A stretch of DNA of 64,000 nt from Octopus vulgaris. Lineage: Eukaryota. Position 1 is the stretch's first letter; each line of letters opens with the position of its first letter. The notes below the pieces were generated by a model, which saw only the letters and a program-made list of their open reading frames with translations, was not told where the DNA came from and ran no database searches. Both the position numbers and the translations under genes were made by a program. The stretch is from assembly GCA_951406725.2 (NCBI GenBank), contig OX597815.1:172050001-172114000 (forward strand). The letters are read 5' to 3'. This document shows positions 1 through 64,000 of the stretch, one piece after another.

Positions 1-1667
1 TTTCGATTCCCGTACTGGATGGTACTTTGTGTTGTCTAGCAAACCACTTCACTTAATGTTACTCTGCGATCACTAAATCTAACAGTGGTACACCGTACAT
101 TTGTACATTCAATGTCGAATAGAGGAAGGGGAGTGAGTTCGTTTACACACAAGCATTTGATTATTATAAGCAAATCATGTGTTGGTTGATCAGTAATAAA
201 TTAAGGAATCGTCATTCTCGGAGTCTAGAGACTACCCATGCAGTATAAAAGAATGTAATTCTGATCTCTACAATATTTACCGAGACTCTTTCATCTAATA
301 TTTGTTGTTTAGTCCAATATCAATCGTGATCGAACACTCGATTATCATACTTTTCCCCAAACCAAGTATATCTAGGGCTACTTTATCCAGTGTCCTTCCT
401 TTAAGACTATAAGAATGTGCTGTGAATGAGATTTTGCTCCTGTATCTAGTAGTTCAAGCAACCATGTTGAAGCTTTTCTATGAAGTTCAGTTATAAGCTG
501 CGGTAATATTTTAATTACTATTATTTTCTGTCAAATATCAGTTTCTTACCAAATTAAACAGGAAACTAATATGAAATTTTAATGAAAGGCTTTAAAAGCA
601 AATTTGTTTCATAGAACCAAATACAGTTTCATGTAGTTGGTATCTATATGCTACTTCAACTCTTTCAAATTATTCTGTAGTTACAACAATATTACCAAAA
701 CTTTTTCTGATTTTTCAGATAGTTAATGTTGTTGCAATAAGTTTCATTAAAATAATGTTAGACCCTGGCTTCGCTAAAGAATGGACAGCAGTCATGACCT
801 TTTGTTTTTTTAAGTAGTCTCTGATATTGGTCGAAAGAAGTTGCAGAAAAATTGTTTTATGAGTTTTTGCAGTAGAAAGTAGCACAACAATCTATTGAGT
901 AACATTCAAAACAGAAACCAGTCCCAAATGATTGTAACAAGAATTGGCTCAACCTGTAACATAGCAAGGGAAAGGGCGAGGAGATGGTCCTTCCCAAGTG
1001 ACGTTTTTATGGGAGCAGCACTTTTGAGGCTGCTGTATCAGTCTGTATGGGGTCAGAGGCGAAAGCAATAAACTTAAAGGTTGCCCTGCACAGCTATATC
1101 AATGAATTCAGTTAAAGGCAGCCATGAGCAAGGTCGTGATGTTTAACTGGATGATAGATTACGTCTACTATTTGAATGTAGGTTGGGTCAATTGAACGGG
1201 GTCCCACACTATCTCTGTCAACTGGTTTTCACTCACAATGCTCGGGCAGTCATTTTAGACTTTCAAGTTTGTGGTGATGGTTTATTTTATTAGTAAATGT
1301 TTATATTGCAAGAACAACAGATGGCTCACATTACTCAATATCTTGATCCATCACTTTGGATTTCAACGCTTGTGCAATATTAAAGGTGTTTTGAATTATT
1401 GATTTCTCATTTTGTTATTACTAATTTGAGCTCAGGCAATGAGCAAGCTGAATTGTTAGTTTCAGAAAAAAATATGCTTTGCAATATTTCTCCTGACTCA
1501 TTACATTCAGAGGTAAAATTCAGTTGAAGTGGACTTTTGCCTTTCACATTTTTGGGGTTAATAAAATAAGTACCAGTTGACTACTGGGGATGATGTACTT
1601 AACTTTCCCCTCCCCTAAAAGTGCTAACTTTGTGCCAAAATTTGAAAGAGTTATTACTAATCTACTT

Positions 1668-1903
1668 ATTACTCTTTTATTTGTTTCAGTCATTTGACTG
1701 TGGCCATGCTGGAGCACCGCATTTAGTCAAGCCAATCGACCCCAGGACTTATTCTTTGGAAGCCTAGTACTTATTCTATTGGCTCTTTTGCCGAACCGCT
1801 AAGTTACGGGAATGTAAACACACCAGCATCGGTTGTCAAGCGATGTTGGGGGGACAAACACAGACACACAAACATACACATGCATTCACACACATATATA
1901 TAT

Positions 1904-1956
<53 letters not shown>

Positions 1957-2117
1957 CATATATATGATGGGCTTCTTTCAGTTTCCGTCTACCAAATCCA
2001 CTCACAAGGCTTTGGTCGGCCCGAGGCTATAGTAGAAGACACTTGCCCAAGGTGCCACACTGAACCCAGAACCATGTGGTTGGTAAGCAAGCTACTTACC
2101 ACACAGCCACTCTTACG
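1668..2117 (-). mobile_element. tRNA-derived SINE family A with internal (TA)n/(TG)n
   Basis: A/B-box head GGAGTGGCTGTGTGGTAAG...GGTTCAGT; tail GCATGGCCRCAGTCAAATGACTGAAAC; multiple copies in the window. Confidence 0.9.
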
Positions 2118-3220
2118 CCTATTAAATGAATTGCTAAATACTATCATTGTCATCATAACTAGCATCCCTGTTATTTTACGAAAGGCATTCAATGGCAGAA
2201 TCACTAGACTGTTGAACAAAATACTATGTTGTACTTAGTTGCCACTTCATGTTCTGACATCAAATTCTGCTACAGGTGACTCTTGTCATTCCATCTTCTG
2301 AGGTCAATACAATAAATATCAGTAACATATTGAGGTTATATAATTGGTGGGTCTCTCTCCTCAAATCTTCGGCCTTCGCCTTACGTAAAAAATTCTGTTT
2401 TGCAATATTTGGTTTAGGTGGCATTCTGGCAGAATCATTAGCACACCAGGTAAAATGTTTTGCAGCATTTCATCGATCCTTACGCTCTGAGTTCAAATAC
2501 GGCTGCAGTCAACTTTACTGTCATCCTTTTGGGGTTGATAAAATAAGTACCAGTTGAGCACTGGGGTCAATGTAATTGGCTTATCCCCTTTCCCCAAACT
2601 GCCAAAATCTGAAACCAAAATTTAGTTACATCTTTTTACCTTCTGAATTCAAGTTTACTCTTTATCCCTGTTATTGATAAAATATGTAACAATGAAATCC
2701 TGGGGTTGATTGAATCAACTACTTATCTAAAATTTGTAACCATAGAGTACTATAAAAAATGTGTTGGGGCATTTATGTTCATCTCCATTCTGAATGCAAA
2801 TAATGCAGAAATTAACTTCATTACATACAAGTCATGATGGGATCAACTGAATTGTCCTTGTCTTGTGTCAATCTGAGAAACCTATTATTGTTGAAGGATG
2901 GTGGATTAGCAGAATTGTTTGAGAGTTTGAAAAATTTCCTTGCAGTATTTGTTCCAGCACTTTACATTCTGGATCCAAATCCCACCAAAATTCACTTTGT
3001 TTTTCATCCTTCAGGAGATTGATAAAATAAAATATGGGGTAACAGGACTAAACAGGGACTGAAAAGAGAGACTAGAAAGCAGATGCTGCAAACTAACACC
3101 AGAGACAGGTCCCTCTTAAGATATTCCCATTATTGTTCAACGACTAGTTGTGCTATTTAGTGCTTTGCTTGTAAATAAAATATGGGTAATAGCACTAAGA
3201 AGTAATGTGTATAGACAAAC

Positions 3221-3482
3221 TTGTTACCAGTTCAAATTTGTTTGAGGCATATTTGATCCCATAAGAAAGCCATTATTTTTTCACAGAGAAAATTTCTTGC
3301 TGAAGACATGTTAGTCTACAATGCTCTCTAACCAGACTGTTGGATGCATGCATTTCAGAGTGGTTATCTCCTGCCTTTACACCTATTTGCTTACAGTGAG
3401 AAATTTTCTCCTTGACAAAAATACAGTGAATGGCTTTCTTATAGGTTTGAACAAGCTTCAAACATATTTGAACTGGTAACAA
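3221..3482. mobile_element. Foldback MITE-like element
   Basis: 28-bp terminal inverted repeats (3221-3248 / 3455-3482) plus internal inverted blocks (3258-3274 / 3429-3445). Confidence 0.7.
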
Positions 3483-3556
3483 TTTGTACTGATAAAATAA
3501 AGTATCAGTCAAGTACAGGGGTCTATTAATTAAATGATCCTTCTTTCCAGATTTCT

Positions 3557-3659
3557 TATAGATGTTTTCTATCTAGTTTAGATTCTTTGCAATCAAATTT
3601 GATTGCAAAGAATTCAAATTTGATAGGAAAGAATCCAAACTAGATCGAAAACATCTATA
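3557..3659. repeat. Nested palindrome / inverted repeat
   Basis: 32-bp arms (2 mismatches) overlapping a perfect 32-bp palindrome at 3582-3613. Confidence 0.9.
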
Positions 3660-3996
3660 CTAGTTTACCATTCTAAGAAATATAAACATCTTTTATATTT
3701 GAAGTTTTACTAATAACTTTGAGCCCTTTCAGTCTAACCAGTCCTGTATCCTGGCACATATAAGCACACTATCAATGACTGAGAAGTGATCAATATTGTT
3801 ATCTATGGTAGTTTTATGTGTAGATCACAAAAATGGTAACCATTTCTCACAGAACGACTCTAGTTTATGGTAATTCGGCTTTTTAATATTAGAGTATTTT
3901 TATAAATTCAATTTTTCATTTTTCGGATTGTCAGAGAAAAAAAAACTATAAAATACCTGCAAATATTTAATTAGATTTTTAATTAGAATAAAAATT

Positions 3997-4730
3997 GTGC
4001 TAGCATGCCAAGAGGGCAGTGTAGAAATCAAACCAGACAAATTTTGTTATATCTGTGGTGTTGTAGCATTCCAGAAGAATGCAAGAAACATTGCACCATT
4101 GGTAAAAAGACAGTATTATTTATATTTTGGTGTCAAGATAGGAGACCAAGATAAAAGTTGCGCACCACATATCTGTTGTACATGTACCAATGGTCTTTCA
4201 AAATGGTATTTGGGAAAGTCAAGAAGTATGCAGTTTGGCATTCCAATGATTTGACATGAACCACAAGACCACCATTCTGACTGTTATTTCTCTCTTGTAG
4301 ATGTTAAAAGTGTGTTTTCATTTGCATTAAATCTAGAATATATTTATTTTTATTCAATACATTAAATATAGGAAATGCTATAAAATAATTTATTTTCTTA
4401 ACAAGTATAAAAATGAAGACTGCGTTGTTGGTGGTGTATCCAAATCTGAATCTGCCATTTGGCCTATACCTTATTCAGTCAGAATTCTGATAGTTGCAGT
4501 ACTTGCAAAAATGGTTTTATCCGACACTAGTGAATCAGAAGAGAATTGTGAACAAGATGAGATGTATGTGCCAGCATCAGAACAGTCCAGACTGAAACCC
4601 CAAGCACAGGACAAGTTAATCCTGATCTTGTTCAGGATTTAGGATTAACAAAAATGCAGAGCGAATTACTGGTTTCTAGGCTAAAGGAAAGGAACTTGTT
4701 AACTCAAGATGTCAGCATTACAAAATTTTC
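3997..4730 (+). mobile_element. Decayed DNA-transposase N-terminus (Chapaev3-like)
   Basis: PDKFCYICG...YFGVKIGDQDKS.APHICC...FGIPMI*HEP.DH.SDCYF; stops and frameshifts. Family assignment is from recall. Confidence 0.65.
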
Positions 4731-7700
4731 AAATTATAATTAGAAAAATCACACTTCACAGACCAGTCCTAGTCATACTATATTTATGCTTAATGTGTCT
4801 TACAAGAAAACAATGGAAAAATTAAAAAGCCTTAAACAAAAATGGAAAGACTTCAGAAAGAAAGATTTATTGATTTTTACTGGCTGGTATATTTATAACA
4901 ATATAAGGAAAATATCTAGTTCATAAATGTTTCTTTAGATTATTTTTATTTACAATTAATATTTACAGTGATTAAGATTATAAAAACATGTACACAGACA
5001 ATTAACTATTAATAATTTATGGTAATATGAATGGTCTTTTCCCATTAATTCAATTTCAAAGGAGACAACTTACTTTAATATTAGTTTAAAGTTCAACAGT
5101 AACTAAAGTTGCACTCAGATATTATTGAACAAAACCATAGTTAATGATGAAAACAAAATTTCTTTCATTTAATTTGATAACAGCTTTAACAACTTGGATA
5201 CTTCAAAATTACATCTAAATATGTTAAACTGAATAGTTAAATATAAATTGTTGAAACAATCAACGTACACAAAATTATTCACAGAATTTCAATGCTGACA
5301 TAATCATAATATTTGAGTTAAGAAAACGTTCGGCTTTCAACAGGAGTTACTATTCAGCCACTACACTGCATCTATGATAGAGCAGTGAACTCTAAAGATT
5401 ACCTCAATATACCTAGGGGCAGCTTATACACTAAAGGATGACCAATTCAATAAGAGATTCAAACTGACAAGGAATAGGCAGGAGATGTTATAATTTTAAA
5501 AATTTATGCTTGAATCTCACCATTTGAAACAAAATTAGGTAGGAACAGATTATATATGCCTTTACTACAGGCACCACAACAATAAATAAAAAGTCAAGAG
5601 GCATGCAGAGCACAAATGTTTGAAATATATTAAGACACTCTAAAAATAAATTTAACCATTCAATTTTTTTTTTTTTTTTTTTCATTTTTACACTTAAAAT
5701 ATTTAATGATGAAAATTACCTAAAACACATAATAAAGAAAATAAATTATATTTATTTGTTTGTTACATCTTTTAATTCAGAGATGTCTCTAAGCACTGAC
5801 AGATATACATCTAGAGGACTCAGGGGGGAATATTTTGAAAGGAATAACTAACTTGTAATTCCTCATTAGCTACACGTTTAGTGTCAAATGATTGATAACT
5901 ATTTATTAAAGAGTTCTATTCCAATGAATTATTAGTATTAGCAGTATTTTGATAACTGACAAAATGCATAATTTAAATGTATGATTCCAATATTACATTA
6001 AAATGATAAATTTCAAGAAAAAATTAAACTAGTTAAAATTTACTAAAGTTTGGTAAGATATTTTTTCTTTCAACAACATTTAAGTGTTGATCAAAATGTA
6101 TAACTTATAAATAACTAGAGGTATTAACTTAAAAATAAACAATGATTGAGATAATCTCATTAAAAAAAATTACATTTGGCCATTTTATATAGATTTGTAA
6201 AATATTTCATATACTTAGTGGTCAGGGATGAAAAGAAAAATTAAATACATAAAATATTTCTATCTCTTTGTGAGTCTATAGTCTAACAAAACCTTGATTC
6301 AAAAATTTTGTTCAGTTGTTTTAGGTTTTAAAGAATTACAAGTAATAGACTTGTCTGTTTAACCCCATAATGGATCAATTATTTTGACATGGCATATTTC
6401 TTTTATTTCCTTTTTTTATTATATACACTGTGTTAATTACAAAAAAAAATTTTTGTAATTAAGGGGTTAATGACATTGAAAATAAAATTCCAATAGAAAA
6501 ATCATGTATAATTTAGGATGAAGTGATAATTTCTTTGGTTAAAAATTTTGGATATCCCCCCCCCCCCCCCATATATATAACAATAATACTGCAAGAAAAT
6601 AATTGGAAAATTTCTCATCCCTACATGGCACACAGGAACTCAACTTTACATAACCAATTAAGGACTCAATGACAAGATTTTTGTCCTCATTGCCAATCAA
6701 GTTATACTGAACTCATTTTAATCAACTTTAATCATTATGTCTGATTTTATTAGTACACTTTTAAAAGAACATTGATTTCATTTTACATTAATGAATGATT
6801 GTTTCTCCCTTGGCATACTCTAAATTTTTTCATGCTCTCTTAAATGAAGAGAACTAAAACAAGTCTGCAATTCTGTCCCTTCCAAAGGACAAAATTAAAG
6901 ACTTGTTTTAGTTCAGATAATTTAAAAGAATAAATCCATCAACAACAGAAAAAAATTGAAAATATCTAATACCAGCAACAAAAAAGAACTACTAGTCCTC
7001 TTCCTTAACATGTGAATAATTTTTATTTTTATCCATAAAAATGGATATAAAACAAAATTCCAGAAACTTAACTAATAACAATTGTCACAATAATGTTTTA
7101 TTGATATCAATTTACTTACTGAAATTTGATTGGCAGAGCATGATTAAAAGTTAACACAAATATCTAGATATAATATCAAGTTACTAAACATCTTCAGCAG
7201 ACCAAATACACATGCATTTTATAAATCACCAATTCTTAAAACCTTAATATCTTACCCACATGATAAATATAGTAACAGGAAAAACTAATATAAAGTTTGC
7301 TCAATCAAGTTCATTATAAATGCTATCTCACTGCTTGCTGACTAATAATGATAATAAAATTATTCCAATTTACAAACCAAGATTCTTATCAAAACGATTA
7401 TTCAATAAAGATAGTGCAAATTTTCAACATGATTTTAATATACAGCTCCTAGTTATGTTAGTTGATATATCTCAAGATTTTAACCACAGATAAAGGATAG
7501 AATAAAAACAATAAGAAAAGAAAATCTGTTATACACTGAATGTCATATCTTTCCAAGATAGAGATAATGTACAATACAATCTTCATTAAATTAGATACTA
7601 GTCACCAATATAGGCAGAGAGGCAAGCACACAACAAATAAGGAGCTTTATCTAGAATGCTTAATGATCAAAATATATTTGCCATAAAAGACCAAACACTA

Positions 7701-10003
7701 TATCTCTTTTCTACAATGGAGGACTAATAATTAGATTAATTCATAAGGTAACTGGTAATTTTTTTCTTATTTTTGAGGTAAGCTGAACAATAAATTACAT
7801 ATCACTTTGAAAGACTACATAAACAATGAACATTGTATTTTTTAACAAGATCAAAATTAAAATTGTAATGAACAAAAACAACAAAATCACAATCTGAATG
7901 GAGTAAAACAAATACCCATCAGTAAGACTTAACACTGAATGAATTAATAAAGGGAGGTAGTCTATAAACAAATACACATACATGATATAGTCAACAAGGG
8001 AATTTACGGAATGTGATATGAAGTGAAAAAAGAGCAAGACAAATTATCTATCAAAATACTTGAAATTTTAATAAATAAAATGAGTATTTAAAAATATAAC
8101 ATTTTTATTTTGGGATAATGAATGAAAATACCTTTTTTATAACCATTTTTTGCTTTTTCTTTTTTTTTTTTTTTAGACAAAACTTTGTTTAAGCATAAAG
8201 CAGTCTATTTTACAGCGCTTGCATCCCTTATCCCCCACAGTTTAGGATTAGACAAAAAGATTCCATCCAGCTAACATTTCAAAAGTTTCAATTAAAAAAA
8301 GGATAACTTATTGACTATATTAAAAACAAACCCAATCTGAACTAGTGTACTTACAGATCAACTGAGAAAATGAGAAGAAAACCAGCTCTAGAGAAATTTA
8401 TATTTTAAGAATTGATTAACCAACACTTTTACTAAACATTTGGCAGTGAATTTGATTTCTAGAAAAGTACTAATTTATATAAAATTTCTATATTAACTAT
8501 GAATATATTGCAAAAGGCACAGTATCAATTTATAAATACTAAAAAGCTAAGAAATAAGGCATTGTTTTTTTTAAGTGATGCATGATTTTAACTGAAGTAC
8601 ACAGATGAAACACGATAATCTGTGTCAATTCACTAACTGTACAGAAAATTATATAAAAACATGAGTGGAATCGAAATTATTGAAGTTTCAAAACTTACTT
8701 TGCTTTTAGACTAATTCCTAATTTCTTTCTAAACATTTCATAAGAATTGTATATTTGATGAGTAACATCAAATATAACATTTTGCTTCTTTTTTTTTTAT
8801 CTCCTTGTTTATTCATTTATTCCATTTTTGCCATCTTTCATCCACCCAAAGTCGTGTAAGTTATATCATGTTCTAACCACTTTCTTAAATTACTTTGAAG
8901 TATGCCAGTAAGTATAGTGTTGTAGCAATTTTATTCTGAGTTCATGTTTCCATGCTAGCACTGGTGTGATAAATTTCGCAAATCTGAATGCTTGCATTTT
9001 TAAGTAAATTAAAAAGAAAACTGTTTAAGGCTTAATTATAACCACAATATACATTATCATAATGGAATTGCCAAACATTGGAAGAAATGAAATAACTACT
9101 TCTATAAAATAATTATAACGTAATTGATGGGATTTCCTCTAACTTACAACTATACTGAAAAGAATTTCAGTATAGTTGTTCATCTAACTCCCCATGCTAG
9201 CATGAGCTGGACGAAGCTAGTATTGGAGCTTTCTTAGTCATTACTCTTTAATATCTGCTATTTTATCTTGTCCACTTTTTGCTACAAATTCTTTGTACTC
9301 CATCGCATTTCCTATATTTAATTATGACTTTTTATAAGAATATACTTCCAAGGCAAAAATACTGCATCAATTAAAATTTGCCTTGTAAATGTACAAAGAA
9401 CACTTTATATATTTCAACCAGATTTCAAATTTATATCAGGATTATAACTAATAACAACAACTAATCACTGAAATCACTACCTCATAGAAACAAACATGGT
9501 GTTTTTCTTTTATTTTTACTTAAATGAGGTAGCATGATTGCTGATATTTCATTATTCAATGCTAAAGTTCTTTATAACATTCAAAAAGTAGGAAATCCTC
9601 TTCTAAACCAATCCTTCAAAACATTCAGCTTATCAAAAGCTTACAGTAATATTTTTTCCATTGGAATAAAATTTCAGGTAATTTAAAACAGGTTAAAATA
9701 AATGAGAGAAAACATTATTTAAGAATATGTAACAGTGATCAACAGATATTTAATTGAAAATTTCGTTTGATTATAAATTCCATAGGATGAAAAAACAAGT
9801 TTGAGAAGGGAAAATTTCATTTCTTTTTTTTTTTTTTTATAGAAGGCTGGAAGTAAATTAAATAAAGCTTTTGACTGATGTGAGCTGAATGGAATGGATA
9901 TGCGCATGCACACAGACACACAAACATACACTCCCACATGCATACAGACAAGATTTTGTATTAAAATATGAGATCTTTCTCGAAAATGAACAACAGCAAC
10001 CAG

Positions 10004-10143
10004 TCAAGCCATGAAATCTTTTACTTCATCTAGTTCACGTTCTCTAGCTTGTTTATGAGCCCAACGAGCTTCAGCCAACTCTGGAGTGATTTTCCACTTT
10101 TCATGAAAAATTCTTTGGTTGCATGCAGGGCATTTTTTCCCAC
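10004..10143 (-). CDS. RWD/RING gene coding exon 7 (CPAC...EVKDFMA*)
   Basis: ttttgttag acceptor; final CxxC; TGA at 10006-10004. Confidence 0.9.
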
Positions 10144-11141
10144 CTAACAAAAAAAAGAAAAATGGAATATTGAACTCAAACATACTGTAAAATACAATCA
10201 GGTTTTGACAGATACTTTATTCACAAAACTTGTGGCAAGTTTAGATCAAATAAAGAAGAAACATGGAAATTACAAAAAAAAAAAAAAAAAAAAAAAGATT
10301 CTGTTAAGACCGATAGCAATACTGTAATAAAAGGCATAAGCATTTAAGTAGTTATAAATTTGAACTGCAAACCAAGTGAACTTTCAAAATCTATTGGTTA
10401 TATTTGAGATCATATCAAAGATAAACCAGAATAAACTGAGCAAGATGACAATAAGAAAACTACAAAAAATAGGAGCTGAAAGATATAGAGAAAAGTATGA
10501 GGTGAGCAGAAAGATATTAATTAATTACTAGGCGTTACACTTTCCAAGTAAATTTAGGGTTAAACAGAATCCAAGGAAACTGGTTGTAGCATGCATTGGC
10601 AAATAGAAGTTTACATGAATTTTAATTAAATAAGTAGTTATGGTCTATTAGAATTGTGAAATGAAATTAGCTTGATAATTTCAGTTTTTGTGAAATTTCA
10701 AAAGTTTTATAAGTGAAAATCAGAAAGACAAGTCCATTTTTGGAAGAGACATGCTTAATAATTTTCTTAAACTTGTTTAGTTATTAAACAATGAAGAGAA
10801 TAAAATCTTATAATTTTATATTATGAACTATGATAAATATTCTGCAAAGAAGGCAGAAACTACAACAAAACAGGTAACACTGACTGTGAGAAAGAAAGAG
10901 TTATTGAGAAGTTCAATGATCATAAGGTAAGGAGGTAGAGAAAATCATATTCATCTGTATAAAGATGCTTGAATGAATGTTATATATTATTATTGGCTGA
11001 AAACAAAAATAATTAAACTAAATCTTATATGCTATCAAGACAAATCTGATTCAACTGGTATTTTCTCTATCTCCTTAATTAACATACAGTCCAGAAATAT
11101 TGGATATGAACCAGTCATAAGATAATGAAATCTTTACTTAC

Positions 11142-11241
11142 CTATAAATGGAGGTGTTTTCATATAAGTTGCCAAACAAGAATGATGATATAAATGGCCA
11201 CAATAAACACGCTCAACTTGTTTATCTCTCGTACATTCTTT
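11142..11241 (-). CDS. RWD/RING gene coding exon 6 (CGHLYHHSC)
   Basis: ttttaacag acceptor, G|gtaagt donor; CxHxxHxxC RING-H2 core. Confidence 0.92.
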
Positions 11242-11675
11242 CTGTTAAAAATAAATGATGATATAATTGAAAAAAAAAAAACAAAAAAAAACATCAAACA
11301 TAAAAGTAGAGAGTAAACGAAAATCGACCAGTTGGGTTCTATATTCAACAAGTACTCTTAAATAATGGGTCAAGAATAAAATAAAGCAGAGGGTACGTGA
11401 AGATCGTCTACTTGGACCTATTTAACTTCTACTTATATCAAAGTATAATGTGTTGAATCAAGAACAGAATGTATATTAGTAAGGTAACATCAATAACTAT
11501 AAAGAAGCTAACTGAAGTGTAATATAACTAGCAGAAAGATTGTCATGAAAAATATCATTTCTGATAAATCAATTAATTCATAATGAAAGATAGACCCTAA
11601 CATGCCAGGAATAAGAATGCAATCATAAAGCAGTAAGCAAAGTCAATAAATAAATAATAATAAAAAACAACTTAC

Positions 11676-11805
11676 AACTGGACCTTTTGGAAGAACATAT
11701 TCACAGCAAATAGGACACTTTTGTAAGGGATAGTTTTTCACACAGTCAACAATAAGGAATTTACATATAGGTAATAAGGACGGTTTTGCTTGGAAAGGGG
11801 GATCA
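11676..11805 (-). CDS. RWD/RING gene coding exon 5 (first RING CxxC, CPIC)
   Basis: tttctttcag acceptor, GTT|gtaagt donor. Confidence 0.9.
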
Positions 11806-12046
11806 CTGAAAGAAAAAAAAGTGTATATAAAAATACTGAAACAGTCTTTAGCACTCTTTAACAACAGAAATTCAAGAATTGCAATTTACTTTGTTATATT
11901 TTCCTTTTGCTGTTGTTTAACAATTAAGAGTTCAAAATTGCTTTGATCTAGGCTACAATCTCATTACTTGCAATTAAGTTTGTTGTACAGACTGAAACAA
12001 AAACAAAAACCAGTTTTAAAATAAACTAGAAAACAAAAATAATTAC

Positions 12047-12157
12047 TTTGGTTTCTTCCGGAGGGGTGGCTGTACACACTGCCGAGCATATTCATTTGCT
12101 TGAGCCAAAAAATTTATTTTTAGGAGTTCAGGAAAATTATATTCCACAAAGTCTACG
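12047..12157 (-). CDS. RWD/RING gene coding exon 4 (VDFVEYNFPELLK...PPLRKKP)
   Basis: ttttcag acceptor, AA|gtaatt donor, phase 2->2, no stops. Confidence 0.88.
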
Positions 12158-12545
12158 CTGAAAAATAAATTTTTGTCTTTTGAAAAAAGCACAAAAAAGG
12201 TTCTGCTAACAGAATATTGAAAACCATGTCTAGTAATAATAGCATTATAACTAGCTGAGTTGATAAAGTATTTTTAACCACAAAACTTAGCTCTACTTGG
12301 TTTAAGCTGACTGCTTTGAGCAGCAAGAATATTGAATAATTAAGTTTCAATAGTAGTAGACAGTCCAGAATTCAATTACTGGTTTCAATTTTTGGCACAA
12401 GGCCAGCAATTTTTAATATTCAGTTATTTATATTTATTATTTGTATTTCTATTCATTTGTATATGTTAAGTAAGATTATATTGAAAATACAGAGTATCAT
12501 GGAAGTATATAAGAGATAGGGGTATTGAAAAATGTTGAGGAATCC

Positions 12546-12645
12546 AGACCTGAAGATTGGGAGTATGTCGACCCGAGTAAGTATTGAAACTAGATACCTC
12601 GTATATAATCAATACCAACATACTTTTATGAAACATGTGTAGTCT
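12546..12645 (+). ncRNA. Type I hammerhead ribozyme motif, probably from a Penelope pseudo-LTR (~12420-12780)
   Basis: AGAC-CUGAAGA-long stem II-GAAA-C AUGU G-UA-GUCU; all core nucleotides present. Confidence 0.6.
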
Positions 12646-14505
12646 TATAAATGGAAAATACAGGATTCAGAATAGATATAGTTAGTATAAGATTTAATTT
12701 TTAACATTTTATCGAGTGGTGGGTATAAAACCTTTCAGTGTTGATTGAGTTGAAGATGGTTCTGTCTCTAAAATTACTTTTATATATATATATATATATA
12801 TATCATCATCATCGTCGTTTAACGTCCGTTCTCCATGCTAGCATGGGTTGGACGGTTCGACCGGGGTTCTGGGAAGCCAGAAGGCTGCACCAGGCTCCAG
12901 TCTAATCTGGCAATGTTTCTACAGCTGGATGCCCTTCCTAACGCCAACCATATATATATGACACAGTTTCTATCACCCAAATTCCACTCACAAACTATTG
13001 CTCAACCTACATGGTGGAATAATACTAGCTCAAGGTGCTACAAAGTGCGGCCAAACCTGGAGCCATGTGGTTGTGAGGTAAACTCTTAGTCACACAACCA
13101 TGAGCAATAAATGATTTCGAAAGGATAAAAGGTAAAGGGAAATAATTAACGTCAGTAAAGTATTTTCTAAGATTATACTGTCCATCACCTTACACAACAG
13201 CGTAACATTAGTTATATATACACATACACACATAAAGTAACTAACAGGGCAACAAGGTTTAACAGAAAGTATAACATAAATTTTAAGGGATGAAAATTAA
13301 GTTTAGTATATACTAAGTAAGTTGTAACTAGAAGAGTCAAGAATATTGGATGATAGAAAATGAGCAAGTATCATACAGAATGCTCGTGTTATCTTTCTTT
13401 TCATGAAAGATACCTCAATGGAATTTTTTCTGTTCAGGTTTCTCAAGCAATCACTATTCAAGATGAATATTAAGTGCATTAATGTTATCTGACAGCTTTC
13501 TATCTCTCAGTATGGATGAATATAACCCTTTTAAAACCAAATCAGCTGAGACACCTTTGGTCCTATGGTACAAACTCCCAATTTTAAAGTGATTTCAATT
13601 TATTTAATCTCAAGAGAACAGATGTCTCAATTCAACATACAAAATGTATAAAAAGCTTAGCAGCTTCAAAAAGATGGCAAAAAAACCTTTAATTCTGGTC
13701 TTAGTACCAAATATAAATTGCTTTTTTGTAATCTTTTTATGCTCTGAAAGAAAATGCTTGACTCAGGAGTTGTGCATTTGTATATTCTCAAAAAATTTCA
13801 TTGTATTTTTGGGCAGGATTTTATTGCTTCTCCGTTCACAGTATTTGGCACATGAGACAGATTAGTATCAAGTATGGAAAAAGATTAGAGCTTCATGTGT
13901 GAAGACTAATAAAATATTACGATATTAGGCTGACATGAGTTATAATCATTTAAAAACTCCCATAAACCAAATGTACAATGTAGAAGTGTATGTGATATAA
14001 TGAACCATTTGTCTGGGTTCAACAATATTTTAAATACTTTGTATTAAGCATGTTTTGATTGATGTATACTATTAGTGTAATGACTAATAAAACACAGTAA
14101 AAGTGGGTATCAGATGTAGTGTACAAGGAGAGGACCGGACTGATATGGTCATGGAGGATGGTAGTTGGGTAAAGAAGTGCTATGAGAGCTAAGTAGGAGC
14201 AATTTACAGAGAAAGAAGACCAAAGAAAAATGAAAACTGATGTCAAGATGCTGAACCTCACAAAAGAACTGACTAAGAGACATGACAAACAGTGAGCTGT
14301 TGTGATGAAGAAGAAATACCCATGCAAACGTGGAAAAAAAAACCAATGTAAAAATTAATATGCTGATGCCAGTTGTACTAATTTTTACAGCCATTCTGAA
14401 TTACTATATTTTGAAATTCAGTTTTAAAAACAGAAGACAGTTGTGTGTTGAGGAGTCATGATTGATAAATCTGTCCAATTTCAATTTACTTTCTTCAATA
14501 TATAA

Positions 14506-14671
14506 AGGCGCAGGAGTGGCTGTGTGGTAAGTAGCTTGCTAACCAACCATATGGTTCCGGGTTCAGTCCCACTGCGTGGCATCTTGGGCAAGTGTCTTCT
14601 GCTATAGCCCCAGGCCGACCAATGCCTTGTGAGTGGATTTGGTAGACGGAAACTGAAAGAAGCCTGTCGTA

Positions 14672-14738
<67 letters not shown>

Positions 14739-14942
14739 GTTTGTGTGTCTGTGTTTGTCCCCCTAGCATTGCTTGACAACCGATGCTGGTGTGTTTACGT
14801 CCCCGTCACTTAGCGGTTCGGCAAAAGAGACCGAAAGAATAAGTACTGGGCTTACAAAGAATAAGTCCCGGGGTCGATTTGCTCGACTAAAGGCGGTGCT
14901 CCAGCATGGCCGCAGTCAAATGACTGAAAAGAGTAAAAGAGT
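14506..14942 (+). mobile_element. SINE family A, full length
   Basis: Near-identical to the other family A copies. Confidence 0.92.
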
Positions 14943-16234
14943 ATATGAAACCTCAAGTTTGAAGTTGAAGTGATGAGCAACTGACTATCATTATCATCAT
15001 CATCATTGTTTAATGTCCACTTTCCATGCTGGCATGGGATGGACAGTTTGACTGAGGTCTGGCAAGCCAGAAGGCTGCACCAGGCTCCAATCAGATATGA
15101 CAATGTCTACTGCTGGATGCCCTTCCTATCACCAACCACTCTGAGAGTGTAGTGGGTACTTTTTATGAGCCACCGGCATGGGAGCCAGTCAGGCAGCACT
15201 GGCAACGATCACACTTGAATGGTGCATTTTATGTGCCACCGGCACAGGAGCCAGTCAGGTGACACTGTCATTGGCCACTTGTGGTCAAGAAATTCAAACT
15301 TTATTACAATAGCCACTTTAGTCTGTCCATTAGCAAAGGATATAATTTCTGCATTCAATGTTCCTAGCTGACAAATAAGATTCTAAATTTCATTCACAGC
15401 TGAATAGTTAAGAGCAGAAAAGGCAACCAGCAATAAAAAAAATCAAGTGATCATTATCATCATCATTTAATGCCCATTTTTCATGCTGGAATGGACTGGA
15501 TGGTTTGAGAGGATCCAGCATGCTGCAGGATTGTGCTGAGTTACAGTGTCAGTTTTGGTATGGCTCTATGGTTGGATGCCTTTCCTGATGCCAATGGTAT
15601 GCAAACAGAGAATTTGGCATAACCATGCCATTTATATTAGAAAAATAAATGCAATAAAAAAAAAATAACATTCAATAAAATCCAACAATTTAAATTGAAG
15701 AGCCACCTTCATTAAATTCTTATATATATTTTTTCACACAAAGATCCTATTCAGAAACTATGGACATTATTTAGGCACTTACATACTTTTTTACCCAAAT
15801 ACCAAAACTAAAAGTTGTTTGACCATGATCAGTTCAATCTCAACTTTTATAGATTTACCAATGGATTCCACAAACTTCTGATACAGAAATCAAATTTAAT
15901 AACAAATAACTATGCACAATGTCATGTCTGTACTTTTGCTACAGATTTTGAGATGTTTTACTCTACAAATTTTACTTTTATCAACAGTTTGCCAGTCTGA
16001 AAACAGATATACTGACTTCATTTGTAACAGTTACAAAATCACTCTTTTCAAAATTTTAAATCTCAAAATGAAAAAGTTTTATGCAGAAGAATTTTCTCCC
16101 CAAAATTCCTAGCCATAGTGATTGTTATGATTAGCAAACTAATATATTCAGAAGTATTTTTAATAATATTACATATAAAATGCAGTGCAATGGATTACCT
16201 CCATTAGGTAAAGAAATTTTAAAATGTTTCTTAC

Positions 16235-16455
16235 CCAACCTGAGTTTTAGGATAGTCTATTGGGACAGAAACTTTGAAATGAAGAAAGTAATTCTCTTGA
16301 TGAGCTTTAATGATAATTTGGGAAGCTTTTTGCCGAAGTTTAATTTCATCACATTCCTCAAGCATGTTGCGTTTGATTTCTGATATTTCGCTACTGCACA
16401 CACATAAGTTGTTTTCATCCAGGAAGCGACTTACAAAATTTATCATATTCCCCAC
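16235..16455 (-). CDS. RWD/RING gene coding exon 3 (RWD2, VPIDYPKT)
   Basis: tttcccttag acceptor, GG|gtaaga donor; matches ORF 16231..16455. Confidence 0.9.
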
Positions 16456-16752
16456 CTAAGGGAAATAAAATCAAATATATCAGATTTTTAAATCCAAAAG
16501 AATCAAAAAAACACAAACTTAAACAAAGACTGTATTTTACTTCTAAATATTTGTAATATTTTCTGCATTCAACTTTCCTAGCTGACAAATAAGATTCTAT
16601 ATTTCATTCACAGCTATATAGTTAACAGTACAAAAGGCAATCAGTAATAAAAAAATTAAGTGATTGTCATCATTTAATGTCCAGAATTCTCCATGCTATT
16701 CAAAAGAAATGAATTAAAGATCATGAAATTTTTTAAAATGATACAGACTTAC

Positions 16753-16918
16753 CTGGGGTTGGTTTAAATATTTTTTACTTTCTTCATCACATACTTTCTG
16801 GAGGCCATCAAGCAGTTTATCTGACAAAGTTTTGCTGCTCAGTTCAATAATAACTGCCTCTTGAGGATAGTTGACAGGAAATTGCATACGCATTAACAAA
16901 CACTTGAATGAAGTTTTC
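16753..16918 (-). CDS. RWD/RING gene coding exon 2 (RWD1 core, FPVNYPQE)
   Basis: ttttgaag acceptor, CAG|gtaagt donor; YP motif typical of the RWD/UBC-like fold. Confidence 0.9.
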
Positions 16919-17129
16919 CTTCAAAATTAAAGATAAATCATAGTAAAGTTTCAGAGCAAACATATGAGAAACTGATAGTTATCAATATGTAATTAAGTTT
17001 ATAGGACAATAAATTCAGACATTTCAAAAGAATTTACAAGCTGTCATTTACAAGTATTCAAATGATATTGTTTAATTTAATGTGAACAGAGCAAATATTT
17101 CAAGATAAAGATTGTTGTTATTTAAATCT

Positions 17130-17850
17130 AGGTTAAGCCAGAAGAAGAAAACCTGTGACCAAAGGCATTCTAACCAAAACCATCCATCCATCCATACATC
17201 AGAGATCATACTGACCAATGCATTTGATTTTTTTATAAAAAGACTGAACAGAAGATTGTATGGTGCATGCATACAAATAGCAATGCTACATAGTAGTGGA
17301 ATGCGGGTCCTGAATGCAGAGGACATGTGAAGGATAGAGAAGAATAGGTTAATATGCTGCCCTGGATGTGTAATGTTAGTGTACATGTATGACAGAGCTC
17401 TCGTGTATTGAGAGAAAGTTAGGTGTAGTGCAAAAGAGAAGACTATGCTGGTTTGGTAATGTAATGCATAAAGAAGTGCAGGTTAGTTAAAGTAGATGGA
17501 AGGCCAATTTTAAGACACTGAGCCTTATGAAGGAGAAGACAAAGGAGTGAGATATCTGGCATCTTGCTGTATACAAGAAGACCTGTTACCACAGCAGAAC
17601 TGATATTCTAAACCACCTTGATTAATGCTCTCCAGCTGAAGGGATTTTTGTCTTGCAAGTTTTACTCAGTGACCCTGTTGGTGCTGGTGCCATGTAAAAA
17701 AAAGCACCCAGTACACTCTGTAAAGTGGTTGGCGTTAGGAAGGGCATCAAGTCATAGAAACAGCTTGGACCCTGGTACAACTCTCCAGCTTGCCAGCTCT
17801 AGCCAAACCATCCAACTCCTGCCAGCATGGAAAACAGACATTAAATGATG
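17130..17850 (+). mobile_element. Degraded RTE LINE 3' end
   Basis: RLYGACIQIAMLHSS matches RLYDACVRTAMLHGS of the 61-63 kb element; same GGAAGGGCATC 3' UTR. Confidence 0.8.
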
Positions 17851-20800
17851 TTTGAGAACATAAACTAAGAGAGATGTGACTGTTGTGTCAAGTAGGCTTT
17901 TATTGGCTTAAGACCACAAAAGCAGATCTCATAGATGAGAAAACAGAAAAATACAAAAATTCAAAATTTGTTTTTAAAAACATATATAAAAATATACACA
18001 ATAGAATTATTTACAAGTTAATTCTAGTATAACTGTGCAAGAAACCAAATTATAATATTACAAAGAATAAAGCTTTTGCTGCACCCAGGGATTTTATAAA
18101 AGACCAAGAAGGAGGGAAAATTATTTTTTCATGGCTTAGTAAAAGGAGGAGGAAAACCTTCAGATTGGCCTGACCACATTCAAGAGAATGGACTCTACAA
18201 AAGTCACCCAAGAGCCAGATGGTGGTGTTAGACCCAGTAACAGGTTTCATCTACTGTCCAAGAATAGGAATAATCTGACAGGCTTCCATAGTTTCCATAT
18301 TTCACTCATAAGGCTTTCGAAGAGCCAAAGATATGGGAAAAGCTGCTTGCATAAGATACTGCATCTTAGGATTGAACTAGACAGTGTGGAAGTAAACTTG
18401 CTAAAAAAAACCACACAACCCATGACCTGAGAATCTAGCAAAGTTGCTCACCTCAGGGCTCACAAAATCATTAGTCAATCACACTCATACAATTAATATA
18501 TACCTCAGAGCTGGGTTATTCTCTCTCTCTCTTAATCCCTTTCTTTCATTATATGAATACTTGACTTACTGTCAGTTGCAGGTAGACTCACTCACACATA
18601 TAGATAATACCAGTCTGTATATCTTCCTACTAGGCATGCTCATATTGCCTAAACAGTGACCACAAAAATAGCTTGCAATAAAGACTCAACAATCTACTTC
18701 CATTCAAAAGTACCAAAATACAGTGACCACATATCTGAAGAAGACATACCACCATTCAACATTCTCACTGTCTATCAACAACACCCAACTAAATCCATAA
18801 CTATGTTCACTGGCAACCATATATATACATGGCATAGCAAATAGTGTTCTGTAAAGACTTTTTTTTTTACATAACCAGAGCCAGAGAATACTTCAACTCT
18901 GAAAAGTTACTGACCATATGGAAAACATATATAGCTTACAAAACAATATTTACATTTGGGATGTTGTACTTATTGTTTTAGTTGCTTAGACAAGAGGAAA
19001 AGCAGTGCTCGTAATTATTACAGGTCTTCCAAGACTGCTGGAGAAAGTTAAAGGAAGAACCACTGAACTGAGAGTTATAGTTGGAAGAAGTGGATTAGGA
19101 TTATGGAGTTATCCTCTGACTCAAAAACAGAAGAGACACTAAAGAGTCATATAACAGATTTAAACTAGGTAATGGATTAGGTCTAACAGACAAGAATATA
19201 TACAGTTATGTGGGCTTCCGCACAGTTTTTGACTTCTTAAATTCCACACATAAGGCTTTGTGAAGGGAATTTGGTCAATCCAATCTTTGGTAGAAGTCAC
19301 ATGCTAAAAGTGTCACACAATGAGATCAAACCTGAAATTATGCAATTGAGAAGCTTTTTAACTCTCACACCTGCTCTCAAACATACATTCAAATTCTGGG
19401 ACAATGTCCAGAATTTTAAAAAATAGAGGAAAAATAACTTCTACTTCAACAAGCTTTCATTCAACAACACATTATAACTTGACTATTACTCACTGTCTCT
19501 CTCTCATTACTACTACAATAGTTTAAACTCTATCTTGTTATCAATACTAATTCTATTTAAATGAACTGAATGCCACTTGATCCCCAACCCCTAAACTGGT
19601 ATATTTGTTACAACTCTTATTCTGTCTTGTCATTTTTTTAAAAAATATTTCATCTTTAATTCAGGAGGGAAAGCAATATCCACATCTAATGCTGGTGGAA
19701 GGAAGAAAGAAGGTATATCCAAACCAGAGACTTGGTTCAAATGTTTGCAACAGAGTGGACTCTGCTGAAGGTATCCAAAGTGCCATATAGTGGTGTTTAA
19801 CCGGGCAACAATTAAATCTACCACTCAAGTAAGCAGTGGCAGGATTTGAGCTCTTGGACTATGTAGTAAAATCTCACTTGGACATTTCCCCCTAATAACT
19901 TCATTTTAAGAGACTTTGAAATGATTATGAGCATGAACCAATGCAAGGCAAAGAAAAATTAACGAACTCAGGCTTTGAAAACTAATTTAATATTAAGCTG
20001 ACATTCAACATGCTACTTCTGACAATCTACAGAGCTAGGTTTGTTTGTATTTGATGGTGAGTTATTGTTAAGCATCAGGACAATTCTGATTAAATAAACC
20101 TATGATCAAAGACATAACAATCATGATCATGCCATCTTTTCACAGGTACCGAGGATAACATTCTCTAACATATCCTCTAAAATTTTAAGAAGATTGTTTT
20201 GTTTTTTTTATATCAAGTCCAGTGACCACATATCATAATTGCTGGCATATAAAGAGTGCATTTTTAAAAAATATATCAAAAAATTGCCCTGCATGCAATG
20301 CAGTTGTATTATGGATGCAAGAATGAGTATTGCCGGCTAGAAAGCTGGATGAGCAAAAGATCTACTAGGCACATTAATTATTATTAATAGTATAGTATAG
20401 AAAATAAGCCAAAATATCACAGTCTGCTTGCAAAAACTAATGAAAAATTGCTTACAGTAAATCAGTAACGTGGTGGAGCGACATCATCTCATCATACCAC
20501 CTTCTCTAGCATACACAATCCACATCTGATATGTGTCTTACTTTATTTAATGACCTCATTACCTTTAAGAAGCATTTTGTTTTTAATTATCTAAATGAAA
20601 ATTCTATTAGAAAGATGTAGAGTGTTAAATTTCCAGTCACCTGTCAGCTGTTTGCAATGAGTGAATGACAACAGAATAATAATGGTGTACCACCCTGGTG
20701 GCTGAATGCAGTAATGCAAAACATTAAAGCCAAATATACAAATTTTACCATTGTGTAAGGCCGTTCACTTGACCATAATATAAACAGCTACACAGTTGAT

Positions 20801-20934
20801 ATGGAAAAAGATAAAAAAAGTTGAAATATGTTATTTGTATAATGTAATTGCATATGATAAATTTACGGTTTCATATTTTATTTCAATGTTCTGTCACAGT
20901 ATTGTACTTACAAGCACAGAATTAGACATTTTCC

Positions 20935-21900
20935 TCTCAGGAAGACAAGGGGCAAAGAATTGCAGGCCAGTCTCAAAATGCTGAGCCTTATGAAAGAAGA
21001 TGACAGAGGACAAAGATATGTGGTGCATTGCTATACTAAAGAAGACCCACCCACCACAACAGAACTGAGATCCTAAAACCAAAGTGCCACATAAAAAGCA
21101 TTGGTGATGGTGCCACATAAAAAAAGCACCTAGTACACACTGTAAATCGGTTTGTGTTAGGAAGGGCATCCAGCTGTAGAAACCAAGTCAAAACAGACTA
21201 TGGAACACGGTGTGACCTCTGGCCTTGCCAATTACTGTCAAGTCGTCTAACCCATGCCAGTATGGAAAATGGATGTCAAATGTTGGGGGCATAACCAGCC
21301 CATTTATGCGTACCTTTTCCTTCTTTAGACACAAAACTCTGCTTGCGAAGACCTGTTGAGGCAAGTGAAATCGAAATCAAATTCAATGACTGGCATCTGT
21401 GCTAGTGGGGTGCAAAGAGCACCATACGTGTGTGATCGTTGACAGAGTGGCTAGCCCGCTTCCATGCCAGTGGCACATAAAAGGCACCATTCGAGTATGA
21501 TTGTTACCAGCGTCGGCTTACTGGCACTTGTGCCCCGTGCTAGTAGTGTGCAAAGAGCACCATCCGAGCGTGATCGTTGCCAGAGCAGCTAACTGGCACA
21601 TAAAAGGCACCATTCGAGCGTGATCGTTACCAGCATCGCCTTACTGGCACTTGTGCCAGTGGCATGTGTTAAAACATTCGAGCGAGATCATTGCCAGTAC
21701 CGCCTGACTGGCCCCCGTGCCGGTGGCACGTAAAAGCATCCACTACACTCTCGGAGTGGTTGGCATTAGGAAGGGCATCCAGATGTAGAAACTCTGCCAG
21801 ATTAAGATTGGAGCCTGGTGCAGCCATCTGGCTTGTCAGCCTCAGTCAAATCGTCCAACCCATGCTACCATGGAAAGCGGACGTTAAACGATGATGATGA
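20935..21900 (+). mobile_element. Two adjacent RTE 3'-end fragments with minisatellite and (GAT)n tail
   Basis: 3' UTR motifs shared with 63870-64000; similar tails at 12803-12950(-), 14987-15280(-) and 39175-39487(+). Confidence 0.8.
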
Positions 21901-22173
21901 AGACCACTTAGAAATATTCAATAGGCCTATGATGAAACATGCTGAATTTATTTTCCCCCAAAATATACTTCTAAAGCTGGGAAGCGTCTTACGCGTGAAT
22001 ATGCAATATATGCCAGCTAATACGGTTGCACACCAATTGTCACGTAGGATGATGTGTTTCATTTTGTGTAGTAATATAACTATGGAACCTGAAGTTCAAA
22101 TTGTGACTTTCTAGCCACGCTGAAAATACTGCTGTTTCTGTATATGAAAGAAATATTAAAAAATTACACTTAC

Positions 22174-22295
22174 TTTATAGTAATCGCAACCAATGCCTCC
22201 AGACAAGTGTGTAACTGGGATCCTTCCATACGAGACCATTCCTTTTCAACAATCTGTAACTCATTTTGAATGAATTTATCTCGATCTTTTGCCAT
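22174..22295 (-). CDS. Tandem-RWD/RING-H2 putative E3 ligase, coding exon 1 of 7 (MAKDRDKF...AITI)
   Basis: ATG at 22295; open 122 nt; AA|gtaagt donor whose phase 2 matches the next exon. The seven exons join to 990 nt = 329 aa + stop. Confidence 0.85.
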
Positions 22296-23514
22296 AGTTT
22301 GAATATCCAATTCTACAAACAGTGTATGAATATTTCATTATAGTTTATATTGACTTGAAAATAAAAGATAACACAAACATAAAATCACAAAGTTTTATAG
22401 AAGTAAGCACTTGCGTTGGTTAAAGACTTATTAAAACAAAACGAAGAAAATATATGTATAATTCTTCCTACACGCACACTTTTTGATGATTCAATACATT
22501 ACGGGTATGACATAACGACACGATGACGAGTTTATATGCGGTAGCTTGACTGCTAGAAATGGCAGCTAAATCACCCTCAACACAACCTACAGTCTTAATA
22601 ATAATAAAAAAGAAAGACATTGTACGATGTTGTCACTGATATATAAAAAGACAGATTGGCAAAGCCAGAACGCCTTTTATCCCGTGTCCCGTTTGATCAC
22701 AGCTGACAACAACCACATTAACTTCTAAGAATACAGTTTTATATATTTTGCTTTCTTAATATTCGAGTCTAATAAAAGCATATAGCAAAGGTAGAGTTAA
22801 TCAACTTTATCCATTTGTCCGTGAGACATAATCCTCATCAGATGAATATCACACTTTATGTAAGTCAGTAAACCTTCTGACATTGCAGAAACTTTTCGTA
22901 GAGATAAAGAAATGTATTCAATTTGATACTAACATAATTCGAAACATATTATTCAATAAATATATTGCTTTATAACTCAAAATTTCTATTGGAAACAATA
23001 GAAATAGCGCCCTATTCGCCCCACCAAAAAAAAAAAGTACGAATGAAAGCTAATGAGAAAAAAATAAACTAAAACAAAGAAATTTACGCACAAGCAAAAT
23101 CTTTAAAAATGTCGAAAATTACGATTGGTTCCACAAGTGACATTTGATACAAAATTTCCACTTCTACATCATCTATATACTTTGTCTTCCCAAATAAACG
23201 AATTCTAGAAAATTTAAATACAAGAGAATAACATGAATTTTTAATAATCATGATGATGACGATTCGGTGCACAGTCGGTCTGTGTGAATCTGCAACAGAT
23301 TTTTATATTATATAGAAGTTTGTGAAATATCCATGCTTTCTACACAGAACAATAATAATATTATCAAGACAAATAATAAGGATTAATATTGGCAGACATA
23401 GATTTATAGAATATCTAGTAAAGAATGATTATTTTGGTGGATATTTTAAAAATGATGATGATTTGTTTATATGCCAGTAACAATGATTGTCAAACAAATA
23501 CTAGTTCAACTTAC

Positions 23515-23600
23515 AAATGCTCTCTCTCCACATGTCATGAGTAAGCGGCCATATTAAGCATGCGCCGCCGCTAACAACGAAATCTTCTCCCAATCACCTA
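23515..23600 (-). promoter_or_regulatory. Probable promoter / non-coding first exon of the RWD/RING gene
   Basis: Local GC/CpG enrichment, YY1-like AATATGGCCGC (23555-23545), gtaagt donor at 23514, matching tttgtag acceptor at 22313. Confidence 0.45.
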
Positions 23601-23794
23601 TTTTAGATGTCAGTGGAATCCTGCTGCTGCTGCAAGCGGAAGTCGACCTCTTTTACAGTTTCTGTTTACAGCGTTTAAGTGAAGTCCAACACCTCATAAG
23701 GGGAAGCAACTCTCAAATCATTACATTTTTTAACAAGCTAAACTGGCTAATAGGAACACCAGTTTCTATTTTGGCTCTATCAATGTATATATAT

Positions 23795-23990
23795 ATTTCT
23801 TTACTACCCACAAGGGGCTAAACATAGAGGGGACAAACGGATTAAGTCGATTACATCGACCCCAGTGCGATTACATCGACCCCGAAAGGATGAAAGGCAA
23901 AGTCGACCTCGGCGGAATTTGAACTCAGAACGTCGCGGCTGACGAAATACGGCTACGCATTTCGCCCGGCGTGCTAACGATTCTGCCAGT
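23795..23990 (-). mobile_element. SINE family B, young CpG-rich copy with long flanking direct repeat
   Basis: CTGGCAGAATCGTTAGCACG...GTTCAAATTCCGCCGAGGTCGACTTTGCC; relatives at 1437-1650, 2415-2620, 33005-33220 and 58318-58500. Confidence 0.88.
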
Positions 23991-24329
23991 TTCTATTTTG
24001 GCTCTATTAATCTATATATCGTTGACGGCGAGTTGAACTGCTGCTGCCTCTTGTGGTTTAGTGTCCATCATTGACAAGACCAAGCAAGGTGGAAATCATA
24101 TGACTAGTGGTAGCGGAGATTTATGTCTCCACTAGCGAGTGCATTTTGCTCCAAAAAGTCAACTATGAGAGTTTCTCATGGTAACTACCTCAGTATAGTT
24201 TGTTCTAATAGAACATTTAAGTGGCGATAAATATTGCCTCTCGGTTTTAATACTGCCTCTGTCGCTAATATATTTCTTTCTGTTTCTATTTACTATACGG
24301 ATAAGTGGAGATACTAGAAAAAGAATGGG

Positions 24330-24741
24330 GGATCTTTTCGGTTTGAACGGCAGTTTTTAAAAATAATTTCCACGTAACTAAACACTTTTAAACTTCGTAT
24401 ACTAGTAGAATGTGTTTATAAAACATCTTTTTCTCTTGACTTTATTGAGAAAATTCTATAGTTTGTAAGATATTTGTTGTTTTTTTCTTCAATTTTTGCA
24501 AATTCAACCAATCAATGACGTCTATTGAGGTAAAAAAAACATTCTGTGCCGTATGAATATGTCCCTCGTTTAAGAAACATATTGGGTTTATTTACATTTG
24601 TGAAGAAAAAAAGATACCCTTCCCCCCACCCCTAACCCTAACCCTAACCTTAAAACAGATTGAAATGCAATAGATTGATACTAGGGTCATAATTATGGGT
24701 GACACCGCTAGAAAAAACTGCCGTTCAAACCGAAAATATCC
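24330..24741. mobile_element. Non-autonomous TIR element (Merlin-like MITE), 412 bp
   Basis: 29-bp TIRs starting GG (1 mismatch); perfect 8-bp TSD AGAATGGG at 24322-24329 and 24742-24749. Confidence 0.85.
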
Positions 24742-25649
24742 AGAATGGGTTGCAGACAATTTGATTGGGAAATCCCATAAGGAATCAGTTTATTGATTTT
24801 TCACCTCAAAAAGGACTTAACCGAACACAACATTGCTGATTCAAAAAATCTATATTTATATTTTAAAGTTAGTTTTCACACCCAGCCCAGTTCTGCAGAA
24901 TCAGTGTCACGACTGGAATGCATGGGTTGGGAGTTTGACCGGCAGAAGTAATCAGGTTGCACATGCCGGCCCTTTCGACCCCCACCCGATCATCATCTAA
25001 CCCCCCCCCCCCTTGGCCCATGGGTTTGGAACTCTTCCGGCAAGGAAAATATAACGCCCAAAAGGGCTCCCGATCCTCTGTATCAGAAGAGGTTATGTTC
25101 GGATCACAACTATGCCTTAACCTAAGCCTAAGCTAACTTAGCGAAAGGGGGCTCGGGAGCTTCTAAAAGGCAGCGACTAATCCCGATCTAGTCCTAACCT
25201 CTCCATCGGTCAAAGCTGCATCGAAGATATGCATTGGAGATGGTTGCCTCGGAGATCTGCATTGAAGGTTTGCACTGGATAAGGATGCATCGAAGGTTTG
25301 CATTGGAGATCTGCAGTGAAGGTTGACTCAAAGATTTCGATTGGATAAGGTTGCATTAGAGATCTGCATTGGAGAAGGTTGATTCAAAGGTTTGCATTGG
25401 GGATCCGAATTGGAGTAGCTTAGGAAAACTTAATGACAGTCTTAACAAAAAAATAGGGGGCCTAACTCTATGAGCAACTTGGCCAAGCGCTGATATCGGC
25501 TGAGTGAGCATTGTTGTCGGAGAAGTCAGCATTGTCCAATAAAGAAGAGGAAGAGTCCATGCGTCATGTTGCCATGGTTTGAGAATATGTCCGGCCAATG
25601 CTTCTGGATCACCTGTTTATAAAACCACATAGGCTGCAATGATGACTTG

Positions 25650-26456
25650 TTCTTTCTACGTCTATAAAACTTTGCTATAGATAACATTGCGTGTTCTGCC
25701 CTGAGGAGCATACACAAAAAGAGCGATTCTACTCCCCACACGAGAGCAGGCCACATAAAGTTGCCCATGTGAAAAGCACGGTTCCCCCAAATGGATGCAT
25801 TCCACCGATTGTGTTTGGCCTTGTGATTTGTTGATGGACATGGCGAAGCATGACCTCACCGGGAACTGCGATCTGCGGAAGTTAAACGGCATGTCTGACC
25901 CCGGGGGATAAAGGTGCATCCTTGAAATGAAAACATATTCCCCCTCCCGCACACTGTAACAATGGTGGCCTCAATAAAGTGGGGCGTCAGGGACTTGTCT
26001 ACCAAGCGGGTCCCGATGCAATGTTCAGGTGGATAAAGCGTGTACTCTTTATCCCATTTGAGTTTTATTGAATGCTTGTGTAAAATTTTCTTAACAATAG
26101 GATATATTGTAAGTCTATACACACACACACACACGCAAACACACACTTGCTATTATTGTTGTTGTGATACATGTACTCTTTATTCTATTTGAGTTGTTGT
26201 TTTGAGGTGTTCCACTAATTGGATGGTAGGTTTTATGAGGTGAGGATTAAAGCAGTGATTTATTTCTGGTATCATTATATCATCGAAGATTTTATGGCAG
26301 GAGATAAGTTTCGGCGAGGACTATCCTTTGTTTTGAGTCACAGAGTTGTCAATGATCTATCAGCTGTTAAGGTACAGCATTCGGTAAATTCCGTAAAAAA
26401 AATTTATTTGGCTTTTGATGCGGAAAGAGAGAGAGACGGGGGGAAGTGTGTGTTGT

Positions 26457-26491
<35 letters not shown>

Positions 26492-26680
26492 TAGCGTAAA
26501 TTTTATTTTACTTTTTCTTGCATCTTTTTTAGCGTGTTTGACAGAGAGAGAGGGGGGAGCGTTACGATATCACACACACACACACACACTCTCTCTCTCT
26601 CTCTCTCTGTCAATCACTCACTCAAAAGAGATGCAACGAAAAAAATAATTTTAAAAATGTACGCTGTCACTCTCTCTCTC

Positions 26681-26718
<38 letters not shown>

Positions 26719-26988
26719 CAGCACACCTTCTCTTCGCCATTGCAAGAAGGGGACTTAACTCATGTTAGCAAACAGATTTCACCGACGTTCAAAATTGGTA
26801 AGAGTTATGGTTGAAAATCGATTTATACCGCTATCCGCGGGTGTCTCAGGGAAAATAAGTTGACAAAAGCACAGCCATGGTCGTTACCAATGTCCTCCTA
26901 AAATTGGAGCGACATGCGTGCTAATCTGTGGACGTGAATAAATTACATTCACGTACACACACACACATCCTGCCTTTTATAGATATAG

Positions 26989-26989
<1 letters not shown>
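25650..26989 (-). mobile_element. Non-autonomous Helitron with PIF1-helicase C-terminal remnant
   Basis: RRSQFPVRSCFAMSINKSQGQT...FSHGQLYVACSRV; 5' TCTATATCTATAAAAG end at 26989; 3' end not located. Confidence 0.8.
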
Positions 26990-27019
<30 letters not shown>

Positions 27020-27048
27020 TGTATGTATGAATGTATGTATGTATATAT

Positions 27049-27420
27049 AGGTGTGGCTGTGTGGTTAGAAGTTTGCTTCTCAACCACATGGCTCCGGGTC
27101 AGTCCCACTGTGTGACACCTTGGGCAAGTGTCTATTATTATAGCCTCGGGCCGACCAAAGCCTTGTGAGTGGATTTGGTTGACGGAAACAAAGAATCTCG
27201 TCGTGTGTGTGTGTGTGTGCATGTGTCCACGCCATCGGTTGGCAACCGATGCTGGTGTGTTTCTGTCCCTGTAACTTAGCAGCTCGGCAAAAGCGACTGA
27301 TAGAATAAGTACTAGGCTTACAAAGAATAAGTCTTGGGGTTAATTTTTTCGACTAAAACCCTTTAAGGTTGTGCTCCAGCATGGCCGCAGTCAAATGACT
27401 GAAACAAGAATTAAAAGAAT
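27049..27420 (+). mobile_element. SINE family A
   Basis: Same head, body and tail. Confidence 0.9.
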
Positions 27421-27599
27421 ACACACAATATGCGTTTGTTTGAGTGTGTGTGTGTGTGTTTCGGGCGTGGAGACGTGTGTGCGCGCGCTCGTTGCTTATT
27501 GATTATATAGCATTTTAAAGAAATCAAACTTTATTGAATATAATTGTGGGATCTGAACTGGAAGGAGGTCTGGAAGGAAAATGATTTTTTGAATCATGT

Positions 27600-27960
27600 T
27601 TTATATTCAGTACTGATTGTGCCTTAATGTCCTGTCAGTTAGATAATGGAAGGGGTAAGGGAGTTCCATTCTCGGGTTGTGCTCAGAGCTTCAGATGGCC
27701 TTAATTTGTTCATGGAGACGGCATAGAAGGACTTAATGTCCATGGCAAAAATGGTTCGAAGGGACGGAAAGAAAGCAGTTGAAAATGTTAAGGGCGTTAT
27801 TAGTGTCAAAAATGTAGTTTAAGAGAGGTGCTATTGAGAGTGACAAGAATTGACTGAGATACTCAGAAATGAGTTCGGTGTAGCAGTTACAAGCGGATAT
27901 GATGGGGCGAGTGGAATTGTTAGACTTCAAGATTTTGTGGGGAAAATCAGTGATAGAAGT
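27600..27960 (-). mobile_element. Degraded Penelope-like RT fragment
   Basis: KILKSNNSTRPIISACNCYTELISEYL...YIFDTN, then IFAMDIKSFY after a frameshift. Confidence 0.7.
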
Positions 27961-29454
27961 TTCTTGGTCAGTGACTTATGAGGTTGAAGGTAGAGGACGA
28001 AAAGGACAGGAGAGGATGAACTTGGGTACAGAAGTATTAACGAATTGTTGGTTGCGATCAATAGAAATGAGAATTACTGAGTTGTCGGAGTGTTTCGGCC
28101 CTTTAAAGGTCGGCTTTACCAAACCATAACTGTACTGCCTTTCTTAGTCAATTTGATACGTGTTGAATAGTAGTAAAACAAACTTTATCGGAGAAATACA
28201 GACGCGTCCCTCCGTTCAATAAAAGGCTTCCAGCTAATTGCGAGCAAAAAAATATCGAGTATTGGTCTGGGTTAGGAACTCGTTAACAGTGGGAGCGAAG
28301 GTTATGATTGGAACTATTTAACAAAGAACCAAACAGCCAGTATTTGAGAATGAGAGAGATGACATTTTCTGTTTAAGTCCATGCGAGTACACACACACTG
28401 TGTGTGTGTATGTGTGTGTTGTTTAGTTTTTAAGTGCATATATTCTTACCGTATGCAAGAAGTATTTCACTTAACAAATATAAAGGGACAAATCGTATCA
28501 ACCATTAACCTTCAAATTCTGGAAAATTGCCGATATTGAACTCTGGACGAATTACTTTCGAATTATAGACATTTTTTAATTCTGTTAATAAGTATTGCAT
28601 AAAAGTACATGATAACTAGTTTTTTATAACAAAATTGCCGTAAATATGCAATAGTTAGTACAAGGGACGTAACTCTATTTTGCATTACACGATGTAGAAT
28701 CCATTATCCCGAAGTTTCTTCATTGATTTTTTATGTTTAATTTCCTTTCAGCAGCTGAACAGTTTACGCATTTACTTCTTTTTTTTTTTTTTTTGTAATT
28801 AGGGCTCTAAAAAAGTACATTGAGTATACAAGTATACATGTATACGTAAATATAAGAGTTGAATCTAAATCTATGTATTTAATTAAACATTTTTCTAATA
28901 GCGAATTCAAATAAATTAATACACTAATTGAATTATTTACATGTCTTTCATCCTGTTTGTAGTTTCAAAATGAATGCTTGTATAATATATATTTACTTGG
29001 TTATTTAAAAAAAACAGCAGTTCTCTTGAATTAGATAAGTGAAAACAAGAAAGAATTGTGGAATAATTGCCTCGTTATAATGACGAATGAAATTCTTTCA
29101 CTAAACCGCATGTCTTCTCGCCGCCCCTGGTGTCTTAACTACTTTTAAACTGAAGTCAGACAAAATTCTTCAAACATCAGCAGATTTAAAAACAACTGTT
29201 TGAAAATATATAGATAGTAGATAATTTTGAATATTTAGGAATCTTAATTTGTTCCCTGTTTTAATTATAATTTTTAGTGCGATTCAACAACTGAAACTTA
29301 TTCAATTTAGTCAGTATTTTGATAAGCTATCTCTTACAAAAATATATAATGAAGACGAAAAAGAAACATGAGCAGCAAAATTTCCCCTCTACCCTAAATC
29401 TCCATGCTTCATATTGAGGAAGTAGTACGTTAGAGTTATCTTCCTTGTAATGCT

Positions 29455-29495
29455 GTAACTATGGTAACTAATAACCATATAATATTTGTAAACAA
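29455..29495. promoter_or_regulatory. RFX X-box (29455-29468) and forkhead site (29487-29495) upstream of PPIL6
   Basis: GTAACTATGGTAAC fits the 14-bp X-box consensus; TGTAAACAA fits the Fox consensus; both lie within 100 bp of the ATG of a ciliary gene. Confidence 0.7.
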
Positions 29496-29550
29496 CGAAG
29501 ATTCTTAACACGTTATTCTTTTCACATTCCGAGTTTGTTGAGCCGGCAAA

Positions 29551-29637
29551 ATGGCCACTTCTGCAAAGAATTACAAAGTCGTCATTTATGGATTAATTGA
29601 TTCTATGAATTTCAAAAGAGCTCAATATTGTGCACAA
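29551..29637 (+). CDS. PPIL6: PPIL6-type cyclophilin, exon 1 of 8
   Basis: aaaATGG start; KVVIYGLIDSMNFKRAQYCAQ resembles the PPIL6 N-terminus; CAA|gtttgt donor. The eight exons join to 1410 nt = 469 aa + stop. Confidence 0.85.
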
Positions 29638-31044
29638 GTTTGTAAACTGCTTATGTTTTTATCGTATTTGTTGAAAATGAATTTCGAATCCTTTTGCTGT
29701 CATTACGGTATATCGTTAAAAAACTCCATTCATATTCAGTGTTTTGATGATAGGAGCGTTTAGGAATGGGGAACGAATCATTTAGTAATATGCAAAATTT
29801 TGTAAGCATCGCATCAGTTTACAAAAATGAATAGAAAAACTATATTTTTGCTTTCTATAATAACATATACTTTGAATAGTCCATTGTTTGAAATTTCCTC
29901 TTTTCACATGTTTTTTTTTATGTAGTCATTGACTCATAAATTGTTCAAGGAAGATATTACTTGCATCAACCTCACTGGTCTCAGAGGATTGTGAATGCTA
30001 TGGATCCAGCCCGTTTCTCTATAACAAAGAAACTAATGAAAAGGCCAGAGAGAGGTGTAGTATCTAGATGTAGTAAAATGTATCTGTCTTCATATTTTAA
30101 GTGCTTATGTACTTTCTTTGTTGTACTGTATTTTCCAGCATACAAGTCAATGAAATATATATCATGTGAACATTCTATCTTTCCAAATCCTGCTGCCTTT
30201 GACATGGAAGTTTTAGTCCTCCAAAGTCACTTTGTAGTATAAGTTGACTTACCCTTTTTGGCTGTAAATTTTGGTTTGAAAAATTTGACTTACATACAAG
30301 AAAATACAGTCTATCCACACCTTCTATAAATGAATTAGTTAGCTCTTTGGATCACTAAATAATTGAGTTTTTTTTTGACATGTGGACAGTCAATGTTGTC
30401 TTATGGTGGAGCTATCAGTAACAATAAAAGTTGAATTTAATGCAGTAAGAACTTCAGCAGGAAAATTCATTCCATGATACATTTGTTAGAAGATTGTATG
30501 TCTGTGGAATATGAAAACTGAAAGTATGTAAAGTGATTATAATTAAAGTTCTTCAACAATTACAAATAAAATAAGAGTGGCTTAGATTTAAATAATCTAA
30601 ACCCCTGGTATCAAATACTGTTTGCAAGAAACAAAATTAAAATTATGTAATTAAATTTTTTTTAAAATAGCTGGTTAGTTCTGTGTTGGCAAATAAATAA
30701 TGAAAGTAATTGTAGAAACTTGGAATTATGAAGTACAGAGTAATGGAATCATATTGGAATTTTTCATGGCAATTATTTATTAATTTATTCATTTATTAAT
30801 TAATTAATTTATTTATTTATTTTACTTTGCAAATTGCAGACAGTATCATTATTAGTTATAGATTTCCAGCAAGTTCACTGGTTCACTACCTTCCTGATGA
30901 CAAAACTAATAAAAGAGTATCTAATTTGAAACATAATAATTTGAGTATTTAATTTGATGCATAATAATTCACAAGGTACGAGATTTCCTGTTCTCCTGGT
31001 AACATTTATGCTCCTACTTGATATACACTGGCGAAAGCCACATA

Positions 31045-31896
31045 CGAAGAGGTACCTAAAAGAAACCAGAATTTTGCAATATTATTATTAGTTTTACATG
31101 TTTACACTTTTATTGCCTTCAAAGTATTCTCCATCTGAAGCAATGCATCGGTCCAGACGCGTTTTCTCCTGTTCAAAACAGTCCTGGAACTCTTGCAAAG
31201 TAATGCCTTTTAACACCCCCATCGTTTTTGTTCTTCATCTCATCCACATCTGCAAATTCTGTTGCACCAGCTTTCATTACCAGTGATGACCTTTGAAAAA
31301 AGGTCTGGATCAATTTCCAGCTGTTCTTGCTCTTGGTCTGTGAGCAAGCGAGGCACAAATTATGCTGCAACTCATTTCATTCACAATTCCTCACTCAAGA
31401 TTCGTTGACAGGAGCTCAAGGACTCACCAGTCATATCAACTAGTTCATCAATAGCTTTGTAATGGTCCTCCAAGATCATGAATTTTCATGATGTTTTCAT
31501 TTGTTCGGGAGGTCGACAGATGACCTGAATAAGGTTGGTCTTCAAGCAACAAGTGACCATTCCTAAAGCCCAAAAACCACTCATAAACTTTGTGTTTTGC
31601 TCTTGGTACAGTGTTCTTGTAAGCTGGAAGCATGACAACTGTTTTGGCCTCTGTTTTCCCCAGCAGAAAATAGAATTTCATGGAAGCATGCTGTTCCTTC
31701 GTTTCGACCATCATAAAAATTGACAAACAGGGAAGAAGTACTGGAAAACAAAGATGCACCATGTGGCAGTACGACTACACGCAACGATGCTGGTTGGCTT
31801 GAGGTCTGCATCAAGTGGCTTCTAGTGGTAGAAGCTTCAACTACAATGGACTTGTCTCACAGAGAACGTTTCTGGTTATTTTTGGGTACCACCTCA
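31045..31896 (-). mobile_element. Older, internally deleted mariner element in PPIL6 intron 1
   Basis: Degenerate TIRs with TA flanks; EQHASMKFYFLLGKT...VYEWF..FRNG..LEDQ HTH remnant. Confidence 0.8.
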
Positions 31897-32286
31897 TACA
31901 TGCACAAACACACACTCTCTCTCTCTCACTTTCTCCCCTCTCTCTCTCTCACTTTCTCTTTCTCCCTCTCTCTCTCACACACACATACACCATAGACACC
32001 TAATCGCCGCCAACCAAATTTTGTCAACCTTAGGTTGATGTAGAATATACTTGCCTTCATGAAGTGGGGTTGAATTCAGCAACAAGTGGATGTGAACAAC
32101 TTAACTATGCAGTCATGCTTACAACTACCTTGGCAAATCTTGTTATTGACTTTCAAACCTGGAAAATAATACTGAGAGAATATAAGGAATTCTATTCTAT
32201 TTAATTTAATTTTTGTAAAGTCTTTACTAAAAACCTTTCAGAAGTTGTTTGTAAAAGCTACTCCAAAGAAATATTTCTCTTGACAG

Positions 32287-32382
32287 AAAATGGAAGTTGA
32301 TTTTCCTGAAACGTTTAAAAAACCTGATATTGTTCCCATGTTTGAATTTGAGTGGGAAGAATTTATTGAAAAGCAGAAAAAG
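32287..32382 (+). CDS. PPIL6: PPIL6 exon 2
   Basis: tgacag / AAG|gtaagt; FKKPDIVPMFEFEWEEFIEKQKK. Confidence 0.9.
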
Positions 32383-33487
32383 GTAAGTAAACTATTTTGC
32401 TTTTTTTAATGCTTGGAAAAACAGAAATTTCTGCATTTTAGTAAGCATAGTTAACAATCATACATTGTAAGAATTTATCTTCTTGCTGTTACAAATGTTA
32501 ACTTTTTGGAGTTGCTAACTAACTTGTTAATCATCATCATCATCATCATCACCACTACCACCACCACCATCACCACATCACCATCACCACTTCATAACCA
32601 CCACTATCCAGAGCCATCTTGGCAGTATTGTAGGCCTCTGGGCAAATCAATGTACTGGGTCCTATAATATTTATCTATTGACAGCATATGTAGATTAGTA
32701 TTGGGTAAATCACTGTATTGGGCCTGATAATATTTATTTATTGACACAATCCCCAGCACACATAGATCAGAATTGGACCTCTATGTCCATAAGGTCCCTG
32801 GGTAACTGCCCAGCATCCCCAAGCCTTAAGACAGCACTTCCACCATCATCACTGTCATACTCATCATTGCTACATCGTCATCGTGTCGTTATAATGATTA
32901 TGTTCATCATCATTATCATCAACCTTGTCATCATCGTCATTTTGTTGTCAACATCATATATATTGTTTTGATTTGAGAAATTCAATATATTTTATACTGG
33001 GCTAAGGCAGGGAGCTGACAGAATCATCAGCACGCTGGGCAAAATGCTAAGTGACATTTCATCTGTCTTTACATTCTGAGTTCAAATCCTGCCAAGGTCA
33101 ACTGTGCCTTTCATCCTTTCAGGGTTGATAAAATAAAGTACCAGTTGAGCACTGGGGTCAATGTAATCAACTTATCCCCTCCCTCGAATTGGCTGGCCCT
33201 GTGCCAAAATTTGAAACCAGTATACTTTATATTAGGCTGAGTTTCAGGTACTTGAAGACACCAAAATGTAGTGTGAACATTACATTTAGCCTCCAGAAGT
33301 AACTACAAATGGTTGCTAAGTCAGTTAATTACACAGTGACTCTCTCATCTGTTTAAAAATAAAATTGCTTTAACTCTTCTCTCTTGAGATGAATGCCTGT
33401 CTGATAGCAAAATAATTTTTGTAATAATCCTGTTTTGTTAAATTCAAAAGATTAACTGTTCTGTGGTTTGTTTAATCTATTTCTCAG

Positions 33488-33676
33488 TTGCTCCAAGGAG
33501 AAATGTGGATATATGACAAAAATGAATTGGTGTTTATCAACGATAAAATGCTTGGTAGCTATGATGATCTTTTGTACTGGGCTGATTATAGTAAATTTTA
33601 TGACGACAATTTACCATATACATTGTTTTCTGCATTAGTTGAAGAGGATTACAGAAATGAATTAATCAAGAGAAAT
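33488..33676 (+). CDS. PPIL6: PPIL6 exon 3
   Basis: ttctcag / AAT|gtaagt; GEMW...FINDKMLG...LLYWA. Confidence 0.9.
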
Positions 33677-34446
33677 GTAAGTATTCAATAAGTAATAAAG
33701 GTGGGGTTTTTTTTCTTTTTCATAGTAGCAGCAGTGGCTTACATTTCCTGTTAGGGTCTTAGTGGACACTGTACTAAAATGAAAAGCATTTTCATATGTT
33801 GATTTTAATTTTTTTATAGTTTTAACAATTTTTATGCTTTATTTTTTTTTTATCTTTCTTGTTTCAGTCATTAAACTATGGCCATGCTGGGGCACTGCCT
33901 TGAAGGGTTTTAGCAGAACAAATCAACCCCAGTACTTGTTTTTAAGTCTGCTATTTATTCTATCAGTACCTTTAACTGAACCACTAAGTTACAGGTGGGG
34001 GACAAACACAACACCACACAAAGGTACCCTCCCCCATATATATATATGATGAACCTTAGTGACTGATTGATTAACTGAGCAAATATTCAAACAATTGATT
34101 AGTTAATAGGTTAAATTGTTAACTAGTTAAATATTAATTATAAAAGAAGTGAAATAGAAACTGTGTATGTGTTTCTTATTGGCTTAATGGCCCTTTTAAG
34201 ACATTAAAAATCAGTCTCAATACTCAATTCCTATTTAAGGATCTTGAGAACCAAATATGTAAACAAAGTAGAAAAAATTCAGAATGTGTTTCAGAAAAGC
34301 TTCAGTTTGTTGATCTGATTCCACTTCCACTACAAAATAATATTGAAAAGTGACAATGTAAATAACACTAGTAGCTGAATTGTTACATTTTTAGCTACCA
34401 TTTAAAAAAAAACAATATGGAGATAATTGCATAAGCCATCACTGTA

Positions 34447-34737
34447 GGTGAGTGATGAAATTATTTTGATACTGTTAAATATAAAAATTGTTAAGTATTA
34501 AAAGGCAATAGATGAATGATGAAATTTTGTGGTACTATTAAATATAGAAGTTATAGATGGATAATGAAATATTTTGATGTGATTAAAAATAAAAAGTTAT
34601 AGATAGATAATGAAATATTTTGATGCTGTTAAAAATAAGAGAAAATGGATGAGTGATGAAATATTTTGACACTACTAAACATTAAAGGTTTTTGATGAGT
34701 AATGAAATATTTCAGTACTATTAGATATAAAAGGCTA
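34447..34737. repeat. Degenerate ~46-bp AT-rich minisatellite x6
   Basis: Recurring GATGAGTRATGAAATATTTTGA...TTAAA.ATAAAAG. Confidence 0.8.
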
Positions 34738-35006
34738 TTATTTATAGTAAGCAGTAAAAGATTGAATTTTAATAACTAAATTTTTTATAAATGGTAATAC
34801 AATTCAACAAAAATAAAACAGTAAAACTATTTGCAGAAAACTATAAAAGCTTTTTACTAACTAAAAATCTCTAAGAAGGTTGCTTATGTTATGTTTCATG
34901 TCTCCGGATGATATAGTGTACTATATCCTATTGTTTTATTGAATTTTGTTTTTAATTATCTGTTTTTTTATTTTTTTTAATTTTTGTTTCCTGTATTTTG
35001 TACTAG

Positions 35007-35069
35007 CATGATTTTATCTACATGTACATCAGTATCGATGACATAGACTCTGGATTTTTCCTAATTGAG
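35007..35069 (+). CDS. PPIL6: PPIL6 exon 4
   Basis: tactag / GAG|gtaagt; HDFIYMYISIDD...LIE, start of the cyclophilin domain. Confidence 0.9.
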
Positions 35070-35079
35070 GTAAGTAACA

Positions 35080-35517
35080 TTAAATCTCACAACGTGAGAT
35101 ATTCAGCAACAGTACTTTGTAGTAAAGATTGTTTGCCAACATAACAGTCCTGTGAAATTTAAAAATAGTAATTTTCTAATTTATAGATCAGTGACTAGTT
35201 GTCACTTTGAAAACTATATATATTTTGAATGGGAATTTGGCAGCCCCACCTCAGCCGAACAATTATTTTGTTTCTGATGAAGGGTAAATACCTGGAAATC
35301 GTGATACACAGATATTGTTTTGAGCTGAGTGGGCGTGCTAGATCCCCTTGTTCAAAAATATAAGGACACAGATCGTGTCGTGTAGCCAGCTGCAGACAAT
35401 GTCTCCTGGGGCTAAATTACAGCAACATTTGTCTTAAACCAGGACTGCCATGTTATGTTGGCAAACAATCTTTACTATAAAGTACTGTTGCTGAATATCT
35501 CACGTTGTGAGATTTAA
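35080..35517. repeat. Long inverted repeat (35080-35152 / 35440-35517)
   Basis: Arms differ by 1 mismatch and a 5-bp indel. Confidence 0.93.
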
Positions 35518-36156
35518 AAATAGTAATTTTCTAATTCTATCTTGTTGTTATATCAGGCATCTCAGATATGAAACATCATAATAAAATCAGTGCTGGCCAT
35601 AATTTCTATAGAAAAATCTGTGGAGATAACTTTAACAAGTAAAGTGTCTTAAATGCTTAGTGAGCTGTCTTGGTAGCTAACAGACAGCATTTCATAACTG
35701 ATGCTAATTCTAACAACTACTATTTATCTAGTATATCTGAAATCTTTGTTTTCTGTTCACACACCATTGATCTTATTTTGTTCCCACTGCTTTAAACTCA
35801 CTACACTGTACATTCAGAAAATCATTAAAAATAAAAGTTGTTTCATGCAAAGGTGGCCTTTATCATGTTCCCGGGCATATAAGCCTATGTTGTACATATT
35901 GTAACCATGCAGGGTAAACATTCAAACATCATCGCTATCTTTCCAAATCCTGTTGCATTTCACATGGAATTTTTGGTCCTCCAAAGTTGTTTTGGTGTAT
36001 TATTCCAGCTACCTTCTTTTAACTCAAAATTTTGTTCTGAAAAATTCAACTTGTATGCATGGAGATAAAAATACAATATTTTAAAATCATTTCAATTAAT
36101 GACATGCTTTATTTTTTTACTTTTTTCATTTTTTTTTTACTTGATTTTTCTTGTAG

Positions 36157-36307
36157 TTGTTCAATGACATTCTTCCAAAAACATGTGAAAATTTCAAAAC
36201 ATTATGCGTTGGAAATACTCCCATGGCACGTGACCCACTGAGAAAACTCACTTATGAAGGCTCCTTTTTCCACAGAATTGTACCAAATGGATGGATTCAA
36301 GGAGGCG
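36157..36307 (+). CDS. PPIL6: PPIL6 exon 5
   Basis: ttgtag / G|gtaata; PKTCENF...FHRIVPNGWIQGG (GWIQGG is characteristic of PPIL6). Confidence 0.95.
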
Positions 36308-36845
36308 GTAATATTGGTTTCTCTTTTTATAGGCATCATTTGAACCCAATATGTTATTACTTCTTTTTTTCTTTTATTCCCATGCCATGCTGTGCTTTAT
36401 ATTGATCTAGTCTTGGACGGTACCTGTAGCATATTGGTTTTTTCCTATGAAAAAATGTAGCTAGCTTTCCACTCAACACTTCACCATTTCTAAAGAAAGG
36501 GATGCTATGAGTGGTTCCCACAGAACCATTCTCACGGTGCAACATAGCCAATTCAGAGAGACAGGGAAAGAGAGGAGAGTAAGCAAGAGAGAGAGAGAGA
36601 GAGAGAGAGCGACAGGGAGAGAGGGAAAGACAAGAGAGACAGACAGAAAGACAGAAAAAAAATTGATCCTAGACCTTGACTATCATTATCTTTTATCTTT
36701 CACTTGTTTCAGTCTTTGGATTGTGGCCATGCTGGGGCACTGCCTTGAAAGGCTTAGTTGAACAAACTAACCCCAGTACTCATTTGTTCAATCAGATTCT
36801 TTTGCTGAACCACTAAATTGTAGAGACGTATATATATAATAACAG

Positions 36846-36909
<64 letters not shown>

Positions 36910-36942
36910 ATACATACATACATACATATACATATACATACA

Positions 36943-37552
36943 CAGGAGAGTGATAAAAATCAAACATCCAGTCAACATCATGGTGTTTGGAGTGATCACT
37001 AGTGATGGTGACATTATGCCTCCATTCATCTTCCCACACAGCCTCAGACTCAACAAGTGCCTGGAGGGGCTAGTGCTGCCCTGGGTCAAGAGGGTGGCTG
37101 CTGGAAGACCCTATGTCTGGCAACAGGACTCTGCACCATGCCACATAAGCAGGAGAACCCAGTTATGACTGTCAGACAATTTCTGTGACCACATCACCCC
37201 TAACATCTGGCCATCTAACTCCCCAGACTGCAACCCCCTTTATTGTTATGTGTGGGGCACAGTTGAGCAAGAGACCAACAAAACTCCTTGTAACACCAAA
37301 GATGAAGTGAAGGCAAGGATTATGTCAGCATTCACGAACTTAAACAAAGAGACTGTCCAGGAGAGCAGCAGGAGATTCTGAAGTCGTCTGGAGTCTGTGG
37401 TTGAAGCCAATGGCAATTTTATTGAATAAATTTAGTCTTTAGCATTTCAAGATATTTTTATGTAATTTTGGTAAATATATCTGTTAAAGTGAGATGTCAG
37501 TATTATTTTCACTTTTGTGTAATTTAGATGACAGTTTATTCACCACACCCTA
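36943..37552 (+). mobile_element. Tc1/mariner (DD37D, maT-like) 3' fragment
   Basis: IMVFGVITSDG...WQQDSAPCH...WPSNSPDCNPL; 37 residues from the second D to the decayed third acidic position; ends CACCCT-. Confidence 0.8.
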
Positions 37553-37789
37553 TATATATATATATGTATATATAAATACATAGATGGTGGGTTGTCTGTT
37601 CCTTATGCAAAGTCTGACCACCTCTTGTACTTACACCTTAGATCTATCATGGCACCTGATGTGGCTTTCTAAACTAGACAATGTTTTGAAAAGACACCCA
37701 CATAGATTGCATATCTGATTTGGACCACCAAGAGCTGGATCCTAATATGTATATATATATTTACACACACATATATATATATATATATA

Positions 37790-38692
37790 TGAAAAATCAA
37801 CGAAAATGCACATTGCAAATAAAAAAAAGACTATTTATGACAGTAACGACAAATATATACATTTAGATTGACTGAGGTAGTAATACGAGTCATAAAAGTC
37901 ATTATTATGAGATGATTATAAGATGATAATAAAGTAAGAGAACAAAACAGACCATGGTTTACGCAAAGCTATTCGTCATTTGAACAACACCGGTTGATAC
38001 ACGGTGTCAGGTCTAATAGTTCATGAGAAAAAAGATTATTTGTAAGGGAGGTAAGTAGTTCCGGATTATTTGTAAGGGAGATAAGTAGTTCTGGATTTAG
38101 AGATGTGAGTGGTGTAGGAAGTGTATAGGGGTTAGTGGTTTTAATTGAAGAGTTAGTGGTGTTCTGTATTGAGTTGTGTGTTCATGTTTAGTTGGGGGAG
38201 AAATTTATTGATGAAAAATGTCTCTTTATTCAACCTTTGTTGCATTGTGGTGTTCTGTGAACATTGGTAAAAGGGAAATATTTGGAAATTGGGATTAAGA
38301 TACCTGGCACATCTTTCTATGTGTACACTCACCTTTAACTGTCTGTATTGTGGGTGACAGATTTGCTCTTTGTGAATGGTGATTCTTTGACGGAGCGAAA
38401 TTTCTGTTTGTCCAATATAGAGTTTACCACATCCTATGCATGTCATGACATAGATTACATTTACTGAGGCGCAAGTGAAATTTGATTTGATCTTAAATAT
38501 TTCTCCTTGTTTGAATTGGAATTCTGAACCATCCAGAAGGTGGGGGCATGTTCCACAGTTAGAACGTCCACATTTTGTCACTTTTGGCTCTGTTGTTGGT
38601 GGATACAGTCTAGCGCTGGTTAATATTTTTTTCAGTGACTTCGGTTGCTTTTTGCTTTTTATAATTTTATATGAGCTTAAAATTTTGTTCAA
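37790..38692 (-). mobile_element. Penelope-like element 3' fragment with an open GIY-YIG endonuclease reading frame (38153-38692)
   Basis: CxxxxCxxC, VIY..C..C.K.YIGQT..LRQR, E..FI...P.LN; embedded between (TA)n tracts. Confidence 0.88.
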
Positions 38693-38745
38693 TGTTTTAA
38701 GCTCATATAAATTTTAAGCTCAAATTTTATATATATATTTATATA

Positions 38746-38821
<76 letters not shown>

Positions 38822-40059
38822 AATGTATAATATATACATACATGCACAAACTCACACATACATACATACAAATGTGCATGTGTTTGTTTTTTACCCTTGT
38901 CTTGACATCATGGTTGTAAATGAGCATCATTGTCATACAAGCAATGTCGTTCATTTCCAGTCTTCCATGAAAAGCATGTCTGGCCAGTGGGGAAATATTA
39001 CCTTGCTTGGAAACAGGAAGAGGTTGGCAACAGGATGGGCATCATATAAAGTATCTCCTTCAGCAAATTCTGTCTGACCCTTGCAAGTATAGAAAAGTAG
39101 ACATTGAATGATGATGATGATAGTGATGATAGCAATGGCAGTGGTGGTAGCTATACACGTTTTATAATTTACACTAGCACTTGTGCTGGTGGCACATGAA
39201 AAAGCATTCAAGCGAGGTCGTTGCCAGTGCAGGTGGCACATAGAAAGCACCATTTGAGCGTGGCCATTACCAGTATTGTCTGACTGGCCCTCATGCTGGT
39301 GGCATGTAAAAGCACCCACTACACCCTCAGAGTGGTTAGGAAGGGCATCCCGCTATAGAAACTCTGCCAGATCAGATTGGAGTCTGGTCCAGCCATCTGG
39401 TTCACCAGACCTCAGTCAAATCGTCCAACCTCTGCTAGCATCGAAAGCAGACATTAAACGACGACGATGATGATGATGATGATGATGAGAGTTTTTCTAA
39501 ATTTTAAAGTAAGTGAAAGTAACATTTTTTTTTGTAATTGTTATTTATTACTGTTTTTAATAACAAGACCTAGTATGTCATTCTTTTTTTTTTTTCAAAA
39601 TGGATATGCATAGTAATTTCATAAAGTACTTTATGATTTTACAGATATCATGTTAAGTTTAAATAGCAAAGCTGTTTCTGACATTTAGCCAAACTAATAA
39701 ACAACAATTTTTATAGGAAATATTGTGTGAAAAAAAAAAAATTACTAGTTTAGTAGTGTCCTGTTTCTTGAAAAACTTGTCAACTTTAATATTGTATGAT
39801 GATATTCCTCTCTGACATGTAATCATTGCTTTAACTAATGACCAAGATAAAATATATGAAAGTAGTGAAGAAAGTCATTGATCATCATATCTTTAATAAA
39901 AAAAATTTTCACTTTATTTTGACTTATATGCAGAAGATTTTTAAAAAATATTAAAAAATGCTTAAAACTGGCAACTTTCAATTTATAAAATTCATGGGTT
40001 TCTATATATTTCAGAACATAAAAAAAATTTCTAAAAACAAAAAAAATTATATGTATGTG

Positions 40060-40200
40060 CATGAGTGTGTGTGTGTGTGTATATACATGTATGTATGTAT
40101 GTATGTATGTATGTATGTATGTAGATAGATAGATAGATACATACATACATACATACAATATGCATCTCTCTCTCTCTCTTTCTCTCTCTCTCTCCATATA

Positions 40201-40291
<91 letters not shown>

Positions 40292-40345
40292 GCAGGCAGG
40301 CAGGCAGGCAGGCAGGCAGACAGACAGATTGATAGATAGATAGAT
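40060..40345. repeat. Compound microsatellite (TG/TATG/GATA/TC/TA/GGCA)
   Basis: Read directly. Confidence 0.95.
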
Positions 40346-40756
40346 TCAAGGATTGAGGTGTAGGAAGAAAGTTAGCTTCAAGCAAACCATAGTAAATATA
40401 AAAAACAGCTTTCAGTGACATTAGTGACTTACTGAGATGAGAGGTTGTGGATTTTTTTGTTATCAAAGTATGATAAATTGAAAAAAGTTCTTTTTTAAAT
40501 TTCATGGTAGGCAACCATTCTGATTGAATCTTCCAGGTGTTAACATGTACGTCCTTATGACAATGTAAACTTTCATTTAATCAAGATATCCTGAAGAGTA
40601 GCCTGTGGTATACTCTATGCTTGGATATTTACCACTTCCAAGGTTCTGCTCGCTATGAAACATATGCAGCCTAGATTTTATTTACTTCATTCCTTAACTC
40701 TTGTATCTACATCTATATAATAATAATAATAATGATAATAATAATAATAATAATAT

Positions 40757-41228
40757 CATGTACATTGTTTTGTCTTGGTATAAAAGATGGGCTACAGCAA
40801 ATATTCTGCTCAATACCACAGATTTGCTTGTCAGTTAACCATGTCCCTTAGTGGCTGATGATATGTGCATCTCTGATCACAAGCATAAGTAGTAGGGGAG
40901 CATCATAGGCATGTATTGAGAGGGATTCTTAGAGGTTTGGATAATTCACCTTTGGAAACATGGGTGGTTCGTTCAACATCCTTAAACAATCCTTATTCAG
41001 GGGCCTTTTGAGTGGGATGGACTACTCGACCTGAAGAAAATTCTAACTGGGCCCCACCTGCAAGGTCATGCGCTGTTTATCTTGATATGAGATCACCATG
41101 TTGCGCACATATGGTTGTGATGCATGTGCCTGGTGTACCCTTATCAAACGAGTAGTCATGATGGGTATACTGGGCTTCGTATATTTTACAACAGTGTCAC
41201 TTTGATGGTATGCACTGCTCTCTCACTC

Positions 41229-41230
<2 letters not shown>
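40757..41230 (+). mobile_element. Retroelement 3' fragment embedded in (TAA)n (Dong/R4-like targeting inferred)
   Basis: GC-richer block flanked on both sides by (TAA)n; no ORF seen. Confidence 0.45.
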
Positions 41231-41264
<34 letters not shown>

Positions 41265-41304
41265 TAATAATAATAATAATAATATTAATATTAATAATAA
41301 TAAT

Positions 41305-41341
<37 letters not shown>

Positions 41342-41450
41342 TTAATAATAATAATAATAATAATAATAATGATAATAATATTATTAATAATAATAATAAT
41401 AATAATAATGATAATAATATTATTAATAATAATAATAATAGTAATAATTA
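41229..41450. repeat. Interrupted (TAA)n microsatellite
   Basis: Read directly. Confidence 0.95.
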
Positions 41451-42077
41451 ATTCGTTTATTGGTCACAAAGTTACATTAATACACATACAACAACATAAA
41501 AGATAAAAACAGGATGATACAATGGGTTTTAAGTGTAAAAAATATAATAACAATTAAAATTAAACAATTTAAAACTCCCAATGATGAAAAACTTTGGGCT
41601 TTTTTGCCTTAAACATCTTTCTCTTTATTCAACCCAATTTATGCAAAGTTGCTTATCATTATTAGTATATATTCATGCCAATTATTCATTCCATAAGCCA
41701 CAAAGTTCGTAAGGAATTTGCTACAATCTCCCAGTTTTTCACAGTGGTTGAGCATGTACTATAATACAAGTGGTACAATGGAAAAATAATGTCTGACCTG
41801 ATAACCTCAGTGAAGACAACAACAACACCGTGCATCTATGCAAGGGTAAATTAAGGTTACATATACACATATGAGTCTGCCAATGGTGTGTGTCCCTTCA
41901 TTGGTTGGAATGCACACTGTGTTCATTGATTGGTACAATTTCAAATCAATTTTTCCTTATCAGAGATATAGTACTACAATACCAGTTGGTCATGGTGTTA
42001 TTGTTATCAATGACCTGGGTAATGCCAGAGTGCATTGTGTGTGGTGTGTACATTCCAGTTGAACTCAAAAATTGAGT

Positions 42078-42126
<49 letters not shown>

Positions 42127-42249
42127 GAAGCACATAAATATGAAACAAGGTGGAAAAAAAGAGTACTCAAATACAAGAGGTAGAGTAATGTGCTTTATTA
42201 AAAGCACCAATATATATATGGAGAGAGAGAGATAAGAAGCTTGCATTAT

Positions 42250-42330
<81 letters not shown>

Positions 42331-43115
42331 GGGCTCCTTTCACTTTCTGTTGACAAGTACACTTACAAAACGTTGGTTGGCCCAGGGTTATAGTTGAAGA
42401 TGCCCAAAAGGCCATGTTGTGGGTTAGGGAGCAAACTTCTTACTACACAACCATGCCTGTGCCTCTGCTGTCCGTGCAACATCTATATTCTTCACTGTTC
42501 CTGTGAAATCCTGTATCCCTGCCGTAAGGCTTTACTTCCACACATGCCAGCTTAATTTAATTTATCCTTTGTCGAAAGACACTTGTTATGTCCTGTTATT
42601 TGTATTTGTGTAACCTTCTCCGTTTTTTTCCATCCTTGTTTTCATATACATTTGCTGCTTTCTTTCAAGGAATCTAATGCTATTAGCTTAGTTTTTCCTT
42701 GGGGCTGACCAGATTGGAGCAATCTCGAGTATAACCAGCCAAAATTGCAAAGATAATCTGGAACTAAACTGAGGAAAGAAAACTCTGAATGACCTGTCCT
42801 TGTTTTCTTTGATGTGAGAGATATTGTAATGTACTAGAATATGCAATATAAGAAGAGTGTTGAAGTTCACTTGGCACATTGTAGTGCAGTCGTATAAAAG
42901 TTTTTAAAACTTTCTGCATTTTTAGAAGCTTTCCTTATTTTTTATTTCATGCAATATAATACATATGTGTGTGTGTGTGTGTGTGCGTGTTTGTACATAT
43001 GAATGTATGGATGAATACATAGATTTATGTATGGATGGATAGAAAAGCACAGTTCTCCTAGTTGATAAAGCTGTTTGCATAAGTTAAATAATAAGCTAGA
43101 ATCTCTCTCTTCCAG

Positions 43116-43172
43116 ATGTGTGCGACGGTCGTGGTAATGATGGAGAGTCTATATTTGGAGGTGAATTTGAAG
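43116..43172 (+). CDS. PPIL6: PPIL6 exon 6
   Basis: cttccag / G|gttggt; GRGNDGESIFGGEFE. Confidence 0.93.
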
Positions 43173-43373
43173 GTTGGTATTTTCATTTGACTATATATTC
43201 TATTTGTACAACTACTTTATTGTGATCATAATATTGCTTTCTACTATCGGCACAAGGCTGAAAATTTGGAGGAGGGAGCTAGTCAATTGCATCAGTCCTA
43301 GTGTTCAACTGGTACTTATTTTATCTACCCCAAAAGGATGAAAGGCAAAGTAAACCCTGGCAGAATTTGAACT

Positions 43374-43791
43374 TAAGGCAGCAAACTGGCAGAAACATTA
43401 GCACGCTAGGTGAAATGCTTAGCGGTATTTTGTCTGCCACTATGTTCTGGGTTCAAATTCCGCTGAGGTCGACTTTGCCTTTCATCCTTTCGGGGTCGAT
43501 TAAATAAGTACCAGTTACACACTGGGGTCAATGTAATTGACTTAATCCGGTTGTCTGTCCTTGTTTATCCCCTCTGTGTTTAGCCCCTTGTGGGTAGTAA
43601 AAAAATAGGTATTTTGTCTGCCGCTACATTCTGAATTCAAATTCCGCCGAGGTCGACTTTGCCTTTCATTCTTTTGGGGTTGATTAAATAAGTACCAGTT
43701 GCGCACTGGGGTCGATGTAATCGACTTAATCCGTTTGTCTGCCCTTGTTCATCCCTTCTATGTTTAGCCCCATGTGGGCAATAAAGAAATA
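43374..43791 (+). mobile_element. SINE family B tandem dimer inserted in an antisense family B copy
   Basis: 12-bp TSD AGAATTTGAACT at 43362-43373 and 43792-43803. Confidence 0.85.
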
Positions 43792-44012
43792 AGAATTTGA
43801 ACTCAGAATAACAAGCCAGAAGAAATACCATTAAGAATTTTGTTCTTGCATGGTGATGATTCTGCCAGCTCACTGCCTTTATTGTGCTCATGATAATGAG
43901 TTAATGCAGAAAATCCAAATTGATTACTGGTAACAGGGTCTACATCTGTTTCATGATTGCAGGTTTAGGTTTTGAGAAAATTTTAAATGAAAGAGCAATT
44001 GAGGAATATGTA

Positions 44013-45299
44013 CGAGGGGCGTTCAATAAGTAATGCCCCTGACCCACTTCCCATAGCAGTAGAGCAACGAAACTTGGCACATTTATTAGTCTTTTTCTAC
44101 ATAGGAACCACCCAGAGTTATACATTTCTCCCATCGTTTGATGCGGCTCTGGAGACCGTTTTTGTAGAAGAACCCAGCTTGGTCCTCCAACCTCAACGTG
44201 ACTTCAGAAATCAAGGCTGCATCATCTGGGAAACGCTTTCCTTTCAAAAACAACTTCATGATTGGGAAGAGGTGAAAATCAGAGGGTGCAAGGTCAGGAA
44301 AGTAGGAGGGATGGGGAGGAGTTCATAGCCATACGCCTGTGCTTCTGATCTGGCGACAAGTTGTGGACCGGAGCGTTGTCCTGCAGGAGGAGGATGCCTT
44401 TGCTGATCTTGCCCCGCCTCTTGATTTTGATAACTTCTCTTAATTTCCTCAAAAGTGAAGCATAATAGGCTCCTGCAATTGTGGTACACTTTGCCAGGAA
44501 ATCTGTCATCACTACTCCGTCCTGGTCCCAGAAGACTGTGAGCATGACCTTGCCAGCGGAGGGCTGCACCCTTGCCTTCTTTGGAGGGGGTGAGTCACGG
44601 TGCTTCCACTGCATTGACTGGGCTTTGGTCTCTGGATCATCGTGATGGACCCAGGTTTCATCCTGTGTAATCAGTCTTTTGAAAAATTTTGACTCATCTT
44701 CTTGGCACATCTCCAAATTCACCCTCGAGCACTCGACGCGTTCTTGCTTCTGGAAAGGCGTGAGCAACCTGGGAATCCATCTGGCAGACACCTTTTGCAT
44801 ATGCAAATGGTCATGAATGATAGTTTCCACAGACCCGGTACTAATCTTGACCTCATGGGCTATTTGGCGAATAATTATGTGTCGATCTTCCAAAATGGCA
44901 GCCTCAACTTGACGGACAGATGCCTCATCAATGGCAGAAGGGGGCGACCAGATCTGGGAGCTGTTTCCACAGAGTTCCGACCATGTTTGAATTCACGATG
45001 CCAGTGTTTTACAAGGTCATATGATGGGGCATCATCACCATAAATTACTTTCATTTCATCAAAAGTCTCCCATGGTGTGCGTCCTTTCAAATACAAAAAC
45101 CGGATCACTGCTCGACACTCAACAGGCTCCATTTCACACTTGACTCGGTTCAAACACCTGTAAATCAGAAACCACAATTAATTCAGAGCTGTAATTTGCC
45201 ACTTACTCTATAGAGATATAAATGATTGCATATGCAAAATGTCAGCTAGATCAAACAACTGCAAGTGGGTCAGAGGCATTACTTATTGAACGTCCCTCG
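44013..45299 (-). mobile_element. Full-length mariner transposon (1287 bp) with frameshifted transposase (~45132->44086), in PPIL6 intron 6
   Basis: ~37-bp TIRs CGAGGGGCGTTCAATAAGTAATGCC..., TA TSDs, WIPRLL, QDETW, QDNAP and PDLAPSDF motifs. Confidence 0.95.
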
Positions 45300-45707
45300 T
45301 ATTATTATTAGTACCAATACCAATGGGTTTCTAACAGAGCAAGATCTTTTATGAAATTATCTGATACATTCAGATCTGATTATGTTTAATATATATCACC
45401 ATTGTACTGCTCAATTAGGCTTTGTGAGATACAGGGTTTAGCAACCATTATACTTGTTAAATGTGTCTTTAATGATTTCTGATTTGCAATGAATATTCAG
45501 TTATCTCATTTGATTTAATGAAGATTTTGTAACCAATTATAAAGTATAATAACCGAGAAATTGAACATAAATTTATTAAAGCTCCTTGTAATTAAAATTC
45601 TAGTAATATCTACACTAGAATTCTTCCTTATTTATTTTCAGCTCTTCACATAATTGAACCATAAACATTGTTTCTTTATTTGTCTTTAAAATGTCTTTAT
45701 TCTTTAG

Positions 45708-45843
45708 ATGAAAATTTTTGTATACCTTTCAACAAACGGGGCGTACTAGGAATGGCTAACCATGGACGGCATACAAATTCTTCCCAATTTTTTATAACTT
45801 TAGTAGAAACACCTTGGATGAATCATAAATATGTTGCCTTTGG
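45708..45843 (+). CDS. PPIL6: PPIL6 exon 7
   Basis: tctttag / GG|gtaaga; DENF...[21 protein letters not shown]...VAFG. Confidence 0.95.
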
Positions 45844-48186
45844 GTAAGATGTTTTCAGTAACTGTATTTCAATTCACTTTTCGTCTGTCTGCTTATTAAA
45901 GAAAATTCCTTGTTTTATACCACTGATTACCAAATCAAATGTTTTTGATATAAACATTGATAGTGTTTCCATAGCTAGTAAATATTTTGTCATTTGCATT
46001 TAATAACCTTAGTAAACCACATAAATTTATGCTTGATCATTTGTTAATGAATATATCATTTGTTATTTTGTTAATTTGTATAAATATTCAAGCTTATAGC
46101 TCAACAAAATTCACATTAACACAAATACAACAAGTACAAAAATTTATTTACAAGTTACATATTTAGCTATCTTAATATTGAACTGTATTTTCCTATCACC
46201 ATTTCTGTTCTGGTCTTGGTTATTAGATTACTGAGATTTCATCCAGATCTAGTTTTGAATAACCATGTTAAATATATCAGCATCTCCTTTCTTTTGTCAT
46301 TTACCATTTGTTCCTTTCCTGTTCCTCAGTGAACAATATCTCCAATAACTCCCTAAAATAAAAACAAAAATTAATTTGTATTTAACAATGGAACTCAAAG
46401 TAGATAAAGCTATAAATAATAGCATGTAAATATAAAGTTAAAAATCCCTTTGGATGGAAAATGTAAAAAAAACTACCTATGAGACAATCAAAACATCTGT
46501 TGTCCCATGGGTAGCCTTCAACTTTTACCATTGAAGAGGTTTTTTTGTTAAACTCAATATTTGAACCCTGTTATTTGTAGCTCAATCTACTCTGAGTTCC
46601 ACCATTAAAAATAATTTATTTCATGTCTCTCAAGTTTCTAAATTTTTATGATGTAAAAAATTTATTATTTTCTTAGCCTTAAGAGACTCTTAAAAATATG
46701 TTCTTAAACCCCTGCTTTGTAGTTATGAAGTACATAAAAAAATAACTTTGCTTCTGATCAGGATTCTTGCCTATTGTGGAATTTAGCAGTGTCAGATAAT
46801 GTGGCACCTATTGTCAACAACTAAGCAAATAGTAACATTGTACAAATAGAGCCTAGCGCAGAAACAATAAAATGAATATAGTAAATTTTAAACTCTTAAT
46901 TTGTAAGTAGTTTGTAGTTCAATAGTTTTACCTCCATATTTCTTTGAAATATTTTCTCATTCTGGAACTGAAATTAGCTGTTTAAACCCTTTTACTATCG
47001 GAATCAGATATATTGACACAAAATTCCATTACTCTTAACTACAGAAGGCAGTCTGTATTTTGTTGAAAAAGTCATTTTTGAAACTTTTTGTTGTTGAAAC
47101 ATCAAATATTCTGAGGCAGTATGACTTGCAGAAAATACCAATTCAACTTCTTGGTAGATATTTATCATTATCACTGGAATAACCATGAAATTAATTTTAC
47201 AGTTAAAGGGTTAATATGAAAAAGTCCCTGCAAAGTTATGCAAATTACCCTATGCCATAAACGTTCTCTGCTGTTGGTACATATTGAAGTAGAAACATAT
47301 TCACAGCTATACTTTGGTCACCAGAGACAGAAAAGGCAAAAATAGCAAACCGAGTTTCCCTTAATGGCATGCTAGTTCCAGAGTATTCTTGATTCTTAAG
47401 ATTATCTATCCTTCTCATTAGAATTGACTGCAATTACCATTAAGTACTTATTTAACTTCCCTTGAACTGAAGATTATTTCAGGAAATCAGGAATTCATCT
47501 TATTTGGCATTTAGTATATATTTTTTTCCGCCTTTGTTGAGCAATTTCATGCCACTGGCCACACTGAGTTATTTCTCTTTGCTCATTAGGACTGAGCCCA
47601 TTCTATATATTGCTGGGTTTGTTTGAATTAAACTCCCAAATATTTGGAGTCAGAGATATCAGGTATACTATCAGGTATATTAGAATTTTGTGCAGGTGTG
47701 TATTGTCATCTCTTGATTTCTGAAGAAAGGAATATGAAAAGAAATGATGAGAGAGACAAGGAATGGGTTGATTTAAAGTTAAAATATTAAATTAAGTTAA
47801 AGATCCATAGTTCGTAGCCTCCCAAATACATCTCAGTTAGCCTTTATGACTGCTTCCTGCAGGGATCTTGCTGTATTGATCAATATATATAATAAATAAC
47901 AGTGATAATAAGAGGGAGACAGATAGAAAATATTTCAGCCATAGTTTTACTCTCTCTCTCTTTCTCTCTCTCTCTTTCTTTCTCTCTCTCTCTCACACAC
48001 ACACAGACACACACCTGCATGCTCATGCATAACATATACACATGGACACACATTTATGTGTTGTGTATCTTGTTAATTATTTTTTCAGGTCCCACATAAA
48101 CTAAAATAGACTTTGTTGGGTTTTGAACAAAAACAAAGAAAATAATAACACTTAAAACAATATTCATTAAGAAGCCTATATGTTGT

Positions 48187-48228
<42 letters not shown>

Positions 48229-48554
48229 TACACACACACATACATACAAGTTAAGTCAGTAAAAGACTGTAACATAGTTTTCAAGCAATTTGTCAATTAT
48301 TTTCTCATAAAGATGCCATCATCATCATAATCATCATCATCATCATCATCATCATTGTCACCAAAATCACCACTACCACCCCTAGTGCCGCTGCCACTTC
48401 ATCTGCTACCCAGTCTGCCTCCACTGTTCATTTACACAATCACTATGAAATGCTGGAAGCTGGAACTATAACTTCATGCAGTAAATATTGCCTCTTCGTC
48501 AGAGTTGAACTCTATTTTTTTTTCACTTTGTTCACATTATCGCCAGATATGTAA

Positions 48555-48662
48555 ACCACCACCATCCACCACCACCATCCACCACCATCATCCACCACCA
48601 CCACCACCACCACAACAACAACAACCACCACTGCTGCCACCACCACCGCCACCACCGCCACC

Positions 48663-48693
<31 letters not shown>

Positions 48694-48700
48694 CCATCAT
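48555..48700. repeat. (CCA)n/(CAA)n/(CAT)n microsatellite in PPIL6 intron 7
   Basis: Read directly; lies upstream of the exon 8 acceptor. Confidence 0.9.
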
Positions 48701-48791
48701 TTGCAGCAGCTGCTTCAGAAAGTATTCTATCTTCTTTGTCTGCATTTTTTATTTTTTTTTATTTCTTTTTTTTATTTCTTTTTTCATGCAG

Positions 48792-49422
48792 TCAACTTCT
48801 TGAAGGCACAGAGCTTCTACAGACATTAGAAGAAGAACAAACATTCAATGAGAGACCCATCAAGCCTTTAAGGATCTACAAATGTGAGGCATTTAATTTT
48901 ACAGAGTCTATTACCCATACACCACCATCTAACATGTCGGGAAGCATTCATGTTTTTCCAGAAGGGGATGAAGATGCTGAAAAAGAACATTCACCAGGTG
49001 AACAAGAAGATGCAGCAGATATACCAGAAAATGTAACAGATGAACCAGAAAATACCGTAGGTGTAACAGAAGATGTAGAAAATATACCAGAAGATGCAGA
49101 AGATGCACCAAAAGTTGGAGGTGATACACCAGATGATGAAGTAAATGTGCTGGATGATGCTTTTGTTGCACCTGAAGAGTTAGTAAATGCACCCGAAGAA
49201 AAAGTTGAACCAGATGAAAAAGTTGAGCCAGATGAAAAAGTTGAACCAGATGAAAAAGTTGAGCCAGATGAAAAAGTTGAACCAGATGAAAAAGTTGAGC
49301 CAGATGAAAAAGTTGAACCAGATGAAAAAGTTGAACCAGATGAAAAAGTTGAATCAGATGAAAAAGCTGAATCAGTTGAAAAAGAACAAATGCCTTCAAC
49401 AGAAGACTCCAAGGATACATAA
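48792..49422 (+). CDS. PPIL6: PPIL6 exon 8 (end of cyclophilin domain plus acidic repeat tail)
   Basis: Long polypyrimidine tract + catgcag; QLLEGTELL...NERP, then D/E/P-rich tail to TAA ending 49422. Confidence 0.92.
49006..49194 (+). repeat. Degenerate coding 21-bp (7-aa) repeat x9
   Basis: EDAADIP/ENVTDEP/ENTVGVT/EDVENIP/EDAEDAP/KVGGDTP/DDEVNVL/DDAFVAP/EELVNAP. Confidence 0.75.
49201..49380 (+). repeat. Coding 18-bp tandem repeat (KVEPDE)x8 plus 2 degenerate units
   Basis: AAAGTTGARCCAGATGAA units read directly. Confidence 0.97.
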
Positions 49423-49623
49423 ACTTCTTATTATGCATAAGCAGATATAAGCACACTCATGCATGTATATGTGCACACAAATATGTGTGTATGCACACAC
49501 ACAACACAACATAACACAACACTATACTTGTATGTTGTGTTGTGTGTGTGTGAACATATGTTTGTGGTCATGCGTGTGTGCATAAATTTGTTTATATACA
49601 TGTGAGTATATGTGTATGTGTGC

Positions 49624-49685
<62 letters not shown>

Positions 49686-50174
49686 GTACATATATATATG
49701 TAAATGTCGAACACTGAGAATAAGTGTTTAATACTACATCTTTATTCGTGTAATAAGGGTGGAATTGGTTTGATGTTAAGAAAAATATCTTAATATCTTA
49801 ACAATATTTCAGGCTGACCACATGGAGATGAACACCATGTTTCCATGTGATCAGCTTGAAAAATTATTAAGATTTTAAGATGTTTTTCATAATATGAAAC
49901 CAATGGTAGCCTTAATAGACCAATAGAGAAATAGTTGTGTATAGTTGCAGAAGACTAATGTTAATAAATCAAATAAAGGAATTGTTATGTGGTAGTTGTA
50001 AAAAGGTGATACTGTATAACAGAGACAGTATGTGAATACAGGATATGTGTGATAATTGAAGTGTAGCATATTGAGTTGTATTTTGTATTCATTCTATGTA
50101 GTGTTTATACAGGACATATATTTAAAATACAAGGGTGCTGTAAAAGTATTTGGTCTTTAAAGTTATTGATTGGT

Positions 50175-50497
50175 TACGACACAGACCATGGGATTGCACC
50201 TAGAAAGTTACCCTTCCAGGTACAAGTCCGGGTGAGGTTGTTTATGGAAGACCAGCAGTCGCCCATGCATACCAGCTTCCCCTCTCCACGCCATCGATGT
50301 TATCCAAGGGAAAGGCAAAGGCCGATACAGCTTGGCACCTGTGACATCGCAACTTATTTCTACAGCTGAGTGAACTGGAGCAATGTGAAATAAAGTGTCT
50401 TGCTCAAGAACACAACACGCAGCCTGGTCCAGGATTCGAGCTCACAACCTCACAATCATAAGCTCAACGCTCTAACCACTGAGCCATGTGCCTTCAC
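50175..50497 (-). mobile_element. tRNA-derived SINE family C
   Basis: GTGAAGGCACATGGCTCAGTGGTTAGAGC head; TTCTTGAGCAAGACAC core shared with 56713-56935 and 1-235. Confidence 0.8.
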
Positions 50498-51598
50498 ATT
50501 AATACATTAATACAAGTATATAGGTGTGGTCTTGAAGTATGTGTTTCAAAATAAATAAATAAATCAATAGATACATAAATAAATAAAAAGTCCAGGGAGT
50601 AATAAATCAGATCTGAGAATATTGCATCTCACTGAAGAAATATTTAAGATGCATCAAACAATGCTGTATCATAGCCATAAAATATTCTTGAGTGTAAAAC
50701 AATTATAAGAATGTGTTTGTTGAGATAAGTATATAACCACGAACGTATGTTTAAACATGTTTGTTATAAAAGGGAATTGTTAACATGGATCCTAGCTAAA
50801 ATCCAGAATGTGTTTATATTAATTATCTCCCCTGAGTGTAATGTGTTTATTACACCCAAGGCTCTGCTGATTTCTATGCAAGTGAAGTGGCTGAGCATTC
50901 CATAGAAATATGTACCTTAATGTGCTATATTTCTCTTCCAGCTAATTCAGCCTAGTACTGATGAGAGACCAAGTGTTGTAAGCTAGGGAACTGGATAAGC
51001 ATAAGCCTGCTAAGTGCAATAGTTACTTCTAATACATGACCAAGCTCATCTTGCCATTTACTTGTTTCACAAATCACTTTTCTCCCTTGAAATTAACTAA
51101 AATATAATTAATCTGTTCCATGCCCCAAAACTACTCAAAAATAATTTTTTATGAGTTTTAAAACAGAAAAGGTGTAGTTACAAGTAAAATGACAATTATA
51201 AAAAAAGAGGATTCAAAAGAAATGTATAAACTGGTTTTATTAACTGAATTACCTTAAAGATAGGACGACTTGTGTGCTCATACTGCAGATTTCCACTTGT
51301 ACTTCAAGACAAAAATTAGCATGAGTCTCGGCTCGTACAGCAAATTACTCATACAACAGCACACTTGTACTATGAGGTTCTACTGTAATTAGATATTGAA
51401 AACAAGCCAAAATATCACAGTCTCTTACCACAAACTTATGAACAGTTGCTTACAATATGATGGTATCTATGTGAAAAGGTCACATCATTTTATTATACTT
51501 CCTTTTCTAACATATATAGCCTACACTTGATGTGTGCATTACATCATTTAATGACTGTGTTACTTCTAAGAAGCACCTTTTTTTTTAATTATTTAAAT

Positions 51599-51843
51599 CG
51601 GGTTCTCAAACATTTTTTACCTGTGGACTCATTTCCTATTTTGCTCGGTTGGACCCCCATAGCCATTCAATATTTTAAAAATCCTATTATATTTTTATGA
51701 TTAAATATAAGGAATTGTATTAAAATATTGTTAAAATATTTTGTGTATTGTGGAAGTATAACCAGTCCATTGCATATAAATTTTAACCACAAAATCTTAT
51801 GTGGACCCCCAAGGGTCATATGAGCCATGGTTGAGAACCATTG
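51599..51843. mobile_element. hAT-like MITE nested in an older repeat
   Basis: GGTTCTCAA-type TIRs; 8-bp TSD ATTTAAAT/ATCTAAAT; empty-site copy at 20589-20596. Confidence 0.8.
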
Positions 51844-52299
51844 ATCTAAATAATAATTCTTTTTCAAAGATGAAAAGAGTGTTAAACTGCTAATCAGATA
51901 TTTGCAATGAGGCAATGACAACAAATTCATAGTCATGGGGCCCTGCCCTGGTGGCCATCATAGTAACACAAAATATTATCAAAAATGAATTTTACATCTG
52001 ATATGGCAATTCTCTTCACCAAAATATACAAAAAAATATACAGTTGGTTTGATAAAAGTGAAGTGCAGTATTCATATAATGCTGTTTATATATGATAAAT
52101 TTATGATTTTGCACTTTCTTCCAGTATATGTAGGCACAAACATGGGGGTGTGTTAAGAAGCTTGCTTCCCAACTACATGGTTCCAAGTTCTGTCCCACTG
52201 TGTAGTACATTGGGCGAGTATTTTTTACTATAGCCTCAGACTGACCAAACCCTTGTGAGTGAATCTGGTAGATTTAAGACAGGCTCATTGTGTGTTTAT

Positions 52300-53485
52300 A
52301 TATATATATAAGTGAGGTTGTGTGTAGGCCCACATAACTTCTGAAGATCACAATTGATTTTCTCCAAACTGGGAACATATATTACCTATGTTCCGGAGAT
52401 GGTTTTAGACTTTGAAAATTTTTCATATAATGAGTAACAGACCATCTGGGAGTAGAAAATACACTTTTTAGGGTTATGTAAAAGGAGGTGACTCTTTGCG
52501 AAATAACTTCACAAATTGATTGTCTCTCTTACATCCATTGGTCAAAAAATTATCACAATCTCAATTGGCTGTATGAAAGAGCAATACTTAATGAGCAGCT
52601 GCTGCAGTACCATTCTGGAAGTCCTCACATCTATAAGTCAATTGATACAATCCCAGATTCAGAGAGGTGGCAAATTATCTAACAGAATTCCTCAATTCAT
52701 TGGAGCCTCCAGGTCTACCTCCCCACAGATTGGAACTTAAAGTGGGAACTCCAGTAATGTTATTGAGGAATTTGGATCTACCAACACTCTGTAATGGGAC
52801 ACACCTGGTGGTAAAGAAGATAATGCCACATGTTATTAAGGCCACCATTCTCTCTATATGTGGAAAAGGAGAGGATGTTTTTGTACCCAGAATTCCTCTC
52901 ATCCCATTGGAAGCAGAAATTCCCCTTTCATTCAGAAGAGTACAATTTCCTATTCATATCGGCTTTGCAATGTCTGTTAAATCTCTGGGTCAAATACTGT
53001 CTGTGGTAGAACTTCACTTGGAAGAGTCATGCTTCTCACATGAGCAATTAAATATTTGCTGCTCTTGAGTAAGAAGCAAAAATACATTATTTGCATTTGT
53101 TCCACAAGGGAGAACAAAGAATATTGTTTACCAAGAGGTTTTGTATGAATTACTACATCCTACGATGCACTCCAGTATCTACAGCTCTTTGTGAATGGTG
53201 AAGGTGGATACCATTTCAGCATAATGCCAACTAACCCTAAGACTGCATCAACAAAGCAGTTTCCTGCATGGACTTCAGTATCAAAGCATATTCTCCAATT
53301 ACTCCCACCAACCATGCAGTAAGCCATTACACATTACTTTTTCAAGTAATTCATTACTACATATTCTGAACAGGTTCAGTTTATGTTTCTTATTCTACAG
53401 CCATACCAGCAATCCAATGTCATCCCTTTGCCTTCTGCAACCTATCAACAGTTCACTTCCCCTTGGCGTCTCCCATTTTACTAAT
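52300..53485 (+). mobile_element. Helitron remnant with decayed PIF1 helicase (~52500-53148)
   Basis: [30 protein letters not shown]...LCNGT...PRIPL...RRVQFP. Confidence 0.85.
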
Positions 53486-54952
53486 ATAATGAGGTGTATC
53501 TGATTAAAAATTCTGTTACTGATCACATCCTTTCTCTCCAGACAAAATCCATAGACTGTAAAGTGATTCTCAGTTTCTTCATATTGAGTCTATTTTCCAT
53601 GAACAAAGTATTCTTTTAAATCAGGAGCCAACTTATTTTTTCTTTGATTACATACATGATGGATTACCAATAAGAAATAGCAGCTTGAAGCGATTGTCTA
53701 CACCTCAAAGGACATATTGGAAACTGGCTTGTGGAGTTGTCTCGATTCTTACTCTACTAATGTTCTATTAAGAAAAAAGTAAAAAATACATTCCATGAAT
53801 TTTCTCCAGACTGTTATTTCTTTCTTTAATGCAATGTTACACTTTGTAAAGTAATGTTTCATTAATAAATCACAGGTTATATAATACTGACAATTTCTAA
53901 AAAGAATGAAATGGTGCTATACATGATTAGCACTAAAACTGTAAGAACTTCATTATAAGTACAGGAAAAACTCTAAATGAGAAGAGTACACAATCTTAAT
54001 AATCAAGTATTTTTTTACAATTGGCTCACCATTCATGACGACATATGTAGATGCATGTTTCTGCCTCAATAGACATCATCAGAATGAGTTATTTAGACAT
54101 GTACAAAAAATGATAGAAAACATTTATGACAGATAATATGCATAAAAGAAATGAAAATCAGTTGGGTTCCACTTGTTTTTTTTTATATTTGTGCATATAT
54201 CAGTTGAGTTCAATGGTATTTGAATGAACATAGAGTGCTTTTCCGGTATTCTAAGACATAGAGAAGTCTTACAAAGGAGCCCCACAACCACCACCACCAC
54301 CACACTTCCCCCCAGTGATGACTGTGTTGAATACAGCCAGGAGCAGTAGCTTATAATAATATACAGTGTACAATACTTCAGCTGCTGACAATTGAGTCTT
54401 CTAATATTGCCAAAGTATTGTTCAAACAACTACAGCGATTCTTTGTTGACATATATTTTGTCTTTTGCTGATTTCAATCATTAGAATGCGACCATGCTGG
54501 GGTACTGTTTTGAAGGGTTTAAGTCAAACAAATCGACCCCAGTACATATTTTTCTTATCTAACCCTGCTACTTATTTTATCAGCTCCTTTTTGCTGAACC
54601 ACTAAGTTACGAAAGTGTAAACAAACCAGCACCAGTTGTCAAGTGATGGGTGGAGAGTAAACAAAACGCACACACATGACGGGCTTCAGTCCATCAAATC
54701 CACTTGCAAAGCTTTGTTCAGCTCAAAGCTATAGTAGAAGATATTTGTCAAAGTGCCACTCACTGGGATTGAACCTGGAACCATGCAATTGGGAAGCAAA
54801 CTTCATATCATATAGCAATGCCTGTGCTCATAGATACAGTAATCCCTCAACTATTGTGGGTGCTATGTTCCAAAACATCCCCGTGATAGGTGAAAATCTG
54901 CGAAGTAGAATCAGTACTGTACTGTATGTTTTGTTATTTTTATAATTTGTAT

Positions 54953-55367
54953 AGGCACAGAGGTGGCTGTGTGGTAAGTAGCTTGCTTACCAACCACATG
55001 GTTCCAGGTTCATTCCCACTGTGTGGCACCTTGGGCAAGTGTCTTCTATTATAGCCTCAGGCCAACCAAAGCCTTGTGAGTGGATTTAGTAGACAGAAAC
55101 TGAAAGAAGCCCATCGTATATATGTATATGTATATATATATGTATGTGTGTGTATATGTTTGTGTGTCTGTTTGTCCCCCTAACATTGCTTGACAACCGA
55201 TGGTGGTGTGTTTACGTGCCAGTAACTTAACAGGTCAGAAAAAAGAGACCGATTGAATAACTACTAACCTTCCAAAGAATAAGTCCTGGGGTCGATTTGC
55301 TCGACTAAAGGTGGTGCTCCAGCATGGCCACAGTCAAATGACTGAAACAAGTAAAAGAGTAAAGAGT
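54953..55367 (+). mobile_element. SINE family A
   Basis: Same head, body and tail; an older minus-strand copy lies at ~54465-54830. Confidence 0.9.
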
Positions 55368-56298
55368 ATATATATTTTATTATAAATGCTAAACAACACC
55401 ATAGAGGAATCAACGTAAACTTAAATAATAAATCACGATAAGAGAATCGTGATATGGTGAGGGATTTCTGTACTAAGGCACAGGTTTTCTTTGTTTTCAT
55501 TTTATTTTATGTTCCCAGGTGATCACCTACATTTGTTTAGTGCATAGCGTCAGTACTAATCATTTTGCATAAAACTCAAATGCTATGTCGGGCTGCTATT
55601 TCAGGAGCAGCGGTGGAGGAGATCAGTGTGAGAGCTGGTTTGTGTTTTGAACTGAGCTTGAAGTAATAGATTAAAGTAGATAAATACTGAAAATGAAAGC
55701 AGTGCCAGGGGGATAGCAAGGATGAGCAAAAATCATAAAGTTGATAGATGTAGAAAACATGACGCACACACAAACACACACAAGCACACACACACACACA
55801 TACACACATTCATATAGACACATCCTTCAATCCATAGCACATGCACTTACACACATACAAGCATATATTTAAAGAGAAAGAGAGAGAGAGTGTGTGTGTG
55901 TGTGTGAGAAAGGGAGAGAAAGAAAGAGAGATAACGACAATTAGAAGAAACTTAATAAGCAGTTAGTAGGGGAAGTAAAGAAACAGTAGATTTATATATG
56001 GTGATATATATGTGTGCATGTGTGTGTGTGTGTGCGTGCGCGCGCGTGCGTATGTGTGTGTGTGTGCGTGCATGTGTGTATGTGTGTGTGCAGACTTACA
56101 CATGCATGTACATATATGCTGATATACAGATACGTAGATAGATATTTAAGTAGGTAGACAGACAGATAGATAGATAGCTAGAGATATCAGTATCAAGAGA
56201 GAAAGAGACTATATCTCTCATACAAACATGCACAACCTATCTCACTGAGACATACATCGGTTACAACAACAAGTGTTCCAGTTGGACATTCCACAGAT

Positions 56299-56712
56299 AC
56301 TCTTTACTCTTTTACTCTTTTACTTGTTTCAGTCACCCGACTGCGGCCATGCTGGAGCACCGCCTTTAATCGAGCAACTCGACCCCGGGACTTATTCTTT
56401 TGTAAGCCCAGTACTTATTCTATCGGTCTCTTTTGCCGAACCGCTAAGTAACAGGGACATAAACACACCAGCATCGGTTGTCAAGCAATGCCAGGGGGAC
56501 AAACACAGACACACAAACACACACACATACATATATATATACATATATACGACGGGCTTCTTTCAGTTTCTGTCTACCAAATCCACTCACAAGGCTTTGG
56601 TCGGCCCGAGGCTATAGTAGAAGACACTTGCCCAAGGTGCCACGCACTGGGACTGAACCCGGAAGCATGTGGTTGGTAAACAAGCTACTTACCACACAGC
56701 CACTCCTGCGCC
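56299..56712 (-). mobile_element. SINE family A abutting or nested in another tRNA-SINE (56713-56935)
   Basis: Reverse complement of family A. Confidence 0.9.
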
Positions 56713-58792
56713 ACGTGTACCCTTAACGTAGTTCTCAGGGAGATTCAGCATGATACAGAATGTGATAAGGCTGGCCCTTTGAAACACAGGTACAACTCAT
56801 TTTTGCCAGCTGAGTAGACTGGAGCAACGGAAAATAAAGTGTCTTGCTCAAGGATACACACGCCATGGGGAACTGAACTCAATGACCTTATGATAGCAAG
56901 CTGAATACTCTAACCACTAAGCCATGCGCCTTCACACTTATACTCCAACGCACATACGTATGCACACATGCACACACATGCATACACACACGCACACATG
57001 TTATTTACATTTGTGCAAGAATATGTACAACAAGCATATGAAAATGTAGAAGAAATGTATTTATGATCTTGAAATAATAATACTGGTTAAATGAAGACAA
57101 GTACAGTGCTAAATCTTAAAATTTTTTGTCAGTCAGTACACCATGACATATTTACTCTCCCAAGACACAACAAAATTTATTTCAATACACGAATTCACAT
57201 CAAGAATCTTGCATGCCAAATTAAAAAAGAAAACGAAATTAAATGAGTACAAGATTGAAATAAGTCCTGGTGTTGTTATGACCAACAGAAAACCTCTGAA
57301 AATAGCACCCAAGCATAGCTGTAGTCTCATGAAAAAACCAGCTCAAAAGTATGTATGTCATTGTTCAGTTTTATTTCAAGATTTCTTGCCAATAGAGAAA
57401 GAGCAAGTTTCTAACTTAGATCCAAGGCTCTTTCAGTGGAATTCCAACATCGACAACGGGGTATTTTTGTTTGTATGTATGTATGTATGTATGTATGTAT
57501 GTAGTATGTATGTATGTATGTATGTATGTATGTATGTGTGTATGTGTGTGTGTGTGTATGTGTGTGTGTATGCGGATTTGTATGTTTTGTTTTATGCATG
57601 TATTCTCATGCATATAGTTGCATATCTAGACATGCCCATATATTTAAATGATAAACTTCTGTCTTGAAGAAAGTTTTACTGACTTTTACAGTTCCAGTGA
57701 TGGATTGGATCTGTGGTTTTCAAATTAGCTTTCTCCTTTCTGGGTTTGAGAAGCTTAATTTCTCAAGATTGGTATTTAGGCAGTGTGTTACATATCTCAA
57801 GTCCCAATAAAAACAGGTATAAACCTAAGCTTGTAATCTGGATAAAGTAACTGCAGATTTCTCAATAGTTCAATGTATGTATGTATGTATGCACATGTGC
57901 AGATTTGTGTGTTTTGTTTTATGTATGTATTCTCATGCATATAGTTGCATATCTAGACATGCTCATATATATACTTAAATGATAAACTTCTGTAAAGTTT
58001 TAGTGTCTGTCTATCTGTCTGTCTGCATGTAAGTATGTATTCATATGTGCATGCATTTATGTGTGGTTGTGTGTATTTGCATGCATATGGGTACATATCA
58101 ATGAAGCCCAGCAATTAGGATGTTGGTTTAACAATTATAAGTTCATTGGTTCAATTCTTGGACCGGGCAAGATGTTGTGTCTTTGACTTCCTTTCATGTT
58201 TCTTCAGCATTTTTTTTTTTTCGGCAAGCCCTTGGAGTCATAAGGCCAGGCACCTGCTTTCTATGGCATATAAGTGAAAGAGATCACAACATTCTTCCCA
58301 AAAAGAACGCTGGTTCATTGCAGGGTACAAGGCCAGCAATTTTGAGGAAAGGGGACAAGTTGATTACATTGACTCCAATACTTGACTGGTACTTTATTTT
58401 ATCGACCTTAAAGGGATGAAAGGCAAAGTTATCCTCGGCTAGATTTGAACTCAGAATGTAACAAGTCAGAAGAAATGCTCGTCTGATGTGTTAACAAAGC
58501 TGAAATTGAATGCAAGCTGACTAATGGTGCAGTCCTCTTTTCTTCCAGCTGTCACAGCCTCAATCTTCCACTAGGTCAGTAATAGAAGATTTTAATGGGT
58601 GTCTAAGCCAGCTCATGACTACATAAGCATGCCTGCCAGCTTGCCTGACTGACTGCCTGTATGGATGTATACATGATTAATTTTCTTTGCAGAACTCAAG
58701 ACTGTTCTTTTAGTCAAAGAAGTCCTTAAAATTTGTAAACACATGAATGAGTTGATATGTGCATATATGTAGGTACATGTGTTGGCAAAGTG

Positions 58793-59105
58793 TGGAGGTG
58801 CAATGGCCCAGTGGTTAGGGCAGCGGACTCGTGGTCGGAGGATTGCAGTTTTGATTCCCAGACCGGGCGTTGTGTGTGTTTATTGAGCGAGAACACCTAA
58901 AAGCTCCATGAGGCTCCAGCAGGGGGGTGGGGGTGGCAACCCCTATTGTACTCTTTCACCACAACTTTCTCTCACACTCTCTTCCTGTTTCTTGAGTAAC
59001 GCTGTGATGGACTGGCATCACATCCAGCTGGGGGGGGGGGGACATATGCCACAGAAACCGGGAAACTGGGCTCATGAGCCTGGCTAGGCTTGAAAAGGGC
59101 TTAAA
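58793..59105 (+). mobile_element. tRNA-derived SINE with V-domain-like segment
   Basis: TGGCCCAGTGGTTAGG A-box; GATGGACTGGCATCACATCCAG segment. Confidence 0.7.
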
Positions 59106-61334
59106 AAAGAGACAAAAAGATGTGTTGACAAACTTGAAATACAAGGGGTGAATTTGTCACCTAAATACACAGTTGTGTGCTTTTCATTAGCGTTAATGTA
59201 TGTTCATGAATGCCATATGCACATATGATTGTGAGTATATGTTCTTTACAGAAAACTCAAATGGAGAATCTCAGGAAGGTCTCACATATTTTGATGTACC
59301 ACTAATCAGTTGAATATGGAAGATACACATCAATTTGCTTTGTTATTTCTTGAAGAACTCAGCATTTCTAGTCTTTTATGCAAACCTGTTGTTATATAAC
59401 ATAATGCTCTAACAGATAATAGGTATGACAAGGCCTACAAAAGATAATTTGCACCCCAACAGAAAGTGATGGTTCATTCAAAATTCAAGGTTTTTCTGAT
59501 GGAGGATTTCATCAGATATCCACTAGTCCTTCCTCAAGATTTCATGACCTAAACTAATGTACCTTATACACATAAGAGAACATTTGAGATAGTTATAAAA
59601 TCGTTATAAGGTGAATGGTAATATTATATCACTTGGCTCTTGACCAGGCTCATCTAGTACAGGAGACCTGAGGTTCCAACAGAAACATATATTTCACCCT
59701 CGATACACAGAATATTTTATTGAATACAATTGTGTGACTGTAAAGAGCTAGTGACATTAATTATATGTATATAAATGGAATATGGCTGTAAGCATTCTGA
59801 ATATTTTAATAAAACATATTGTTGTTGCTATTAAAATATTTGAGAATATATTTTTTAGATATTTCTGTAATAAAGTATGTTATCATAGTTGCAAACACAA
59901 GCTCATATATGTCATTAGTTACAAGTGTATGTGCTTCTGGGCCTGGGTGTATGAGTGTATATTTATGCATGTAGCTTAACTGTCAGTCATCTTCATATTT
60001 ACTCTCTCACCCTCTCTCATTCTGTTCGATTCACGTTATCTCTTGCTGTCTGTCGGTCTCTGTCTCTCTCCCTCTCACTTACAGGCAAATAGACACACAC
60101 ACACTATATGAGTGTGCATGTATATCTATGTATGCACACACACACATTGAGGAATGCTTGAGAATAGGTGGTACGAGTCCAGCTTGCGTCTAGGAGCAGA
60201 AGCCATTATAGAACCAAAGGTAGTGAGAAGGGTCAACTTGCCTATGGGCAAGAGGATGGAGCATCTCTATGAGTAACTTTATGCTAATTAGTCAGGTGGT
60301 ACTTTTCTGGATGCATTCTTGGATGTCAGCAACAACACTGTTTCGTGATGTGAGAGCTATTCCATTGTTAGGCCTACTTTAAGCTTTGTAGAGTATCAAT
60401 AATTGTTGAGGATGAAGTATTTTCTGGCTCTTAAGAAAAGAGCCACTCTTTGTGATGCAATCTAGGCTATATTAAGGATACACTTTCATCAATCTCCCAC
60501 AAAATGTCACCCTACTGTCGCATGCATCTATATATGTATTAGCAGTGATAGAAACTTGTACGTGTTAGTTACATACTTTAGCCATGCATATACGCATGTT
60601 TTAAATTAATTTTACACACATCCATCCATACATACATACATATAAGGTCACTGTTAGTGCTACTGATAACCTAGTACAACCTGTCGTATGGTTGGACTGT
60701 TGTCAACTAAACTGATGACCCTACCAAACCTGTTAGGTAAGGAGGGTGGTTTTTGTCGGACATCCTGCAGGATGAAAACCAAACCAAGCCAAACCAAACC
60801 AAACCAAAACAAAACATAAAAGAAAGAAAGAAAGAAACCTTAAAGGAGAAATGGCATGGTTACATGGTACCTAGAAAGGATAGGGAGATAGAGAAAGCGG
60901 GTAGTGAAGGGCCTAGCAGTAACAATTAGACTATACTCTGCTAATGAGGTAAATAAATTTGAAACATGCCTAAAGTTGTTCATCATACTACCGAAGATCA
61001 GCCACACACCCCAGGGGCCAGAGCATTCTAAGTAATTACTGTAAATTCTGAAGTTGTCTTCTTTTGCTTTTCTCCACCGGAATTAATCACTAAGATAAAT
61101 GTCTTTACATCAGTATGGAAATTTCATGACTTACAACATTAAGTATGCTATATCCAACTTTACTAAATGATTTAGATGAGTTGACAAAGGTTCTCTCTCT
61201 AATACCACTAAGAAAAATACAAACTCTGTGTTCCCTATAAAATCATTGAATTACTTGACAATTGATGCACTTTGTAATTCAATAACCAATCTATTCGTCC
61301 ATTTCTTTGCTCCATAAAGTAGATAAATTCCATA

Positions 61335-61388
61335 TTACAACACTTGGATATATGTGTGTGTGTATACACAGGTGCACAGGTATGCGCA

Positions 61389-61437
<49 letters not shown>

Positions 61438-63071
61438 ATTCTCACCACATGACCATACCAGCGCAATCGTCTCTCTTGCACACAACATCTGATTCCTCTT
61501 AGGTCCAACTTTTCTCTCAAGGTACTTACACTCTGTCGACTATGAACACTGACATTACACATCCAACGGAGCATACTAGCTTCATTTCTCGCGAGCTTAC
61601 ACATGTCCTCAGCAGTCACGGCCCATGTTTCACTGCCATGTAGCATGGCTGTTCGTACACATGCATCATACAGTCTGCCTTTTACTCTGAGCGAGAGGCC
61701 TTTAGTCACCAACAGAGGTAAGAGCTCCCTAAACTTTGCCCAGGCTATTCTTACTCTAGCCGTTACACTTTCAGCACATCCACCCCAACTACTGACTTGG
61801 TCACCAAGATAATGGAAGCTATCAACTACTTCTAGTTTTTCCCCCTGGAAAGTGACGGAAGTTGTTTTCTGCAGATTTTCAGAGGTTAATGCTCCCGAGC
61901 ATCTGCCACATACAAAAACCATCTTCCTAGTTAGCCTTCCTATGACATTGCTGCACCTCTTATGTGTCCATAGCTTACACTTGGTGCATCTTATAGAGTT
62001 TCTACCTACACCTTTTCTACAGATCGAGCAGGGCCATCTACCTGAAGGCGTTTGTGATTTGTCTACCTTCCTACTTATTAGGACTTTGGTTTTAGCTAGG
62101 TTGACTCTAAGGCCCTTCGATTCTAAACCATGCTTCCACACCTGAAACTTCTTCTCCAGTTCTGATAATGACTCAGCAATTAGAGCAAGGTCATCAGCAT
62201 AGAGGAGCTCCCAGGGGCATCCTGTCTTGAATTCCTCTGTTATTGCCTGGAGGACTATGATAAATAGGAGGGGGCTGAGGACTGAGCCTTGGTGGACCCC
62301 TACCTCTACCCGGAATTCTTCACTGTACTCATTTCCAACCCTCACCTTACTAGCAGCGTCCCTGTACATGGCTTGCACAGCTCTCACTAACCATTCATCT
62401 ATTCCTAGTTTCCTCATTGACCACCATATGAGGGATCGGGGGACCCTGTCGAAGGCTTTCTCCATGTCAACAAAAGCCAGGTACAGGAGCTTATCTTTGG
62501 CTAGGTATTTCTCCTGCAGCTGCCTTACCAGGAATATAGCATCAGTGGTACTTTTCCCTGGCACGAAACCAAACTGCATCTCATCTAAACTAACTCTCTC
62601 TCTAATTAGTTGGCTTATGACCCTCTCTGTAACCTTCATCACCTGATCCAACAGCTTGATACCTCTGTAATTATTTGTATCTAGGGCATCACCTTTACCT
62701 TTGTAGCAGTTGACTATTATGCTGCTACACCAGTCATTGGGTATGACTCCTTCATGTATCACCTGATTAACTATACAGGTGACTAGGCTATAGCCGACAC
62801 TACCAGATATTTTGAGCATCCCTGCAGTGATACCTGATGGGCCTGGGGCTTTCCCTGTCTTCATGCTTCTAATTGCCTTAGCTACTAAGGAACTATCAAC
62901 CCTGATAGCTGGTCCCTCTGTTGGGTCAACGTTCGGCAGACTCTCTTTATCCCATTCATTTTCTTTATTCAGCAACCTTTCATAGTGGCGTCTCCAAGCC
63001 TCTCTCTTAAAGTTGGATATAGCATACTTAATGTTGTAAGTCATGAAATTTCCATACTGATGTAAAGACAT
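61335..63071 (-). CDS. Chimeric ORF: RTE reverse transcriptase with internal PHD-like finger, no endonuclease domain
   Basis: 578 aa without stops; YADD at 62201-62190; N-terminal ~21 aa come from captured flank and the C-terminus from microsatellite. Expression unknown. Confidence 0.55.
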
Positions 63072-64000
63072 TTATCTTAGTGATTAAGAGGAATCAGATG
63101 TTGTGTGCAAGAGAGACGATTGCGCTGGTATGGTCATGTGGTGAGAATGGATGAAGATAGGTGTGTGAAAAAGTGCCACACCCTGGCAGTTGAGGGGACC
63201 TGTGGAAGAGGTAGACCCAGGAAAACCTGGGTCGAGGTGGTGAAGCACGACCTTCGAACTCTAGGTCTCACCAAGGAAATGACCAGAGACCGAGACCTAT
63301 GGAAGTATGCTGTGCGTGAGAAGACCCGGCAAGACCAGTGAGAACAATCAAAATCAAATCATATATCAGAAAGCAGGGGTTAAGTGACCCATCCATTCGT
63401 GTCCGCTGTCAGCCTCGTCCTGGCACCTGTGCCGGTGATACGTAAAAGCACCATTCGCTCGTGGCCGTTTGCCAGCTCTGCCTGGCCCCGTGTCGGTGGC
63501 ACGTAAAAGCACCATCCGTTCATTGCCAGCCTCGCCTGGCCCCGTGCCGGTGACATGTAAAAGCACCGTCCGTTCGTGGCCGTTTGCCAGCTCTGTCTGG
63601 CCCCGTGTCGGTGGCACGTAAAAGCACCATCCGTTCGCGTCCGTTGCCAGCCTCGGCTGGCCCCCGTGCCGGTGACACGTAAAAGCACCGTCCGTTCGTG
63701 GCCGTTTGCCAGCTCTGTCTGGCCCCGTGTCGGTGGCATGTAAAAGCACCATCCGTTCATGTCCGTTGCCAGCATCGCCTGGCCCCGTGCCGGTGACACG
63801 TAAAAGCACCATCCGTTCGTGGCCGTTCGCCAGCTCTGTCTGGCACCTGTGCAGGTGGCACGTAAAAAACACCCACTACACTCGCGGAGTGGTTGGCGTT
63901 AGGAAGGGCATCCAGCCGTAGAAACACTGCCAGATCTGACTGGGCCTGACGAAGCCTTCCAGCTTCACAGACCCCAGTTGACCCGTCCAACCCATGCTAG
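61434..64000 (+). mobile_element. RTE-clade LINE, 5'-truncated with 5' inversion (RT inverted at 61434-63008; sense 3' part from 63085 past the window end)
   Basis: RT motifs GKAPGPSGI, QFGF, VDMEKAFD, GVHQGSVLSP, YADD on the minus strand; RTE C-terminus RRLRWYGHV...GRGRPRKTW and 3' UTR on the plus strand. Confidence 0.93.
63388..63870 (+). repeat. ~60-bp GC-rich minisatellite x8 in the RTE 3' UTR, two alternating unit types
   Basis: Units end in ...GGTGRCACGTAAAAGC; related arrays at 21380-21740, 15170-15280 and 39180-39310. Confidence 0.9.

What the first reader, a model, noticed from the sequence alone, without database searches (positions are those of the whole stretch)
61083..63152. RTE LINE with twin-priming-type inversion that captured 80 bp of its own flank at the inversion junction
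Seen: the top strand reads (TA)n, antisense RT (61434-63008), an exact 80-bp inverted copy (63008-63087) of DNA at 61083-61162 (~270 bp upstream of the insertion), then the sense LINE 3' end from 63085. 68 bp of LINE (61434-61501 / 63085-63152) is present in both arms, and the right junction has TAA microhomology. Established: twin priming explains 5' inversions of mammalian L1. Inference: the same occurred for this RTE element, with a template jump onto nearby genomic DNA before resolution. The perfect identity implies a recent event.
Basis: partly seen in the sequence, partly recalled or inferred. Interest (0 to 1): 0.8.

Follow-up and report, generated by a model that had tools for sequence, protein, structure and literature searches.

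The report
Half-inverted LINE patched with neighbouring DNA
In this assembly a young RTE-type jumping gene has its front half flipped and an 80-base copy of nearby DNA sitting at the flip point; this likely arose as it inserted, by a route known from human L1 elements, but two of its three junctions were not seen in any reads.

Summary
Every coordinate checks out. The layout is flank–A(80 bp)–B–(TA)n–[inverted LINE arm, 1,575 bp, open RT+PHD frame]–A'(exact inverted copy)–[sense 3' arm]. 68 bp of LINE lie in both arms; microhomologies are 2, 1 and 3 bp. The 80 bp is single-copy flank, not LINE consensus. Best reading (0.6): twin priming during insertion, with the inversion joint patched by templated copying of flank A and closed by microhomology. 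This combination is known, though rare, for human L1 (1 case, 0.1%, PMC10191854). My searches found no report for RTE elements, and one related locus of 84 (L047) shows the same inverted geometry without a patch. Reads did not settle it. No contig of three runs crosses the LINE/A' or A'/LINE joint. Two runs show flank–A–B unbroken. In the third, a contig stops exactly at A's last base, the predicted fork, which indirectly supports one junction. The 3' end and any target-site duplication lie about 40 bp past the window. Rivals: a later rearrangement between two alleles (0.2), mis-assembly (0.15). New variant of a known process, single locus; interest 0.35.

The parts
61083..61162 (+). A: single-copy flank DNA, donor of the 80-bp patch
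   Evidence: one contig per run covers it and continues into flank, and in X1/X2 into B
61163..61404 (+). B: flank DNA between donor and insertion site, ending in a (TG)n run; not duplicated within the window
61405..61435 (+). (TA)n microsatellite, likely target site; its last AT is shared with the LINE (J1, 2-bp microhomology)
   Evidence: another copy with this family's 3' end at about 12.8-12.95 kb has (TA)n on both sides
61434..61501 (-). E': 68 bp of LINE present in both arms (internal duplication at the inversion)
61434..63008 (-). Inverted 5' arm of the LINE: 525 open codons, RT domain and PHD-like finger; residues 482-1006 of full-length relative P0002; endonuclease half absent
63008..63087 (-). 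A': exact inverted copy of A at the inversion joint; 1-bp (T) microhomology with the inverted arm (J2), 3-bp (TAA) with the sense arm (J3)
   Evidence: family continuation at 63008 from loose ends
63085..63341 (+). Sense 3' arm, end of the ORF (residues 984-1065 of P0002), stop at 63339-63341
63342..64000 (+). 3' UTR with a 61/122-bp tandem array (63389-63867); about 36 bp of UTR and the (GAT)n tail lie beyond the window end, judged from older copies in the window

Best explanation
A young RTE-type LINE likely inserted into the (TA)n run by twin priming, and the joint between its two cDNAs was likely patched with 80 bases copied from flank DNA 271 bp away and then closed on a TAA microhomology. 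Steps. (1, inferred) The bottom strand is nicked in (TA)n and primes on the (GAT)n tail, copying the 3' arm as far as 63085. (2, inferred; the geometry is shown) The top-strand end anneals by AT inside the RNA and copies 1,575 nt in inverted orientation, 68 nt of it twice. (3, inferred) One cDNA end leaves the RNA and copies A. The simplest version is the top-strand end folding back onto its own resected left arm at 61162; priming of the bottom-strand end on TAA at 61083 gives the same letters. (4, inferred) The ends are joined by microhomology-mediated end joining. The RT itself or a host polymerase-theta-type enzyme could do step 3; the sequence cannot tell which. The product is a dead copy without endonuclease; no function is implied.
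For: The arms tile one ORF with a 23-codon overlap, and the inverted arm is the 5' part, as in L1 twin priming, where 17% of inversions carry an internal duplication. Microhomology at all three joints, 2+1+3 bp; chance of a sum of 6 or more is 0.03-0.08. A is single-copy and the family continues with LINE sequence past 63008. (TA)n is also the site of another copy with this 3' end. In run X3 the contig over A is 2,086 bp and ends on A's last base, the fork that J2 predicts; crude chance 0.0014 if one contig end falls at random in unique DNA, about twice that if two do. A 64-kb window without N and an open 525-codon frame in a family with 2,936 contigs laid on 271 bp in X1 suggest a long-read assembly (inference). 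L047, 1 of 84 related loci, shows an inverted 5' arm, a 70-77-bp gap and a short microhomology before a sense 3' arm with tail. Precedent: human L1 with both inversion and flank foldback, n=1 (0.1%), patches of about 52-220 bp; 22 templated insertions; R2 snap-back onto nearby rDNA.
Against: No contig in X1 (about 80% read), X2 or X3 (whole) crosses J2 or J3; depth over A' is flat at one contig per run. X1 and X2 run flank-A-B unbroken, and all three are unbroken at A's start, where J3 predicts a fork. X2 and X3 are one sample and disagree at the J2 fork. No J1 loose end at 63152 is among those shown (46 not shown). X11 laid 0 reads, so no test. The donor lies 271 bp from the site, whereas L1 templates are typically within 15 bp. 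68 bp is long against L1 medians of 22 and 12 bp. 5' inversion was seen only with L1 in human cells, bar one Nimb-2 insert. No TSD can be seen. L047 is old, from a short-read contig, and shows no TSD.
Confidence: 0.6

Rival explanations
1. Real DNA but a later rearrangement. An ordinary 5'-truncated copy first inserted right after A (flank-A-LINE; J2 is its old 5' junction). Replication then switched from the empty allele at (TA)n into that allele in reverse (J1), copied E'M'A', and switched back (J3). This gives an inversion with inverted duplications at both ends, like a staggered-break or template-switch inversion.
For: The inverted unit [A-M-E] is duplicated at both ends. X3's pattern, a stop at A's end and no stop at A's start, is just what a flank-A-LINE plus flank-A-B pair of alleles would give. 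J2 has only 1 bp of microhomology, like a plain 5' junction.
Against: It needs two events and two alleles at one site, where the best model needs one event. No contig shows A running into the LINE in any run. The outer breakpoint falls in (TA)n, which this family uses as a target at least once in the window.
Confidence: 0.2
2. Assembly artefact: a piece A-M-E from a haplotype with an ordinary insertion after A was placed in reverse between the empty-allele flank and the rest of the LINE.
For: No read-derived contig crosses J1, J2 or J3. Perfect short duplications at both ends of an inverted block, next to a microsatellite, resemble unmerged overlaps. The J3 30-mer is absent from the metagenome collection (which has little power), and the fused ORF is not in the protein collection (little power).
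Against: No N in the window. The duplications differ in length (80 and 68), unlike one k-mer overlap. False joins would not be expected to carry 2- and 3-bp microhomology (0.16 x 0.055 by chance). Logan contigs are simplified with SPAdes-like heuristics; such heuristics can delete short low-coverage links into high-copy repeats (recalled), so their silence is weak evidence.
Confidence: 0.15
3. Pure cDNA snap-back without second priming on RNA, as described for R2 in PRINT insertions.
For: R2 insertions show flank joined to antisense element and synthesis on nearby rDNA.
Against: Snap-back copies sequence already in the sense arm. Here 1,507 of the 1,575 inverted bases lie 5' of the sense arm and occur once.
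Confidence: 0.05

Closest known systems
Human L1 5' inversion by twin priming with internal duplication (Ostertag and Kazazian model, as described in PMC2912911, PMC12016303, bioRxiv 10.1101/2024.08.27.596794)
   Same: Inverted 5' arm, 5' truncation, overlap at the inversion point, microhomology at the outer and inner joints.
   Different: RTE-type element with a (GAT)n tail in an AT-rich animal genome, not L1. Overlap 68 bp against medians of 22 and 12 bp. TSD not visible.
L1 insertions with flank-templated DNA: foldback inverted duplication plus twin priming (PMC10191854: n=3 alone, n=1 both; about 52-220 bp), templated insertions (10.1101/2024.08.27.596794: n=22; PMC11702581: n=3)
   Same: An inverted copy of upstream target-flank DNA of similar size, together with a 5' inversion.
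   Different: Here the patch sits at the internal inversion joint, and the donor ends 271 bp from the site (typical: within 15 bp). The published cases' exact layouts are in figures and supplements I did not see.
Flank-derived 5' extra nucleotides of zebrafish L2 (PMC4245944) and R2 snap-back junctions (PMC11371274)
   Same: Non-L1 LINE cDNA ends copying nearby target DNA before joining.
   Different: Those lie at the outer 5' junction. L2 gave no 5' inversion, and snap-back duplicates sequence of the sense arm.
RTE-clade LINEs such as octopus RTE-2_OV (PMC9115989)
   Same: Relatives have one ORF of about 1,020-1,140 aa with endonuclease, RT and a zinc-binding finger, and a repeat-rich 3' end.
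   Different: Identity with RTE-2_OV is not shown: four window motifs were not found in 8 of its 12 supplementary files, and the paper's finger is called C2H2, whereas Pfam gives PHD here.

Membership tests
RTE-clade non-LTR retrotransposon | Single ORF with APE-type endonuclease followed by RT (definition recalled; single ORF for octopus RTE) | tested here: met
   In relatives at 55-60% identity: P0002 has Exo_endo_phos + RVT_1; 10 of 10 near-full-length loci examined have one long frame of 1,021-1,143 aa and no frame of 150 aa or more before it. The window copy itself lacks the 5' half.
RTE-clade non-LTR retrotransposon | 3' end in a microsatellite-like tail, no poly(A), no LTR | tested here: met
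   Older copies sharing the 3' end finish in (GAT)n. This copy's own tail is past the window end. RTE tails described.
RTE-clade non-LTR retrotransposon | RT groups with named RTE elements in a phylogeny | not testable with these tools
   No named clade references were returned.
RTE-clade non-LTR retrotransposon | TSD of 7-15 bp | not testable with these tools
   The 3' junction lies about 40 bp past the window; no genome is held.
Twin-primed (5'-inverted) LINE insertion | Inverted arm is the part 5' of the sense arm, with a short gap or overlap | tested here: met
   Residues 482-1006 inverted, 984-1065 sense.
Twin-primed (5'-inverted) LINE insertion | Microhomology at the outer 5' junction and at the inversion joint | tested here: met
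   2 bp at J1, 1 bp at J2, 3 bp at J3; only modestly above chance.
Twin-primed (5'-inverted) LINE insertion | Whole insert bounded by a TSD, with an empty allele flank-(TA)n-Z | tested here: inconclusive
   Contigs of X1 and X2 stop inside (TA)n at about 61407-61409; what follows is not seen.
Twin-primed (5'-inverted) LINE insertion | Junctions present in real molecules | tested here: inconclusive
   No contig crosses J2 or J3; one contig ends at the J2 fork; J1 not seen.
Flank-templated insertion at a LINE junction | Patch is unique nearby genomic DNA, not element consensus or a common repeat | tested here: met
   One contig per run over A, against about a thousand or more over the LINE parts; family continues with LINE sequence at 63008 and 63085; homolog residues upstream do not resemble the A-derived peptide in the 4 relatives printed.

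The most novel reading that the evidence does not exclude
RTE-clade LINEs of invertebrates use twin priming as a regular insertion route, so 5' inversion is not a speciality of mammalian L1, and their cDNA ends can reach several hundred bases back into resected flank to capture and relocate host DNA. This locus and L047 would be two instances from different animals.
Probability: 0.3. Interest if true: 0.55.

Novelty: new variant of a known kind. Interest (0 to 1): 0.35.

Why it matters
Cell-culture work found 5' inversion almost only with L1 in human cells and tied it to L1's ~15-bp overhang (PMC4245944). A verified twin-primed RTE with a patch from 271 bp away would extend the mechanism to another clade and host group. 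It would imply resection of at least 350 nt at the insertion site under the fold-back version, and it would show LINE insertion making small inverted duplications of host DNA in the germ line. As one unverified locus of a process known from L1, it is a useful lead for a genome-wide count, not a new system.

Tried and rejected
The window's genome is not held, so the 3' junction, TSD and other family copies could not be read. The exact fused ORF (three start choices) is not in the protein collection, and the J3 30-mer is not in metagenome contigs; both tests have little power. No homolog from the same family (over 90%) came up among the 120 listed in either protein search (best identity 76%, over part of the query). 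Earlier scan notes: nothing by place, sequence or words. Of 84 related loci, 5 had matches on both strands; 4 were set aside: L008 is a perfect palindrome, L024 and L083 hold two copies 90-94% alike, and L076's second match is about 23% identical. Rejected: 80 bp as LINE consensus or common repeat; chance; two independent head-to-head insertions (the arms tile one ORF); pure snap-back. The claim that RTE twin priming is not in print rests only (full text of open-licence PMC and bioRxiv); the key RTE junction survey (Ichiyanagi and Okada 2008) appeared only as a citation and was not read.

Full report
Observation. 61083-61162 (A) and 63008-63087 (A') are an 80/80 inverted pair, and 61434-61501 (E') and 63085-63152 (E) a 68/68 inverted pair. 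Chance is excluded (about 1e-32). The top strand reads flank, A, B (242 bp to the (TA)n run; 271 bp to the LINE), (TA)n, E'M', A', E, D. The inverted arm is 525 open codons with an RT domain and a weak PHD hit. The sense arm ends the ORF at 63341 and runs into a 3' UTR with a 61/122-bp array. Against the full-length relative P0002 (endonuclease, RT, PHD) the arms cover residues 482-1006 and 984-1065, so they are one element with a 23-codon overlap. Older copies in the window show that about 36 bp of UTR and a (GAT)n tail lie just past 64000, so the 3' junction and any TSD cannot be seen; no genome is held.

What the element is. Relatives at 55-60% identity have a single frame of 1,021-1,143 aa in 10 of 10 near-full-length loci examined, most ending in short tandem repeats. 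That is RTE architecture (definition recalled; tails as in PMC6007223, passages). No phylogeny with named clades was possible. The 3' end looks to me like octopus RTE/SINE ends; that is recalled and comes from no call. Identity with RTE-2_OV (PMC9115989, passages) was not shown: four motifs were absent from 8 of 12 supplementary files (files 5-8 not searched). The family is young and abundant: in run X1, 2,936 contigs were laid on 271 bp, 912 of them at least 99% alike. The perfect duplications alone only bound divergence at 2%.

Junctions. J1, (TA)n to inverted arm, shares AT; J3, A' to sense arm, shares TAA. For J2, loose ends at 63008 in X1, X2 and X3 (14, 10 and 6 contigs) give the family's continuation. 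It is LINE sequence matching the residues that relatives have upstream, so the 80 bp is not consensus and J2 shares one T. A sum of 6 bp over three random joints has a chance of 0.03-0.08: modest support. One other copy with this 3' end, near 12.8 kb, has (TA)n on both sides; the two other tails picked up do not.

Read test. One search listed 24 runs, 10 holding part of the flank. I laid 4 of them on 62930-63200. X11 (raw reads, 3% read) laid nothing: no test. In X1 (about 80% read), X2 and X3 (whole; one sample) depth over A' is flat and comes from one contig each, so no laid contig crosses J2 or J3; 46 loose ends and 5,058 pieces were not shown, and no J1 loose end is among those shown. Mapped back without indels, these contigs are the donor locus: X1 60619-61409 and X2 60113-61407 run flank-A-B unbroken, while X3 runs 59077-61162 and stops on A's last base. 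A k=31 graph of the window allele forks exactly there, and also at A's start. The X3 stop has a crude chance of 0.0014 if one end falls at random in unique DNA, about double if the 59077 end is counted too. I read it as indirect evidence that A has a second continuation in that sample, which may be the assembly's own source and so not independent. Against my reading: X2, from the same sample, shows no stop, and none of the three stops at the J3 fork. Logan contigs pass through SPAdes-like simplification (PMC12424806, passages); that such steps delete short low-coverage links into high-copy repeats is my recollection, and the tool warns that holes prove nothing. The test is therefore inconclusive for J3 and J1, and X3's pattern fits a simple flank-A-LINE allele equally well.

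Related loci. An alignment of 15 proteins fetched 79 metagenome loci (from the best 80 of 585 confirmed stretches, in 8 of 64 parts scanned) and 5 genome loci. Five of 84 had matches on both strands; about 31 had a roughly visible 5' side. Four were set aside (a palindrome, two double copies, one weak second match). L047, read on its minus strand, has a (TG)n flank, an inverted arm of about 1.25 kb split by a later SINE-like insert, a joint with about 2 bp of microhomology, a 345-bp sense arm with tail, and 70-77 bp missing between the arms relative to four sister loci. This is twin-priming geometry in an RTE-type relative from another dataset, but it is old (about 85% to relatives), short-read assembled and without a visible TSD.

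Mechanism. Most likely (0.6), the element inserted at (TA)n with both target strands priming on one RNA. The tail-primed cDNA ran 68 nt past the internal primer. One cDNA end then copied A and the two ends joined on microhomology. Shown: the geometry, the microhomologies, the uniqueness of A. Inferred: that it happened at insertion, the order of steps, the strand and the enzyme. Fold-back of the top strand onto its resected left arm (priming on 1 bp, closing on 3 bp) and invasion by the bottom strand (priming on 3 bp, closing on 1 bp) give the same letters. The rivals are a later template-switch rearrangement between an empty allele and a flank-A-LINE allele (0.2), a mis-join of those two haplotypes (0.15), and pure snap-back (0.05).

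Comparison. For human L1, 29.5% of somatic inserts had an internal inversion, 3 a foldback duplication of upstream flank and 1 both, with about 52-220 bp of extra synthesis (PMC10191854, passages). Internal duplications occur in 17% of inversions, median 22 bp, and 22 templated insertions came mostly from under 250 bp within 15 bp of the site (10.1101/2024.08.27.596794, passages and part of section 4). Three such inserts are in PMC11702581 (passages); overlap median 12 bp in PMC12016303 (passages); the model is set out in PMC2912911 (passages). In culture, inversion was confined to L1 in human cells but for one Nimb-2 insert, while L2 took extra nucleotides from flanks (PMC4245944, passages). 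R2 shows snap-back onto nearby rDNA (PMC11371274, passages). PMC4476161 (passages) found only template-switch chimeras for L2 and RTE; PMC5389967 mentions twin priming only in its references. Two full-text searches returned no report of RTE twin priming, but they miss subscription papers, and unseen figures and supplements of the L1 papers may hold the same layout.

Verdict. The feature is in the assembly as described and works like an L1 twin-priming inversion with a templated patch. What would be new is the clade, the host group and the donor distance. It is one locus whose key junction is unverified: new variant of a known kind, interest 0.35.

Noticed in passing
window 61335-63071 (-): A' supplies an in-frame ATG and 21 codons to the inverted RT arm, giving a 578-aa open frame that ends in the microsatellite and B. 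Probably chance; no evidence of expression; not in the protein collection.
   Followed up: partly
L047 (minus strand, about 175-2030): RTE-type relative with an inverted 5' arm, a 70-77-bp gap and a sense 3' arm with tail: a second candidate twin-priming product, with no flank patch.
   Followed up: partly
window 63140, 63154, 63178 (loose ends): Single contigs leave the sense LINE body into other DNA at these places (63140 in both X2 and X3). They could be outer junctions of other inverted copies, or later breaks.
   Followed up: no
window about 12790-12960 (-): Short copy with this family's 3' end, with (TA)n on both sides; four more older relatives near 15.0-15.25, 17.7-17.85, 21.6-21.9 and 39.2-39.5 kb.
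   Followed up: partly
window 44294-44992 (-): Mariner-type transposase fragment, 232 open codons, Transposase_1 E 9e-23.
   Followed up: partly
window 38153-38713 (-): GIY-YIG domain frame of 186 aa, E 4e-6; perhaps the end of a Penelope-like element (recalled resemblance).
   Followed up: partly
window 48472-49422 (+): 316-codon acidic frame with a six-residue repeat (36-bp direct repeats at about 49198-49335); no Pfam match.
   Followed up: no
window 35080-35146 / 35451-35517; 26446-26714; 43281-43542; 3215-3487: A 67-bp inverted pair (98.5%) about 300 bp apart and several imperfect palindromes, like MITEs; also a ~420-450-bp repeat family at 1.7, 14.5, 27.0, 55.0 and 56.3 kb.
   Followed up: no
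L080-L084: Eukaryote-type RTE-like LINEs on contigs of five bacterial MAGs, probably host DNA binned in; L082 lies on a 494-kb contig.
   Followed up: no
L008: A perfect 4,046-bp palindrome of an RT-bearing LINE part, probably a fold-back artefact.
   Followed up: no
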